This document shows positions 1 through 64,000 of a DNA stretch of 64,000 nucleotides, piece after piece. Source of the stretch: Synechococcus sp. (GTDB lineage Bacteria; Cyanobacteriota; Cyanobacteriia; PCC-6307; Cyanobiaceae); contig JBJBCN010000002.1 of assembly GCA_047285805.1 (NCBI GenBank), forward strand, positions 832,001 through 896,000. The letters run 5' to 3'. The translations under genes were made by a program, and so were the position numbers. Below the pieces are notes generated by a model that did not search any database, had not been told where the DNA came from, and was given only the letters and a program-made list of their open reading frames with translations. Each line of letters opens with the position of its first letter. Positions within the stretch are counted from its first letter, which is position 1.

Positions 1-455
1 CGGACGGCAGCGGTCGCATGGCAGCCGTGGATGCCGAGGACATCGCCCTCTTGCAACTCCAGTTGGAAGATCGCCAGGGGCGCTCAATCCCGGCTCAGGT
101 GGCGCTGGCCTCGGTGACCAAACCGGGGCGCGGCTACTGGATCGAGGTCTACGGCAGCGGGGGGAGCCTGGTGCTGGGCTCCAGCAACCAGAGCGATTAT
201 GTCCATGGCTTCAAGCTCTGGCGCTCCGGTCCATCCGGTGCTCTCGAGGAGATCAGCCCGGATCCCAGCCTGGCCTTCCCCCAGACGTGGCCGGACGGTC
301 GCCTAGCCGCCGTGCGCCGGATCACCCAGTGGTGGGCCGAAGCCGCCATTGAGGGCAAACCCATGATTCCCGGGCTGTCAGAGGCTGTCTTGAGCCAGCG
401 GGTCTGCGATCTAGCCCTGGAATCGGCCGACAGCGGGCTGCGGGCCCGGCTTTAA
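1..455 (+). CDS. Gfo/Idh/MocA-family oxidoreductase, C-terminal part (runs in from the window edge)
   Basis: VDAEDIA..., IEVYGSGGSLVL and PGLSEAVLSQRVCD segments are typical of the Gfo/Idh/MocA C-terminus. Confidence 0.7.
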   Translation, partial: DGSGRMAAVDAEDIALLQLQLEDRQGRSIPAQVALASVTKPGRGYWIEVYGSGGSLVLGSSNQSDYVHGFKLWRSGPSGALEEISPDPSLAFPQTWPDGRLAAVRRITQWWAEAAIEGKPMIPGLSEAVLSQRVCDLALESADSGLRARL

Positions 456-504
456 CGGAAAAGGCGCCGGTTAGGATCGCCCCCATTCCCTTATTTGTGT
501 ACCC

Positions 505-1578
505 ATGGCGCTCGTTCCGCTTCGGCTGCTGCTTGACCACGCCGCTGAAAACGGCTACGGCATCCCTGCTTTCAACGTCAACAACCTGGAGCAGGTGCAG
601 TCGATCATGGAGGCTGCCTACGAGACCGATAGCCCCGTCATCCTGCAGGCCTCCCGAGGCGCCCGTCAGTATGCCGGTGAGAACTTCCTGCGTCACCTGA
701 TCCTGGCTGCCGTTGAGACCTATCCCGACATCCCTGTCGTGATGCACCAGGACCACGGCAACAGCCCTGCCACCTGCTTCGGTGCTGCCGCTAACGGCTT
801 CACCTCCGTGATGATGGACGGCTCCCTGGAAGACGACGCCAAGACCCCTGCCAGCTACGACTACAACGTGGCTGTCACCAAGGAAGTCGTCGACGTGGCC
901 CACGCCATCGGCGTAAGTGTCGAGGGTGAGCTGGGTTGCCTGGGATCCCTGGAGACCGGTATGGGCGAAGCCGAGGATGGCCACGGTTTCGAGGGCAAGC
1001 TCGACCACAGCCAGCTGCTGACCGACCCCGCTGAGGCTGCCGACTTCGTCGCCAAGACCAAGGTGGACGCCCTGGCCATCGCCATCGGCACCAGCCACGG
1101 CGCCTACAAGTTCACCCGGAAGCCCACCGGTGAAGTGCTGGCCATCAGCCGCATCGCTGAAATCCACAAGGCCATCCCCAACACCCACCTGGTGATGCAC
1201 GGCTCCTCCTCCGTGCCGCAGGAATGGCTGGAGATGATCAATAAGTTCGGTGGTGCCATCCCCGAGACCTACGGCGTGCCCGTCGAGGAAATCCAGGAAG
1301 GCATCCGGAACGGTGTCCGCAAGGTCAACATCGACACCGACAACCGCCTGGCCTTCACCGCTGCTGTGCGTGAAGCCGCGATGAAGGATCCCGCCAACTT
1401 CGACCCCCGCCACTTCAACAAGCCCGCCCGGGCCTATATGAAGCAGGTCTGCCTCGATCGCTACCAGCAGTTCTGGTGTGCCGGCAACGCCAGCAAGATC
1501 AAGCAGCGCGACATCAACTACTACGCCAGCCTCTACGCCAAGGGCGAACTGGAACCCAAGTCCGCCGTAGCTGCCTGA
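505..1578 (+). CDS. fbaA: Class II fructose-bisphosphate aldolase
   Basis: [47 protein letters not shown] motifs; strongly biased codon use. Confidence 0.98.
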
Positions 1579-1603
1579 CCCAGGCTTTCCACTGATGTCA
1601 TAC

Positions 1604-1626
1604 GGGGCCCGCAAGGGCCCTTTTTT
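1604..1626 (+). terminator. Intrinsic terminator after fbaA
   Basis: GGGCCC-GCAA-GGGCCC hairpin followed by a T run. Confidence 0.85.
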
Positions 1627-1633
1627 GTACTCG

Positions 1634-4558
1634 CTAGGGCAGGAGTGGCTGGGGCAGGGTCAAGGCCCGCATGCCGTTGCTGGGCTGAGCGGCCACCAGC
1701 TTGGCGAGGGCCTCATCAAAGGTGGGCTCCATCACGAAGCGCCGGCCATCTGTCACGACCACCCGCACCAAGGTCGGCAGGGCGTTGCTGTTGCTCTGGA
1801 GGTAGATGGGCTCCACGTAGAGCAGACCTTGACCCACGGGCATCGCCAAGAGATTGCCCCGCAGGAGGCGGGAGCCCACCCGGTTCCAAAGACCGAACTG
1901 ATAGCTAATCGCCGGGTCCTGCTCGATCAGCGCCGAGATCTGCTGGGGTCCCAACAGCAGCCGCTGCTGCGGGAAGCGCACCAGGAACAACTCGCCGTAG
2001 TTCGGGGTGTCGTTACGGGCCGCCAACCAACCGACCATGTTGGGCCGTTTTAGCGGGGTGAACGGGAGCAGCAGGACGAATTCAGGCCGTTGCTGAGCGG
2101 GAAGCTGCATCGTCACGTGGTACGGACGGACCGGTACCGGAGACGAGGCGTCGCCGTAGATCTCCAGCGGCAACGCCCAGACGTCGTCGCCGTTGTAGAA
2201 GGTGCGTACGTCCGTGACGTGGTAGCGCAGCAGGCGTTCGGCCTGAATGTTGAACTGACTCTTGGGGACCTGGATGTGGGCCAGAAGAGCCTTGGGCATC
2301 GATGAGAGCGGACGGAAGAGATCCGGGAAAACCTTCCGCCAGGTGCGCAGCACCGGATCGCTCGGATCGTTTACATAGAGCCAGACATCCCCGTTGTAGG
2401 CATTGACGACCGCCTTGACCGGGTTGCGGAAGTAGCGAATCCCATCGGGATTGGCATCGGAATAGGGGTAGCTGCGGCTCTCCGTGAAGCCATCGAGCAT
2501 CCAGTACTGGTGATGCTCAGGCCGATAGTCGGGGTCATCGCCCACCCGGGCCGTGACCAGATAGGGCTTGCTCTCAAAGCGGAGGAAGGGGGCCAGGGCC
2601 TGAAGGCGGTCGTTGACCTGCCGGCGCACGAGCAGGCGCGACGAAGGGGTCAAGGACCCGGTGAACAGCAAGCGGGCCTCATTGAGATAGATCGCCGCCA
2701 TCAGGCGATCCAGGGGGCCATGGATCGGAACCCCGGCCTTCCCGTCGTAATGGGAATAGACGTTGAGGTCACCCTCGGGGTAGTCGAACTCCCGCACCTG
2801 GGAGGGGGCTATCGCGTAGGGCGCCGGAGCCGACGCGAAATAGAGCCGCGGGCGACCCACCGGGAGGAAGCGCTCAACGCGCTTTTGGCTCTGGCCGAGT
2901 TGGGGCAGGGCCTGAACGCGGCCGCTGCGGCCCAGGTCTTTGACGAAGTACAGCGGGAGCCCGTCGCTGCCCGAGACGTTCACCGGGGACACCGTGAAGC
3001 CGTAGCCATGGGTGAAGACCAGGTGGCGGTTGAGCCAGGTGCGCGAACCCTTGGCCAAGGCCGAGGAGTCGAGTTCGCGGGCTGCGATCAACACCTGCTG
3101 GGAGCCCAATGCGCTGGCGTCGGCATTCAGGGGATACCTATCGACGGCGGCGGAAGGGAAGTCGTAGTAAAGCCGCAATTGCTGTAGCTGACGGTTGGCC
3201 TCCAGCAAGGGGGTGCTGTCCCAGAGCCGCACGTTGGCCAGGGTCCCCTCAGCGCTCTTGAGATCCGCCGCGCTGAGTTGCTGCTTGGGCTCGAGATCGA
3301 GCTCGCGCACCGCCTCAAGACCAAAGGCCCGGCGGGTGGCCGCGATGGCCCGCCGGAGATAGGGGGTTTCCAGTTGCAGCTCCCGGGGCTGCACCCAGAC
3401 CCGCTGCACGAGTGGTGCCAGGCCCCACTCCACGATCGGCAGAAGGCAGGCGGCCGCCAGCAAGGGGAGCATCGCCGCCCGGCGAAACCAGGAGCGGGGA
3501 ACGGATACCAACAGGCCGAGGCCACTCATCAGGAGCAAGAGGGCCAAGAGCAGCCGCAGCGGCAGGCGGATATGCAGGTCCACGAAGCCAGCCCCCGAGG
3601 CCACCCCGCTGCCTTCCACCATCAGGTCAAAGGGACTCAGTCCATAACTGAGGGCGACCATTAGGGCCAGAACGGCCAGCTGGGGTTGCAGTACCCGCTG
3701 CTGCTCCCGGCCCAACCCCGGGAAGCGAAGGTCGGTCAAGACCGTGCCTTCGCTGAAGGTCAACCAGAGGCAGCCGACAAAGCCAATCAGGACCTGGGCG
3801 ATCACCAGGCTCACTAGCAGGTGCAGGGCCGGCAGGCGCAGCACCGTGAAGCTCAGGTCAAAGCCGGTGAGGGGATCGGCCTCGCCAAAGGGAACCGCCA
3901 GCAGGCCCGGGAGCCACAGACTCCAACCCCGGGCGCAGGCTGTGGCCGAGCCGGCCAGGGCGGCCGCGAGGCTTATGCGCAAGGTCGTGTAAGGCCAGCG
4001 CAAGAGGCAGGGGAGCAGCACGACCGCCAGGCCAAACACCAGGGCCGGCGGCAACTCAGCAAGTACCGTTAGGTCGGTTATCACTTCACCGCCGAAGGGA
4101 TCCAGGATCAGGCCTCGGGCCTGCAAAAAGAGATAGCTCAGACCCATCACCAGCAGGAGCAATAGGCCCACGAGCACGGCCACGAGCGGGCCGCTAGAGA
4201 GAGGGGCAAGAGGGCGCTCCTGCAGTTGCTTGCGCGGTGCCTCCTGCCTAAGGCGCCAACAACGGCGCAATTGCTGAAGCTGCAGCGGCAAGCCAAGGCC
4301 CAGCACTAGGGCAAAGGCCAGGCACTGGAAGAGCCAACGGCGCAAGACCACCGTCAAGGCATCGAACTGAGCGAACCACTGCGCCTCGATCACCAGGCGC
4401 GGCAGCAGCACCAGAAAACCCAGCACCAGGGCTCCGCCTGAAGACCAACGCAAGAGCCGCCTAAGGCCTTCAACCGATACCTGCACGAACTGAGCCGATC
4501 CCTGGCCGAGATTAGGCAGTACAACCGCTGGGTCAAGCCGCCGACAAGGGACCATCAC
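1634..4558 (-). CDS. UPF0182 family membrane protein (start uncertain)
   Basis: N-terminal TM segments; NVRLWD, YDFPSAAVDRY, HLVFTHGYG, YHVTD, LLYVEPIYLQ motifs. Confidence 0.92.
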   Translation of the reverse strand: MMVPCRRLDPAVVLPNLGQGSAQFVQVSVEGLRRLLRWSSGGALVLGFLVLLPRLVIEAQWFAQFDALTVVLRRWLFQCLAFALVLGLGLPLQLQQLRRCWRLRQEAPRKQLQERPLAPLSSGPLVAVLVGLLLLLVMGLSYLFLQARGLILDPFGGEVITDLTVLAELPPALVFGLAVVLLPCLLRWPYTTLRISLAAALAGSATACARGWSLWLPGLLAVPFGEADPLTGFDLSFTVLRLPALHLLVSLVIAQVLIGFVGCLWLTFSEGTVLTDLRFPGLGREQQRVLQPQLAVLALMVALSYGLSPFDLMVEGSGVASGAGFVDLHIRLPLRLLLALLLLMSGLGLLVSVPRSWFRRAAMLPLLAAACLLPIVEWGLAPLVQRVWVQPRELQLETPYLRRAIAATRRAFGLEAVRELDLEPKQQLSAADLKSAEGTLANVRLWDSTPLLEANRQLQQLRLYYDFPSAAVDRYPLNADASALGSQQVLIAARELDSSALAKGSRTWLNRHLVFTHGYGFTVSPVNVSGSDGLPLYFVKDLGRSGRVQALPQLGQSQKRVERFLPVGRPRLYFASAPAPYAIAPSQVREFDYPEGDLNVYSHYDGKAGVPIHGPLDRLMAAIYLNEARLLFTGSLTPSSRLLVRRQVNDRLQALAPFLRFESKPYLVTARVGDDPDYRPEHHQYWMLDGFTESRSYPYSDANPDGIRYFRNPVKAVVNAYNGDVWLYVNDPSDPVLRTWRKVFPDLFRPLSSMPKALLAHIQVPKSQFNIQAERLLRYHVTDVRTFYNGDDVWALPLEIYGDASSPVPVRPYHVTMQLPAQQRPEFVLLLPFTPLKRPNMVGWLAARNDTPNYGELFLVRFPQQRLLLGPQQISALIEQDPAISYQFGLWNRVGSRLLRGNLLAMPVGQGLLYVEPIYLQSNSNALPTLVRVVVTDGRRFVMEPTFDEALAKLVAAQPSNGMRALTLPQPLLP

Positions 4559-4650
4559 GACTCTTGGCCAATACCCGACCCAGGAGATCGGGTTTAAACA
4601 AGTCCGTCAATAGTCGCTGCTAATTTCAAGCGAATGTTGAGGGTCTGAAG

Positions 4651-5931
4651 TTGACGGCAACCGTTTCCCGCTCCAGCGTTGGGCCGACCTTCACAGGACT
4701 GCGCTGCAAGGAATGCGGCCAGGCCTACGACCCTGGTGCCCGCCACGTCTGCGAGGACGTCTGCTTCGGTCCACTCGAGGTGGTCTACGACTACGAGGCG
4801 ATCAAGAACCGCGTCAGCCGCGCCACGATCGAAGCCGGCCCCGCATCCATCTGGCGCTATCGCGATTTTCTGCCGATCGAGGGGGACCCGATTGATGTCG
4901 GTACAGGCTTCACCCCCCTGCTGAAGGCGGACAATCTGGCCAGGCGCCTTGGTCTTAAGAGCCTTTACATTAAGAACGACGGCGTCAACATGCCCACCCT
5001 GTCCTTCAAGGACCGGGTCGTTTCCGTCGCCCTGACCCGAGCCCGGGAACTGGGCTTCAAGACCGTCAGCTGCGCCTCCACGGGCAACCTCGCCAACTCC
5101 ACCGCCGCCATCGCCGCCCACGCGGGCCTCGATTGCTGCGTCTTCATCCCCAGCGACCTGGAGCTGGGCAAAGTGCTCGGCACCTTGATCTACAACCCCA
5201 CCCTGATGGCGGTGAAGGGGAACTACGACCAGGTCAACCGCCTCTGCTCCGAGGTCGCCAACACCTATGGCTGGGGCTTCGTCAACATCAACCTGCGCCC
5301 CTACTACTCCGAGGGCTCCAAGACCCTCGGCTATGAGGTAATCGAGCAGCTGGGTTGGGAACTCCCCGACCACGTCGTGGCGCCCCTCGCCTCCGGCTCC
5401 CTCTTCACCAAGATCCGCAAGGGCTTCGACGAATTCATCAAGTGCGGCTTGGTGGACGAGAAGGCCGTGCGCTTCAGCGGGGCCCAAGCCGAGGGCTGTA
5501 ACCCCATCGCCGAGGCCTTCCGCGAAGGCCGTGACTTCATCACCCCCGTGAAGCCGAACACGATCGCCAAATCGATCGCCATCGGTAACCCCGCTGATGG
5601 CCCCTACTCCATCGACATCGCCAACCGCACCGGCGGCAACATCACCGACGTCAACGACACCGAGATCGTTGAGGGCATCAAGCTCCTGGCCGAGACCGAA
5701 GGCGTGTTCACCGAAACGGCTGGCGGCACCACGATTGCTGTCCTCAAGAAGCTGGTGGAACAGGGCAAGATCAACCCCGAAGAGCGCACCGTGGCCTACA
5801 TCACGGGCAACGGCCTCAAGACCACCGAAGCGGTGGTCGATGCCATCGGCAAGCCCTACACCATCGAGGCTCAACTGGACAGCTTCAACAGCGCCTGGAA
5901 GCGAGCCCAGGCCGATCAAGCGCAGGCCTGA
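4651..5931 (+). CDS. thrC: Threonine synthase-like fold-type II PLP enzyme with N-terminal zinc ribbon
   Basis: CKEC...CEDVC ribbon, GFTPL, PTLSFKDR (PLP Lys), CASTGNLANS, EGSKTL, ITGNGLK. Confidence 0.88.
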   Translation: MTATVSRSSVGPTFTGLRCKECGQAYDPGARHVCEDVCFGPLEVVYDYEAIKNRVSRATIEAGPASIWRYRDFLPIEGDPIDVGTGFTPLLKADNLARRLGLKSLYIKNDGVNMPTLSFKDRVVSVALTRARELGFKTVSCASTGNLANSTAAIAAHAGLDCCVFIPSDLELGKVLGTLIYNPTLMAVKGNYDQVNRLCSEVANTYGWGFVNINLRPYYSEGSKTLGYEVIEQLGWELPDHVVAPLASGSLFTKIRKGFDEFIKCGLVDEKAVRFSGAQAEGCNPIAEAFREGRDFITPVKPNTIAKSIAIGNPADGPYSIDIANRTGGNITDVNDTEIVEGIKLLAETEGVFTETAGGTTIAVLKKLVEQGKINPEERTVAYITGNGLKTTEAVVDAIGKPYTIEAQLDSFNSAWKRAQADQAQA

Positions 5932-5970
5932 TCCCCCACGACCTCCTTACCGTCCCATCTCCCTCCTGCC

Positions 5971-6246
5971 ATGCCCGTTCAGGTCCTGATCCCCACCCCG
6001 CTACAGAAGTTCACCAACGATGAGGCCAGCGTCGCCCTGGACGCCTCCAGCGTGGACGAGCTGATCGACGCCCTCGACTGCCGCTACCCCGGCCTAAAGG
6101 GTCGGCTCTGTGATGAGGCCGGCAAGCTTCGCCGTTTCCTAAACGTCTACGTGAACAGCGAGGATATTCGTTTCCTCGAGAACCAAACCACCCCTCTCAA
6201 GGATGGGGACGAAGTCAGCATCGTGCCCGCCGTTGCTGGGGGCTGA
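5971..6246 (+). CDS. MoaD/ThiS-family ubiquitin-like sulfur carrier
   Basis: 91 aa; [13 protein letters not shown]-terminal VPAVAGG di-glycine. Confidence 0.93.
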
Positions 6247-6352
6247 TCCTGCGCTGTAGCGATTCCTTCAGCAGCTCAGCGCCAAAGCTGATTGGATCAA
6301 CGATTTACAGGCTCGCTCTGGAGTCCCCTCCCTCTGGACCTGGTGTCCTCCG

Positions 6353-7336
6353 ATGACTCAAACCCCGGATCGTCCATCAACAGACCTTGGACTCCACCTC
6401 CAGGGCGACGCCCCGCAGCAGACCCCCTTGGCCGACAAGGCCCAACTGTTTGATTACCGGCAAGCCGCGAACCCGATCCGCAGCGGACTGACCGAACCGA
6501 TTCCCTACCGCTGCTGGGGAGCCGATCTGCATGGCAGAGGGCCCAGCGGCATACTTCCGTTGGACCTCAGCAGCGAGCTCGGTACTAGTGGTCCCGCCAC
6601 CAGCCCCGGTCTCGCCGCCCACTTTATTCGCATCGAAGCTGGAGAAGGGGTACGCGCCGCAGCCAACGCCACCAGCTCCCTCTTCTTCGTCCTCTCCGGT
6701 GAGGGGGTCTGCCGCGTTCGCGAGACCGACCAAGACACCACCATCCACTGGAGCGAAGGTGACATTTTTGTCCTGCCCTGCGGCGGGACACCCTTGCTCG
6801 AGGCGACCTCAACGAGCGTCCTCTACTGGGTGCACGACGCCCCTCTGCTCAACTACCTGGGGGCACTCCCCAGTGAGCCCCGCTTCGACGCCACCCATTA
6901 CCGGGGCGCGTGGTTGCGCTCAAAGCTGCTTAAGCTCGCCGAGCAGCCCGGCAGCGCGAGCAGCAATCGCATCAGCCTGCTCCTGGCGAACCGGGATTTG
7001 CCCAGCACCCGCACGGTCACCCATGTGCTTTGGGCGATGTATGGCATCGTCCCGCCCGGCGCGACCCAGGCCCCCCACCGTCACCAGTCCGTGGCCCTGG
7101 ACCTAATTATTGATTGCCAGCCCGGGGTCTACACCCTGGTGGGCACCGAACTCAACACCGATGGCAGCATCAGTAACCCGAATCGGATCGACTGGGAAGC
7201 GGGTGGGGCCTTCATTACGCCTCCCGGCCATTGGCACTCCCACGTCAACGAAAGCGGTGAGCCGGCCTATTTGCTGCCGATTCAGGACGCAGGGCTACAG
7301 ACCCACCTGCGCAGCCTCGACATTCGCTTTGCCTAG
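6353..7336 (+). CDS. Bicupin protein (gentisate 1,2-dioxygenase-like)
   Basis: Two cupin barrels; PHRHQS...[13 protein letters not shown] metal motif in the second. Confidence 0.8.
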
Positions 7337-9175
7337 ATCGTCAGCGCGTTCAACCACGGCCCGGAAGTCAGGCCCCTCAATGGTTTCGCGCTCGATCAAC
7401 AGGTTGACCAGCTCATCCATCAGATCCCGGCGGGACTCAAGCAGCGAGACCGCCTGATCAAGGGCATGGCGCGCCAACTGCTGCACCTCGGCATCGATGC
7501 GGTTGCTCGTCTTCTGGGAGTGGTGCGGTTCGGAACGTAACCAATCGCGGCCCAGGAAAACCTCAGAACCCTCCCCCTCCAGCGAGAGCGGACCCATGGA
7601 TGAGAAGCCGTAACGGGTCACCATCTCCCGGGCGATCCGGCTCACCATCTCCAGGTCACTGGAGGCGCCCTGGGTGATCTCACTGGGGCCGAAGACGACC
7701 AACTCAGCGGCTCGACCGCCCATCGCCATCACCATCCTGGCTTCGAGATAGGCCTTGCTGATCAAGCCCGAATCGAGGACCTCCTCATCGGGCATCGTGC
7801 GGGCAAATCCCCCCACGCCCCCGGACCGGGGAAGCAGGGTCACCTTGTCGAGCTCTTCCGACTTGGGCAGCACGGTGGCCAAGAGGGCATGGCCAATTTC
7901 GTGATAAGCGATCAGGCGCTTCTTCGCGTTGTCCTGGAGCGGCGCCGCCGTCAGGCCCATCGTGATCCGCTCAAGGGCGTCGCTGATGGCCTGATCATTG
8001 ATGCTTTGGCGCTCGCGGCGGGCCGTCAGGATGGCCGCCTCATTGAGCAGGTTGGACAGATCAGCGCCCGAGAAGCCTGGGGTTCGGCTCGCCCAATCGG
8101 CCAGGGAGACCTCGGGTTCCAGGGGCCTGGAGCGGGCATGGACCGCAAGGATCGCCTCGCGGCCACGACGGTCGGGGAGATCCACATTGATCCGCCGATC
8201 GAACCGACCGGGACGCATCAGGGCAACATCCAAGACATCCGGGCGGTTCGTCGCCGCCAACAGAATCACCCCAGAGTTTTCCGCAAAGCCATCCATCTCC
8301 GTGAGGAGTTGGTTCAGCGTCTGCTCGCGCTCATCGTTGCCGCCCCCAATCCCCGCGCCGCGCTGACGGCCAACGGCGTCGATCTCGTCAATAAAGATGA
8401 TGCAAGGAGCCTTCTCCTTGGCCTGGCGGAAGAGATCGCGGACGCGGCTCGCGCCAACACCCACAAACAGCTCGACAAATTCCGAGGCGGCCATCGAGAA
8501 GAAGGGCACACCCGCCTCTCCGGCAATCGCCTTGGCCAAGAGGGTCTTACCTGTCCCGGGAGGTCCCACCAACAGGACACCCTTCGGGATGCGCGCTCCG
8601 ACGGCCGTGAAGCGCTCGGGTTCCTTCAAGAAGGCCACCACTTCCTGGAGTTCCTCCTTGGCTTCGTTGATGCCGGCGACATCTTCAAAACGAACCGCCA
8701 CCGCCGATTCCGGTTCGGCCATGCGGGCTTTACTGCGGCCGAAGCCCATCGCCCGATTGGCCACCTGACTGGAGCGCCGGATCAAGAGAGCCAAGCCCGC
8801 GAACAGCAACAGCAGCAGCAAGCCGTTGGACACCAGGCTGGCCGTCGCACGGTCCTGCCTGTCATCGCGAACCGTGAGCGGGACTTGCGCCTCCTGAGCC
8901 GTGCGCAGCAAGACCTGATCGTTGCTGAAGATCGGAACCTGGGTGCGGCGGCCATCGGTGTACGTCACCTGCACCTCGCGGCGGCCCGGTGAGAGCAAGA
9001 GTTCTTTGACAGTCCCGCCCTTGAGCTGCGTCAGCAGCTGGCTGTAGCTGGGGGGCGCCGGGCTGCTGATGCCGAGATCACTCCAGAGTTCAGCACGCCT
9101 TGAAGCAGGGGCGGGCGAGGCTTGTGAGGAGGGCACCTGCTGCGCTTGCTGATCCGGAGACGCGCCGCTGCTCAC
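7295..9175 (-). CDS. ftsH: ATP-dependent zinc metalloprotease FtsH (FtsH4-like)
   Basis: GPPGTGKT Walker A, IFIDEIDA Walker B, RPGRFDR SRH, HEIGH zinc motif. Confidence 0.97.
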
Positions 9176-9264
9176 ATGAATCTGTCGTTGATCGGAGCTT
9201 AGCGATTTGACGAAAGGAAAGACGGCAAGGGAAGATCTTGGTTTGGCCGACTAGGTAAAGCGGG

Positions 9265-9441
9265 ATGGCTGTTCCCAAGAAGAAAACGTCCAAGGGCAAG
9301 CGGAACCAGCGCCACGCCACCTGGAAGGGCAAAGCTGCCGTGGCAGCTCAGAAGGCACTCTCCATCGGCAAGGCCGTGCTGAGCGGCCGTGCACAGGGCT
9401 TCGTCTACCCCGTCGCTGAAGAGGACGGCGACGAGGCCTGA
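9265..9441 (+). CDS. rpmF: 50S ribosomal protein L32 (below ORF-track cutoff)
   Basis: Read by hand: [58 protein letters not shown]. Confidence 0.97.
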
Positions 9442-9538
9442 TCGCCCGACCGAAATCGTCCGCTCTCGTTGACGGAAAGGGGTCGGCAGAACCCTGGAAG
9501 CGCTGCTCACTAGAGCGGCGCTTTTTGCTTCTAAGCAC

Positions 9539-9883
9539 TCAGGAGCCGAGCTTGAAGGCTTCCAGAACAACGGCATAGACCAAGCCGATCCTGAGGTTGT
9601 CGAGCACAAGCCAGCCCAAAGCCAGCCGGCCCTGAACGACACGGGTACGGATACGAACGACCAGCTCCAGCAGCAGAACCACGGAGAGCACCACCAAGGG
9701 GCGCTGACCAATCGTCTGTAGCCACCAGCTGGTGACATTCTGACCCGCATAGAAGCCAAAGAGCAGAGCGAGCACCCCAACGCTGCGGCGACGCCAACTG
9801 CCCTGGAAGGATCCCCAGAGCACCTGGGCACCCTGGCGTTGCAGACGATCAAAGCGGGTGTCCTGAATGGGCATCCGGATCAT
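9539..9883 (-). CDS. DUF565/Ycf20-family membrane protein
   Basis: MQDTRF-like start, SWRRRS, C-terminal LDNLRIGLVYAVVLEAFKLGS. Confidence 0.88.
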   Translation of the reverse strand: MIRMPIQDTRFDRLQRQGAQVLWGSFQGSWRRRSVGVLALLFGFYAGQNVTSWWLQTIGQRPLVVLSVVLLLELVVRIRTRVVQGRLALGWLVLDNLRIGLVYAVVLEAFKLGS

Positions 9884-10644
9884 CCGCCTGGAAAGAGCTG
9901 CTGGAGATAGGACAGCGTGATCTGGCCCTCAGGGCAAGCCGGTCCGCGAAAGACCTGACAGGGCGCCCCGGGATCCCCCAGGCCATCGAGCAGGGCAGCG
10001 GCGCCCGCGAAGTGGGCGTCGGGTTCCTGGAAGCTGGAGGCACTGCGGGTAGCCAGGACCGTCAGCCCCGCGGCACGAGCCGCCGTCACCCCATGACCGG
10101 AGTCCTCGACGGCCAACACCCGATCAGCGCCGCAGGCCAATCGCTCCAGGGCTCGGACATAGCCCTGGGGGTCGGGCTTTTTGGCCGTGACATCTTCCCC
10201 GCAGACCCAAAACTCCAACCGATCACGGTGCTGCGGCAGCTGGCGGGAGAGCAGGACCTCGACGGCGGAACGTCCACTTGTGGTCACGATGGCCTGCCGC
10301 ACTCCGGCCGCGGCCGCGGTCTCCATCAGCCGAAGGACACCCGGCCGCAGCCGGATCTCGCCCGCCGCCACCAGTTCGCCGTAGTGGCGCTGCTTTGAGC
10401 GCTGCAGGGCCTCCAAGCGGTACTCACTCGGGCGCTGGCCTTCCGCTTGCTCGAGAAAAACTGCCATCCGCTCACGGCCGCCGGTCACCCTGAGCAACTC
10501 GAGATAAAGGGAGGGGTCCCATTGCCAGGGCAGCCCTGCCTCGGCCATTGCGCGGTTGAACGCCAGACGGTGCCCATCCAGCTCCGTCTCAGCCAGCGTG
10601 CCGTCCACATCCCACAGGAGCGCCTCGGGGGCCAATCGCGACAC
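9880..10644 (-). CDS. HAD-superfamily hydrolase, CbbY-like (GTG start estimated)
   Basis: WDVDGTLAETE, TGGRER, VTTS, KKPDP, AVEDSGHG motifs. Confidence 0.9.
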   Translation of the reverse strand: MSRLAPEALLWDVDGTLAETELDGHRLAFNRAMAEAGLPWQWDPSLYLELLRVTGGRERMAVFLEQAEGQRPSEYRLEALQRSKQRHYGELVAAGEIRLRPGVLRLMETAAAAGVRQAIVTTSGRSAVEVLLSRQLPQHRDRLEFWVCGEDVTAKKPDPQGYVRALERLACGADRVLAVEDSGHGVTAARAAGLTVLATRSASSFQEPDAHFAGAAALLDGLGDPGAPCQVFRGPACPEGQITLSYLQQLFPGG

Positions 10645-10769
10645 GGAGCGGCGGACTGCTGGGGTGAGGCTAAGGGAGCTGGCCGGTGGGGCCTCGACAG
10701 GATCTTTCCACGGCTCAAAATGGAAGCCGACGAACCGCAGGCGTGCTCCTCGAGTCTCCAGAGAAACGC

Positions 10770-12683
10770 TTGTTGGAGCAGCGTCTCCAGCAGAACTGGC
10801 AACTCCCCGCAGCGGTGGACCTGGAGGCTCTCCCCAGCGAGATGCAGCGGTTGGGGCTCTCGGAACCCGTTCTCGCCCTGCTGAACCGGCGCGGCTTCGG
10901 CAGCGCCGATGCAATCGAGGCGCTGCTCGATCCCGCTGAAGCCCCCGACCCCAAGCAGCATTTCCCCGACTTAGGCCTGGCAGTCAAGCGCCTTAAGCAG
11001 GCCTGCAAAAGCAATGAACGCCTGGCGATCTGCGGCGACTACGACGCCGATGGCATGACCAGCACGGCGCTCCTGATCGGCGTTCTGCAGCAGTTGGGGG
11101 CCCAACCCCAAGCTGCAATCCCAAGCCGCCAGACCGATGGCTATGGCCTAAACGTCTCAATGGTGGAGGAGCTCGCGGACGACGGGATACGGCTGCTGGT
11201 CACCGTCGATAACGGAGTTTCCGCCCGGGAGGCCCTCGAGCGCGCCCAGGAGCTCGGATTGGAGGTAATCGTCACCGATCACCACACCATCCCGGAGCAA
11301 CGGCCACCCCTGAGCGCCCTGCTGCACCCCCACTGCACCCCCGAGGGCTCGCCCTACCGGGGGCTGGCCGGTGTCGGCATCGCCTATGTCCTGGCCGGAG
11401 CCCTCGCCAAAGCCAATCGCTCCGCCAAGGCCCTGGCTATGGCTATGGACCTCTTCTGCATCGGCACCATCGCGGACATGGCTCCGCTTCAAGGAGTCAA
11501 CCGCCGCTGGTTGATGGACGGCTTACCGCGGCTCAAGGACAGTCCCCTCCCAGGCCTGCAAGCCCTGCAGCAGCTGGCCGGTCTGGACGACGCCCCCATC
11601 GACGCCGGGGCTGTTGGCTTCCAACTGGCACCGCGCATAAATGCAGTAGGACGGCTCGGTGATCCGCGCCTGGTGGTGGATCTTCTGACCACAGGTGACA
11701 CGGAGCAGGCCCTTGAGCTTGCACGGGAATGCGAAAGCCTGAACCGCCAGCGCCGGGAACTCTGTGATGCCATCGAGGCGGAGGCACGGGCCTTAGCCGA
11801 GGCCGATGGGGCGCAGCGCTGCCCATTCCTGCTGCTCGCCCAGAGCCACTGGCACCACGGGGTAATCGGCATCGTGGCGGCGCGGCTGATGGAGCATTTC
11901 GGCACCCCCGTCGCCCTTCTCTCCGCCGAGGGGGATGGGCGGATGCGGGCGTCTGTGCGGGCCCCCAAGGGCTTTGCTGTTGATGCAGCCCTCCACGCCT
12001 GCGGTGACCTACTTGAGCGCTTCGGCGGTCATCCGGCAGCCGGGGGATTCACAGTCAAAGCGGAGCGGGTCACAGCCCTGCACGAACGCCTGAATGGCCT
12101 GGCACAGGCCTGGCGTGAACGGGAAGGCCTGCAGCTGGTAATGCCTGAAGCCCTGCTGAAGCTCGAGGAGATCAATCGACCGCTCTGGCGTGAACTCCAG
12201 CGGCTCGAACCCTTTGGGATCGGGAACCCTGCACCACTGTTCTGGAGCTGCGGCTGCACTATCACCCGACAGCGGGAACTGCGGGGCGGGCACTTGCAGC
12301 TCAACCTACGCCAAGGGGAGTCCCGCGTCCGGGCCATGGCCTGGCGCTGGGGAGCCATTGGCCACCTGCTCCCCAGGCAGGTGGATGTGGCCTATCACCT
12401 CCGACTGAACCGCTGGAACGGCCAACAAACTCTGCAGCTCGAGCTGGTGGGCATCCGCCCCAGCAGCGGCGAGGCCCTACTACTGCAGCACCAGCAGCGC
12501 ATCTATTGGGTGCGGCGGGACGGCAACGCGGTCGTGATCCGCAATGCCGACGGTGAGGAATTGCGCGGCGAAGCCCAGCGAATCGGCCCCGACATCCTCC
12601 AGATCGATCACCCCAAGGCGGATCATCCCTACGTGAAGGCTCTCGTGCAGGACGCTGCTCGCGCGATGGGACTAGCGGCCTAG
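10770..12683 (+). CDS. recJ: ssDNA-specific exonuclease RecJ (start approximate)
   Basis: GDYDADG, TVDNG, TDHH, GTIAD, PRINAVGR, FGGHPAAGG, LEPFGIGNPAP. Confidence 0.96.
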   Translation: MLEQRLQQNWQLPAAVDLEALPSEMQRLGLSEPVLALLNRRGFGSADAIEALLDPAEAPDPKQHFPDLGLAVKRLKQACKSNERLAICGDYDADGMTSTALLIGVLQQLGAQPQAAIPSRQTDGYGLNVSMVEELADDGIRLLVTVDNGVSAREALERAQELGLEVIVTDHHTIPEQRPPLSALLHPHCTPEGSPYRGLAGVGIAYVLAGALAKANRSAKALAMAMDLFCIGTIADMAPLQGVNRRWLMDGLPRLKDSPLPGLQALQQLAGLDDAPIDAGAVGFQLAPRINAVGRLGDPRLVVDLLTTGDTEQALELARECESLNRQRRELCDAIEAEARALAEADGAQRCPFLLLAQSHWHHGVIGIVAARLMEHFGTPVALLSAEGDGRMRASVRAPKGFAVDAALHACGDLLERFGGHPAAGGFTVKAERVTALHERLNGLAQAWREREGLQLVMPEALLKLEEINRPLWRELQRLEPFGIGNPAPLFWSCGCTITRQRELRGGHLQLNLRQGESRVRAMAWRWGAIGHLLPRQVDVAYHLRLNRWNGQQTLQLELVGIRPSSGEALLLQHQQRIYWVRRDGNAVVIRNADGEELRGEAQRIGPDILQIDHPKADHPYVKALVQDAARAMGLAA

Positions 12684-12692
12684 AAACAACAA

Positions 12693-12722
12693 AGCCCCTA
12701 GGACTGGGGCAGTCCAGGGGGC
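12693..12722. terminator. Hairpin between convergent recJ and psb30, likely terminator
   Basis: CCCCT-A-GGACT...AGTCC-AGGGG inverted repeat with an A-rich flank. Confidence 0.55.
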
Positions 12723-12756
12723 GTTGAAAGCTGGAACGGACGAAGACCTCTGAGTA

Positions 12757-12864
12757 TCAGAGGGCGCTGCGGCGGTAGAAGAGGATGAAGATCACGGCTG
12801 GACCCACCAGGGTGATCAGGAACAGAGCAGCGAAGTTGGCGATCAGGTGGAAGTCGATTCCCAT
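12757..12864 (-). CDS. psb30: Photosystem II reaction centre protein Psb30/Ycf12
   Basis: Read by hand: [35 protein letters not shown]. Confidence 0.93.
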
Positions 12865-12980
12865 GGGAGAACGGCTCGGGAGCTGCACGTGTTTGGTGCA
12901 CCCTAAAAGCACAGGGGCCCACCCCGATGAAGCGGAGCTCGCTCCTGTGACGGGTTGTCACAGCACTAGGAGGTTCATCA

Positions 12981-13361
12981 ATGGCTGAGACCCTGCATTG
13001 GCGCTGCATCAGCGGCTGCGGCTCCTGCTGTCGCCTGGACCCTGGGGAACGGAACGAGGCGCTGGAGGCCCTGGACGCAGAGCAACAACAGCTCTATCTG
13101 TCGATGGTGGGGCCCGATGGCTGGTGCATCCACTTCGACACAGGCTCCAGTTCCTGCCGGATCTACGAGGAGCGGCCTGTCTTCTGTCGTGTCGAAAACC
13201 TGGCCCAGTTGTTTGAGGTCCCAGCGGAGGAATCCAACGAGTTCGCGATTGCCTGTTGCCGGCAGCAGATCCGCTGCGAACACGGTGGTCGTGGCATGGT
13301 GATGAAGCGTTTCGAGCAGGCGATCCGCCAGCCCGCTGAAGACAATGATCGCCAGCCCTGA
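12981..13361 (+). CDS. YkgJ-family cysteine-cluster protein
   Basis: WRCISGCGSCC, GWCIHFD, CRIYEERPVFCR. Confidence 0.9.
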   Translation: MAETLHWRCISGCGSCCRLDPGERNEALEALDAEQQQLYLSMVGPDGWCIHFDTGSSSCRIYEERPVFCRVENLAQLFEVPAEESNEFAIACCRQQIRCEHGGRGMVMKRFEQAIRQPAEDNDRQP

Positions 13362-13714
13362 TGCCTGAGTCCGCCCCGAGCAGCGACAGTCCCAAAGCCA
13401 AGAAAGAGAACCAAGCCGCCAGCTTTGGCGCGGTCTTCCTGACGACCTTCACCACCGTCTTCCTGGCTGAACTGGGCGACAAGACACAGCTGGCCGCCCT
13501 GCTGCTCTCGGCTGAGTCCGGTCGTCCGGTACTGGTGTTTATCGGAGCGTCCCTGGCCCTAATCAGTTCGAGCCTGGTGGGTGTGGTGCTTGGCCGCTGG
13601 TTGTCTCGGGTCCTGCCCCCCGGTCAGCTTGAGCGCCTTGCCGGCATCTTGATGATCGGCCTCGGCCTATGGCTTGGCAGACAAGCCGCCGTCAGCATGT
13701 TTCCCCTTGTCTGA
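13361..13714 (+). CDS. TMEM165/GDT1 (UPF0016) half-transporter 1
   Basis: FLAELGDKTQLA motif, about 3 TM helices. Confidence 0.92.
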   Translation: MPESAPSSDSPKAKKENQAASFGAVFLTTFTTVFLAELGDKTQLAALLLSAESGRPVLVFIGASLALISSSLVGVVLGRWLSRVLPPGQLERLAGILMIGLGLWLGRQAAVSMFPLV

Positions 13715-13719
13715 TAGCC

Positions 13720-14034
13720 ATGCAGCTCCCCCTACTGGCCTCCACCTTTCTGACGGTCTTCCTCGCTGAACTCGGAGACAAAACCCAACTAGCGATCGTC
13801 TCCATCAGCGGCACCTCCAACCGGAGTGGAGCGGTCTTTGCTGGCAGTGCCTCGGCCCTCGTCCTGGCCAGCCTGCTCGGGGCGGGAGCTGGCGGGTCTC
13901 TCTCGGCCGTCATCCCCACTGACGCCCTGCAATTGGCCGCTTCGGTCGGCTTTCTAGTGATTGGAGGCCGGCTCCTGCTCAAGGCCGGTCAAGAGGACGA
14001 CGAGGCTCCCGCCGAAGCCACAGAGGACGCCTAG
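13720..14034 (+). CDS. TMEM165/GDT1 (UPF0016) half-transporter 2
   Basis: FLAELGDKTQLA motif, about 3 TM helices. Confidence 0.92.
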   Translation: MQLPLLASTFLTVFLAELGDKTQLAIVSISGTSNRSGAVFAGSASALVLASLLGAGAGGSLSAVIPTDALQLAASVGFLVIGGRLLLKAGQEDDEAPAEATEDA

Positions 14035-14168
14035 CCAAACAGCTCAGTAGGATGAATTAATTGCAGCAGTGCTTGAAGGCGTTGGCCGTCTTCAAGTAAC
14101 CGGTGCAGCACGCAGAACCTCTATCCCACTGGGGCTTGTCCGCTCCGCAGAAGCCCTCCCCAACAGCC

Positions 14169-16457
14169 ATGAAGTTCACGGTCGCGGACCTCATCGAGCA
14201 GCTCTCACAAAAAGAGCCCCTCGGCCTCACTAAGCTTGAAAAAGCTCTAGGTCTGAGCACCAAGACCGATAAAGAGCAGCTCCGCATCGCGCTCACGGCC
14301 CTCACCCGGGTCGGCTTGCTCCGAGAAGCCGATGACCGCATCAGCCTCGTCGAAGACGAAGGCCTAATCCAAGCCCGACTCCGTTGCAGCAGCAAAGGCT
14401 TCTGCTTTGCCCTTCGCGATGACGGCGGCGAGGATATCTACATCCGCGACAACCAGCTCAACCACGCCTGGAACGGTGACCGGGTGCTGGTGCGGGTCAC
14501 CCGTGAAGGGGGGCGCCGCCGCTCGCCTGAAGGAGGGGTGCAGTGCATCCTGCAGCGCAACACCACCAGCCTGCTGGCGCAGGTGGAGAAACAGAACGAC
14601 AGCCTTGTCGCGGTCCCTTTGGACGATCGCCTGCTGACCGCCATCAACTTGCCTGCTGGCGATAGCGCCCACCTCAAACCCGCCACGGAAGCCGTGGTGG
14701 AAGTCAAGTTGGACCGCTACCCCGTGGGCCAACTTCCCCCTGAGGGGCACGTGGCCCGCAGCCTGGCGGTCAACGCCGGTCCGAAGGCCGACCTTGATCT
14801 CCTTCTGACAAAACACAGCCTGCGGGAGTTGCCGGCGGCACCCAAGGGCAGCGCGAAGGCCCCCGACCTCAAAACCCGGGATGACCTAACCGAGGTCCCC
14901 ACCCTGCTGCTTCAGCTGTGGGGCAGCGCCGATGCACCGCTCCTCCCAGCTGTTTCCTTGGAGCCCATGGAGAACGGTCAGCGCCTCTGGGTGCACGCCC
15001 CCGCCATCGCCGAGCGCGTTGGCTTTGGCAGTGCTCTCGATCTGTTCCTGCGAGAACGCAGAGAAGCCCTCTGCGTGGGGGACAGCTGGCTGCCATTTCT
15101 CCCCAGCGCGACCACCAAGGCAGCGGCTTTCAAGGCCGGGACCCCGGTGGCGGCCCTCTCGGTCGCCATCGACCTGAACGCCGAGGGGCAGCTGGAGCAC
15201 TTCCGCTTCTGCCGCAGCACAATCTCTGCCGATGGACTGGTCGACACCAAGGCGCTTAAGGCCCTGGCCGATCGAAAGCCCAAGGCTCGCACCACCCCTG
15301 CAGCCCTAAAGGAACTGAAGGATCAGCTCCCCCTGCTGGAGCAGCTGATTACTCTTGCCCAGACCCTTAGGCAGAACCGCTTTGACCAGGGGTCCATCGA
15401 TCTCGATCTCGGCATCCCTGACCTGGAGGGACTGGGTGAACTCGCCATTCCCGAACCGGATGAGCGTCGGCAGGGCTGGATGTTTCAGCGCGACCCCGCC
15501 CTCTCCACAGCGGGGCTCTTGCGGGAGATGGTCCTGCAGGCCCACCGGGCCTTTGGCCGCCACATGGCCGCCTTAGAGCTGCCGGCCATATACGCGGTAA
15601 ATGCCGCCCCTGAAGCCGAGGCCCTCAACGACGTGGCCAAGGCAGCCCTCGCCCTCGAGATCCCCCTGGAACTCTCCGCCGATGGCAACGCCAGCGCCCA
15701 GGAACTGGCCGTGGCCTTTGAGGCGAGCGATCGCGCGAGGGTGCTCCTTCAGCAATTGCGGGATCCGCTCAAACCGGTAAGCCTCAGCGCCGAGGCCGGT
15801 GGCAACAACCTGGCGGGCGAAGACCAGGCCTATGCCCCCTGGTGCTGTGCGGCCCTGCACTACGCCGACCTCTGGAACCAGCACCTCCTGTTGCTGCTCC
15901 TGAGCGAAGGCAAAGATCGCCCCTCCGTACGGCATAAAACCCGGGTCGACATCGCCTCGGACGCCAGCCATGGGGTGATCGACTGGCCCTTGCTGACCGC
16001 CAGTCAGATCTCCCGCGTTGAAGAGGGGCTGAGCGGAACACTCCTCAATAGCCTGAATGAGCGCAGCCGCTTCGTCAGCGAGCTCCAGCGGGATGCCATA
16101 GCCATGGCCCAGGCGCGCCAAGCTGAACCCCTGGTTGGTCAAACCCTGAACGGGGTGATCAGCGGAGTCCAGAGCTACGGCTTCTTCGTCGAGGTGCCCC
16201 CCTCCCACGTGGAGGGGCTGGTACACGTGAGCTCTCTGAAGGACGACTGGTACGAGTACCGCTCACGTCAGAACAAGCTGGTGGGCCGAAAGAACCGCCG
16301 CGCCTACATGCTCGGCGACCAGGTCGAGGTCACCATCCAGAAGGTGGATGTGCTGCGCCATCAAATCGATCTCGCTGTGGTGCTGCCGGAGGGCTACGAA
16401 GAGTTGTCCCCCGACGTCGCCGATGCAGTCGACAGCGACGCCAGCAGCGAGGACTGA
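14169..16457 (+). CDS. RNase II/R-family (RNB + S1) protein, Zam-like, with degenerate catalytic motif
   Basis: CSD (KGFCFA...DIYI...AWNGDRV), RNB-like core, C-terminal S1 (GVISGVQSYGFFVE...EGLVHVSSL). Confidence 0.88.
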   Translation: MKFTVADLIEQLSQKEPLGLTKLEKALGLSTKTDKEQLRIALTALTRVGLLREADDRISLVEDEGLIQARLRCSSKGFCFALRDDGGEDIYIRDNQLNHAWNGDRVLVRVTREGGRRRSPEGGVQCILQRNTTSLLAQVEKQNDSLVAVPLDDRLLTAINLPAGDSAHLKPATEAVVEVKLDRYPVGQLPPEGHVARSLAVNAGPKADLDLLLTKHSLRELPAAPKGSAKAPDLKTRDDLTEVPTLLLQLWGSADAPLLPAVSLEPMENGQRLWVHAPAIAERVGFGSALDLFLRERREALCVGDSWLPFLPSATTKAAAFKAGTPVAALSVAIDLNAEGQLEHFRFCRSTISADGLVDTKALKALADRKPKARTTPAALKELKDQLPLLEQLITLAQTLRQNRFDQGSIDLDLGIPDLEGLGELAIPEPDERRQGWMFQRDPALSTAGLLREMVLQAHRAFGRHMAALELPAIYAVNAAPEAEALNDVAKAALALEIPLELSADGNASAQELAVAFEASDRARVLLQQLRDPLKPVSLSAEAGGNNLAGEDQAYAPWCCAALHYADLWNQHLLLLLLSEGKDRPSVRHKTRVDIASDASHGVIDWPLLTASQISRVEEGLSGTLLNSLNERSRFVSELQRDAIAMAQARQAEPLVGQTLNGVISGVQSYGFFVEVPPSHVEGLVHVSSLKDDWYEYRSRQNKLVGRKNRRAYMLGDQVEVTIQKVDVLRHQIDLAVVLPEGYEELSPDVADAVDSDASSED

Positions 16458-17099
16458 GTGTTGAGCGACAGCATCGACCAGGAAGAGCGGCTGCCGATCG
16501 TTCTGGCGGTGTCCGGGGCAAGCGCCCAACCCCTGGCGGAGCGGGCATTGCAACTCCTCCTTCAGGCCGGTGAGTCCGTCGATCTGATCGTCAGCCGCGG
16601 TGCCATTGGCGTCTGGCAGGCGGAATTGGGAGTGCGGGTCCCGACGGACCCCTCAGCCCAGGAGCGCTTTTGGCGGGAGCGCTGCGAGTGCTACACAGGC
16701 GAGCTGCGCTGCCACCGCTGGAACGATCAATCGGTGTCGATTGCCAGTGGCAGTCACCGCACCCGCGGCATGGTGATCCTTCCATGCTCGATGGGAACCG
16801 TCGGCCGGATCGCCTCGGGTGTAGCCACGGACCTGATGGAACGCTGCGCGGACGTCCATCTCAAGGAGGGACGTCCGCTCGTGATCTGTCCGCGGGAGAC
16901 CCCCTGGAACCTGATCCACCTGCGCAACCTGACCGCGCTTGCTGAGGCCGGCGCACGGATCGCTCCTCCGGCCCCAGCTTGGTATCACCAGCCACAGTCC
17001 CTAGAAGAGATGGTGGACTTTTTGGTAATCCGCGTCTTCGATTGCCTCGGTTATGAGCTCGGTCAGCTGCAGCGCTGGACCGGGCCGATCCAGCCCTGA
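16458..17099 (+). CDS. ubiX: Flavin prenyltransferase UbiX
   Basis: [33 protein letters not shown]. Confidence 0.95.
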
Positions 17100-17113
17100 G
17101 GCCCGTCCGCCCT

Positions 17114-17647
17114 GTGTTGAAACGAGTCCTGCTGTTACCGCTGCTCTCGCCCATCCTGGCGACGCTTGTGGTCGGGGCCGTAAATCCCAAGCCCGCCGTC
17201 TCGGTGCGAGTGCTCACCTGGACCTCGCCAGCACTACCCCTGGGTCTCTGGCTCACTGGAGCCTCCTGCCTCGGTGCCGGCCTGAGTGCGGCCGGTGCGG
17301 CCCTAGCGCTGCAGGGGAGCGGACCCGAAATCCTGCCCCGGCGCTCTTTGCGGCGACGAGCTGAACGGAGGGTTGGGGAAGAAGAACCTGCTCCGAATGC
17401 ACCCCGCAGTAACGAACCCAGATGGGACTGGGGCTTCGAGGCGGAAGCTGAACCCGCAGCGCCCTGGGCTGGCCCCAGCCGAGGGGCGGCCGAACCGGCC
17501 CCAACCGTCTCGGTTCCCTTCCGCGTCATTCGGCGGGCCGAAGAGGCCGCCAGCGAAGAACCCGCCAGAACGACCGCCACCGCGACTACTGCTGTGAGCA
17601 CGGCTAATCCTGACGATTGGGGCAGCAGCGATGCTGAGAGTTGGTGA
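17114..17647 (+). CDS. Hypothetical membrane protein
   Basis: Two N-terminal hydrophobic segments; PTVSVPFRVI...DDW tail; operonic position. Confidence 0.7.
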   Translation: MLKRVLLLPLLSPILATLVVGAVNPKPAVSVRVLTWTSPALPLGLWLTGASCLGAGLSAAGAALALQGSGPEILPRRSLRRRAERRVGEEEPAPNAPRSNEPRWDWGFEAEAEPAAPWAGPSRGAAEPAPTVSVPFRVIRRAEEAASEEPARTTATATTAVSTANPDDWGSSDAESW

Positions 17648-17691
17648 GCACTCCCTAAAGTCAGCGAACGTCTGGATTGAGGCCTTCGCCG

Positions 17692-18147
17692 GTGACAGAT
17701 TCCGCCAAACCCGGAGCGCAGGCCGCAGACGCCAAACCCGGAGCGCAGGCCGCAGACGCCAAACCCGCGAAACCGGCGAGGCCCCCCGCCCCGGAGGACA
17801 AACCCTTCGCCGAGTTCGTCCCGAATCTGCTGATTCCGGCTCTGGCCAAAGAGATTGAGGCCTATGGCGGCCCCAACTGCGACCTCTGCTTTGACCAGGG
17901 TCCGATGCCCGTTGTTGGCAGCAGCTGCTGGCAGGTCAAGGGCATCCTTCCAAGTGGCCGTCGCTTCTGGCTGTGCTTCACCAGCGACTCGATCAGGTCG
18001 GCTAAAACCATCGCCCTCGCGGAATCCGGCAGCGAGCCCAGCCTGCTGGAGTCTTTTTTGATTGACGAGAAAAAAATCACCCAGGCACTCCTGGTCTCCC
18101 GTTTGGTGCAGCGGCTCAACGGACAGAAGTGGCTGGGGGCGAACTAA
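17692..18147 (+). CDS. ndhV: DUF2996 / NDH-1 subunit NdhV (GTG start estimated)
   Basis: EDKPFAEF, RRFWLCF, LESFLIDEKKIT, RLVQRLNGQKWLG. Confidence 0.85.
   Translation: MTDSAKPGAQAADAKPGAQAADAKPAKPARPPAPEDKPFAEFVPNLLIPALAKEIEAYGGPNCDLCFDQGPMPVVGSSCWQVKGILPSGRRFWLCFTSDSIRSAKTIALAESGSEPSLLESFLIDEKKITQALLVSRLVQRLNGQKWLGAN
17704..17766 (+). repeat. 27-bp in-frame tandem repeat (2 full copies plus 9 bp)
   Basis: GCCAAACCCGGAGCGCAGGCCGCAGAC x2 then GCCAAACCC; encodes AKPGAQAAD. Confidence 0.95.
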
Positions 18148-18225
18148 GCCTGCGAGTGATGAAGGCGGTCAACGGGCCGGCACCAAAGCCCCTTACGATG
18201 TTATTTGGTCCGCCCAAGATGCCCG

Positions 18226-19323
18226 ATGGTGCCTCCCACCGCCGTTGCCTCACCTAACGCCGCAACAGCCATCGGCACGCCCAATGCGCCGGCCACAAAG
18301 GATCCGGTTAAAGACACGATCCTGACCCCGCGGTTTTACACCACGGATTTCGAGGCCATGGCCGCCATGGACCTCAGCCCCAACGCCGATGAGCTGGAAG
18401 CCATCTGTGAGGAGTTCCGCAAGGACTACAACCGCCACCACTTCGTTCGCAACGTGGAGTTCGAGGGCGCAGCCGACAAACTCGATCCTGAGACCCGAAA
18501 GGTCTTCATCGAGTTCCTAGAGCAGAGCTGCACCTCCGAGTTTTCCGGTTTCCTCCTCTACAAGGAACTGAGCCGTCGGATCAAAGAGCGCAACCCGCTG
18601 CTGGCCGAGTGCTTTGCCCACATGGCCCGCGACGAAGCCCGCCATGCAGGCTTCCTGAACAAGTCGATGAGCGACTTCGGCCTGCAGCTCGACCTGGGCT
18701 TCTTGACCGCGAACAAGGCTTACACCCACTTCAAGCCTGAATACATCTTCTACGCCACCTATCTGAGCGAGAAGATTGGCTACTGGCGCTACATCGCGAT
18801 CTTCCGCCACCTCGAGAAGAATCCCGACAGCAAGATCTTCCCGATCTTCAACTTCTTCGAGAACTGGTGCCAAGACGAGAACCGCCACGGCGACTTCTTT
18901 GATGCCCTGATGAAGGCTCAGCCCAAGAGCGTCACCGGCCTGCGCGCCCGCCTCTGGTGCCGCTTCTTCCTGCTTGCCGTCTTCGCCACCATGTACGTAC
19001 GTGACGTGGCCCGCAAAGAGTTCTACGAAGCCCTTGGCCTTGACGCCCGCGAATACGACAAGTACGTGATCGCCAAGACCAACGAGACCTCGGCTCGAGT
19101 CTTCCCAGTGGTCCTCAACGTCGATCATCCGAAGTTCTACGCCCGTCTGGAGAGCTTGGTGCGCAACAACGACAAGCTGAGCGCGGCCGATGAAGGCAAG
19201 GCGCCAGCACCCATCAAGGCCCTGCGCAAGCTGCCCTACTGGGTCGCCAACGGTGCAGAGATGGCCAAGCTCTTCTTCACGAACCCAATCCGAAGCGAGA
19301 ACTACCAAGCCGCAGTGCGCTGA
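18226..19323 (+). CDS. acsF: Mg-protoporphyrin IX monomethyl ester oxidative cyclase
   Basis: [49 protein letters not shown] di-iron motifs. Confidence 0.98.
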
Positions 19324-19439
19324 AGCCTTCCTTGCTTCGGCATGCCCTTCAGGGAGAGGCCCTGGTCGCTTCAGCCGGGGCCTTCTTGCTAGGACCCTGA
19401 TGGCCTGCTGCCGTCCATGCCCATCCGTCGACAACCCGC

Positions 19440-20879
19440 GTGATTGCCTCCGTTCCCTCCCACGCAGAGCTACTGCTCGGCCCCTTTGATCAGCGTTGGA
19501 GTCCCCGCCTGGAAGCCCTCTTGGCCCTGGGTAAAGCCGCCGGCGCTGACCTGGTTGAAATCTTTCTGGAACGCACCGATCACCTCGGGGTCATCGCTGA
19601 GCAGGACACGATCACGAGCGTGACTCCCGCCTTTGGTATGGGTGCCGGCATCCGTGTTTTCCGGGACCAACGCGATGGCTTCGTCAGCACCAATGACCTG
19701 AGCGAGGCCGGGCTCACCACGGCCCTGACCCAGGCCCTTGGAATGTTGGGACTGGATGTCAACGAGGCAGGTCGCAGTGGATTTGACGGCCTGCCGGCCC
19801 TCCGGGACTTCGCGCTGGACAAGGGGCTCTGGCTGAGCAGCTGCCCTGAGCTGACCGAGACCACCCAGAAACTGCTCGACGGAACCACGCAGCTGCACCA
19901 GAAGGGCAAACATCTGCAGGCCCGCCGCGGTAGCTACGCCCGGGACTGGCAGGAGGTGATGGTGGCCGCCAGTGACGGTACCTTCGGACGGGACATCCGC
20001 TTGCACCAATCGGTCGGCCTCAATGTCCTAGCTGCCGATGGTGATCACCGCGCGGGAGTCGGCCGCCGCTACGGCACCTCGGACAGCCCGGATGATCTGC
20101 GGAAGTGGAATGTGGCCCAAGCCGCTGACGAGGTCTGCACGAGTGCGAGAAACATGCTGTACGCGGACTACGTCGAAGCTGGCCAGATGCCAGCGGTGCT
20201 CGCCAACCGCTTCGGTGGTGTGATCTTCCACGAGGCCTGCGGGCACCTGCTGGAGACGACCCAGGTGGAGCGTGGCACCACCCCCTTCGCCGAGAAGGTC
20301 GGCGAACCAATCGCCCACGAAGCCGTGACCGCGATCGATGAAGGGCTGACGGGCGGCGCCTTTGGCTCCCTGTCCATGGATGACGAAGGACTGGAGGCCC
20401 AGCGCACGGTCCTGATTGACAACGGCGTCCTTAAGCACTTCTTGAGCGACAGGGCCGGCGAGCTGCGCACGGGCCACGCGCGAACCGGTAGCGGCCGCCG
20501 CCAAAGCCACACCTTTGCGGCCGCGAGCCGCATGCGGAACACCTACATCGCCGCCGGCCCCCATAAGCCGGAGGAGCTGATCGCCTCTGTGGACCGCGGC
20601 CTCTACTGCAAATCTATGGGAGGCGGGAGCGTCGGCCCCACCGGTCAGTTCAACTTCGCCGTGGAGGAGGGTTATCTGATCGAGGACGGCAAGCTGACCA
20701 AGCCGGTGAAGGGTGCCACCTTGATCGGCGAAGCCAAAGAGGTGATGCCGCGCATCTCCATGTGTGCCAATGACCTGGAACTGGCAGCGGGCTTCTGCGG
20801 CTCAGTGAGCGGCAGCATCTTCGTGACCGTCGGACAACCCCACATCAAGGTCGACTCCATCACCGTGGGGGGCCGCTGA
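19440..20879 (+). CDS. tldD: TldD-family metalloprotease
   Basis: [29 protein letters not shown]...VTVGQPHIK. Confidence 0.93.
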
Positions 20880-20880
20880 C

Positions 20881-22254
20881 ATGACTAACACCAACGCAAC
20901 CCTCAACGCCGAACACCTGCGGAGCCAACTGGAGGGCATCGCCAGCCAACACGGCATCCGCCAGTGGGACTTGGGGGCGGCCTGCAGCACGGACACCTCC
21001 GTCCAGGTCGACCGCGGCGAACCCAAGCAACTCAAGGGAGCCCAGCGCAGTTCGATCACGATCCGCGTCTGGAACAGCGACGGTCTGGTGGGCACCACCA
21101 GCACCTCCGACCTCTCCCCTAGTGGATTGGAGCGGGCCCTCTCCGGCGCCCGGAATGCCGCGGCATTCGGCAACGCCCAGGAGATACCGGCCTTCTCGCC
21201 CCTGGCGACAGCACCCCTGACCGCCCTGGATCAACCGCTGCACCAGCACCAGGGCATTCTCAAATTGCTCGAGCAGCTCAAGGCCGCTGAGCAAGACCTG
21301 CTTGGTCGGCACCAGGCCATCAGCACCGTCCCTTACAACGGCCTGGCAGAGCGCAGCAGCGAGCGCATCTACCTAAACAGCAAGGGGGCCTGCCGCCAGC
21401 AGCAGCTAACCACCGCCAGCATCTACCTCTACGCCCGAGCCGAGGAGAGTGGCCGCAAACCCCGCAGCTCCGGTGCCGTTCGCCTGGCCTATGGCGCCTC
21501 GGACCTCGACATTGCCGGCTGCATCGACGAGGCCGCGGAGCGCACGATCAGCCACCTGGACTACACGCCGGTGGAGACCGGTCGCTACACCTGCGTGCTC
21601 AGCCCCGAGGCATTCCTGGATCTAATTGGCGCCTTCAGCAACCTCTTCAACGCCCGCTCGGTGCTCGATGGGGTGAGCCTCAGCCGGAAGGACTCCATCG
21701 GCCAAAGCATGGCAGTGCCCTTCCTCTCCATCCACGACAACGGGTTACACCCGGGCAACATCGGCGCCTCCAACTTCGACGGCGAGGGAACCCCGACCCG
21801 GAAGTTGGCCCTGCTTGAGGGTGGCGTTCTGAAGAACTTCCTCCACTCCGAAGCAACCGCACGCGCCTTCGGCGTGGAGCCCACCGGCCATGCGGGCCTC
21901 GGCGCCAAGGTCTCGGTCGGTCCGGATTGGTTTGAGATTGGGCCCACCCCGGGCAGCGATGGCGGCCAGAGCGGCCTGGATCGCTTTAAGGCTGATCAAC
22001 CGATCATCTGGATCGACTCCTTATCGGCCCTGCACGCGGGGGTCAAGGCCAGCCAGGGCTCTTTCTCCTTGCCCTTCGATGGCTGGTTGCTCCAAGACGG
22101 CGAAGCCCGCTCGATTGAAGCCGCCACCGTGGCCGGCGACATTCGTCAGGTGTTGAACGCGATTGTCGGCTTTGAGGGCGACGCGAAAGTCACCCCAGAT
22201 GGGCTCTGTCCGATGGTCTGGGTGGAGGGGCTCTCGATTACCGGTGAGGCCTAA
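20881..22254 (+). CDS. pmbA: TldE/PmbA-family partner
   Basis: FDGEGTPT, TGHA, GSFSLP, ATVAGD; no HExxxH; 1 bp after tldD. Confidence 0.9.
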   Translation: MTNTNATLNAEHLRSQLEGIASQHGIRQWDLGAACSTDTSVQVDRGEPKQLKGAQRSSITIRVWNSDGLVGTTSTSDLSPSGLERALSGARNAAAFGNAQEIPAFSPLATAPLTALDQPLHQHQGILKLLEQLKAAEQDLLGRHQAISTVPYNGLAERSSERIYLNSKGACRQQQLTTASIYLYARAEESGRKPRSSGAVRLAYGASDLDIAGCIDEAAERTISHLDYTPVETGRYTCVLSPEAFLDLIGAFSNLFNARSVLDGVSLSRKDSIGQSMAVPFLSIHDNGLHPGNIGASNFDGEGTPTRKLALLEGGVLKNFLHSEATARAFGVEPTGHAGLGAKVSVGPDWFEIGPTPGSDGGQSGLDRFKADQPIIWIDSLSALHAGVKASQGSFSLPFDGWLLQDGEARSIEAATVAGDIRQVLNAIVGFEGDAKVTPDGLCPMVWVEGLSITGEA

Positions 22255-22263
22255 CAAGCAGCC

Positions 22264-23295
22264 ATGCGGATCCTCTTCTGGGGTACCCCGGCCTACGCAG
22301 TCAGCAGTCTCGATGCGCTAGTGAACGCCGGCCATAAGCTGGTCGGTGTGGTCACCCAACCGGACCGGCGGCGGGGGCGCGGGAAGGCGCTGGTGCCCTC
22401 CCCGGTCAAGGCCCGTGCCTTGGAGCTTGGTCTCCCCGTATTCACACCCGAGCGGATCCGCAAAGAACCCGACTGCCAACAACAGCTCGCCTCGCTCGGG
22501 GCTGACGTCTACTTCGTGGTCGCTTTCGGCCAAATCCTGCCGAAGGAAGTCCTTCAGCAGCCGCCTCTGGGCTGCTGGAACGGCCACGGCTCACTGCTGC
22601 CGCGCTGGCGCGGCGCCGGTCCCATCCAATGGAGCCTGATCGAAGGCGATGCCGAGACCGGCGTCGGGATCATGGCGATGGAGGAGGGGCTCGACACCGG
22701 GCCAATACTCCTGGAGCGAGCCCTCCCGATCGCTCTACTCGAGAATGCTCACCAACTCGCCGAGCGTCTGGCACGCCTCACCGGCGAACTCCTGGTGGAA
22801 GCCCTGCCCTTGATCGAAGCCGCGGGCCCCGGCCCTGAAGCAGAGCGCCTCGAGCGTCTGGGGGTACGGTTCCAGCCGGAAGAGGGCATGACCTACGCCC
22901 GCATGCTCACCAAGGAGGACGCCCAAATCGATTGGTCGGCGTCCGCGCTTGCGGTCCACCGCCAGATCATGGGGCTCTACCCCGGTGCCACGAGCAGCTG
23001 GAAGGGGAAGCGCCTGAAGGTGCTTTCCTGTGAACCGCTGATCAAACGCCTGAAGCAGGACCTCAGCCCGGAGGCCCAGGCTTTGGCGGAGCGGTGGGGA
23101 CTAAGCCCAGGGGAGAGCTCCAGCCATACACCCGGGATAGTGCTGGAGTGCGTTGATTCCACCGGCATCGTGGTGGCCAGCTCGGGTTGTCCCCTCTTGA
23201 TCCGCGAGGCGCAGCTGGAAGGGAAAAGTGCCAGCCAGGCCACCCAACTGCTGCAGCAACTAGGCGCGGTCGCCGGCGACCGCCTGGGGGACTAA
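22264..23295 (+). CDS. fmt: Methionyl-tRNA formyltransferase
   Basis: FWGTP, VVTQPD, HGSLLPRWRGAGPI, GLDTG. Confidence 0.97.
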   Translation: MRILFWGTPAYAVSSLDALVNAGHKLVGVVTQPDRRRGRGKALVPSPVKARALELGLPVFTPERIRKEPDCQQQLASLGADVYFVVAFGQILPKEVLQQPPLGCWNGHGSLLPRWRGAGPIQWSLIEGDAETGVGIMAMEEGLDTGPILLERALPIALLENAHQLAERLARLTGELLVEALPLIEAAGPGPEAERLERLGVRFQPEEGMTYARMLTKEDAQIDWSASALAVHRQIMGLYPGATSSWKGKRLKVLSCEPLIKRLKQDLSPEAQALAERWGLSPGESSSHTPGIVLECVDSTGIVVASSGCPLLIREAQLEGKSASQATQLLQQLGAVAGDRLGD

Positions 23296-24071
23296 ACCAC
23301 CAGGAACTGATAGGCGTCGTTGACGCGCCGAAAGGCCTCCGCTGTCCCGCCCACATCGGGATGGTGCTGTTTCACCAAGCGGCGATGCGCCTGCTTGATC
23401 GCCTGCATGGAGGCCCCCCACTCCAACCCCAACACGGACAGGGCGGCCACCCGATGCGGGTCCCGTCTGCCATAGCCGGTGCTGGTGTTCGTGGACTGGT
23501 GCTGGCGGTCCGTACGGCGCTGATCGCTGCGGGTCCTGCGGTTCTTCGAGCCCTGCCGCTGGCGCAGCTCCAGTACCACCCTCTGGGGGGCGTCATCAAG
23601 CCATTCGATCGCGCTGACACCGTAGAGAGCAAAGGCCGCCAACACGGCACAGCGCTTTTTGTTGAGCGGACTCGCCATCGCCCCATAGAGATCACGGCCC
23701 AGACCTGGCACCAAGTGATCGAGGCGCTGCTGCAGATTCAACTGCGGAAGAAAGCTGCTGCGGTTCAGCTGCTCGATCAGCTGCTCGAGGCCGCTCTGCC
23801 GCAAAACGTCCCAGCCCTTCTGCTCCGCCAGGGTCGCCCCCCAGCGCTTCACCTGGGCGGTGGTGACGAGCGCTTGCGGTGGGGGCGGGTCCTGCCGCCG
23901 CCAATGCTGGCGGCTCGGTTCCGGCCGCTGGCGGAGCAACTCCAACTGCCGCCGGAGCTGCCGCACCTCACGCCTGAGGGCCTCGTTCTCCTGGAGCAGG
24001 GCGTCCACATTGCTCGTAACCCGCTGCTGCGGGCGCGGCTCTGCGGACCAGCGCCTGGGATCAAATCCCAC
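23292..24071 (-). CDS. Protein with N-terminal coiled coil and C-terminal J domain
   Basis: LSVLGL...IKQAHRRLVKQHHPD...FRRVNDAY. Confidence 0.88.
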   Translation of the reverse strand: MGFDPRRWSAEPRPQQRVTSNVDALLQENEALRREVRQLRRQLELLRQRPEPSRQHWRRQDPPPPQALVTTAQVKRWGATLAEQKGWDVLRQSGLEQLIEQLNRSSFLPQLNLQQRLDHLVPGLGRDLYGAMASPLNKKRCAVLAAFALYGVSAIEWLDDAPQRVVLELRQRQGSKNRRTRSDQRRTDRQHQSTNTSTGYGRRDPHRVAALSVLGLEWGASMQAIKQAHRRLVKQHHPDVGGTAEAFRRVNDAYQFLVV

Positions 24072-24077
24072 GCCGGC

Positions 24078-25502
24078 TTAAGGGCGGCGCGAGGAGGAGC
24101 GTGCCGCGGGACGCCCGCTACGGCTAGCCCCCGCGCGGGGTCCGCGTTTCGATCCACCACCACGGTTGCCGCCACCACCCCGGCTGGAGCGCCCGCGGCC
24201 GCCGCTCAGATCCAGGGGAGGAGCAGAGAGCACCGAGGGCTCAAAGCCCGGGATCTCCTGCTTGGGAAGCTTCTTGCCGGTAAGCCGTTCAATTGCTCGC
24301 AGGAGCTCATGCTCCTCTGCGGCCACCAGGGAGACGGCGTGGCCGCTATGGCCAGCCCGGCCGGTGCGACCGATGCGATGGACATAGTCCTCGGCCTGAT
24401 TTGGCAGGTCAAGGTTCACCACGTGGGGTAACTGGTGAATGTCGATGCCTCGGGCGGCGATGTCGGTGGCCACCAAGACGCGGAGCTCACCGCTCTTGAA
24501 GCCAGCCAAGGCGCGTGTGCGCGCCCCCTGGCTCTTGTTGCCGTGGATGGCCGCCGCCGCCATGCCCTCAGCCGTGAGCCGATCGGCGACGCGATTGGCC
24601 CCATGCTTGGTACGCGAGAAGACCAGCACCTGCTGCCAGTCATTGCTGGCGATCAGATAGCAGAGCAAATCAGCCTTACGCCCCATGTCACAGGGGTGAA
24701 GGATGTGCTCGACCGTGGTCGCCGTGCGGTTCTCGGGGGTGACCTGAAGCTGAACGGGGTCATGGAGCAACCCCGTCGCCAAGCGACGAATCGAGGACTC
24801 AAAGGTGGCCGAGAACAGCAGGTTCTGGCGCTTGGCGGGCAGCAGGCGAAGGATTTTTTGGATGTCGCGGATGAAGCCCATATCGAGCATTCGATCGGCT
24901 TCATCAAGCACCAGGATTTCGACGCGGTCCAGGCTGATCGCCCCCTGCTGCACCAGGTCCATTAGACGACCCGGGGTCGCCACCAGCACATCGGCACCGA
25001 GCTGCAGGCGCGTGATTTGGGGGTTGATCTTGACCCCGCCGAAAACCACATCGGAGCGGAGGTCCAGATGGCGGGAGTAGGCCTTGATGTTGTCGGCCAC
25101 CTGGGCCGCCAGCTCCCGAGTCGGGGTGAGCACCAAGGCGCGAACAATCTGGCCGCGGGCACGGGGGCCGTGGCGGAGCCGCTCCAGCATCGGCAGGGTG
25201 AAACCGGCGGTCTTGCCCGTTCCGGTCTGGGCGGCCGCCATCACGTCGCGACCCGCCAGCACCGCCGGAATGCACTGCTTCTGAATCGAGGAGGGCTGGC
25301 TGTAGCCCTTCTGCAGCACCGCCTCGACGATCGGTCGCCCCAGACCAAGGGCGGTGAAGGGAGACTCCGCGAGCTGCTCATCATCCACAGGGGGCAGTGC
25401 CACGGGGGCCTCGGCCGACGCCTGGGCAGTGGTCGGCAGCCGCTTCACCGGAGCGGGCCGGCGCCGACGCCGGGGGGAACGATCGGGGGAGGTGATAAGC
25501 AA
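24078..25502 (-). CDS. DEAD-box RNA helicase (RhlE-like)
   Basis: [42 protein letters not shown]-rich tail. Confidence 0.96.
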
Positions 25503-25527
25503 TCCTCACGAAGCTTCACCCTACGGC

Positions 25528-26178
25528 TCAGGACTCGGTGTACAGCTGCCGGGCCTGATCCAGGGTGAGCTGCACCTCGGCATCGCTTAGCACCGAAGCT
25601 TCAGGCCAGGACTGATCCAGCCAGACCCGCAGCCGAGAGAGCTCTTCAAGGAAGAAGGTCTCCTGGGCGGCGAGAACCCGAAACTTGAGGAACTCCAGCA
25701 GGCGTGCCCGCAAACGGGCGACCGGGATCAGCTGGCAGCGTTGTGGATCCACCGCGACCGCGAGAGCTGATCCGAGCTTGAGCGCGGGCAAGTGCGGAGC
25801 CAGCAATTCCAGGCAGCCGTCCCGCTGGAAATGGCACACCTTGGTCTCGGGGTGTGGGTAATAGATCCAGCCCTGAAGCGGCTGGTCCTCGCCCTGGCGC
25901 AGCAGGACCCTCCAAAAAGAGAAGGTCTCGGGCGGATGGAGAGGCGTCCAATCCAACTGCTCAAAGCACCATTCGGGCTGGCTCAGGGCCCACCGACAGC
26001 CAGGGAATTCCAAGTTGATCGTCCCATGAAAGCAATCGCTGAGGTCCAATCCGCGCTGCAGAAAGAACGGGGACTGCAGTGCAATCGTTCCGGCCGGGTA
26101 GGGGCTCTCGCGCGCTGAGCCCGAGGCGACCCCATGGCCTTGGGCCACGACGCCCCGCTGCCAGATCCACTCCGTCAC
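25528..26178 (-). CDS. Hypothetical protein, weak CTP-dependent riboflavin kinase-like pattern
   Basis: GVVAQGHGVASG...GTINL...YYPHPETK...LELLAP. Confidence 0.7.
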   Translation of the reverse strand: MTEWIWQRGVVAQGHGVASGSARESPYPAGTIALQSPFFLQRGLDLSDCFHGTINLEFPGCRWALSQPEWCFEQLDWTPLHPPETFSFWRVLLRQGEDQPLQGWIYYPHPETKVCHFQRDGCLELLAPHLPALKLGSALAVAVDPQRCQLIPVARLRARLLEFLKFRVLAAQETFFLEELSRLRVWLDQSWPEASVLSDAEVQLTLDQARQLYTES

Positions 26179-26525
26179 GGAGCGTCGCTGCGGGAACTGT
26201 GGTGCGCGCAGCGCTCACAGGGACCGGCCGGCAGAACCGCGCAGCGCAGCAGCGGCGAGCGGGCATTGAAGCTGCAACTTGGATCACCAATCACCCAACG
26301 GCCCTGCCACCAGCGGGCATCCGCCGGACGGCGTTGCGCTTTGACCTGCAGGGCGATCGAGCTCAGCTCGTAGCGCCCGCCGCGCAATTGATAGCGGTGG
26401 TGGCGCTGCATCACTAGGTAGCTCCGATCGGGGAGCTCCAACCAACGGCCGGGGTGGGGCACCTCCTCCAGCTCGAGTCGATCAATCAGATGGTTGCTGC
26501 CGGCCTGCCGCAATTCGACGCGCAT
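26175..26525 (-). CDS. DUF6464-like cyanobacterial protein
   Basis: RHHRYQLRGGRY; IGDPSCSFNARSPLLRCAVLPAGPCERCAH. Confidence 0.82.
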   Translation of the reverse strand: MRVELRQAGSNHLIDRLELEEVPHPGRWLELPDRSYLVMQRHHRYQLRGGRYELSSIALQVKAQRRPADARWWQGRWVIGDPSCSFNARSPLLRCAVLPAGPCERCAHHSSRSDAP

Positions 26526-26530
26526 CGCTC

Positions 26531-27256
26531 CTAGCCCTCGGCCTCCGCGTCTCTCACGCGGTTGGAGAACCCCCAGGCAAAGAGCAGCGCCACGATGCTC
26601 AAGAGCACCCATTCCGGAGGGACAACCTGCGGGGCAGCAAGACGCAAGAGCAGGCGTAGGCCCACCAAGCCGACCGCCAGATAACCCGCCGCTTCCAGGC
26701 GGGTGTAGACCTCAAGCCAGCGGATAAAGAGACCGGAGGTGAGCCGCAGGGCTACCACCCCCAGAACCCCGCCCGTCATCACCAAAAGCAGGTTGTCGCT
26801 GACGGCCACCGCGGCCGCCACGCTGTCCAGAGAAAAGGCAAGGTCGGTCATAGCAAGGGTGACCACCACCCCGGAAAGGCCCGTCTGAGCCACCTCACCG
26901 CTGGAGTCATCGGCCGGCTCGTCGTCCTCAGCGTAAGTCGATCGCAAATTGGTGACGCAGAGCCACAGGAGATAGCCCGCCGCCAGCAGCTGAAGCGGCC
27001 AAAAGTCCAACACCCACTGGACCGCCGCGATCAAGAGCAGGCGAAAGACCAGGGCCAAGCCCAAGCCTAAGTTAAGGGCCTGACTCTGCAGCTTCGGATC
27101 GTGCAGCCGGCGGGAGATCGCCGCCAAGGCGATCGCATTGTCGGCGGAGAGGACCGCCTCCAGGGCCACCAGGAGCGGCAGCAGCAGCAACAGCTCACCC
27201 CATTGATCCGCCGCCTGGATCAGAGATGAAAGGGATGGAATTGACTCCGCTTCCAT
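26531..27256 (-). CDS. TerC-family membrane protein
   Basis: LEAVLSADNA and DLAFSLDSV motifs. Confidence 0.93.
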   Translation of the reverse strand: MEAESIPSLSSLIQAADQWGELLLLLPLLVALEAVLSADNAIALAAISRRLHDPKLQSQALNLGLGLALVFRLLLIAAVQWVLDFWPLQLLAAGYLLWLCVTNLRSTYAEDDEPADDSSGEVAQTGLSGVVVTLAMTDLAFSLDSVAAAVAVSDNLLLVMTGGVLGVVALRLTSGLFIRWLEVYTRLEAAGYLAVGLVGLRLLLRLAAPQVVPPEWVLLSIVALLFAWGFSNRVRDAEAEG

Positions 27257-27318
27257 TCAGTTGCTGCAGAGGATTCCAAGGCCCGCCAGTGTAGAAACGC
27301 CGCACCGAGATCCCGAGC

Positions 27319-28143
27319 ATGGAGAGCAGCCTGTCCTTCCGGGCCCGTCTGGTGCATGCCGAAGCCGGCAAGCGTGTGGTCCAGCTCAGTGCCTGGCAGG
27401 GATCCAGCTGCCTGGGGAGTGCACTCGGTGAAGCGGAGAACGCCGAGCTCGCCGAAGACAGGGCTCTCGAAAAACTGCAAGCCCGCCTCGGCCACCAACC
27501 AGCAGCCAGCACCCCAGCATCAAATCCGCCAGCGGCGGGAGAGCCGCCGGTGCGCCACCCCGTGGTGCGTCGTCCTCCGGCAGACGAACCCCTCGCTCCA
27601 GTCGCGGAGCCAACTCCGAAGCCTGATCAGCCTTCCGCAGCACCCCCCGAAATCATTCAACCGCGCCTGTCGAAGCAGCCCACCCCTCCACCTGCCGTGG
27701 AACCCCAAGAGCCCGTGGCAGACCCCGAGGACTGGAGCGATGAGCTCGCCGAAATCGAGGTGCAACTCAAACGCCTGGACTGGGATCGAACCCAAGAGGG
27801 GACCTACCTGCAGCGGGCTTTTGGCCACCCCAGCCGCAACAGGATCACTAGCTACGCCGACCTGGCGTCCTATGTCCGCAGCCTGAGGGTGCTCGAGCCT
27901 GGCAACGACCCAGCCTGCGCAGCCATTCCCCTGCGGCGCCGTGATCTGCTCGAGCAGAGCGACACCCTGCTGGCGGCCCTGCAATGGGATGCCAACCGCG
28001 GCCGCCAAGCCCTCGAGCAGCAGTTCAGACTCAGCAGCCGTCAGCAACTCAGTGACGAACAGCTCCTGGCGTTCAACATGCAGCTCGAGACCACCCTCAT
28101 CGGCTCCGGCAATGCCGCGCCAGCCGCTCCTATCCCAGGTTGA
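27319..28143 (+). CDS. Conserved cyanobacterial hypothetical protein
   Basis: N-domain (AELAEDRAL), Pro-rich linker, two similar C-terminal units (L..LxW...L...F...SR..L). Confidence 0.75.
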   Translation: MESSLSFRARLVHAEAGKRVVQLSAWQGSSCLGSALGEAENAELAEDRALEKLQARLGHQPAASTPASNPPAAGEPPVRHPVVRRPPADEPLAPVAEPTPKPDQPSAAPPEIIQPRLSKQPTPPPAVEPQEPVADPEDWSDELAEIEVQLKRLDWDRTQEGTYLQRAFGHPSRNRITSYADLASYVRSLRVLEPGNDPACAAIPLRRRDLLEQSDTLLAALQWDANRGRQALEQQFRLSSRQQLSDEQLLAFNMQLETTLIGSGNAAPAAPIPG

Positions 28144-28847
28144 GTTGCTCCTGGTTGGCGTGGGCCTCCTCCTCCAACAAGCGCTGCTCCCGGGAGGCCC
28201 TCGCATAAAGGGGCTGCTGAAGATGCCGGCAACCTGAGGCGTTCAAGCTGCGGCTGAGGCCCAGCAGCCGCGGGCGGGCATAGAGCGAGTCGGCCTTGCA
28301 GCTCTGGGCGATGTGAATCACCTCATGGTTCTGGACCCGCGCCAAGTTCACTGTTCCTTTGAAGGCGACATCCAGGCGAAGACGTAGCTCTCCCCGGCGC
28401 GGGTTCCACTCACACGCCGCCCCCTTTTGTTTGGGCTGACGCACCACGAGAACCACGTCGCTGCGCTAGAGCTGCTAGAGCATGACCCCAATCGCATCCC
28501 GCTCACTCCGGTAGCTCGGGGGAGTGGCGATCAGCTGACGCAACTTCGCCGTGGACAGGGCTTCTCGCCGACCCGGCGCCGATAGGCGATGCGCTGCCCC
28601 CACCCGGCAGATGCTCCAACTTGGGGCAACAGAGCCGATCGGCCTGATCCAACCGCTCAAACAAAGCCCTCTGACTGGAGGCCGTCAGCTGCCCGTTGAG
28701 CGGCAGGGTCAGCTCCTCCGCAGTTTCTCCGCCACTGGCCGGGGGAAACTCCTCCTGGGGCGCGTCACCATCGGGCTGCAGCCAACTCAGGCCAGCAACG
28801 GCGAAAAGCAGCACTACCAGGGAGAGCCAGAGGGGACGTCCTCGCAC
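28130..28847 (-). pseudogene. Disrupted gene for an exported HExxH-motif protein
   Basis: One protein can be rebuilt across two 1-bp deletions and two in-frame TAG stops; NHEVIHIAQSC motif. Confidence 0.75.
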
Positions 28848-28912
28848 AGCTGGAGCCGGCCTCAGCTGCTCACCGTTGTCTTGCCAAGATGAGCAGCTGT
28901 GCTTTGAGCCCC

Positions 28913-31900
28913 ATGCCCCTCTCCGCCCTGGTGCGCCAACTGCAGCAGGTGCCCCTCAGTGGAGAGGTGCTGCAGCGGTGCTCCCGGGACGAGCGGCTGC
29001 GGCTCTCCGGAGCGGGACGCGGAGCCCGCGCCCTGATCAGCAGTGTCCTAGCCAGCTGCGCGGAAGCCCCATTGCTGGTGGTAGTGCCAACCCTCGAGGA
29101 GGCCGGCCGCTGGGCGGCGCTGCTCGAGCTCATGAACTGGAACAGCGCCCAGCTCTATCCCACCAGCGAGGGCAGCCCCTACGAGCCCTTTGATCCCACC
29201 AGCGAGATCACCTGGGGACAACTCCAGGTCCTCAGCGAACTCCTGGATGCCGAAAGCCGCTGCGCGATCGTCGCCACCGAGCGATCCCTGCAACCACATC
29301 TGCCGCCGCCGGCAGCCCTGCAGGCCCAGTGCCTCAGTCTGCGCAAGGGGGATGAATTTGACCTCGAGGCCCTCGGCGAAACCCTGACCCGCCTGGGTTA
29401 CGAGCGGGTCACGAGCATTGAGCAGGAGGGCAGTTGGAGCCGTCGCGGCGACATCGTCGATGTCTTCCCTGTCAGCTCGGAACTCCCCGTCCGTCTGGAA
29501 TTCTTCGGTGAGGAGCTAGAGAAGCTGCGGGAATTCGACCCCGCCAGCCAGCGCTCCCTCGATCCCATCGAGGTGGTGCGTCTCACCCCAAGCGGCTACG
29601 GGCCCTTGATCGCTGATGCCCTGCGCGAGGGCATGCCGGAAGGCCTCGACCAACTGCTGAGCCCCGAAGCCAGCGAGCAACTGCTGGAAGGGGGCACACC
29701 GGAGGGGATGCGGCGGCTAATGGGCCTGGCCTGGAGCGAGCCGGCTTCCCTGCTCGATTACCTGCCCGAAGGCACCCTGATTGCCATCGATGAGCGGCGC
29801 CATTGCCTCTCCCACGGCCAGCAGTGGTTTGATCACGGCGTCGAGCACCACGCCGAGGTCTGCGCTGAACTCGGAATCGAGCTCCCAGCTGTCCTGCACC
29901 GCAGCCCCGAAGATGCCCTGGCGGCTACAGAGCGCTTCCAAGGCTTTGACCTGGCTGAGCTGCAGGAAAGCGACAACCACCCAAACAACTTCGATCTCTC
30001 CAGCCGGCCCGTGCCGGCCTACCCCAACCAATTCGGCAAGCTCGCCGAGCTGATCAAAGGCTTCCAGAAGGAGAGGGCCCGGGTTTGGCTGCTCTCCGCC
30101 CAGCCCAGCCGCGCTGTAGCCCTGCTGGAGGAGCACGACTGCATAAGCCGCTTTGTCCCCAACCCGGCCGATCGTCCGGCCATCGATCGGCTGATCGAAC
30201 AGAACACCCCCGTCGCCCTCAAGACGAAGGGCACCGCCGAACTCGAGGGCCTGCAATTGCCGGCCTGGAAGCTCGCGTTGATTACCGACCGGGAATTCTT
30301 CGGTCAGCACTCCCTGGCCGCCAGCGGCTACGTACGGCGCCGGCGCAAGGCCGCGAGCCGCACGGTTGATCCCAACAAGATGCAGCCGGGAGATTTCGTG
30401 GTGCACCGCAACCACGGCATCGGCAAGTTCCTGAAGCTCGAGAAGCTCGCGATTGGCAGCGAGGTCCGCGATTACCTCGTCGTCCAGTACGCCGATGGCC
30501 TACTGCGGGTCGCCGCCGACCAGCTCGGCAGCCTCGGTCGCTACCGCGCCACCAGCGACAGGCCGCCGGACCTCAACCGCATGGGGGGCACCGCCTGGAA
30601 CAAGGCCAAAGAACGCGCCCGCAAGGCAGTGCGCAAGGTGGCCCTCGATCTGGTCAAGCTCTACGCCGAACGGCATAAGGCACCCGGTTTCGCCTTCCCC
30701 GTGGATGGCCCCTGGCAGAACGAACTCGAGGATTCCTTCCCCTACGAGCCCACACCGGATCAGGTCAAAGCGATTGCCGATGTGAAACGGGACATGGAGC
30801 AACCCCAGCCGATGGACCGCCTCGTTTGCGGCGATGTCGGCTTCGGCAAAACCGAGGTGGCGATCCGGGCGATCTTCAAGGCCGTGACCGCCGGCAAGCA
30901 AGTGGCGATGCTCGCCCCGACAACCGTGCTGGCGCAGCAGCACTGGCGTTCACTCTCCGAGCGATTTGCCCCTTATCCGATCAAGGTCAGCCTGCTCAAC
31001 CGCTTCCGTACCACCAGTGAGCGCAAGGTGATCCAAGAGGGGCTCGGTGAAGGAACCGTGGACGTCGTCGTCGGCACCCACCAATTGCTCGGCAAGGGCA
31101 CCCAGTTCAAGGAGCTCGGCCTGCTCGTCGTCGACGAGGAGCAGCGCTTTGGCGTCAACCAGAAGGAAAAGATCAAGGCCCTGCGCAAGGACGTCGACGT
31201 CCTGACCCTCTCGGCAACCCCGATCCCGCGCACGCTCTACATGAGCCTCTCTGGGGTCCGCGAGATGAGCCTGATAACGACGCCACCGCCGTTGCGTAGG
31301 CCAATCAAGACCCACCTGGCGGCCCTCGACGAAGAGGCCGTGCGCAGTGCGATCCGTCAGGAACTCGATCGTGGCGGTCAGATCTTCTACGTCGTCCCCC
31401 GGGTGGAGGGCATCGAGGAGGTAGCCGGAGGGCTTCGGCAGATGATCCCCGGGCTACGGCTCCTGGTCGCCCACGGTCAGATGGCGGAAGGCGAACTGGA
31501 GAGCGCCATGGTGGCCTTCAACGCCGGAGAGGCAGACCTGATGCTCTGCACCACGATCGTAGAGAGCGGCCTGGACATCCCTCGGGTTAACACGATCCTG
31601 ATTGAGGACGCCCACAAGTTCGGCCTCGCCCAGCTCTATCAGCTGCGCGGTCGCGTCGGCCGCAGCGGCATCCAAGCCCACGCCTGGCTCTTCTATCCAG
31701 GGGACGCCTCCCTGAGCGATGCGGCCCGGCAACGCTTGCGTGCCATTCAGGAGTTCGCCCAGCTGGGCAGCGGCTACCAACTGGCCATGCGCGACATGGA
31801 GATTCGCGGCGTCGGCAACCTGCTGGGGGTCGAGCAGAGCGGCCAGATGGAGACGATCGGTTTTGACCTCTATATGGAGATGCTCCAGGAATCTCTGGCG

Positions 31901-32464
31901 GAAATCCAGGGCCAGGACATCCCGGCGGTGGATGAGACCCAGATCGACCTGCAGCTCACCGCTTTTATCCCCGGCGACTGGATTAGCGAAAACGACGAGA
32001 AGATGGCGGCCTACCGAGCCGCGGCCGATTGCACGAGCCCAGATGGCCTCATCCAGCTGGCGGCCGACTGGGTGGATCGCTACGGCGCAATCCCCGCGCC
32101 GGTCATCTCCCTCCTGCAGCTCATGGAGTTGAAGTTGCTGGCGAAACGCTGCGGCTTCTCCAGAATCAAACCGGAGAGACCCAACATCGCCCTCGAGACG
32201 CCGATGGAGGAGCCGGCCTTCCGCCTGCTACGCCAGGGACTTCCCCAACACCTGCACGGAAGGCTGGTCTATCAGGCCAGTTCCGGCCACACCGCCAAGG
32301 TGCTGGCCCGGGGGCTAGGGGTCCTGCCGATGGAGAAGCAGGTGGAGGAACTGATGAACTGGCTCAAGCAAATGGTCGAGCAGATCCCCGGTGCCGATGG
32401 GCTCACCGACGCCCAACGGGCCGAACAGCTCAAGGCCAAAAACGAAGCGGTACTGGCGATTTAG
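28913..32464 (+). CDS. mfd: Transcription-repair coupling factor
   Basis: [52 protein letters not shown] tail. Confidence 0.98.
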
Positions 32465-32540
32465 GCCGGCTGCGGGCGAAATACGAGCGAGCGACGCAAA
32501 ATTCCGTTACAGTCTTAATGAAGCAATGTTACGGACATCC

Positions 32541-32729
32541 ATGGGTCCTGCCCTAGGCGAAGTTATCGATCTCGGCACCGGCTTCGGCGGTGGTCTGAGC
32601 CTGATCTCCGGGCTTGTTAGCCTGGTTGCTCTTGGAGTCTTCGCACTGCTCCAGTCGGACACCGGCAATGACGATGACGACTCCACACCGGGCGGCGGTC
32701 TGATGCAGCCAGTGGGCAGCGCCGCCTGA
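32541..32729 (+). CDS. Small single-TM protein with DDDD...GGGLMQP tail
   Basis: 62 aa; hydrophobic helix then NDDDDSTPGGGLMQPV; AT-rich upstream region. Confidence 0.7.
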   Translation: MGPALGEVIDLGTGFGGGLSLISGLVSLVALGVFALLQSDTGNDDDDSTPGGGLMQPVGSAA

Positions 32730-32793
32730 CTCAATACAGACACGTATTCTTCGGTCTGCGGCGCCAGCCTCAGACCTTATCTATGCATTGGCC

Positions 32794-34146
32794 CTACTGA
32801 ACCGGTGTAGCCAAAGCCGCAGGGACATTGGCACTTGCCGGGTTGTAGGGCCGAGACTTAGTCAGGCTGCTGGCCGCCTTCACCTGCTTGAGCAGCGTTG
32901 ACTCCGCCACGCGGTACTGGCTGTCCTTCTGGGTGCCCAGGTCCTCCAACCGCAGACTTTGGATCTCACGGGCGCTGAGATTGATGCGCACATCTGGATC
33001 AATGCCGTGCTTGTGGATGTCACGGCCGCTGGGGGTTAGGTACTTGGCGATCGTGACGGTCACCCCCGATCCATCGATTAGCCCCCGCACCGATTGCACG
33101 AGGCCCTTACCGAAGGTGGTCTCACCGACGAGGACAGCGCGGTGGTTGTCCTGCAGGGCGCCGGAGAGAATTTCACTGGCGCTGGCTGAGCCCTCATTCA
33201 CCAGCACCACGACGGGGCGCTCGGTCAGAGCACGACCAACAGCCCGCTTGGTGTCTTGAATGCCATCGCGGGTCTTCGTCGAGACGATGACGCCCTCGTT
33301 GAGCCATTGACGCGCAATCGCGATGCTAGCCACCAGCAAACCGCCCGGGTTGCTGCGCAGATCCAGCACATAGCCCTGGACCTGCTGCTTCTCAAGACCC
33401 TTCAACGCCTGCGCCATGTCCTTGGCGGCATTGGCGTTGAACTGCTTCAGGCGGATGTAGCCAATCTTGGTGCCATCGGCACTGGTGTTCACCTGGGTGT
33501 CAACCGCATGCAGCTCAATCCGAGCCCGAACCAAGGGGGTATCAACCAGCTTGCCGTTCCGGCGCAGCTGCAGGGTCACCGTGCTGCCGGGCTTCCCTCG
33601 GATCAGCTTGACCGCATCCTCAGTCGTCATCCCCTTGGTGCTCTTGCCATCGATCGCCGTGATGACGTCCTTCGGCATCACCCCGGCACGAGACGCCGGA
33701 GACCCTTCGATGGGGCTCACAACCGTGAGCTCTTTGGTGTCCTTATCGAGGCTCAGCTGAATCCCGACCCCGGAGAGTTCCCCAGAGGTGTCGATCTGCA
33801 TCTCCTTGAATTCACGCGGATCGAGGAAGCGCGTGTAGGGATCGTCAAGGGTCGCCAACATCCCCCGAATCGCCTCATAGCTCTCCTTGGTGCTGCCGTA
33901 ACTCTTGGAGAGAACCTGGCGACGCAGGTCTTTCCACTTATCAGTGGTGTATTTGCCGTTGGTATCGAGATAGTCCCGGAAGACGATCTGCCAGGTCTGA
34001 TCAATGACTTCCTTGGGGCTGTCGCTCACCAGCGAGGCCGAACCCGGCAGCAGCAGCGGCGGTAGGGAGATGGCTCCAACCGCACCGGCGCCGGCGAGAA
34101 CAATCAAGGCACGATGACGGGAGCGGCTGCCGCGAGGCTGAGTCAT
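32794..34146 (-). CDS. ctpA: Carboxyl-terminal processing protease (S41)
   Basis: LDDPYTRF, PDZ domain, LDLRSNPGG, SASASEI, TFGKG, AKYLTPSG. Confidence 0.93.
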   Translation of the reverse strand: MTQPRGSRSRHRALIVLAGAGAVGAISLPPLLLPGSASLVSDSPKEVIDQTWQIVFRDYLDTNGKYTTDKWKDLRRQVLSKSYGSTKESYEAIRGMLATLDDPYTRFLDPREFKEMQIDTSGELSGVGIQLSLDKDTKELTVVSPIEGSPASRAGVMPKDVITAIDGKSTKGMTTEDAVKLIRGKPGSTVTLQLRRNGKLVDTPLVRARIELHAVDTQVNTSADGTKIGYIRLKQFNANAAKDMAQALKGLEKQQVQGYVLDLRSNPGGLLVASIAIARQWLNEGVIVSTKTRDGIQDTKRAVGRALTERPVVVLVNEGSASASEILSGALQDNHRAVLVGETTFGKGLVQSVRGLIDGSGVTVTIAKYLTPSGRDIHKHGIDPDVRINLSAREIQSLRLEDLGTQKDSQYRVAESTLLKQVKAASSLTKSRPYNPASANVPAALATPVQ

Positions 34147-34247
34147 CAAGGCGCTCCTGACACCGGGAGATTGCTTCAACGTAGCTACAGTTCTCCGACC
34201 TAAGTTGACCTGAAAACCGGAGAAATCTGAGGGTTAACCGATGGCCC

Positions 34248-35471
34248 TCAGGGATCCACCCAACGGCCGTCTTCCTTGATCAAGGCAATCAAGGCCTCCA
34301 CGCCTTCGGCCTCGGGAACACGACGGATCTCGTCGCGGCCGCGATAAAGAGAAATCACGCCGGGGGTTTTGCCGACGTAGCCGTAGTCCGCATCGGCCAT
34401 CTCGCCGGGGCCATTGACGATGCAACCCATCACCGCTATGTCCAGACCGGTGAGGTGAGAGGTGGCGTTGCGCACCTTGTTGAGCACGTCCTCCAAGTTG
34501 AACAGGGTGCGGCCACAGCTGGGGCAGCTGACGTACTCGACCATGGTCTTGCGCAGACCCAGGGACTGCAGGATCGAGTAGCAGACAGGAATTTCCTTCT
34601 CTGGAGCCTCGGTAAGTGACACCCGAATCGTGTCGCCAAGGCCATCGGCCAAAAGGGTGGCAATACCCGCGGTACTCTTGATGCGGCCGTAGTCCCCATC
34701 GCCCGCCTCAGTCACACCCAGGTGCAGGGGGTAGTTGAAGCCCTCGGCGTCCATTCGGTCCGCCATCATCCGGTAGGCCGCCAGCATGACTGGAGCCCGC
34801 GACGCCTTCATCGACACAACGATGTTGTGGAAGTCGAGGCGATCGCAGATCCGGATGAACTCCAGGGCGCTCTCCACCATCCCGAGGGGGGTGTCGCCGT
34901 AGGTGAACAGCATCCGCTCCGCTAAGGAGCCATGGTTCACGCCAATGCGCAGCGCCTTGTCCTGTTCCTTCAGCAGGCTGACCAACGGTTCGAAGGTCTC
35001 GGTGATGCGCTCACCGACCTGTGCGATCTCCTCGGGGGTGAATTCGGTTCGATTCGGATCGGGCTTATCGAAGACGAAGAGCCCCGGGTTGATGCGGACC
35101 TTGTCGACATGATTCGCCACTTCCAGGGCGATCTTCATCCCGTTGTGGTGGACATCCGCCACCAGGGGCACGGGCTGGTAGGTGTCTTCCAGGCGTTTGC
35201 GGATCTCGCCCATCGCCTTGGCGTGGGCCAAGGACGGGACCGTGACGCGCACAATTTCACAGCCGGCTTTGTGTAGGCGGCGAATCCCTGCGGTGGCCCC
35301 CTCGATATCGAGGGTGTCCTCATTAATCATCGACTGAACCAACACGGGGTGATCGCTGCCGATCCAGAGGTCGCCGACGCGAACACTGCGGGTATGGCGA
35401 CGGCGAATGACCGTGTCGTAACGGGAGGACAGCTGCCCCGCCTCGGGCGTTGCGGTTAAGGAGGCTGTCAT
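34248..35471 (-). CDS. ispG: HMBPP synthase
   Basis: [48 protein letters not shown]. Confidence 0.98.
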
Positions 35472-35508
35472 GGCAGCAGGGTTGGGCAGGCCGATTGGGG
35501 CAAGCCTG

Positions 35509-36108
35509 TCACAACGGAGCGTCCAATTGGGCCAAGCGGCGCTGCACATCCTGAAGGTCCTGCCAGGTGAGCCACTTGGGTGCCCCCCTCTCCTTGGAGG
35601 GATTGCGCAGGAGATAGGAGGGATGGAAGACCGGCATCAACCAGCGGCCCTCCCACTGGCGCCACTGGCCGCGGATCTTGGTCATCCCACCTTTGATTCC
35701 CAGCAACCCTTCCACGGCCGTCGCCCCCGCCAAGAGGATCACCGCCGGATCCACCAGGGCAATCTGGCGATCCAACCAGGGCTTGCAGGACGCCATCTCC
35801 AAGGCCATGGGCTTTCGGTTCTCCGGCGGACGGCATTTGACGATGTTGCAGACATAGGCATCGCGGTTGCTGTCGATGCCGACGCTCTCGAGCATCCGAT
35901 CCAGCAGCTGCCCCGAGCGCCCCACAAAGGGCTGTCCCTGCTTGTCCTCCTGGGCACCGGGCCCCTCGCCGATCACCATCAGACGGGCCTTGGGGTTGCC
36001 GCGGCTCACCACCACTTGACTGCGGCTGCTGCCCAACTTGCAGAGGCGGCAGGCATCGCAACTCTCCGCCAAGGAAGCCAGATCCTGTTCAAGGGAGGTG
36101 GCCGTCAT
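35509..36108 (-). CDS. Uracil-DNA glycosylase, family 4
   Basis: [38 protein letters not shown]. Confidence 0.95.
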
Positions 36109-36118
36109 CGCCCTGCAA

Positions 36119-36508
36119 TCACTCGCGCGCCTCTCTAGCAATCAGCAGCAGCGCATTGCCTTCGGGATCGTTCAGCCAGGCCTCCCAACCAAAGGACTCC
36201 TGGCGCGAAGGCTCCAGCAGCTGGCCGCCGTGCTCCTGGGCCCTAGTGATCGCGGCCCCCAGTCCCGTCTCACCGCCACTGAGCTCGAGAGCCAAGGCAA
36301 GACGTCCCCGCTGCCTGGGTAGGGCCCGAGAGCGACTGGGGGCATAGACATCAAGCCAGATGGATCCCGGCAAGGGCACCCTCCAGTGGGACGCGCTCAA
36401 ACCCGGCTCCGCGGCGGCACCACAGACGTGGCCGTAGAAGCGGGCCAAGCCCGCGGGTTCGTCGGCCGCCAACACCAGGCCAACGAACGGTGATGGTGCA
36501 GCTGACAT
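36119..36508 (-). CDS. VOC/glyoxalase-family protein
   Basis: LARFY...FGWEAWLNDPEGN. Confidence 0.85.
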   Translation of the reverse strand: MSAAPSPFVGLVLAADEPAGLARFYGHVCGAAAEPGLSASHWRVPLPGSIWLDVYAPSRSRALPRQRGRLALALELSGGETGLGAAITRAQEHGGQLLEPSRQESFGWEAWLNDPEGNALLLIAREARE

Positions 36509-36590
36509 CGAAATGGGGCCCGGCATGCGGCAGGATGCACAACAACACCGGTAAGCCGCAAGGCGTTACCCCCCTGACGTCGCTGCTCGA

Positions 36591-37769
36591 ATGCCGCGCC
36601 CGTTGAAACTCTCCGCCCGGGCCCAAGCGCTGCAGCCCTCGTTGACGCTGGCGATCGCGGCCCGCGCCAAGGCCCTGAAGGCTGACGGACGGGACATCTG
36701 CAGTCTGAGCGCCGGCGAACCAGATTTCGATACTCCAGCCTTCATCCGCCAAGCCGCGGCCCAAGCACTCGAGAGAGGTCTGACCCGCTACGGCCCCGCC
36801 GCCGGCGAACCGGCCCTGCGGGAGGCCATCGCCCAAAAACTGACCCATGAGAACAAAGTCCCCACAAGCGCCGACCAGGTCCTGGTTACCAACGGTGGCA
36901 AGCAGGCGCTCTACAACCTCTTTCAGGTCTTGCTGGAGCCGGGCGATGAGCTACTGCTCCCTGCTCCCTACTGGCTGAGCTATCCGGAGATGGCCCGTCT
37001 GGCTGGGGCCTCGGTTCGCCTGATCCCGAGCTCCGCCGCCGAAGGCTTCCGGTTGGATCCCGAGCGACTGGAAGCGGCGATCATCCCGGCGAGCAAGCTG
37101 CTGGTCCTCAACAGTCCCGGCAACCCCACCGGCACAGTTCTCAGCCGCAGCGACCTGGAAGCGATTGCCGAGGTACTCCGCCGCCATCCCCAGGTGGCCG
37201 TGGTCTGCGACGAGATCTACGAGTTCCTACTGGCCCCGGGCCACAGCCACCAAAGCTTCGCGGCCATTGCCCCCGACTTGGCCGATCGCGTCTTCACGGT
37301 GAATGGCTTCGCCAAGGGCTGGGCGATGACGGGCTGGCGAATCGGTTGGTTAGCCGGCAACAGCGCAGCCCTCAAGGCCGCGAGTGCCCTGCAAAGCCAA
37401 AGCACCAGCAATGTCTGCACCTTCGCCCAATACGGGGCCCTAGCGGCGATGACCGGCTCCCGCGATTGCGTGCAGACCATGGCCGCCCAATTCACCCATC
37501 GGCGTCAGCTGCTCAGCGATGGCCTCCAGGCAATCAACGGCGTCCAACTCTTGCCCCCCCAAGGAGCCTTCTACGCCTTCCCAAACATCAGCAGCAGCGG
37601 CCTGGACTCGATGGTGTTCTGCGAGCGCTTGCTCGAAGAGCAGGGTTTGGCGGTGGTGCCCGGTGGCGCCTTCGGCGACAACGACTGCATTCGACTCTCC
37701 TGCGCCGCCTCCGATGCCACGATCCAGGACGGCCTGGCCCGGCTGCGGCGCTTCATCGAAAGCTTCTAA
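36591..37769 (+). CDS. aspC: Class I/II PLP aminotransferase (aspartate aminotransferase-like)
   Basis: AGEPDF, NSPGNPTG, DEIY, FAKGWAMTGWRIG. Confidence 0.9.
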   Translation: MPRPLKLSARAQALQPSLTLAIAARAKALKADGRDICSLSAGEPDFDTPAFIRQAAAQALERGLTRYGPAAGEPALREAIAQKLTHENKVPTSADQVLVTNGGKQALYNLFQVLLEPGDELLLPAPYWLSYPEMARLAGASVRLIPSSAAEGFRLDPERLEAAIIPASKLLVLNSPGNPTGTVLSRSDLEAIAEVLRRHPQVAVVCDEIYEFLLAPGHSHQSFAAIAPDLADRVFTVNGFAKGWAMTGWRIGWLAGNSAALKAASALQSQSTSNVCTFAQYGALAAMTGSRDCVQTMAAQFTHRRQLLSDGLQAINGVQLLPPQGAFYAFPNISSSGLDSMVFCERLLEEQGLAVVPGGAFGDNDCIRLSCAASDATIQDGLARLRRFIESF

Positions 37770-37802
37770 GGCCAAAATTGTGAATCGGCCTGTAATCCGT
37801 AC

Positions 37803-38756
37803 ATGACCATCCGCTTCACCGGCCGAGAACCTTGGACCTTCGTGGCCTTGGGCGCCTCGCTTCTGCTGCCGGCGGTAGCCACCCCTCTGCCCTTGATAAG
37901 CAGTGTCCTCACCCCCGCAGCCGTTGCACAGACGAACAAACAAATGCTGCGGATCGGTGCCATTCCCGATCAGAAGCCAGAGAAGCTGAACCGGCTCTAC
38001 GGATTGGTCGCCAATGAACTCAGCAAGCAGCTTGGTGTTCCCGTCAAATATGTCCCCGTCACGAACTACGCCGCGGCGGTCAGTGCCTTCCGCACCGGCA
38101 ATTTGGATCTGGTCTGGTTTGGCGGCCTGACAGGCGTCCAGGCCAGGCTGCAGAAACCCGGCTCCCAGGTAATCGCCCAACGCGACATCGACGCCAAGTT
38201 CCAATCGGTCTTCATCGCGAATAGCAAGAGCCAGCTGAAACCGATCAGCAGCATCAAAGGCCTGAAGGAGCTAGAGAGCAAGCGCGTCACCTTCGGTTCC
38301 CAGAGTTCCACCTCAGGGCGCCTGATGCCCCAGTACTTCCTGATGCAGGCCGGGGTGAAACCCAGCCAGTTCGCCGGTGGAGCGCCTGGCTTCAGCGGCA
38401 GCCATGACGCCACCGTGGCCCTGGTGCAGAGCGGCGCCTATGACGCCGGTGCCCTGAACAAACAGGTCTGGGAAGCCAACCTGGCCAGCGGCAAAGCCAA
38501 CAAGGCCAAGGTGTACGCGCTCTGGACAACCCCCGGGTACCCCGACTACCACTGGATCGCCCAGTCCGACCTGAACCAGCGCTTTGGAGCCGGCTTCACG
38601 GACAAGCTGCGTCAGGCGATCTTGAGCTGGCGCAACAGCAACCCTGAGCAGAAGGCGATCCTGGAGCTCTTCGGGGCCCAGCGCTTCATCGGGGCGCAGG
38701 CCAGGGATTACGCCAAGATCGAGCAGGTGGGCCGGCAAATCGGCAAGATCCGCTAA
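37803..38756 (+). CDS. PhnD-like oxyanion ABC substrate-binding protein (often annotated putative selenate-binding)
   Basis: Signal peptide; GAIPDQ, WFGGLTGVQAR, SSTSG, SGSHDAT, DYHW. Confidence 0.88.
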   Translation: MTIRFTGREPWTFVALGASLLLPAVATPLPLISSVLTPAAVAQTNKQMLRIGAIPDQKPEKLNRLYGLVANELSKQLGVPVKYVPVTNYAAAVSAFRTGNLDLVWFGGLTGVQARLQKPGSQVIAQRDIDAKFQSVFIANSKSQLKPISSIKGLKELESKRVTFGSQSSTSGRLMPQYFLMQAGVKPSQFAGGAPGFSGSHDATVALVQSGAYDAGALNKQVWEANLASGKANKAKVYALWTTPGYPDYHWIAQSDLNQRFGAGFTDKLRQAILSWRNSNPEQKAILELFGAQRFIGAQARDYAKIEQVGRQIGKIR

Positions 38757-38769
38757 TTCCAGGAGCAGA

Positions 38770-39033
38770 ATGCGGGGGTTCGGCGTAATCCCCTCGTTGT
38801 CCACGACCCTGCTTACTGACCTGCTGCTGCTGGTAGCTGGCCTGCTGCTTTGGCAGCGGAGCTGCAGCGATGGGGATGAGGTATGGGTGCTGTTTCTCCG
38901 CTCGATTGCCGCCATCGACCTGGCGGTGATCCTCTTAAGCAATGGGGTCCTCTGGCTGGAGATCCCCTTGCTCGTTTTGGTCTTTGGCCTGCCGTCGGTA
39001 GCCAAATTGGAAAAACGGGAGGGTCGCGGATGA
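38770..39033 (+). CDS. Small hypothetical membrane protein
   Basis: 87 aa with about 3 hydrophobic segments, inside the ABC operon. Confidence 0.55.
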   Translation: MRGFGVIPSLSTTLLTDLLLLVAGLLLWQRSCSDGDEVWVLFLRSIAAIDLAVILLSNGVLWLEIPLLVLVFGLPSVAKLEKREGRG

Positions 39034-39116
39034 ACCCGCGCGGCCCCGACGTCATTGAACTCACCCTGGTAGGCCTGATCCTGGCCCTGATGGTGTTCCG
39101 CTTTACCCAGACCTAA
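39030..39116 (+). CDS. Putative 28-aa membrane microprotein
   Basis: ATGA overlap with the previous stop; MNPRGPDVIELTLVGLILALMVFRFTQT*. Confidence 0.4.
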   Translation: MNPRGPDVIELTLVGLILALMVFRFTQT

Positions 39117-39123
39117 CGGCCCC

Positions 39124-39873
39124 ATGCCTGCACCCGTCCTGGAGTTGAGGGGTGTCCGCGTCAACGGGCGCCAGCAGCCCAGGCTCGATCGGATTGACCT
39201 AAGCGTTCAGCCCGGGGAGCGGATTGCCCTGTTGGGTCCAAGCGGTGCGGGTAAGAGCACACTTCTCGCGGTCGCCAACGGGCTCCAGCCGATTGATCAA
39301 GGGCAGGTGCTCTGGTCCAGTGAGCCCATCGCCAAGCGCGCCGGGCTTAGACGGCGGCAACAGCGGCAGATTGGAACGCTCTGGCAGGACCTGCGCCTGA
39401 TCAACGAACTCAGCGTGCAACAGAACCTCAACTGCGGCCGACTCGCGCAATGGGGCTGGCCCCGGGCACTCCTGAACCTGCTCCTGCCCCTGGAGACCGA
39501 GGCCTGCAGCGCATCGCTGCGGCAACTCGATCTGGATCCAAGCCTGCTGAACCAGTCGGTGGCGGACCTCTCCGGCGGCCAACGGCAACGGGTCGCCATC
39601 GCACGGCTGCTGCGGCAGGACCCCGTGCTCTGGCTCGCCGATGAACCCCTCTCCAGCCTGGATCCACGGCTGGCCAGGGAGTTGCTGGCGCTCCTTCTGC
39701 TGCAGACCGAGGCACCGAGGGCACTGGTGATGAGCCTGCACCGACCCGATCTGTTGGCGGGCTTCAGCCGCGTGATGGGTCTGCGGGAGGGGCGGATTCT
39801 CTTTGATGTCCCCGCCAGCGCCCTCGAAGACGAGGCCCTGCAGTGCCTCTACGCCGGTACGCCTGCCCCTTGA
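39124..39873 (+). CDS. PhnC-like ABC ATP-binding protein
   Basis: GPSGAGKS, LSGGQRQRVAIAR, LADEP. Confidence 0.92.
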   Translation: MPAPVLELRGVRVNGRQQPRLDRIDLSVQPGERIALLGPSGAGKSTLLAVANGLQPIDQGQVLWSSEPIAKRAGLRRRQQRQIGTLWQDLRLINELSVQQNLNCGRLAQWGWPRALLNLLLPLETEACSASLRQLDLDPSLLNQSVADLSGGQRQRVAIARLLRQDPVLWLADEPLSSLDPRLARELLALLLLQTEAPRALVMSLHRPDLLAGFSRVMGLREGRILFDVPASALEDEALQCLYAGTPAP

Positions 39874-41405
39874 AAGTCTCGGCGCCGCTAAAGGTTCTGG
39901 TCCCGGCCGCGGTGATCCTGCCCATGGCTCTCGTGCTGCCGGGTCTCTGCCATGGCGGGGGGTGGGAGCTGATCGGGGCCTTCGCGACGGCGGCCATGCA
40001 GCCCTCCCTCGATCCGGTCGTCCTCGAATCCCTCTTCAGGGGGCTGGGGGTGACGGTCGGGGTAGCCCTAGTGGGCTGGGCCCTGAGCCTGCTACTGGGC
40101 CTAGTGTTGGGAATGGCGAGCTCGCGCCTGGTCTGGACGACGCTCCTCGGAGGAGCTTGGCCCGCGGAGTTGTTGCGCCGACTGCTGGCCCTGCCCCGCT
40201 CGATCCATGAACTGATTTGGGGCCTGCTGCTGCTGCAGGTTCTCGGACTGCAGCCAGCGGTGGCCGTGCTGGCGATCGTGATCCCCTATGCAGCCTTGGT
40301 GGCCCGGGTGATCAGCGATCAACTCGACGCCTTGCCGAATCAACCTCTGCAGGCCCTACTCAGCGCGGGCAGCAACGGCCCGGCGGCATTGATCAGTGCG
40401 ATCGCTCCTCCGCTGCTGCCGAGTGCGATCAGCTATGGCGGCTACAGGCTGGAGTGCGCCCTTCGCAGCGCGACCCTGCTGGGGGTCTTTGGCCTGGGGG
40501 GCCTGGGCAATGAACTGCTGCTGACACTCCAGTCCTTGGAGTTTCGCGAGCTATGGAGTGGCCTCTGGCTCCTGCTAGCGGTGATGTTCGGCCTGGAGAG
40601 CCTGATTCGCGCCCTGCGACAACGCTGGGGTGTGCACAACCGCTTTAGCCGCAGCCAGGCGGGGGTTGGGCGCCGGGGCCAAGAGCTCCTGCTGCTCATT
40701 CTGGCCCTGGTGCCCCTCTTGATCGCCATCGCCCGCAGGCTGGGCATCGATCCCGCAGCCCTGCTCCAGTGGCAAGTGCTGCCGCCCATGGACCTGAGCC
40801 ACTGGCGGGAGGCCTTGACCCTGCCCTGGGCACACATGATCAGCAACACCCTGGGCCTGACCCTGCTGGCGGCCTGCCTGGCGGTGGGGGGCGCGCCACT
40901 GCTGCTCCTGCTGGTGGCCCCCTGGCGGCTGGGGCAGCTCGTGCTGAGGATGCTCTGGGCGCTGGGCCGGCTATGGCCACCGCCGCTCACGGCGCTCTTG
41001 CTCCTCTTTGTCTTCAAGCCCGGGATCTGGACGGCCGCGCTGGCCTTGGGCTTCCACAACCTGGGAATCCTGGGTCGGCTGTTGCTGGAGGGGGCGGAGT
41101 CCTGCAGCGACGCTCCGGAGGCATCACTGCGCGGCCAAGGCGTGGGGCCACGGGTCGCGATGCTCTACGGACGCTTCAGCGGCCTTGCCCACTCCTACCT
41201 GGCCTACGGGGCCTACCGCAGCGATGTGATCCTGCGGGAGACCGTCGTGGTCGGCCTGATGGCGGGGACTGGCCTGGGATCACAACTGCAGGAAAGCCTG
41301 AGTTCCTTTGCCTGGGATCAGATCGCCCTGTTGATGGTGGTCTATGCGGTCCTGACCCTAGTGGGTGAAGATCTGAGCGACCGCGCCCGGCGGCGCCTGC
41401 TTTAA
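39870..41405 (+). CDS. PhnE-like ABC permease (two fused domains)
   Basis: PRSIHELIWG, YRLECALRSATLLG, YRSDVILRETVVVG...GLG. Confidence 0.9.
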   Translation: MKVSAPLKVLVPAAVILPMALVLPGLCHGGGWELIGAFATAAMQPSLDPVVLESLFRGLGVTVGVALVGWALSLLLGLVLGMASSRLVWTTLLGGAWPAELLRRLLALPRSIHELIWGLLLLQVLGLQPAVAVLAIVIPYAALVARVISDQLDALPNQPLQALLSAGSNGPAALISAIAPPLLPSAISYGGYRLECALRSATLLGVFGLGGLGNELLLTLQSLEFRELWSGLWLLLAVMFGLESLIRALRQRWGVHNRFSRSQAGVGRRGQELLLLILALVPLLIAIARRLGIDPAALLQWQVLPPMDLSHWREALTLPWAHMISNTLGLTLLAACLAVGGAPLLLLLVAPWRLGQLVLRMLWALGRLWPPPLTALLLLFVFKPGIWTAALALGFHNLGILGRLLLEGAESCSDAPEASLRGQGVGPRVAMLYGRFSGLAHSYLAYGAYRSDVILRETVVVGLMAGTGLGSQLQESLSSFAWDQIALLMVVYAVLTLVGEDLSDRARRRLL

Positions 41406-41411
41406 CCCTCC

Positions 41412-42089
41412 ATGGTCTTGGCCATTCCCCGTAAGTTGATCGTGCTCGGGGACAGCGGTGTATACGGCTGGGGGGATCCCGAAGAAGGGGGATGGTGCGA
41501 GCGGCTGCGGCGCGACTGGATGGGCCTGCCAGGGGGACCGGTGCTCTACCCCCTAGGCGTCCGCGGAGATGGACTGGAGCGTGTGGCAGCGCGCTGGGCC
41601 AGTGAATTCGCCAGCCGTGGGGAACTGCGGCGGCAGCAGCCCCAAGGAATCCTTCTCTCGGTCGGCTTAAACGACACCGCCCGGGTGGGGCGCCAGGACG
41701 GTCGCCCTCAACTGGACCCCGAAGCCTTTCTCTTCGGCCTGCAGCAGCTGCTCAAGCAACTGCAAACGGCAGCGCCGCTTCTGGTGCTGGGGCTGACCCC
41801 GGTGGATGAGCACATGATGCCCTATGCCGATGTGCTCTGGTACGGGAACGAGCAGATCCGTAAGTACGAGGGGCTGTTAGAGGAGGCCTGTATGGAGGCC
41901 GACGTTCCATTCCTGCCGCTGTTGGACAACTTGATGGCGGATCCGGACTGGCTGCAATGGCTCTCCCCCGATGGGATCCACCTGAACAGCGAAGGACACC
42001 GTCAGATCTACGAACGGTTGCACCGCTGGGGCCCGCTGTTGGGCTGGGCGAACCTTCAGCCCAACAGCGCCGGGACCCCCCTCTACTGA
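41412..42089 (+). CDS. GDSL/SGNH hydrolase
   Basis: LGDSGVYG, VGLND, DGIHLN. Confidence 0.92.
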   Translation: MVLAIPRKLIVLGDSGVYGWGDPEEGGWCERLRRDWMGLPGGPVLYPLGVRGDGLERVAARWASEFASRGELRRQQPQGILLSVGLNDTARVGRQDGRPQLDPEAFLFGLQQLLKQLQTAAPLLVLGLTPVDEHMMPYADVLWYGNEQIRKYEGLLEEACMEADVPFLPLLDNLMADPDWLQWLSPDGIHLNSEGHRQIYERLHRWGPLLGWANLQPNSAGTPLY

Positions 42090-42167
42090 GGGAAATCAGA
42101 CCCCCTCAAGAGTGAGCCAGCCAGCGGCCCAAGCAGTTGAGAGTGAGGACAGAGCAATGGATCCACC

Positions 42168-42918
42168 ATGGCCGTCCAAGACCAACAGCAGTGGCTCTTG
42201 AGCCGGTATCTCAAGCACCCCAACCCCGAACACCGCAACGCCGTCGTGGCCGCCAACCTGCCCCTGGTCTGGAAGGTGACCCGGCGGGAAAGCGAACGCA
42301 GTCGCCACAGCTTTGAAGACCTGGTGCAAGAGGGCGTCAGGGGTCTGATCAAGGCCATCGAGCGCTTGAATCCCAGCGTGGGCAACGCCTTGAGCACAGC
42401 CGCGGTGCCCTGAATTCGCGGGGCCATGCGCCACTATCTCCAGGACCGCTGCCGCGTCTGCGGTGAAGCCAGCAGCGTGATCGAACTGCTGCAACGGGGA
42501 GCGGCCTTGCAACGCCGCTGAGAACTCCAGGGACTGGAGCTCTTAGATGCCAGGGGTACAGCCAAGGTCCTGGGCTGCTCGCTGCAGCGCTGGCAAGAGG
42601 CCGAGGCCCTGAAGGCCTGTTTACGGATCACAAGCCTGGATCAACCCGGAGCTGGCCAAGACCTATAAACACCGCTGGTGGAGCAGCTCAGCGACCAGCA
42701 GGCGCCCGATTCCTACGACTGGCTAGAGCGCTGTGAACTGCGCCGCCGACTCTGGAGGGGGCTGAAACCTTGAGTGCCCGCCAACGCAGGTGTTGCTGGC
42801 CCGGGTGCTGCAGCAACGCAGCTGGCAGGAGCTCGGGGGCAGGGCAGGACTCAGTGCCCGGGCCGCCGAACGGCACTACCAGCAGGCCTTCGCCAAGGTG
42901 CGCCAGCAGCTCGCCTAG
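42168..42918 (+). pseudogene. Group-3 (SigF/SigB-like) sigma factor pseudogene
   Basis: NLPLVWKV...FEDLVQEG..GLIKAIER...AVP*IRGAMRHYLQD; stops at 42411, 42519, 42666 and frameshifts near 42770-42790; region-4 HTH remnant ends at 42918. Confidence 0.88.
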
Positions 42919-43679
42919 GCCAGTGCAAGGCGGGCGGCGAAGCCCATGGCCAGCAGGGCTGCGATCATGGTCTGAAGCGCATTGACCAGTTCATTGCTCA
43001 ACCAGGGGAGACGGTCCTGGACCGTCGCGCCAATCAAGCTCTCGATCAAGGTCGCCACCAGACCCACCAGGGTGACGAGCAACCAGGTCGCACCGCCCTG
43101 GATCAGGCCCAACTGAAGCATTAGGAACGCCATCAGGGCACTGCCGCCGGCACTCGCAAGCGTCCCCTCAAGGCTGATCGCCCCCTCGGTACCGGGGGCG
43201 ACCGGTTGGAAGCGGGTGATAGACATCGTGCGTCGGCCCCAGCGCTTGCCGATCTCACTGCCGCAGGTGTCGCCCAACTTGGCGGCGAAGCTGGCCGCAA
43301 AGCCAATCTTCAGAAGGATCACCGGCGCCATGGGCCAGACGCTAAGAACAGCCAGGGCCGCACCCGTGGCCGCCGATCCCCAAACGTTCTCAGGACCGCG
43401 CCGGCCGCCGCGCCCCTCCGCCAGGCCCTGCTCCTGCTTGCGCCGGTAGCCCAATCGGGTGACCAAAGACCCCAAGGCCAAATAGAGGGCGACCGCCAGC
43501 CAACCCGGCCAATCCAGGCTGCCCAGCATGATGGTGCCCAAGATCCCGGCATGTACCCAACCTGAGCGGGTAAGCAGGGGCAGGCGCTGGGCAGTGGCGA
43601 TCAGCACCCCGTTAATCAGCAGGGCTGCCAGCCAATGCTGCAAACGCTCTGGGCCAAGCAAGATCTGCAGATCGAGCAT
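42915..43679 (-). CDS. DUF92/TIGR00297 membrane protein
   Basis: GRRGPENVWGS, KLGDTCGSEIGK, GTEGAISLEGT, ESLIGATVQ. Confidence 0.92.
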   Translation of the reverse strand: MLDLQILLGPERLQHWLAALLINGVLIATAQRLPLLTRSGWVHAGILGTIMLGSLDWPGWLAVALYLALGSLVTRLGYRRKQEQGLAEGRGGRRGPENVWGSAATGAALAVLSVWPMAPVILLKIGFAASFAAKLGDTCGSEIGKRWGRRTMSITRFQPVAPGTEGAISLEGTLASAGGSALMAFLMLQLGLIQGGATWLLVTLVGLVATLIESLIGATVQDRLPWLSNELVNALQTMIAALLAMGFAARLALA

Positions 43680-43806
43680 CCCTGGGATCAGCCACTGCCT
43701 CCAGAAGAACACAACTGCTGGTACTTCTGTTGCACTGCTCTACGGGCGCTGTTCAGATGCACCGCCAACAACGGATAATCCTGCAAAGGTTCAATTAACC
43801 GGCGCC

Positions 43807-44178
43807 ATGGTGTTCAACCGCAAGGGCAGCTTCTTCCTCGAACTCGATGAGAAGGCGGCTGAGACGTCGGTGACTGTGGCACCCGTCGCAGAGAAGCGAG
43901 CCAAAGCCAAGGCTGTGAAGGCCAGCAAAACTGAAGCAGTGGCTCCGGCCGCCAAGACCGAAGCCACTGAAGCTCCGAGCGGTGCCGTTCAAACCACCGC
44001 TGAAGCGATCGCCGCTGAACTGGCCGCCGAGCAGGCCGCCCGTCCTGTCCAAACCGACTCCACGTTTGCCCCCGAGTGCGTGACAGCTGGGGGGGCTCTG
44101 CCCATGCGCCGCCGTCGCGCAGGAGCCAACATTGCTGGCTTCCGCGACATGGCCAGTGGCATGTTCGGCAAAAAGTGA
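43807..44178 (+). CDS. Conserved cyanobacterial hypothetical protein
   Basis: FFLELDE...Ala/Lys-rich linker...TFAP...RRRRAGANIAGFRDMA. Confidence 0.75.
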   Translation: MVFNRKGSFFLELDEKAAETSVTVAPVAEKRAKAKAVKASKTEAVAPAAKTEATEAPSGAVQTTAEAIAAELAAEQAARPVQTDSTFAPECVTAGGALPMRRRRAGANIAGFRDMASGMFGKK

Positions 44179-44189
44179 TCTAACGGTCG

Positions 44190-44936
44190 CTAGATCCCGC
44201 AGCGCTCCGCCCGGGCGCTCGCCAGACCACACAAACCACTTATGCAGGCCGTTGAGCTACGCAGGATGCGAGGTCCCAGATCCACTGGCTTCCATCCCGC
44301 CGCCTCAGCGGCTTCTTCTTCGTTTGGGGACCAGCCCCCCTCCGGACCACAGGCAAGCCAGAGGCTGGGGAGACTCGTGAGCGGCAGCCCCGCAAGAACC
44401 GGCCCCAACAGAGGGAGATTGTTCTGCCGGGTGGTCGTCCAGAGCCCTGGGACCCCGGGATCCTTAAGGGCCAGGAGCTGCCTGAGTTCCATCGGCTCCT
44501 CGATGACCGGGGACCAGAGACGCTCGCACTGCTCGGCCGCCTCAGCGGCAATGCTGCGCCAGCGCTCAGCACGCAGGTTCCCTTGAACCGCGGTTCGCTC
44601 GCAGAGCAGCGGGATGAAGCGATCCACCCCAAGCTCCACAGCCATCCGGACCACCAGCTCAAAGTCTCGCTTGACCACCGCCGCAGCCAGGACCAATGAG
44701 GGGGCCGGCGGCTCATGCTGCTCCAACGGCGACGTCAGGCCCTGCTCCAGCTGAGCACAACCGTTCTCCTGAAGCACGGCTGTCCAAAGGGACCCCTGTC
44801 CGTTGATCACCGCAAAGCGATCCCCTGGCCCAAAGCGCAGCACCCGAGTGAGATAGCGCTCCTCCTCACGGGTCAACGCGACCTGCGGAGCAAAACGCTC
44901 CGATGCGATCAGCAGCCGGCGCAGCTCCCGGGCCAT
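44190..44936 (-). CDS. rsmE: 16S rRNA m3U1498 methyltransferase
   Basis: YLTRVLR, ELGV, EAAEQCER, GPEGGWS, LGPRILRSSTA. Confidence 0.95.
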   Translation of the reverse strand: MARELRRLLIASERFAPQVALTREEERYLTRVLRFGPGDRFAVINGQGSLWTAVLQENGCAQLEQGLTSPLEQHEPPAPSLVLAAAVVKRDFELVVRMAVELGVDRFIPLLCERTAVQGNLRAERWRSIAAEAAEQCERLWSPVIEEPMELRQLLALKDPGVPGLWTTTRQNNLPLLGPVLAGLPLTSLPSLWLACGPEGGWSPNEEEAAEAAGWKPVDLGPRILRSSTACISGLCGLASARAERCGI

Positions 44937-44941
44937 CGGCG

Positions 44942-45400
44942 CTACGCGTCAGGAGCACCGACGGGGAAGAGGCTCTCGGGATGCTCTTCCACCGGCCACT
45001 CCTGATTGGCCCCACCAATGAGCAGTTCCTCGATCTGGACAACATCTGAATCGATCTGGCGCAGGGTATTGATCAGGACGTCGATCGCGAAGCCGTCGCT
45101 TGTGCCCAGGTCCATCCAGCAGCGAGCCCAGTCGCCCTGGTATTCGATTTCGCCCATGTTGTGCATCAGAGCAGGCATGGCGCGCTCGGCCGTCTCGGCG
45201 TCGTAGCCCATCCAGCTGACTTCGGCGCCCTCCTCGTGGACCTGGAGGTTCTCGGCATTGAAACCGCCTAACTTGCCCAAAAAGAACCAGCTGTCCAGGG
45301 TGGTTTCGATGTACCCCCTCTCCCCCTGGCCGGGGGGATTGCTGAAGCGCAACCAAATCCAGCAATTGAAGGGGTCAAATTCTCGGAAACGAATCTCCAT
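44942..45400 (-). CDS. DUF3531-family protein
   Basis: MEIRFREFDPFNCWIW, SWFFLGKLGGFNAENLQ, MHNMGE. Confidence 0.88.
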   Translation of the reverse strand: MEIRFREFDPFNCWIWLRFSNPPGQGERGYIETTLDSWFFLGKLGGFNAENLQVHEEGAEVSWMGYDAETAERAMPALMHNMGEIEYQGDWARCWMDLGTSDGFAIDVLINTLRQIDSDVVQIEELLIGGANQEWPVEEHPESLFPVGAPDA

Positions 45401-45468
45401 CTCAGCGACCGCAGCAGGGCTTGCTCCCATCAAACATGCTGGGGGCACCTCAAGGCCATGGGCCAGCG

Positions 45469-46113
45469 ATGCTTGAGCTCGAAGCGCTCCGCTACCACGC
45501 GGCAACGGCACCCGAGCCCGTCCTGCGGGGGGCCAGCCTGCGGATCGAGCCAGGGCAGATAGCGCTGGTTGCGGGGCGCAGCGGCTCCGGCAAGTCGACC
45601 CTTCTGGAGCTAATCTGCGGGCTGGCGGACCCCAGCCAAGGGGTGATCAGTTGGCATGGCAAAGCGATCAACGCCCGCCAGCGCCGCTGCCTTTGCGGTC
45701 TGGTCTTTCAGTTCCCCGAACGGCACTTCCTGGGGCTGACCATCGGCCAAGAACTGCGCCTGGGCCAGCGGCGCCTGCCGAGTGAAAAAGCAGAGGCCGT
45801 CCTGCATCAGGTTGGCCTCAGTGGCCTCTCCTTCCAGCAGCCACCCGAGGAGCTGAGCGGCGGCCAACAACGGCGCCTGGCAATGGCCGTACAACTGCTG
45901 AGGGACCCCAAGGTGCTGCTAATGGATGAACCCACCGCCGGGCTGGATTGGTCGGTGCGCTCAGAAATCATCGAGCTCATAGGGCAACTCAGCCGCGATC
46001 GCATCGTGCTGATCGTCACCCACGAACCCGAACTGTTCGAGCCCCTGACCACGCCAAACCAGCGCTGGACCCTACGCGACGGGCAACTCCAGCCCGCACT
46101 CAACCCCTGCTGA
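45469..46113 (+). CDS. ABC ATP-binding protein (ECF-type-like)
   Basis: [34 protein letters not shown]. Confidence 0.92.
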
Positions 46114-46150
46114 AGCGGCTTCATACAGTGCCCCGAGCAATGGCCTCGGT

Positions 46151-47068
46151 ATGGCAGATCAGTTGGTGCGCGCAACAGCGGCGGGTGGAGGTATCCGCCT
46201 GGTGGCTGTCAGCACCAGCACGACGGTTCGCTACGCCCGCCGCCGCCACAACCTCTCTTTCCTGACCACCGCGCTGCTGGGCCGGGCTATGACGGCGGGA
46301 CTACTGCTGGCCAGTTCCATGAAGATCAGTCATGGACGTGTGAACCTGCGGATCTCCTCCGATGGCCCCCTAAAGGGCTTGATGGTTGATGCCGGACGGG
46401 ATGGGACCGTCCGCGGCTATGTCGGGGCTCCGGACCTGGAACTCGATCTGGTGGACAGCGCCGATGGGACCCATCAGTTCGACTTCAAGCAGGCCACCGG
46501 CACCGGCTATATCCACGTCGTTCGGGACCTCGGGGAAGGGGAACCCTTCAGCTCGACCGTCGAACTTGTCAGCGGCGGCATCGGTGATGACGTCGCCTCT
46601 TACCTGCTGCACTCCGAGCAAACCCCATCGGCGGTCTTTGTGGGGGAGCGCATCGACAGCACGGGTGTGAGGCACGCCGGTGGCGTGCTGGTGCAGGTGC
46701 TTCCCAAGGCCGCCCGCGAACCAGCCCTGGTGGCGCTGCTGGAGGAACGCTGCCGCGAAATCGAGCACTTCAGTGACTGCCTCGCCGCCTGCGAAGGCAA
46801 CCTCGAAGCCCTGCTCCAGGACATCTTCCCTGACCTTGATCCCAAACTACTCGAGGACGCCGAGGCCAGCCAAGACATCAACTTCCACTGCCCCTGCAGC
46901 CGCAAGCGCAGCGTGAATGCCCTCAAACTCCTGGGCCGAGAAGAGCTTTCGCAGATGCTCAGCGAAGACGGAAATGCGGAACTCACCTGCCATTTCTGCA
47001 ACGAGGTCTATGACATCCAGGCCACAGAGCTGCAGGAGCTTATCGACGAGCTGTCCACAGCCACCTAG
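46151..47068 (+). CDS. hslO: Redox-regulated chaperone Hsp33
   Basis: [28 protein letters not shown]...CHFC zinc centre. Confidence 0.97.
46977..47068 (+). repeat. Left copy (attL-like) of the hslO 3'-end direct repeat
   Basis: Matches 57101-57194; first 22 bp identical, 8 substitutions and a 2-bp indel overall. Confidence 0.93.
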
Positions 47069-47151
47069 AGGGTTCTGAAGGATTGCGTACTAGCGATCCA
47101 GAATCGAAAAGAACGACAAGACTGGCAGATTAATCCACAACTAGGCCACTG

Positions 47152-48260
47152 GTGGGCTTTCAAAAGCTGGTTACATAAGCCAAAACCCGCCTCCGTGGCA
47201 GGCGCTGCAAGTGCCGGATTGGGCTCAGAAAAAAAGCGCTCATACTCAGAGCCACACTCCCCTCTGAGGACGGCAGTCAAGCCAAGCAGCAAAGAGTAGC
47301 TATCGGCCTAGCAGCGACGGCAATAGTACTAACCCACGCTGAAATTCAAGCACTAAGGCTTGATAGCGATATCAGGAGCAGCTTTTACTGCTGGAGCGGC
47401 TGGAGCAGAGAAGAATCCAAGCCACGACAACGAACGACAGATACCGAGGAGGAGTTTCTCCAGGCAGCTCACAAACTCCACGCACGGAAGGTGCGGCAGA
47501 AAGAGAAGAGGGATCTCAAAGCCGTTGTAAGACGGCAAAGAGAGCTGGCGAAAACGATGGAGCCCTGCACTGAACAAGCTTCAAGGAGAAAGGCTCACTG
47601 AAGGGTCGCTGCTGAAAACCATTCGATACCTTGGCGAGGGGAGCTCAGTGCGGAGGGAGACAGCTCTTGTTCTCGGGATGGTTGCTGGGGAGATCGGATG
47701 GGATCAGCGATCACTGAGAGAAGCAGGCTCCGACTAAGGGCGACAAATGCTCAGGAAGCGAGACATACCCTCTAACAGATCAATTGAGAAGGCCTTCGAC
47801 AAGTTGATGGAGTCGTCGCCTCACTGGGCACGCATTTGGGGCTTGGTCGAAATGTATGGAGCCAGGCCGAGCGCGCTGGGAACAGCAACACTTCGAGGGA
47901 ATTTCGTTCTGATCATTTCGGAGAGCAAGACGAATCGGCCACTAGCAGAAACCCCTATAAAAAGAGAGTGTAGATCGGTTCCAGTTGCACGAGCTGCCAG
48001 AGCCACCGGGGAAGAAGGATCGCTACTCGATCAGCACCAACTGCAATGCCGCTAGGCGAAGGTGCGGAATCGAGATCCCGCTATTCTCCCTTCGACTAGC
48101 AACAGCAATCTGGCTACTTGGAGCAGGTGTAGCCGCAGAACTCGCAGCCAAGCTGCTGGGACACAGCGGGGCAATTTTCAACGAGACCTGCACCGCTTGG
48201 ACTTCAGATGAGACGATTGTTGGGCTGATGGCGAACTACAAGCTCTTAGACCGGTTATTA
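47152..48260 (+). pseudogene. Tyrosine integrase remnant (limits approximate)
   Basis: N-arm LILRATLP...KQQRVAIGL...WSGW; YGARPS; SKT; FSLRLATAIW...AAKLLGHS...FNETC; broken by stops and frameshifts. Confidence 0.82.
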
Positions 48261-48781
48261 CCCCTCCGGGGGGTGTTCGCCTGGGGCTTTACGAGAACAG
48301 GCACTCAAGAATCCGGAGTGAAAACCTGTGACTCGCTCGCTGAGGCAAAAACCGCCCTGCCGGCCGGGTTGATGGCTTTGGTATGAAGTGATCGACCGAT
48401 TAGATGAGATGCCGAAGCAGTAGCGAACAGCACCGTGGGCGCCAAAGGCATTAAGAAGCGAGTAGCTGATGCAATTGACTAAGGAACCAGTGGAGTTGAT
48501 AGTGCCCTTAAGACAATTTGTGCCTTCTCAGAAGACGCGCGCCTAACCCAAAGCCTTCGTGATAGCCGGAAACCACCTGTCTAACCGCAACCCGATCAGA
48601 ACTGATCCCAACCTCATTGACACGCCGAAGCATGACTAAGCGGGGATGGAGGCACTCGAAGCCAGGTGCCCCTCCCAAAAAAGGAGGCCAGTCAATCCAG
48701 GGTTAGATGTCGCAGTCGCTACTCAATGGAACAGCGACCCTGCCAACGGCGATAGAGCCAGAAACAGTACAGACGGAAGCA

Positions 48782-49642
48782 TCATTCAATGACAGTGAAT
48801 TGGATATCAAACGGACCGGAATCAAAGGCTATGCAGCCAGCAGCATTAGTACATCCTTCATCTCCATTATTTTGGTAATACATAGTGGTCCCGTTGTTTG
48901 TTACCGTAAAGTTGGCCTTGCACTCAGTAGTAGATTCGGTGATCTCTATCGGCGCGTTGAGCTGGACTGTTCCCAACAGATAGGTCGCACCTGTGCACGT
49001 TGTTGACGATGAGTCATCAGCGATAAGGCCTAGAGAAGAGTCGAGGATATATCCAGTCATGGTACCGCTTGAGCTGCTTACGGAGCTGGTTGTTTTGCAG
49101 GTCTTTGGGGATGTATCAAGACCAAATGTATTCAGAGGAGCCTCAAATGTTTGAGCGGGTCCGGAGGTGGCAGATGTCTGATAGGTGCTTGTTGAGTACC
49201 AAGTATTGCCGTTACCCAGAGGTCCATATTCCGCCTGAATTTCGAAAGTCTTCTCAAATAGAAGCACAGCGTGTGTATAAGTTCCATTATCTGGGCGCTC
49301 ACCTTTGGAAAGCTCTACTGCTCCACCAGCAGCAAAAGAAACAGTCTCACTTCCATCAAACGTAAGTGAGCATTTTGTAAAATCTGGGGCTGAGCCAGCG
49401 GCGGCTGGAGCAGGGTCTGCCTTGCAGAGGCCCATCTTCATAACAGTAATTCCATATACTTCTGGTGTCCCAGCACAGCTGCCGACACCAGTCCCCCAAT
49501 TATTTTCAGCAGCGTAACCAGAGGCAGCCGGACAAGGAGTCATTGTTTGCGCCTTCGTCTTATCAAAAGTGGGAGTAAGAATGAGGAATCCGGCAAGACC
49601 TGCAATACCAGTCTTAAGAAGGTTGCTCTTGGTCATGATCAT
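48782..49642 (-). CDS. Secreted Thr/Ser/Gly-rich, Cys-containing hypothetical protein
   Basis: Signal-peptide-like N-terminus, 9 Cys, beta-strand-like patterning, C-terminal SGPFDIQFTVIE. Confidence 0.85.
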   Translation of the reverse strand: MIMTKSNLLKTGIAGLAGFLILTPTFDKTKAQTMTPCPAASGYAAENNWGTGVGSCAGTPEVYGITVMKMGLCKADPAPAAAGSAPDFTKCSLTFDGSETVSFAAGGAVELSKGERPDNGTYTHAVLLFEKTFEIQAEYGPLGNGNTWYSTSTYQTSATSGPAQTFEAPLNTFGLDTSPKTCKTTSSVSSSSGTMTGYILDSSLGLIADDSSSTTCTGATYLLGTVQLNAPIEITESTTECKANFTVTNNGTTMYYQNNGDEGCTNAAGCIAFDSGPFDIQFTVIE

Positions 49643-49681
49643 GGGCTTTAAGTGGATTTAGGTTGAGAAGTAACGTTGGAT

Positions 49682-50992
49682 CTAGGATCCACCAACTGAG
49701 TTAGTGAAATCACCTGATACCTTCTTGACTCGTTCAAGAAGTACCTCGTAACGACGACGAACCGGCTGGGTCATCTGTGCAATCAGGTTTTGCTTGGTGT
49801 TGTTCTTCGCATAGACCACAGGGCGGCCGGTTAGGCGAACGCGAATGCCGAAGTATGGACCAGGTTGGTTATCGATGTCGTTGTCTGAATCAACCGGATA
49901 GGCGGGTATTTCATTCGACGCCCACACCTCAAGGTTTGCGTGGGGGGTGGCCTGCCAATTTACCGAGCCCTCAAGACCGCTGTTGTCGCTGTGATGGCCG
50001 GTGTAATCCCAGTTGAAGCCCCGTACGTACATCGCCAGCTGCGGATAGAAGGGAAGTCGATAGCCCAGCTCTACGTCCCAGCCTGGGACAACCCCCTCCT
50101 GGTATTCGATGTCATTAATGACAACGTCTTTCCGTCCTGAGCCATTTATATACCAGTTATTGCGAAGCTCGAAGCTTTTCCAAAAACCCTCTGCACCAAC
50201 CCCCCAACGGGTATACGCCACAGGCTGTCCAGCTGTTGTCGAGTAGTTGGTGGTTGCCAGATCCCAGAAACCGTTTACCCCCACCATCGCTTCTTCCCCT
50301 AGGCGGTAGCGGCTACCGAGGCCCACGTTGACCTGAGGCTGAGCCGAGGTCTCAAGGGTTACCCGGGCTTGGCCAAACATCAGGCCCATCGGATCGCCGT
50401 CGTTGTCATAGCCCAGCGTCTTGAGGCGCATAAAGCTATCGAAGTAGCCCGTAAGATCGCTGCTTGATGCAGCGTTGAGACCAAGCGAGGTCTGCGCGAA
50501 GAAGGGGATCTTTTTGATCTGCTTGTTGGCGTAGTTCACGCCGCTGCTGATCAGGGTGCGGGTAACTTCGGAGTGGACCACTCCGCCAAGATCAACGCCA
50601 TTGCCATTGACCATCGCCGGCCCGTACTGAGCGGCGTAGCCGGCACCCTTTTGAACAATCCGCTCAAACAGATTGCGGGGTTGACGAACTTCTGCAGGCC
50701 CTAGACAAGCTCGAGAGCGGGGGTCGACGAAGACGTCGCACTTCCAGGGTTGGTACGCCAGCGGCTTTCCGAGGGTGATCGTCTTGCCTTCTATAGGCAA
50801 CTGGTCCTCGCTGATCGGAGGCTTTCCTTGCTCTGTCGATGACGTCTCGTTCAGTCCGAGTTCTGTGGCGGTCAGACCGTCCAGCTGTTTCTCGGCTTCT
50901 TCGGCTACAGCTGCAGTGCTTGCCGTCAGGATTAAGGGAGCAGCAATTAGCGCTCGACCTGACCGTATTAGGCCCTGAGACAGACGCAGCAT
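49682..50992 (-). CDS. Inverse-autotransporter (intimin/invasin) beta-domain protein with no passenger
   Basis: NVGLGSRY, MVGVNGFWD, RWGVGAE, LRNNWY, GWDVELGYRLPFYPQL, linker PVRRRYEVLLER; signal peptide from ATG 50992. Confidence 0.88.
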   Translation of the reverse strand: MLRLSQGLIRSGRALIAAPLILTASTAAVAEEAEKQLDGLTATELGLNETSSTEQGKPPISEDQLPIEGKTITLGKPLAYQPWKCDVFVDPRSRACLGPAEVRQPRNLFERIVQKGAGYAAQYGPAMVNGNGVDLGGVVHSEVTRTLISSGVNYANKQIKKIPFFAQTSLGLNAASSSDLTGYFDSFMRLKTLGYDNDGDPMGLMFGQARVTLETSAQPQVNVGLGSRYRLGEEAMVGVNGFWDLATTNYSTTAGQPVAYTRWGVGAEGFWKSFELRNNWYINGSGRKDVVINDIEYQEGVVPGWDVELGYRLPFYPQLAMYVRGFNWDYTGHHSDNSGLEGSVNWQATPHANLEVWASNEIPAYPVDSDNDIDNQPGPYFGIRVRLTGRPVVYAKNNTKQNLIAQMTQPVRRRYEVLLERVKKVSGDFTNSVGGS

Positions 50993-51115
50993 TCCAGGGA
51001 ACTCAAAAAGAATTCGCCTAAAAAAGCACAAACCCCAAAGCGAAGCCCACCCGCACGTGCAATTTGACAATCGAACAATCGAGCTTAATAAATGACCATT
51101 AAGCTGGGTTACGAG

Positions 51116-51403
51116 TCATTGCTTTTTGCATAGTTGACGAACAGTGCTCGTCACCAATAGTTGATCATCTTTAGTCGCTCCCTGTGGGAAGTGCATCTTC
51201 CAGGCCTCGGCGACCAGGGCTTCGCTCGCTCCCTCCAGGCGCAATGCACAGATAAGGGCGCCGGTTTCAAGATGCTTGATCTCTCTCTTGAGACTACGGA
51301 CCTCAAAATTGCCCAAAGGGGTGCCGTGCGCTAAGGGCGGCAAAAGCCAGAACTGACTGAGGAAAAGCAAAACTGTGGTGGGTCCGGTGAACTTCGTTCC
51401 CAT
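51116..51403 (-). CDS. Hypothetical exported protein
   Basis: 95-aa ORF with hydrophobic N-terminus ending LAHG. Confidence 0.5.
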   Translation of the reverse strand: MGTKFTGPTTVLLFLSQFWLLPPLAHGTPLGNFEVRSLKREIKHLETGALICALRLEGASEALVAEAWKMHFPQGATKDDQLLVTSTVRQLCKKQ

Positions 51404-51602
51404 AGGGAGTGCGCTCTGTCCTAAGCTGTCTAAGACCCAGTCGACTCTGCCTGCAAGATTTGAGCTTTTGGAGGCCAGCCATTACCCCTCCGGTGCTGTG
51501 TTCCCCTCGGGTATTACAAGAAGAGGGGCTCAAAGATCCAGGGCAAAATCTTGAATGGTTGATGGGCCAACTGGTGGCCTACAGCTTGGCTAGTTGGAGG
51601 AA

Positions 51603-52007
51603 TTAGCTTTTGTAGCATGCTGAGTACTGAATTAGTAAAGGCTTTGCTGGTTCGGTCCAAGATCCATCCCTGAACTCAGATTGCTGCAGGGTGGCGCTAG
51701 AGGGATCTGCTTTATTGAAGACATAGAACCACCTGTATGTCGGACTTGAGTTCGTGTATACGACTATTGATTCGGCGGAGTCTTTAAAGGGGAGTGTCTT
51801 TTCTAGGCCCCATTTATTGTTCGCAAGGTCATACTCTTGGTAAGAAGCGAATGGAATCTCTGGATCAACAATAATTCGCTCTTTAAGTATGAAGTCTCTT
51901 TCGTTTTCACGTTTGACCTCAAGCTCGCACGTCACGTCAAGAATCCGACTTGGAGAGCAGCCCAAAAGGGCAGCTCCAATCAGTGTCAGGAGTAAAAAGC
52001 ACTTCAT
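51603..52007 (-). CDS. Putative lipoprotein
   Basis: MKCFLLLTLIGAALLG-C lipobox. Confidence 0.65.
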   Translation of the reverse strand: MKCFLLLTLIGAALLGCSPSRILDVTCELEVKRENERDFILKERIIVDPEIPFASYQEYDLANNKWGLEKTLPFKDSAESIVVYTNSSPTYRWFYVFNKADPSSATLQQSEFRDGSWTEPAKPLLIQYSACYKS

Positions 52008-52208
52008 CAATCGACGATCATCAATCGACCTTTCCCGAGCTTGACGCAGTCTTATGCGAAAAGACAAGGGCTGGAAGCAATCGCGGCAGCCATCGCACTC
52101 AATTGATCACTGGCAGAGCAGCGATCAGAAGAAATCCAAGTAAGAATCTAAGGCCAGCTTCCAGTCTCCATTTGCATGACTCCGTCGGTCGTCGGGCTCG
52201 CTTGATAG

Positions 52209-52547
52209 ATGCTCCTGGCAGCCCTAGCTAGCGTCATGGTTGCCTCCTGCTACGACGGGGATACCTGCAGCACCCTCAACGGGGAACGGATCAGACTGGC
52301 CTGCATTGATGCCCCTGAGCTGCAAGGGCGGAGAGCCAACCCAGTACCCGCCAAAGCCTCAAGGGACTACCTGCGATGGCTGGTGATCGGCAGGACCGTC
52401 AACCTGCGCCGGATAACGACCGATCGATATGGGCGCACTGTTGGTGAGCTCTTCATGGGTGGAGTCAACGTGCAGCAGCAGATGGTGAGGAGTGGTTACG
52501 CAGCGATTTACTGGAAGTACGCAGACCAGTGCTCTTGGACCAGGTAG
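52209..52547 (+). CDS. Thermonuclease (SNase-like) family protein
   Basis: YDGDT, RIRLACIDAPE, DRYGRTV, MVRSGYA. Confidence 0.93.
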   Translation: MLLAALASVMVASCYDGDTCSTLNGERIRLACIDAPELQGRRANPVPAKASRDYLRWLVIGRTVNLRRITTDRYGRTVGELFMGGVNVQQQMVRSGYAAIYWKYADQCSWTR

Positions 52548-52648
52548 GTCCGAGTTCATGGGCAAGCCAAGCTCTGATGAAGGCAAGGCCTTGAATGGGC
52601 CCTCGCCTCACCAATTAGGGCTAGACCAAAATCAGACACGGAGAGGCT

Positions 52649-52795
52649 GTGGAACCACTCACCTATGGCGTCCTAATCGTGCTGTTCCTCTGGGCAGTAG
52701 CGGCGGTCATCCGCCAGAAGACTGCAAAGGAGCCAGACGCTTCCTTCGACGTCTTTTTTAGAGAAGGTGACAAGCACCCCATGAGTGACTGCTGA
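52649..52795 (+). CDS. 48-aa single-TM microprotein
   Basis: GGAG-like RBS, GTG start; MEPLTYGVLIVLFLWAVAAVIRQKTAKEPD... Confidence 0.45.
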   Translation: MEPLTYGVLIVLFLWAVAAVIRQKTAKEPDASFDVFFREGDKHPMSDC

Positions 52796-53354
52796 GCCAC
52801 CAAATAGTGCAGGCGTCTTTCGACCCGCGTATGAAAAGCCTGTCCGGATGTAATAACCAATACTTTCAGGATCTTGAATACGACACAATCAACCGAACCA
52901 AATCTTTAGAGGTCCACATTTGTTATTTTGGAGACATCACTCCACATGTCAGGCTTTATAAAAAGGAGACATCGCCTGACACGCAGAGGAAGGCGGTGGC
53001 GAGTGAACCAACCGATGGACGCAAGGTCGGTTGGAGCTCGTCAGGAAAATAGGTGGTTCGACCCATCCTTGCAATCGCTCCATAACCAAGGTCACATACG
53101 TTCAGGAGTCGACCGTTACATAGGTCATTGTCCGAGACGTGGAAGCGCTCAAGCCCCCCAACTAGACACTCGCCGCTACAGAGCAGTGGTTGGAGAGCTA
53201 TTGCCTGATTTCGCAGGCGTTGCCATTAATCCAATGGACGAGATGCGAACTGTCGCGAACCAAATGGTGTTCAGCCCGCCTTAGCCACCACCACATCCTT
53301 TCGCCGCGGCGCCGATGAAGCCGGGGGAGCTGTAGCGATTAAGCAGCCCTGTAG

Positions 53355-53660
53355 TCACCCAACCTTTATCTGATCCATTGCCCAGCACACCGAGGCACCG
53401 CCTGAAAACAGGCAAACCATGGTCTGATCAGGGTCAATGACTCTATAGGTAGAACCATCCGCGAAATTCTTCAGCCTTGCGTGCAAGTGGGCAAGGTCAT
53501 GGTCGGGATGTTCTTCGGTTTGCCTCCAGCCTGTGCTGGTCAGTCTTTCGATGGAGAACACGTTCGTGCTTGTGGAACGGATGCACAAGGTCGATCGGCG
53601 CTGCCGACTTGGGTAAAAACAACTGAATCTCCTTGGGATCACACCACCGATGGAGACCAA
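53355..53660 (-). CDS. Hypothetical protein (start uncertain)
   Basis: FSIERLTSTGW...DLAHLHARLK...DGSTYRVID. Confidence 0.5.
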   Translation of the reverse strand: MVSIGGVIPRRFSCFYPSRQRRSTLCIRSTSTNVFSIERLTSTGWRQTEEHPDHDLAHLHARLKNFADGSTYRVIDPDQTMVCLFSGGASVCWAMDQIKVG

Positions 53661-53777
53661 AACGGTGTCATTTGCATCAAAGCTCTATCTGTGGTGTGAA
53701 CTTGGTGAGTAGGTCCTGTCATTGGTTGCAGAAATTTATGACGTCATTACCTTGCGGTTCTCGCCAATCACGAGGAG

Positions 53778-53942
53778 ATGGCATTCGATCGAACAGATCC
53801 AACGCTTCGGGTTGTTCAGGCTGCCAAGGAGGCTGCCAGGGCAGTACTCAATGAGCAGTCCCCAAAGCTCACAGTGCTTGAGAAAGCAATGTGGCTAAAG
53901 CTCAAAGAAGAGCAGCAACAGGCAAATGACAAGGCAGCTTGA
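53778..53942 (+). CDS. 54-aa helical microprotein
   Basis: GAGGAG directly before ATG; MAFDRTDPTLRVVQAAKEAARAVLNEQSPKLTVLEKAMWLKLKEEQQQANDKAA*. Confidence 0.5.
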   Translation: MAFDRTDPTLRVVQAAKEAARAVLNEQSPKLTVLEKAMWLKLKEEQQQANDKAA

Positions 53943-54341
53943 ACTATGAACTGGCTGCTGGTGCTTGTGATGGGGACGATTGCTGTAGGAACAGTTATCG
54001 GAACGACGCTACCGGCCTTATGAGCTGCCTGTCCTTTCGTAGGTCGGAGCCCCAACTAGCCCCAGCGCCAAGTGGTCAAGCACTAAAAACATGTACCTTT
54101 TGAGCCTGGGAAGACGTGCTTCCTATGAAAAACCTTCGCTTTAGACGAAGAGAGGTAATCCCCGGCAGGTAGCTGGGACATCGGATGTGTTCAGCTTGCA
54201 TAAATACGAACATTCCCCCAAATCCAAATGGCCTAATGAGATTGATGCGTTTCTCTCCGTGAAGGCACCGCCTGGCCGGGACACCTATTTTGTACTGAAG
54301 CAAGATTTCCGCAGCCTCTTCTCCGTCTGCTGGGCGTTGCT

Positions 54342-54524
54342 CTAATCCTGTGGAAGTCTGGCTTCTCGCTCTCTCCGGGTCGGTCCGTAGTACTTACGAA
54401 TCGTGAGGGGATGATCGCCAAAGGATCGCTTCGCAAGAACCAAGGCAACCGCCTCGTTGATAGCCACAAAATGAATGCGCTTCTCCCCGCAAGGGGTATG
54501 AGCAGTTATGTCAAACCCGTGCAT
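54342..54524 (-). CDS. Hypothetical small protein
   Basis: 60-aa ORF with plausible composition. Confidence 0.35.
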   Translation of the reverse strand: MHGFDITAHTPCGEKRIHFVAINEAVALVLAKRSFGDHPLTIRKYYGPTRREREARLPQD

Positions 54525-54660
54525 TGCCTCTGGCGAGTTGAATCAATTCTCTTCTTAAGCACTTTCCTGCATCACGACAACAGGTTTACGAAAAAGTTCT
54601 CCTTCAGCTTGAAAGTGGAAGCAGGGCAGCGATCTTGGAGCAATAGCTACCAAAAGAAAT

Positions 54661-54909
54661 GTGATCCCCAGGACATGGGCGGTTTTCACTACTGCTTCTC
54701 CATCTGATCCACGAGAGCGTTTAACCGACCTTCGTCACCTAGATGTGACCAAGTTCCACAGAGACCAAGCCGAGCTGACTGGCTACACGCTGGACCGCTG
54801 GGATCTTCACGGTGTTCCCTGCGCCTGCTGTGAGTGCACTGCTGAGTACGAGACCCTGCGGCTGATGCAGATCGAGAAGAACAAGCAATTTCTGAGGAAA
54901 GAGGACTGA
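54661..54909 (+). CDS. Small Cys-motif protein (start uncertain)
   Basis: HGVPCACCEC motif. Confidence 0.5.
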   Translation: MIPRTWAVFTTASPSDPRERLTDLRHLDVTKFHRDQAELTGYTLDRWDLHGVPCACCECTAEYETLRLMQIEKNKQFLRKED

Positions 54910-54911
54910 CC

Positions 54912-55070
54912 ATGGACATTGAAGAGGCCGATGAGCGACTTGCTTCTGGGTGGCATGTCGATCCATCGGAGCTAAATCCCCAGGACAGTCCTCAGCGGCG
55001 GCGCTATCTCAAGACAGTCGATGGCTTCAGAAGTCCGAAGGATCTGGACAGCCAGCGTCAATCCAGCTGA
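54912..55070 (+). CDS. 52-aa microprotein
   Basis: Starts 2 nt after the previous stop with GAGGA upstream; MDIEEADERLASGWHVDPSELNPQ... Confidence 0.45.
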   Translation: MDIEEADERLASGWHVDPSELNPQDSPQRRRYLKTVDGFRSPKDLDSQRQSS

Positions 55071-55717
55071 AGAGCAGGAAGCAGGACGTCGAACAGCTTA
55101 TTTGTGATTCATCAGACCCATGGATTACGTAAAGGTGGTGTGAGTCCAGGCTTACCTAATCGCACATAAGCGCCTCTACCACCCTCCTCGCGACTGAAGA
55201 GTCGGTCATGGTGCTGTTATCGGTCTTGTTCATCGAGGGACTGCTCGAGGAGTGCCCCCGCCTCTTCCAAGGCTTCGGTCCGCCTTGCGATGTCAAGCTC
55301 CCGCTGATGAGCTTCTGAATAGAGCTGCAGCCTTTCCCCGTTCATCATCTCCGTGTAGGCGAGAGCTCTTGGCTTTGGAGTCTTCACGGGTCAGTCAGTC
55401 TGCTTCTCCCAGCGGTCACGCCGGATCTTGGTGCAGAGATCACAGCGACAACAAAGTCATCGCCCTTGGCACCAATGCAGTCCTTGAACCCCTCTTGCCC
55501 CCATCGGGTGTGGGCTGTGTTCGGCCACAACATGGCTAGGTCATCGTCGCTTGAAGCGGTATTCAGAATGACTGCCATCTCTGCATCATGCACATAGATC
55601 CGGAAAAGTGGTTGTATGAGACGCATTTTGCTTCCACAAACTTCAAGCCGAAGACCTAAGCGGAGTTAAAGTAGGGATTCGACGCTAGACACCACCTTGA
55701 CTCCGTGGAGCGCGTCA

Positions 55718-55790
55718 ATAAAAAGCCCCTGGTGTTCGACTCCCAGAGGCTCGGGTCTCCCATGACGCCGGCAAACCCACGCCGGTGCTA
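55718..55790 (-). ncRNA. Candidate two-hairpin small RNA ending in a terminator
   Basis: Minus strand: CACCGGCGUGGGUUUGCCGGCG hairpin, UCAUGGGAGACCCG linker, AGCCUCUGG...CCAGGGGCU-UUUU terminator. Confidence 0.45.
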
Positions 55791-55867
55791 AGCCAATTGA
55801 AGCGATGACAGCAGCTGTTGCAATCAGTATTTCTACGCGTCAAGCGTCTCAACGTGTTGATTCGGTG

Positions 55868-56086
55868 TCAGACAAAGTCTTTGTAAGAAGCTGAGCGGAA
55901 GTTTGTTGAGTAAGGAAACTGGTAACCAACTTCCATAAAGCTCAGAGATTCCTCAGCACGGTACAGACTGTCGACGAAGTGGCAGCTTCTTTCCTGATCA
56001 CATACAAGGAACTTTCCCTCAGCGATTCGGTCTATCGATGCTCCATGCGGAGTGGTGGTAATTCTCGTGCTTTTTGATACAACCAT
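55868..56086 (-). CDS. Small hypothetical protein
   Basis: 72 aa, ATG start; RIAEGKFLVCDQERSCHFVDSLYRAEE. Confidence 0.6.
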   Translation of the reverse strand: MVVSKSTRITTTPHGASIDRIAEGKFLVCDQERSCHFVDSLYRAEESLSFMEVGYQFPYSTNFRSASYKDFV

Positions 56087-57100
56087 TAGAAAGGCGCTAC
56101 AAGGACATAGCTGTCATGGCTTTGATCGGCAAAGGGATGCCGTATCAGTGAACACTTTTTTGAATCTTGATTGGTTTCTCTAGGCAAGAATCCCTAAGAC
56201 ATTGAATCGGTATTAGCAGCTACGCACTTCAATCAGAAAGATGAGTTATCGATGCGGCAACATCACTGATCGATACGATGGAAATCCTTTTCCTGCTGGC
56301 GATAATCACAGCCACTTCGCTGATGGGTCTCAAGATGACGCCAAGAAAGAGGCTCGACTAGATGTGTGTAAATCTGTAAGTGCTCGCCGAATGCAGACAC
56401 GACTCAAATAAAAGAGTGCCGTTCGCCTTTATGTGTAAGCAGAGCCACTCCCCTAGGGATAGCCAATCGGGAAATCCCCCCAGTAGAAGGTCCTCTCCTG
56501 CCAGGTTAAGTGCCATGGAGGGCCCCTCTTACATCGATCTTTCTTGCTTCTCAGCGGCAAAGTCGCTGGTGAACCATACGACCAATTACGGCCGCCTGAT
56601 AGACCTCAAGGCAATAAATAGAAAGCCAGTCAAAAGAGCCCGTAGTGATAACTATACAGACGGGGACTGGCGCACGTACAAATAAAGCCGCGCAATCAAG
56701 TTCTAACCGTGGTTAAGCCCGGTTAATAGTCGCGCCCGCCCATACACCGATTAATCCTGTTCACTGAGAGAGCTAGATCGAGCATTGACCTGCTCTTCAC
56801 GAAGCGCGTTGGTCGAACCACGCAACTGAGCTATACAGCCGCCAGGAGTCCGACAGGCAAAAGCGAGAGGCCTACAAGGACCAGAGCCACCCCAGTGCCA
56901 GGTGAGTGGATGTTGGCAGTGAACCAGGACCTCTGGGCCATTGCTGTCGTCACTTCCACCACTTTGATAGCAATTGCGGCTGATAGTCGAATTTTTCTGT
57001 CTGCGGCGCCGTGACTTAGGCGACTGACGCAGTAATTAGGCCACTTCTAGGCCACCTTGACTCTCTAAGGCTTCACGAATCCAGTACACAAAGGGCAATT

Positions 57101-57194
57101 CGGAACTCACCTGCCATTTCTGTAACGAGAGGTCTATGACGTCTAGGCCGCAGAGCTGCAGGAGCTCGTCGACGAGCTGTCCCCAGCCACCTAA
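57101..57194 (+). repeat. Right copy (attR-like): displaced, decayed hslO 3' end
   Basis: Encodes [28 protein letters not shown], with a 2-bp insertion and CAG>TAG. Confidence 0.93.
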
Positions 57195-57273
57195 CGGCTG
57201 AAGAAGTGTCCTCAGGCCATCACTAGACACGCTCGCCCGGAGCTGTAACAAGGTTGTTCTGCAGGTGCTGGCG

Positions 57274-57432
57274 ATGACCTGGTTTCCCCACTGCCTGAAC
57301 TGCAGTCACTTCTGGCTCAGCAGCTCAAACCAAAGCGGCGGCTGCCACCTCTGGGCGATCACGATTCCGGCTGGATCCGCACGGACCCTGCGCTGCCACA
57401 GCTGGATTCGCCTGGGGAAGAAGGCGAATTAA
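57274..57432 (+). CDS. 52-aa Cys/His microprotein
   Basis: MTWFPHCLNCSHF...GGCHL...LRCHSW. Confidence 0.5.
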   Translation: MTWFPHCLNCSHFWLSSSNQSGGCHLWAITIPAGSARTLRCHSWIRLGKKAN

Positions 57433-58115
57433 GCGATCAGCAGGGCACCCAGGAGCAAGAGCAGCAACGCAGGCAGGCTCTGCACCTGATGGGCATCTAG
57501 GGGAAGTCCCAGGGGCAGACTCGGATCCAAAACCTGCAGCAGCAGAGCACCGAGCCCCAGCCCCAAGCTGAGCAGCAGCACGCTGAAGCCCACGGCCTGA
57601 GGGAAACGTCGGTTACGCCGCTGCAGCAGCACCACGCTGAACAGGGTGGAGAGGGCGAGGACCAGTTCAGCCGATGAGGGCGGGGTGAAGAGAAGCAGCA
57701 GGGTCAAGGTCGCAAAGCCACCAAGCGGCAGCCAGCGCTGCTGCCCTTCCGCCAGCTCCAGACTCGGGAGCGAGCTGGAGGGAAGGGACGCCTTGGGCAG
57801 AGCGGGGAGCTTGGGTAGGGAAGGCAGGGAGGGACGCGCGGAAGCCGCAGGGGCCGGCGCCTTGGCTTCGCGAGCGGACGCATTCATGGCTGCAGTGCTG
57901 ACCTTGCCCTGTTGCCGATCCTTGAGGCGGTCCATCAGGACGGCGTCATAAGCCGCCTCAACCTGAGCCCGAGCCTGGGGATTTTCGCCAACTTCTTCCA
58001 GTCGCGCCTGCTTGGCAGCCTGGACAGCTTCAAAGCTGGCGCCGGTCTCAATGCCCAAGCGCTCGTAGGGACTGGGCTGAGAACCGGTCGAGGAGGAGTC
58101 AGGACCATGGTTCAT
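57429..58115 (-). CDS. CPP1-like (J-like domain + TM) protein
   Basis: SPYERLGI...ASFEAVQAAK...VEAAYDAVLMDRL, C-terminal TM helices. Confidence 0.88.
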   Translation of the reverse strand: MNHGPDSSSTGSQPSPYERLGIETGASFEAVQAAKQARLEEVGENPQARAQVEAAYDAVLMDRLKDRQQGKVSTAAMNASAREAKAPAPAASARPSLPSLPKLPALPKASLPSSSLPSLELAEGQQRWLPLGGFATLTLLLLFTPPSSAELVLALSTLFSVVLLQRRNRRFPQAVGFSVLLLSLGLGLGALLLQVLDPSLPLGLPLDAHQVQSLPALLLLLLGALLIA

Positions 58116-58152
58116 GCCACCGAGCGCCACAGGAAATCACGTCTCAGCGTAG

Positions 58153-58377
58153 TCAGAACAGAGGCTCACTCGACTGGAAACCCAGCTGGCTGAGCAACAC
58201 GGAGCGATGGTATTCAGCCTCATCGAGCTGGAGCCAGCAGCGACGCTTCAGCAGGGGCATCTGCGGCGGCAAATGGCTGCCTTCACGCATCTCGATGCCC
58301 GTGCCACCACGGACAAAATTCACGTAATCATTTCCCCCATCTGTCCTGGGGCGAACGAACCAGAGAGAACCAGGCAT
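58153..58377 (-). CDS. Small conserved hypothetical protein
   Basis: MREGSHLPPQMPLLK...GFQSSEPLF. Confidence 0.6.
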   Translation of the reverse strand: MPGSLWFVRPRTDGGNDYVNFVRGGTGIEMREGSHLPPQMPLLKRRCWLQLDEAEYHRSVLLSQLGFQSSEPLF

Positions 58378-58454
58378 CAGCCAATCAGCCTGTGATATTT
58401 CGTTGCGTATGATTCTGGCGCTCCAAGAGATGCAACCGCGAGCGCTCCCATAGC

Positions 58455-60092
58455 TCAGAGAGCAATGGGCTCAACACCACTCACCACAGGGGCCACGGCG
58501 CTGAGTTCCAAGTCGGGATGGTCCTCCGCCAGCTGGTTCAGATTCCAGTGGTTCTTGAACAGCAGCACCGGGCGATCCCAGGCGTCGCGAACGGTCTTGC
58601 AGTTAAAGATCCGACCAACCTTCTCCAGTTCACTCCAGCCGCCAACGACCCACCGAGCCACCGAGAACCCCAACGGCTCAAGCCGGGTCTGCACGCCGTA
58701 CTCGCTCTCAAGGCGGTACTGAACAACCTCCAGTTGCAATTGGCCAACGGCCGCCAGGACCGGATCGCGCTTGCTCTGGTCGGTGTCGTAAAGGATCTGC
58801 ACCGCCCCCTCTTCGCGTAGCTCGTTGACGCCCTTGCGGAAGCTCTTGAAAGCGGACGGGTTTGGGTTGCGCAGCCAAGCGAAAATCTCCGGACTGAAGC
58901 AGGGGATGCCCTCGTACTCAACCCTGGTCCCTAGATAGAGGGTGTCGCCGATGGAGAACACCCCGGGGTTGTTCAAGCCGATGACATCACCGGGGTAGGC
59001 GTCCTCCACCACAGCCCGGTCCTGACCAAAAAGTTTCTGAGGACGGGACAGACGAATGGTCTTGCCGGTGCGGGCGTGCTGCACCGTCATGTCCTTTTCG
59101 AACTTGCCGCTGCAGACCCTCACAAACGCCACGCGGTCGCGGTGTCGGGGATCCATGTTGGCCTGCAGCTTGAAGACGAAGCCGCTGAATCCCGGGCGCA
59201 CCGGTTCGATCTCCCCGGCGCTGCTGGAGCGGGGGGTGGGTTTTTGGGCCAGCTCCAGAAAGGCATCCAAAAACGGCCGCACCCCGAAGTTGGTCATGGC
59301 CGAACCGAAGAACACCGGGCTGAGCTCCCCGGCGTGGACCAGCTCCAGATCGAGCTCGTTGCCGGCGGCCTCCAGCAGTTCCAGTTCCTCGAGAGCCGCC
59401 TCAAGCAAATCCTCCTCAACCGAACCGCGGGCTTCATCGACGCTCAGCACCTTCTCTTCTGAAGCCCGCCCCCGCTCGGCTCGTTGAAAGAGGATCACCT
59501 CTTTCGTACGGCGATCAATCACACCCCGGAAACGATCCCCGCTGCCGATCGGCCAATTCACCGGCCAGCAGGCCAGACCCAAATCCTGTTCGATCTCATC
59601 GAGTAGCTCTAGGGGTTCGCGCCCCGGCCGATCCATCTTGTTGATGAAGGTGAAGATCGGGATGCGACGCATTCGGCAGACCTCGAACAACTTGCGGGTC
59701 TGCGGCTCAAGGCCCTTCGCGGCGTCCTCGAGCATCACCGCATTGTCCGCAGCCGCCAGGGTCCGATAGGTGTCTTCGGAGAAGTCCTGGTGACCGGGGG
59801 TATCAAGCAGGTTGACCGTGCTGCCGCTGTAATCGAACTGCAGGACCGTTGAGGTGATCGAAATCCCCCGCTGCTTCTCTAGCTCCATCCAGTCGGAAGT
59901 GACCTTGCGCTGCTCGCCCTTGGCCTTCACGGCGCCGGCTTGCTGAATAGCCCCCCCGTAAAGAAGGAGCTTCTCGGTGAGGGTGGTCTTCCCCGCGTCG
60001 GGGTGGGAAATGATCGCGAAGTTGCGGCGGCGGGATACGGCTTCCGCCAAGGCCTCGAGCTCAGGGGTGGTGCTCACGCTGCTGCTGGTCAT
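58455..60092 (-). CDS. prfC: Peptide chain release factor 3
   Basis: [48 protein letters not shown]. Confidence 0.98.
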
Positions 60093-60114
60093 GGCGCCAG
60101 CCTGACAGGTGAAC

Positions 60115-60777
60115 TCACGGCAATTCCCCCCAAACCTCTAAGTAACGGTCATCGACCTCGGCGACCTGAAACATCTCCAAGCCAGAGCGCTGCAACTGCT
60201 GCCTCACCTCAGCGGCGGTAAAGGCGGCATGCAGGGAAGCCAGGTAGTCGTGCTGGAGCACCGGCGGTGCCTCTGCCAGGTAGCGCTCCCGCAATGAGTC
60301 CGCGACCTCGGGACTGGGGGGACGGCGCAGGTCCTTGAGGTAGACCCGCGCCCCCGGAGCAGCCGCTTGGGCGATGGCCAGCCAGAGCATCAGCGGATCG
60401 TGGAAATGGTGCAGCGTGCTGTTGCTCAGCACAGCACTGCAGCCCGAAGGCAGATCCGGCGATGGCAGGCAATGCTCGACAAAGGAGAGGCGTCCGCGCA
60501 GATCCGCTTCCTGGCCCAGGCGACGCTGAGCCAACCGGAGCATCGACGCGGCACCATCTAGGCCAATCACCGCAGCGTCTGGATAGGCCCGGGCCAGACG
60601 AAAGCTGATGTTTCCAGGACCGCAGCCCAGATCCAAAATTCGCTCCCCCAACCCCCTTGGGAAGAGCTCCGCGATGCGGGTGACCAGGCTCTGGTCACCC
60701 GCACTGAAATCAGCCGCGGCATAGGCAGAGGCCTGCTCGGGGGCATCCATCAATTCCGGTTCAGGGGTGCGCTGCAT
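60115..60777 (-). CDS. Class I SAM-dependent methyltransferase
   Basis: [31 protein letters not shown]. Confidence 0.92.
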
Positions 60778-60871
60778 CCACAAGCCGAGCAAGTCAGGTT
60801 CAGTCTGACGAAAATTCCAGATTTTCCACATCCCAGTCCCACACAGGCAGCAGAACGGCAGAACCCATCAA

Positions 60872-60919
60872 GCACCGTCGGTAGTGGCAACGGCAACTTG
60901 CAGACCCCATCAGTGGCGT
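60872..60919 (+). promoter_or_regulatory. Candidate tandem NrdR boxes upstream of nrdJ
   Basis: GCACCGTCGGTAGTGG (60872) and ACCCCATCAGTGGCGT (60904), 32 bp apart, each 9/16 to ACACWATATATWGTGT. Confidence 0.55.
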
Positions 60920-60950
60920 TAGGGTGCCGGAACGTTGAAGATCGACGCCC

Positions 60951-63293
60951 GTGACCGTGTCAGTTCCTGGAGCCAGTGCCGCAAGCAGCACCAGCGCCCT
61001 GAACAGCCCCAGACCTGACTTTCCAGCGACTGCCCCTGCCGCCAACCCGGTCTTCTACCGCACTTACAGCCGCAAAACACCCAACGGCCGCGAAAGCTGG
61101 AACGAGGTCGCCGAGCGCAACCTGTCCGGCCTGCGCAAGCTCGGCAATCTGAGCGAGGAGGAAGTAACCCTGCTGCGGCGGATGCAGCAGGAGCAAAAGG
61201 CACTGCCCTCAGGCCGTTGGCTCTGGATTGGTGGCACCCCCTGGATCGAGCAGGAGACGAACTTCTCAGGCTCCTACAACTGCACCTCCACCAACTTGGT
61301 CGATTGGGAAGCCTTCGGTCTGATGATGGACCTGGCGATGATGGGCTGCGGCACCGGCGCCATCATTGAGCCGCACCTGATCGAGCGTCTGCCCGCGGTG
61401 CGCAACACAATCAAGGTGACCGGCGTTAGCGACATCGGCGTCACCCCTGCCGGCCAGCGGCAAGAGACTACGACTTACCAGATCAACGGCCAAACCGTGT
61501 CGGTGAGGGTGGGCGACACCCGCCGCGGATGGGTGGACAGCTATCAGCTGTTGCTGGAACTCTGCAGCGACGAGCGCTTCGACACGACCACTCCGATCGA
61601 GGTCAGCGTTGACCTCTCCGATGTTCGCCCCGTCGGCGAGACCCTTAAGGGCTTCGGCGGCATGGCCAATCCGGTGAAGCTCAAGGACCTCTATGGCCGC
61701 GTTGCCCAAATCCTGAACAAGGCCCAGGGCCGCCAGCTCACCTCGGTGGAGTGCTGCCTGCTCATCGACGAAGCCGCCGTCACGATCGTGGCCGGAAACA
61801 TTCGCCGCAGCGCCGGCATGCGCCAGTTCGCTGCGGACGACAGCGCCGCCTCCACCGCCAAGGACAACCTCTGGCAACAGGACAGCGACGGTAACTGGCG
61901 CATTGACCCAGAACGTGATGCCCTGCGCATGGCGAACCACACCCGGGTCTTCCACAGCCGTCCCGACCGCCAGACCGTGCTCGAGGCAGTCACCAAACAG
62001 TTCCACTCCGGCGAAGGCGCAATTCAGTTCGCCCCTGAAGCCATCGCCCGCTCCAACGCCGATCTGCTCTCCACCCCTGCGCTTCGCAAGGAGTTCATGG
62101 ACGTCTACTGCGAGCAGGGACGTGAGGAAGCCAGCCGCTGGCTCACCACCAACCACCCCGACCTAAGCCCCGAGGAGATTGAGCATCGCCTCGGTCGCTA
62201 TGGCCTGAACCCCTGCGGCGAAATCCTGGGAGCGGACTTCCACTGCAACCTCGCCGAGATCCACCTCAACCGGATTGATCCCGACGACCTGGTGGCCCAA
62301 GAGCAGGCCTTCACCGCAGGCGGCCTGGCCGTGGCTTGTCTGCTCAACCACCGCTTTGAAGTGGAGCGCTACCGCCGAAGCCGTGCGTGGGATCCCATCG
62401 TCGGGGTGAGCTTCACCGGCCTGTTCGATTTCTTTGTCCATGCCTTTGGCACCCCCTGGCTGACCTGGTGGGAAGCCGGCCGCCCCGACAGCGAAGAAGG
62501 CCGCGCCTTCAAGAACAAGGAAGCCGAGTACCTCAGCCGCTGGAAGGAGATCGTCAACAAGGCGGTCTGGGACTACTGCGATCGGCACGGCCTGCGCCGC
62601 CCCAACCGCTGCACGACCGTTCAGCCCGCTGGCACTAAGAGCCTGCTCACCGGTGCCTCCCCCGGCTGGCACCCCCCCAAGGCCCAGCGCTTCATCCGCC
62701 GGATCACTTTCCGCAAGAACGATCCTGTCGCCCTGGCCTGCATGGACTACGGCTACTCGATCGTGCCGTCCCAATCCGACAAGGACGAAGAGGGTCGACT
62801 GCTGGACAACCCCTTTGACCCCCGTTGCACTGAGTGGCTGGTGGAAATCCCCACAGAGGTGAGCTGGGCGAACATCCCCGGTGCCGATGCCGTTGAGATC
62901 AACAACTTCTCGGCGATGGCCCAGTTCGACTTCTACATGCAGGTGCAGCAGCACTACACCGCACATAACACCTCGGCGACGGTGGAGTTCCGCGAGCATG
63001 AGATCGAACCGCTAACCGATGCGATCCACAATGCGATCGACAACGGCCAGGGCTACATCTCCGCGGCCCTGCTGGCTCGCTTTGATGCCAATGCCACCTT
63101 CCCCCGCCTGCCCTTTGAGCCCATCCACCAGGCCGCCTTCGAAGAGCTCCAAGCCGCCGTAGTTAGCCGCCGCAGCACCAACAATTTCTTCGAGGCTCTG
63201 CAGCGTTACGACGGCGGTGAATTGATTGACGCCGGCCCCGCGGGCTGCGACTCCGACAAGTGCCTCCTGCCCCTGGCTAAGCCTGAGAACTGA
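60951..63293 (+). CDS. nrdJ: Adenosylcobalamin-dependent (class II) ribonucleotide reductase
   Basis: FYRTYSR, LPSGRWLW, YNC, GNIRRSA, LNPCGE...CNLAE, TTVQPAGT, C-terminal CDSDKC. Confidence 0.97.
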   Translation: MTVSVPGASAASSTSALNSPRPDFPATAPAANPVFYRTYSRKTPNGRESWNEVAERNLSGLRKLGNLSEEEVTLLRRMQQEQKALPSGRWLWIGGTPWIEQETNFSGSYNCTSTNLVDWEAFGLMMDLAMMGCGTGAIIEPHLIERLPAVRNTIKVTGVSDIGVTPAGQRQETTTYQINGQTVSVRVGDTRRGWVDSYQLLLELCSDERFDTTTPIEVSVDLSDVRPVGETLKGFGGMANPVKLKDLYGRVAQILNKAQGRQLTSVECCLLIDEAAVTIVAGNIRRSAGMRQFAADDSAASTAKDNLWQQDSDGNWRIDPERDALRMANHTRVFHSRPDRQTVLEAVTKQFHSGEGAIQFAPEAIARSNADLLSTPALRKEFMDVYCEQGREEASRWLTTNHPDLSPEEIEHRLGRYGLNPCGEILGADFHCNLAEIHLNRIDPDDLVAQEQAFTAGGLAVACLLNHRFEVERYRRSRAWDPIVGVSFTGLFDFFVHAFGTPWLTWWEAGRPDSEEGRAFKNKEAEYLSRWKEIVNKAVWDYCDRHGLRRPNRCTTVQPAGTKSLLTGASPGWHPPKAQRFIRRITFRKNDPVALACMDYGYSIVPSQSDKDEEGRLLDNPFDPRCTEWLVEIPTEVSWANIPGADAVEINNFSAMAQFDFYMQVQQHYTAHNTSATVEFREHEIEPLTDAIHNAIDNGQGYISAALLARFDANATFPRLPFEPIHQAAFEELQAAVVSRRSTNNFFEALQRYDGGELIDAGPAGCDSDKCLLPLAKPEN

Positions 63294-63326
63294 CGCGCTC
63301 TCTTGCCCCTATGGCCGTCCCCAGAT

Positions 63327-63347
63327 CCGCCTGGCGGGCGGCTTTTT
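63327..63347 (+). terminator. Intrinsic terminator after nrdJ
   Basis: CCGCC-TGGCG-GGCGG then CTTTTT. Confidence 0.75.
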
Positions 63348-63409
63348 GCTGGGCATCCACAACCCCAACCCACAGCCGCTTAACATTTCTTCACACGGTC
63401 TTTCTGCTG

Positions 63410-63607
63410 ATGACGGCGCCGACCTCCCTATCACTGGAATCCAACTTCGAACTCGAGCGCATCAAACGCTCCATCGACGCTATGGATGACCTCGAGTTAC
63501 TCAAGCATCTGGCCAAGCAGATGGCAGAGATGATGCATGCACAGAAGGATGTCACGAATCAGCTCATCGGCGGGCGCAAGCGCCAGAGCTTCGGCTTCGA
63601 CGCCTGA
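63410..63607 (+). CDS. NblA-like small protein
   Basis: 65 aa; LSLESNFELERIKRSIDAMDDLELLKHLAKQMAEMMHAQKDV resembles the NblA LSLEQQF two-helix pattern. Confidence 0.65.
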   Translation: MTAPTSLSLESNFELERIKRSIDAMDDLELLKHLAKQMAEMMHAQKDVTNQLIGGRKRQSFGFDA

Positions 63608-63611
63608 TCCT

Positions 63612-63782
63612 TTACACGGGTGCAGTTGACGAGAGCAGGTCCAGAGAAATAGCGACCTGCTCCAGCAACTCGCAGCAACGCTCGTACTGATGATCCGGAC
63701 TGAGGCTGACCGGCAGGGTTTCGATCATGTCCGCCAGCTCCCGGGTACGCACAGCCATGAGGTTGGTGGAAAGAATGGCCAT
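63612..63782 (-). CDS. 56-aa hypothetical protein
   Basis: MAILSTNLMAVRTRELADMIETLPVSLSPDHQYERCCELLEQVAISLDLLSSTAPV*; fills the gap convergent with the NblA-like gene. Confidence 0.4.
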   Translation of the reverse strand: MAILSTNLMAVRTRELADMIETLPVSLSPDHQYERCCELLEQVAISLDLLSSTAPV

Positions 63783-63909
63783 CCATTACGCGACCACAGG
63801 GTCGCTGCGCTCTAAACCAACCATGACCACTTATCTCAAGAATCTCGCCAGTGAGACGTCAAATTTGAACGGGCTCATGGAACAATGAATCAGACCCAAG
63901 GTCGTCCCT

Positions 63910-63994
63910 GGAGGGGTGGTCGAGTGGTTGATGGCTCCGGTCTTGAAAACCGGCGAAGTGAAAGCTTCCGTGGGTTCGAATCCCACCCCCTCCG
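63910..63994 (+). tRNA. tRNA-Ser(UGA)
   Basis: GGAGGGG/CCCCTCC acceptor stem, CCGGT-CTTGAAA-ACCGG anticodon arm, long variable arm, GGTTCGAATCC T-arm. Confidence 0.97.
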
Positions 63995-64000
63995 CTTGTT

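Follow-up and report, generated by a model that had tools for sequence, protein, structure and literature searches.

Whether an inverse-autotransporter (type Ve) barrel can serve a separate protein with a short tail alone, and how, is a question for which one locus in Synechococcus sp. offers a stripped-down natural test case. The locus lies in a stretch of 64,000 nt (hereafter the window; assembly GCA_047285805.1, contig JBJBCN010000002.1, positions 832,001-896,000 of the forward strand), and all coordinates below are counted within it. A gene for a passenger-less barrel protein (49682..50992; 436 aa from its ATG) is followed by a gene for a 286-aa partner (48782..49642), both on the minus strand, as are all features described here unless marked otherwise. 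An earlier note on this DNA had placed the partner 39 bp downstream on the same strand, and the spacer (49643..49681) is exactly 39 bp. Both genes are enclosed in a low-GC island (47100..57400; GC 0.527 versus 0.64 in the remaining window), with a GC content of 0.561 for the barrel gene and 0.48 for the partner gene.

Based on its sequence and its predicted fold, the barrel is a member of the IAT_beta family. Residues 140-415 match Pfam IAT_beta (PF11924; E 3.2e-58, 198 bits against a cut-off of 22.3), so that the HMM search suggested in the earlier note bears out the intimin/invasin barrel motifs that it had recognized. This domain (49748..50575, the Pfam envelope) takes in the periplasmic helical turn as well as the first part of the linker that threads the pore. 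In the AF2 model, strands span residues 165-388 at high pLDDT, followed by a helix at 399-407, and the three best PDB matches by Foldseek are invasin (4E1T) and intimin (4E1S/5G26), with E-values of 1.9e-13 to 5.7e-13 for the invasin/intimin beta-domains and TM scores of 0.74-0.76 on the target. A barrel profile also matches the intimin sequence at E 2.4e-12. Read by eye, the N-terminus shows a basic and a hydrophobic stretch and an A-V-A site that would end a Sec signal peptide (aa 1-30; 50903..50992), and the N-termini of relatives align there. Between signal peptide and barrel lies a presumably periplasmic region (50576..50902), which carries the previously noticed Cys pair, C85 and C96, both conserved. 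AF2 models this region as low-confidence helices, and Pfam finds neither LysM nor any other domain in it.

The barrel linker motif PVRRRYEVLLER ends at R421, and P410, V411, R413, L418, E420, and R421 are invariant in the barrel alignment. In intimin, a short strand after the linker is reported to join the extracellular beta-sheet (PMC13078405); the linker end here (...EVLLER, aa 416-421; 49730..49747; AF2 strand 419-423) overlaps the counterpart of that strand. The alignment and the model thus contain the type Ve features of periplasmic helical turn, linker, and short exit strand with a conserved Arg. From R421, the protein runs for only 15 more residues and stops at residue 436 with no Ig-like passenger, just as the earlier note had read it. 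No fused C-terminal passenger (Ig-like repeats, lectin, or other) was seen in this barrel or in any relative seen whole, and the surveyed barrel ORFs, contig-cut pieces aside, measure 369-462 aa. The upper value belongs to the barrel of a second pair in the same genome and reflects an upstream GTG start call; such a start would give 462 aa in the window too. Like intimin and invasin (4E1S, 4E1T; PF11924), the protein has a 12-strand-type barrel, a helical turn, and a linker with a conserved Arg and exit strand, behind a putative signal peptide, but it has no Ig-like or lectin passenger and no LysM, and a 15-residue tail ends it.

We propose this tail (49685..49729; motif G-x-F-x-N-x-x-x-G-x, from alignment and model) as a partner-docking peptide. 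The spacer that precedes F429 and G435 differs in length, but these two residues are invariant across 17 barrels. In the monomer model, the tail is disordered beyond linker strand 419-423, with a pLDDT below 50 for residues 427-436.

The partner gene encodes, judging from the ORF and its AF2 model (pLDDT 75, pTM 0.72), an all-beta, Cys-bearing protein of an unnamed family. A count confirms the nine Cys described before, Thr, Gly, Ala, and Ser together make up 46% of the mature part (the earlier description was Thr/Ser/Gly-rich), and the protein does end in the terminal strand SGPFDIQFTVIE. This strand (48785..48820) is conserved in the family alignment, in which the invariant positions are C37, C56, C73, C91, P277, and F278; Phe or Tyr is terminal in many relatives. 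At the other end, a predicted Sec signal peptide (aa 1-31; 49550..49642; from sequence reading) closes with T-K-A. Across the family alignment, the N-termini are likewise hydrophobic, with A-x-A-like sites after the hydrophobic part, and residues 1-31 of the window partner have a pLDDT below 50. Family members are typically about 260-340 aa long, with a signal peptide, four conserved Cys in the N-terminal half, a Y-x-[IV]-x-x-[YM]-x-M-G-[LF]-C-like core, and a G-P-F C-terminal strand, a description that the window partner fits; a Cys-poor subclass also exists.

Database searches leave the partner without a name. It has no match among Pfam (E up to 0.1), NCBIfam, or PHROG families, and Pfam searches over 15 family members gave nothing above the cut-off and one sub-threshold WWE match (E 0.0052). 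By fold, Foldseek returned no match at E<=0.001 in the PDB or in BFVD, VIA-align against 48,161 chains reached a best Z of 4.4, and a partner profile against PDB sequences reached a best E of 0.44; these blank searches do not show a new fold. None of the Pfam, Foldseek, VIA-align, or PDB profile searches gave a significant Ig-like similarity. The nearest ESM Atlas clusters are unnamed as well, and two of the three nearest are labeled Pseudomonadota, a hint that the range may extend beyond cyanobacteria. Two leads from the Atlas, DUF4382 (31% of one cluster's members, score 0.91) and DUF3060, were unsupported by hmmscan.

One account of the two adjacent genes would be a single inverse-autotransporter gene split by mutation, the partner being the former passenger, and their position 39 bp apart on the same strand speaks for it. 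However, the partner gene carries a start and a predicted signal peptide of its own, and the split form recurs in all other loci surveyed. The same genome holds a second barrel-partner pair, in which the barrels are 77% identical to those of the first and the partners 24-26%. In a family survey, a partner homologue lay directly downstream at 21 of the 22 strong barrel loci, and in a survey of genome contigs, a partner-family gene directly follows the barrel in 72 of 77 picocyanobacterial barrel loci. Four of the other five have a divergent, Cys-poor look-alike in that position, and at the fifth the contig ends at the barrel, so every locus with downstream DNA (76/76) has a partner-family gene or look-alike. 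No fused barrel-partner ORF was found among the best 150 of 872 representative partner matches, nor, as weaker evidence, among proteins of 502-2000 aa. The 498-aa representative P0116 was considered as a fused form and set aside: a Gly/Asn-rich repeat region, not a barrel, precedes its partner domain. The earlier note had argued against a simply broken gene and had asked for exactly these surveys of neighborhoods and fused relatives; the second pair, the 72 paired loci, and the lack of a fused form agree with it, and we regard the broken-gene explanation as effectively refuted, with a negligible chance of being right.

The pairing is far beyond chance, and dozens of genomes keep the two genes together as one unit. 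Some encode the order barrel-partner-partner or three tandem pairs, and the marine Synechococcus RCC307 is among the carriers of a pair. Around the pair, there is no recurrent third gene, the commonest neighbor occurring in 18 of the 77 loci. Orphan partner genes lie far from any barrel in two complete genomes (G018 and G128), and because of these orphans, partners may not depend strictly on the barrel.

Within this stable arrangement, the two genes evolve very differently, divergence being much more rapid in the partner than in the barrel. Barrels are often 80-90% identical and partners near 30%, with a median partner identity of 31% for the 73 pairs at 80-90% barrel identity. At the DNA level, most of the barrel gene is 72-94% identical to its counterparts in three relatives (63-69% in two bins), and the value drops to 25-45% from the tail onward. 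Homology to relatives in blastn stops at window positions 49722-49728, inside the tail. The boundary between conserved and variable sequence is therefore the linker/tail junction.

The tail thus falls on the partner's side of this boundary, and its variation follows the partner. The last 10 residues of the barrel form discrete, internally conserved classes that follow partner type and not the barrel body or the periplasmic N-terminus, and when tabulated, these tail classes pair with partner C-terminal classes. Across 82 non-redundant cassettes, tail similarity correlates with partner similarity at a Spearman coefficient of 0.63-0.65 and with barrel-body similarity at 0.19. For the periplasmic N-terminus, the corresponding values are 0.85 with the barrel body and about 0 with the partner. 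The fit is imperfect: tail similarity tracks the whole partner (0.63) more than the partner C-terminal strand (0.49), and simple classes of tail and partner end disagree in 11 of the 82 cassettes, the window's own pair among them. Altogether, that tail classes follow partner type lends indirect support to a possible strand complementation between barrel tail and partner.

The same pattern may, however, be a by-product of physical linkage alone, since the tail sits just past the last conserved barrel segment and a cassette swap carries it along. Taken further, this leads to an explanation without any contact between the proteins, in which the barrel gene would be a homology anchor beside a recombination hot spot that exchanges variable surface or secreted genes, with the tail lying beyond the anchor. 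The abrupt end of DNA homology where linker and tail meet and the existence of orphan partners fit such an anchor, as do at least 21 switches of tail type on the barrel-body tree. A co-variation test corrected for that tree is not significant (median p 0.125, 9 independent contrasts on supported branches), which also fits; in these nine contrasts the partner trait moved the same way in about six and the opposite way in about one, which is suggestive, not significant. Against a mere anchor, the downstream gene belongs to the same family or is a look-alike in 76 of the 76 loci with downstream DNA, where a hot spot might hold assorted cargo; the discrete tail classes are conserved across partners of about 30% identity, which suggests that the tail itself is under selection; and the barrels are kept intact though they would have no evident role alone. 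On balance, we consider the no-contact explanation improbable.

Contact could also take place on the other side of the membrane. The partner might never leave the periplasm, or might settle at the inner side of the outer membrane, and there serve as an accessory to the barrel (e.g. a plug, chaperone, or envelope tether) instead of being displayed. The Sec signal and four invariant Cys of the partner fit a fold formed in the periplasm, the barrel pore is predicted by the model to be filled by its own linker, and the presumably periplasmic N-terminal part of the barrel protein is conserved, Cys pair included. Yet the similarity of that part is uncorrelated with partner similarity (about 0), whereas the predicted-external tail correlates with the partner at 0.64. 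Partners of about 30% identity beside barrels of 80-90% would also be more typical of exposed proteins. We therefore judge a periplasmic partner unlikely, if still worth keeping in mind.

The closest known arrangement is ZirT/ZirS of Salmonella enterica, which also has ZirU. In both systems, an IAT barrel gene is followed by a gene for a partner with a Sec signal, and in the window, the barrel gene is indeed followed, after the 39-bp gap, by a same-strand gene for a barrel-less protein with a predicted Sec signal. ZirS, a 276-aa protein with a Sec signal, is reported to be encoded in an AT-rich island, 26 bp past zirT, and to depend on ZirT for its secretion (PMC2270342). Spacing and partner size are thus alike (26 bp and 276 aa in ZirT/ZirS; 39 bp and 286 aa here), and a lower-GC island holds both pairs. 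The differences lie in what follows the barrel. ZirT, at 660 aa, is described as having about 290 residues past its barrel, similar to ZirS/ZirU (PMC2270342; PMC4943183), compared with 15 residues here; ZirS and ZirU resemble ZirT's own extracellular domain, whereas the present barrel has no such domain and its partner no significant Ig-like match. The picocyanobacterial module also stands apart from ZirT/ZirS in the hypervariability of its partner, in its presence as several copies in some genomes, and in its free-living, phototrophic host. For ZirS, secretion has been shown to depend on the barrel; for the picocyanobacterial partner, the same is predicted by analogy.

We infer that the pair is best read as a minimal ZirT/ZirS-like two-partner type Ve module, with an exposed tail that would dock a variable surface protein. 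More broadly, and with moderate confidence, we favor a self-contained two-gene outer-membrane module of marine picocyanobacteria, whose passenger-less barrel would export the hypervariable partner encoded downstream, keep it at the surface, or do both. In this module, Sec would export the partner separately from the barrel, and the tail, by homology with intimin topology, would emerge outside the cell. There, it may act as a short beta-strand-like docking peptide, probably through strand augmentation with the conserved C-terminal strand of the partner. The barrel, either complete or still being assembled, would help the partner through the outer membrane, as reported for ZirS/ZirT, and the partner's variable middle would then face the environment. 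Cassette exchange could diversify this middle, possibly under phage or grazer pressure.

The 12-stranded barrel, its pore predicted to be filled by the linker, presents no obvious route for a folded, disulfide-bearing partner.

The partner could instead be displayed or secreted via another outer-membrane route, with the barrel only a surface anchor through its tail. The narrow, plugged pore of the model and the tail classes would both suit an anchor, and several partners per barrel do occur. Nevertheless, no other export gene accompanies the pair in the 77 loci, and ZirS secretion is reported to be strictly ZirT-dependent (PMC2270342), so we hold an anchor without an export role to be rather unlikely. 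Type Vb systems (TpsB/TpsA, e.g. FhaC/FHA) have a common logic, an outer-membrane barrel and a separately Sec-exported cargo side by side, but the barrel here is not Omp85-type and has no POTRA, and a TPS domain is missing from the partner (IAT_beta was the only Pfam match to either protein at E up to 0.1). The proposed mode of contact is also that of chaperone-usher pili, where in donor-strand complementation a short amphipathic strand completes or extends the beta-sheet of another protein; here, there is no usher or chaperone, and the partner model has no significant likeness to pilins, fimbrial entries appearing only at Z 2.5-3.0.

The earlier note called this a distinct display system, which overstates the case. 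A two-partner model for inverse autotransporters has been proposed by Heinz et al. (PMC4943183). ZirT/ZirS and cyanobacterial "invasin_beta-only" proteins are likewise in print (PMC2270342; PMC4943183). The "invasin_beta-only" proteins are reported to include cyanobacterial groups (Heinz et al. 2016, PMC4943183), and barrels with intimin/invasin domains are listed for Prochlorococcus and Synechococcus (PMC4365693); very probably, these are the same barrel proteins as here. The linked partner gene, its family, its hypervariability, and the tail classes go unmentioned in main-text passages of these two papers (PMC4943183, PMC4365693). We found no description of the picocyanobacterial pair in PubMed Central Creative Commons papers or bioRxiv, though the supplements of PMC4943183 and PMC4365693 may list the proteins.

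With at least 872 partner clusters at 50% identity (representative clusters, E<=0.001), the module is a widespread, multi-copy, hypervariable surface candidate without a family name. No phototrophs in the sea are more abundant than Prochlorococcus and marine Synechococcus, and where their strains differ in susceptibility to phages and grazers, the differences trace mostly to variable cell-surface genes in genomic islands. A bolder proposal, which we offer tentatively and with some doubt, is a plug-and-play display in marine picocyanobacteria, in which the barrel would supply a 10-residue donor strand and recombination would swap cassettes of tail plus partner, giving a near-unlimited surface repertoire that sets phage and grazer susceptibility. 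If so, no smaller system for two-partner secretion and anchoring would be known, and a major origin of surface diversity among the most abundant cells of the ocean would so far have gone unrecognized. If the tail is a docking strand, the pair could also serve as a compact surface-display scaffold for cyanobacteria.

Around the pair, the window contains no terminator-like sites in 48500-51400, and promoter-like sites occur at chance level. Upstream of the barrel gene, the ORF list includes a 95-aa ORF with a hydrophobic N-terminus (51116..51403). Its conservation alongside the barrel is limited to two genomes of the same genus, G098 and G125 (blastn matches covering it span window 49722-51334 and 51151-51307, respectively), and it has no match beside the same genome's second pair; its membership in the module is uncertain. 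The barrel has no tblastn match in 50,697 phage records, and a scan of viral contigs revealed no barrel relatives. On the plus strand, an integrase remnant in two overlapping frames (47747..48386) corresponds to what the earlier note called a dead integrase. Its ORFs (47747-48055 and 47985-48386) give weak matches only, to Pfam Phage_integrase at E 0.075 and to a PHROG integrase at E 0.008, so that the claim is only partly confirmed.

The two genes follow one another in head-to-tail order on the minus strand, and both are as the earlier note described them. The barrel ORF (49682-50992; 436 aa from its ATG, or 462 aa if read from an upstream TTG) has a Sec-signal-like N-terminus that ends in A-V-A at residue 30 (read by eye), followed by a region of ~110 residues with cysteines at positions 85 and 96. 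Residues 140-415 match Pfam IAT_beta (PF11924, E 3.2e-58). After R421, the last residue of the linker motif, 15 residues remain before the stop codon and form a short C-terminal tail (49685-49729). The partner is encoded separately, starting exactly 39 bp downstream (48782-49642; 286 aa), and has a hydrophobic N-terminus and nine cysteines. Its mature part is 46% Thr, Gly, Ala, and Ser, and searches of Pfam, NCBIfam, and PHROGs found no family for it.

Both genes fall within a low-GC stretch of ~10 kb (roughly 47100-57400; GC 0.527 vs. 0.64 in the rest of the window), with the partner gene lower in GC (0.48) than the barrel gene (0.561). The neighboring dead integrase proposed in the earlier note is represented by integrase matches at 47747-48386, but these are weak (E 0.075 and E 0.008). 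A 95-aa ORF with a hydrophobic N-terminus (51116-51403) immediately precedes the barrel gene on its strand, and its DNA is conserved together with the barrel in two same-genus genomes (G098 and G125). Nothing matching this ORF was seen next to the second pair in the genome, nor does a comparable ORF recur among the Prochlorococcus loci; possibly it is a third gene specific to the lineage. The island also holds a 154-aa ORF (51603-52067, minus strand) with an internal start and then a lipobox-like L-L-G-C (read by eye), and a 112-aa staphylococcal-nuclease-like protein (52209-52547, plus strand; Pfam SNase E 1.9e-13) with a hydrophobic N-terminus.

An AlphaFold2 model of the barrel protein, built from 17 relatives, places a confident barrel at 165-388, followed by a helix (399-407) and a short strand (419-423); pLDDT falls below 50 in the last ten residues. 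In the PDB, the three structures closest to the model are beta-domains, one from invasin (4E1T) and two from intimin (4E1S and 5G26), with E-values from 1.9e-13 to 5.7e-13 and TM-scores (on the target) of 0.74-0.76; the next-ranked barrels follow at E about 1e-5. The barrel-family profile also matches the sequences of intimin (E 2.4e-12) and invasin (E 8.8e-11). This is a true inverse-autotransporter barrel without a passenger: it passes the IAT_beta tests but lacks the fused passenger that defines autotransporters. According to PMC13078405, the linker of intimin finishes in a strand that becomes part of a small sheet on the extracellular side, and this sheet is required for stability. Strand 419-423 is its counterpart, and therefore the 15-residue tail is extra to the barrel fold. 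By homology of topology, the tail probably lies outside the cell.

The partner belongs to a large family, with 872 clusters (50% identity) at E<=0.001 and 541 at E<=1e-10. The best 150 of the 872 are stand-alone proteins of 204-354 aa, save a few fragments and one 498-aa protein, which is the only clearly longer form among these hits. In that protein (P0116, from a representative protein library), a Gly/Asn-rich repeat region of ~260 residues leads into the partner domain at residues 264-496; the junction lacks a signal peptide, and Pfam gives no match. Within Cyanobacteriota, the partner occurs in 5 of 13 sampled genomes of this family vs. 0 of 287 in 37 other families; there was no match on phage records or viral contigs, and two of the three nearest ESM Atlas clusters carry a Pseudomonadota label. 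The family alignment has four invariant cysteines in the N-terminal half (C37, C56, C73, and C91), a conserved core at about residues 59-73, and an invariant P-F in the last strand, with zero invariant columns across residues 126-217. The AlphaFold2 model is all-beta (pLDDT 75, pTM 0.72) and is least confident in this variable middle. No significant relative was found by Foldseek on the PDB, by profile search of PDB sequences, or in BFVD, and an exhaustive VIA-align pass gave nothing significant (best Z 4.4), results which do not prove a new fold. In many relatives the last residue is Phe or Tyr, which may resemble the C-terminal signal of outer-membrane proteins; in the window's copy the final residues are Ile-Glu.

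The same genome contains a second barrel-partner pair ~100 kb from the first (G000:C2:984840-986662; locus L001 991-3326, also L112), inside a stretch of ~7 kb with GC 0.44-0.54. There, an upstream GTG start call gives a barrel ORF of 462 aa, and the 303-aa partner begins 36 bp downstream. The two barrels are 77% identical, and the two partners 24-26% (E 3e-20). In a same-family sample of 201 genomes, the partner profile matches in 24 genomes and there are 22 strong IAT_beta loci in 19 genomes; at 21 of the 22, a partner match immediately follows on the same strand, and the sole exception (G117:C47, locus L040) has a divergent look-alike there. A barrel-alignment scan of one genome per species across all bacteria and archaea yielded 77 loci, all from Prochlorococcus, marine Synechococcus (including RCC307, 77% identity), or Vulcanococcus. 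By HMM survey, a partner-family gene directly follows the barrel in 72 of these. One barrel is at a contig end, and the other four (L040, L075, L089, and L091) are followed by signal-peptide proteins of 237-299 aa that share the partner core and C-terminal pattern and have few cysteines. Several loci have the order barrel-partner-partner. No third gene recurs near the pair in the 77 loci; the commonest neighbor, an ORF that we read as adenine phosphoribosyltransferase-like, is on the opposite strand in 18.

All barrel ORFs uncut by a contig end are 369-462 aa, and a search of longer proteins, which is weak evidence, found no fused barrel-partner form. The genomic predictions of the earlier note are borne out, and the pair is a strongly conserved, self-contained two-gene module; that it is a broken single gene is almost certainly wrong. 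In one draft genome (79% complete; G048:C10:38467-40210), barrel and partner are each split in two frames, with a TAA within the barrel match, reflecting either joint decay of the module or an assembly error. The flanks of the module are not common to relatives' DNA, so it occupies different sites in different genomes.

Barrel and partner diverge at very different rates: where barrels are 80-90% identical, the median identity of partners is 31% (73 pairs). Compared with two same-genus relatives and the genome's own second copy, DNA identity is 72-94% over most of the barrel gene, with two bins down to 63-69%, and falls to 25-45% from its last bin onward. Homology by blastn stops at 49722-49728, one to seven bases into the tail. 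In the 17-barrel alignment, the last ten tail residues, behind a spacer of variable length, include an invariant Phe and Gly, so the tail appears not to be free to drift. Across all loci, tails form discrete classes (e.g., F-x-N-R-A-K-G, G-W-x-A-R-V-K-T, F-Q-V-R-G-G, and F-T-V-R-V-S-A-Q-G), and each class occurs with its own type of partner C-terminus.

Among 82 non-redundant cassettes (tail plus partner), tail similarity correlates with that of the partner body (Spearman 0.63) and the partner's last 14 residues (0.49), and among pairs with 75-90% barrel identity these values are 0.64 and 0.65; with the barrel body it is 0.19. The periplasmic N-terminal region behaves in the opposite way (0.85 with the barrel body, about 0 with the partner). 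Therefore, if the barrel has any specificity for its partner, it would reside in the tail rather than on the periplasmic side, and a role for the partner as a periplasmic accessory seems rather unlikely. The correlations could be a product of physical linkage alone, since the tail directly follows the last conserved barrel stretch and recombination that swaps partners drags it along. A FastTree tree of barrel bodies requires at least 21 changes of tail type; in 9 independent contrasts on supported branches, partner end type differs in the same direction in ~6, in the opposite direction in ~1, and not at all in ~2 (median p 0.125, not significant). With simple two-state classes, tail and partner end conflict in 11 of 82 cassettes, and the window's own is one of these (F-x-N tail, partner ending in Glu). 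Two points would speak against pure linkage: tail classes are kept across partners just about 30% identical, and one barrel-intrinsic role should yield a single consensus rather than several. Mere co-location of barrel and partner at a recombination hot spot is quite unlikely.

The closest known system is ZirT/ZirS of Salmonella. As reported in PMC2270342, zirS follows an invasin-like barrel gene after 26 bp, within an AT-rich island, and ZirS (276 aa, Sec signal) is secreted only when ZirT is present. The Synechococcus pair has the same genomic arrangement. However, ZirT has about 290 residues after its barrel that are said to resemble its substrates, whereas here only the tail follows the barrel, and the partner, rather than resembling a passenger of its own barrel, resembles nothing known in the searches made. 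The pair appears to be a minimal ZirT/ZirS-like two-partner type Ve system, known here from sequence. Heinz et al. (PMC4943183) put forward a two-partner scheme for inverse autotransporters; cyanobacterial groups are mentioned where they note "invasin_beta-only" proteins. A survey of cyanobacterial barrels lists five Prochlorales and nine Synechococcus strains that have intimin/invasin-domain proteins (PMC4365693). In the literature searched, we found no description of the linked partner family, its size, or its hypervariability, nor of tail classes or a barrel whose extracellular part is reduced to a conserved tail. New relative to that literature are the partner family and a tail-plus-partner cassette that appears to be swappable, both in phototrophs that dominate globally.

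We propose that Sec would export both proteins and that the barrel would insert in the outer membrane, its linker threading the pore and its tail facing outward. The partner would then reach the surface with the barrel's help and remain docked on the tail, likely by beta-strand augmentation, exposing a variable middle that is diversified through cassette exchange. The sequence data show the family membership of the barrel, the anatomy and linkage of the pair, its decoupled divergence, where the conserved part gives way to the variable part, and the tail classes; tail topology, barrel-partner contact, export route, exposure, and a selective agent are what we infer, and the mechanism as a whole is evenly balanced between right and wrong. 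The barrel might instead only anchor a partner exported by another route, which we consider unlikely, ranking after the periplasmic reading and ahead of mere co-location.

Three orphan partner-family genes (G018:C4:125734-126609, G018:C5:416981-417721, and G128:C1:1051577-1052434) lie far from the single barrel gene of their complete or near-complete genomes. Their C-terminal type elsewhere accompanies the tail class of that barrel, which says little because this class is the commonest. A Cys-poor partner subclass (237-302 aa), missed or barely detected by the family HMM, includes the four look-alikes and also occurs in L056, L058, L098, and L100; in all eight loci the barrel has a Trp-bearing tail (G-W-x-A-R type). 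Prochlorococcus marinus MIT 9201 (L072; NZ_CP138977.1:200204-208172) carries three tandem barrel-partner pairs on one strand, each differing in tail class and partner type.
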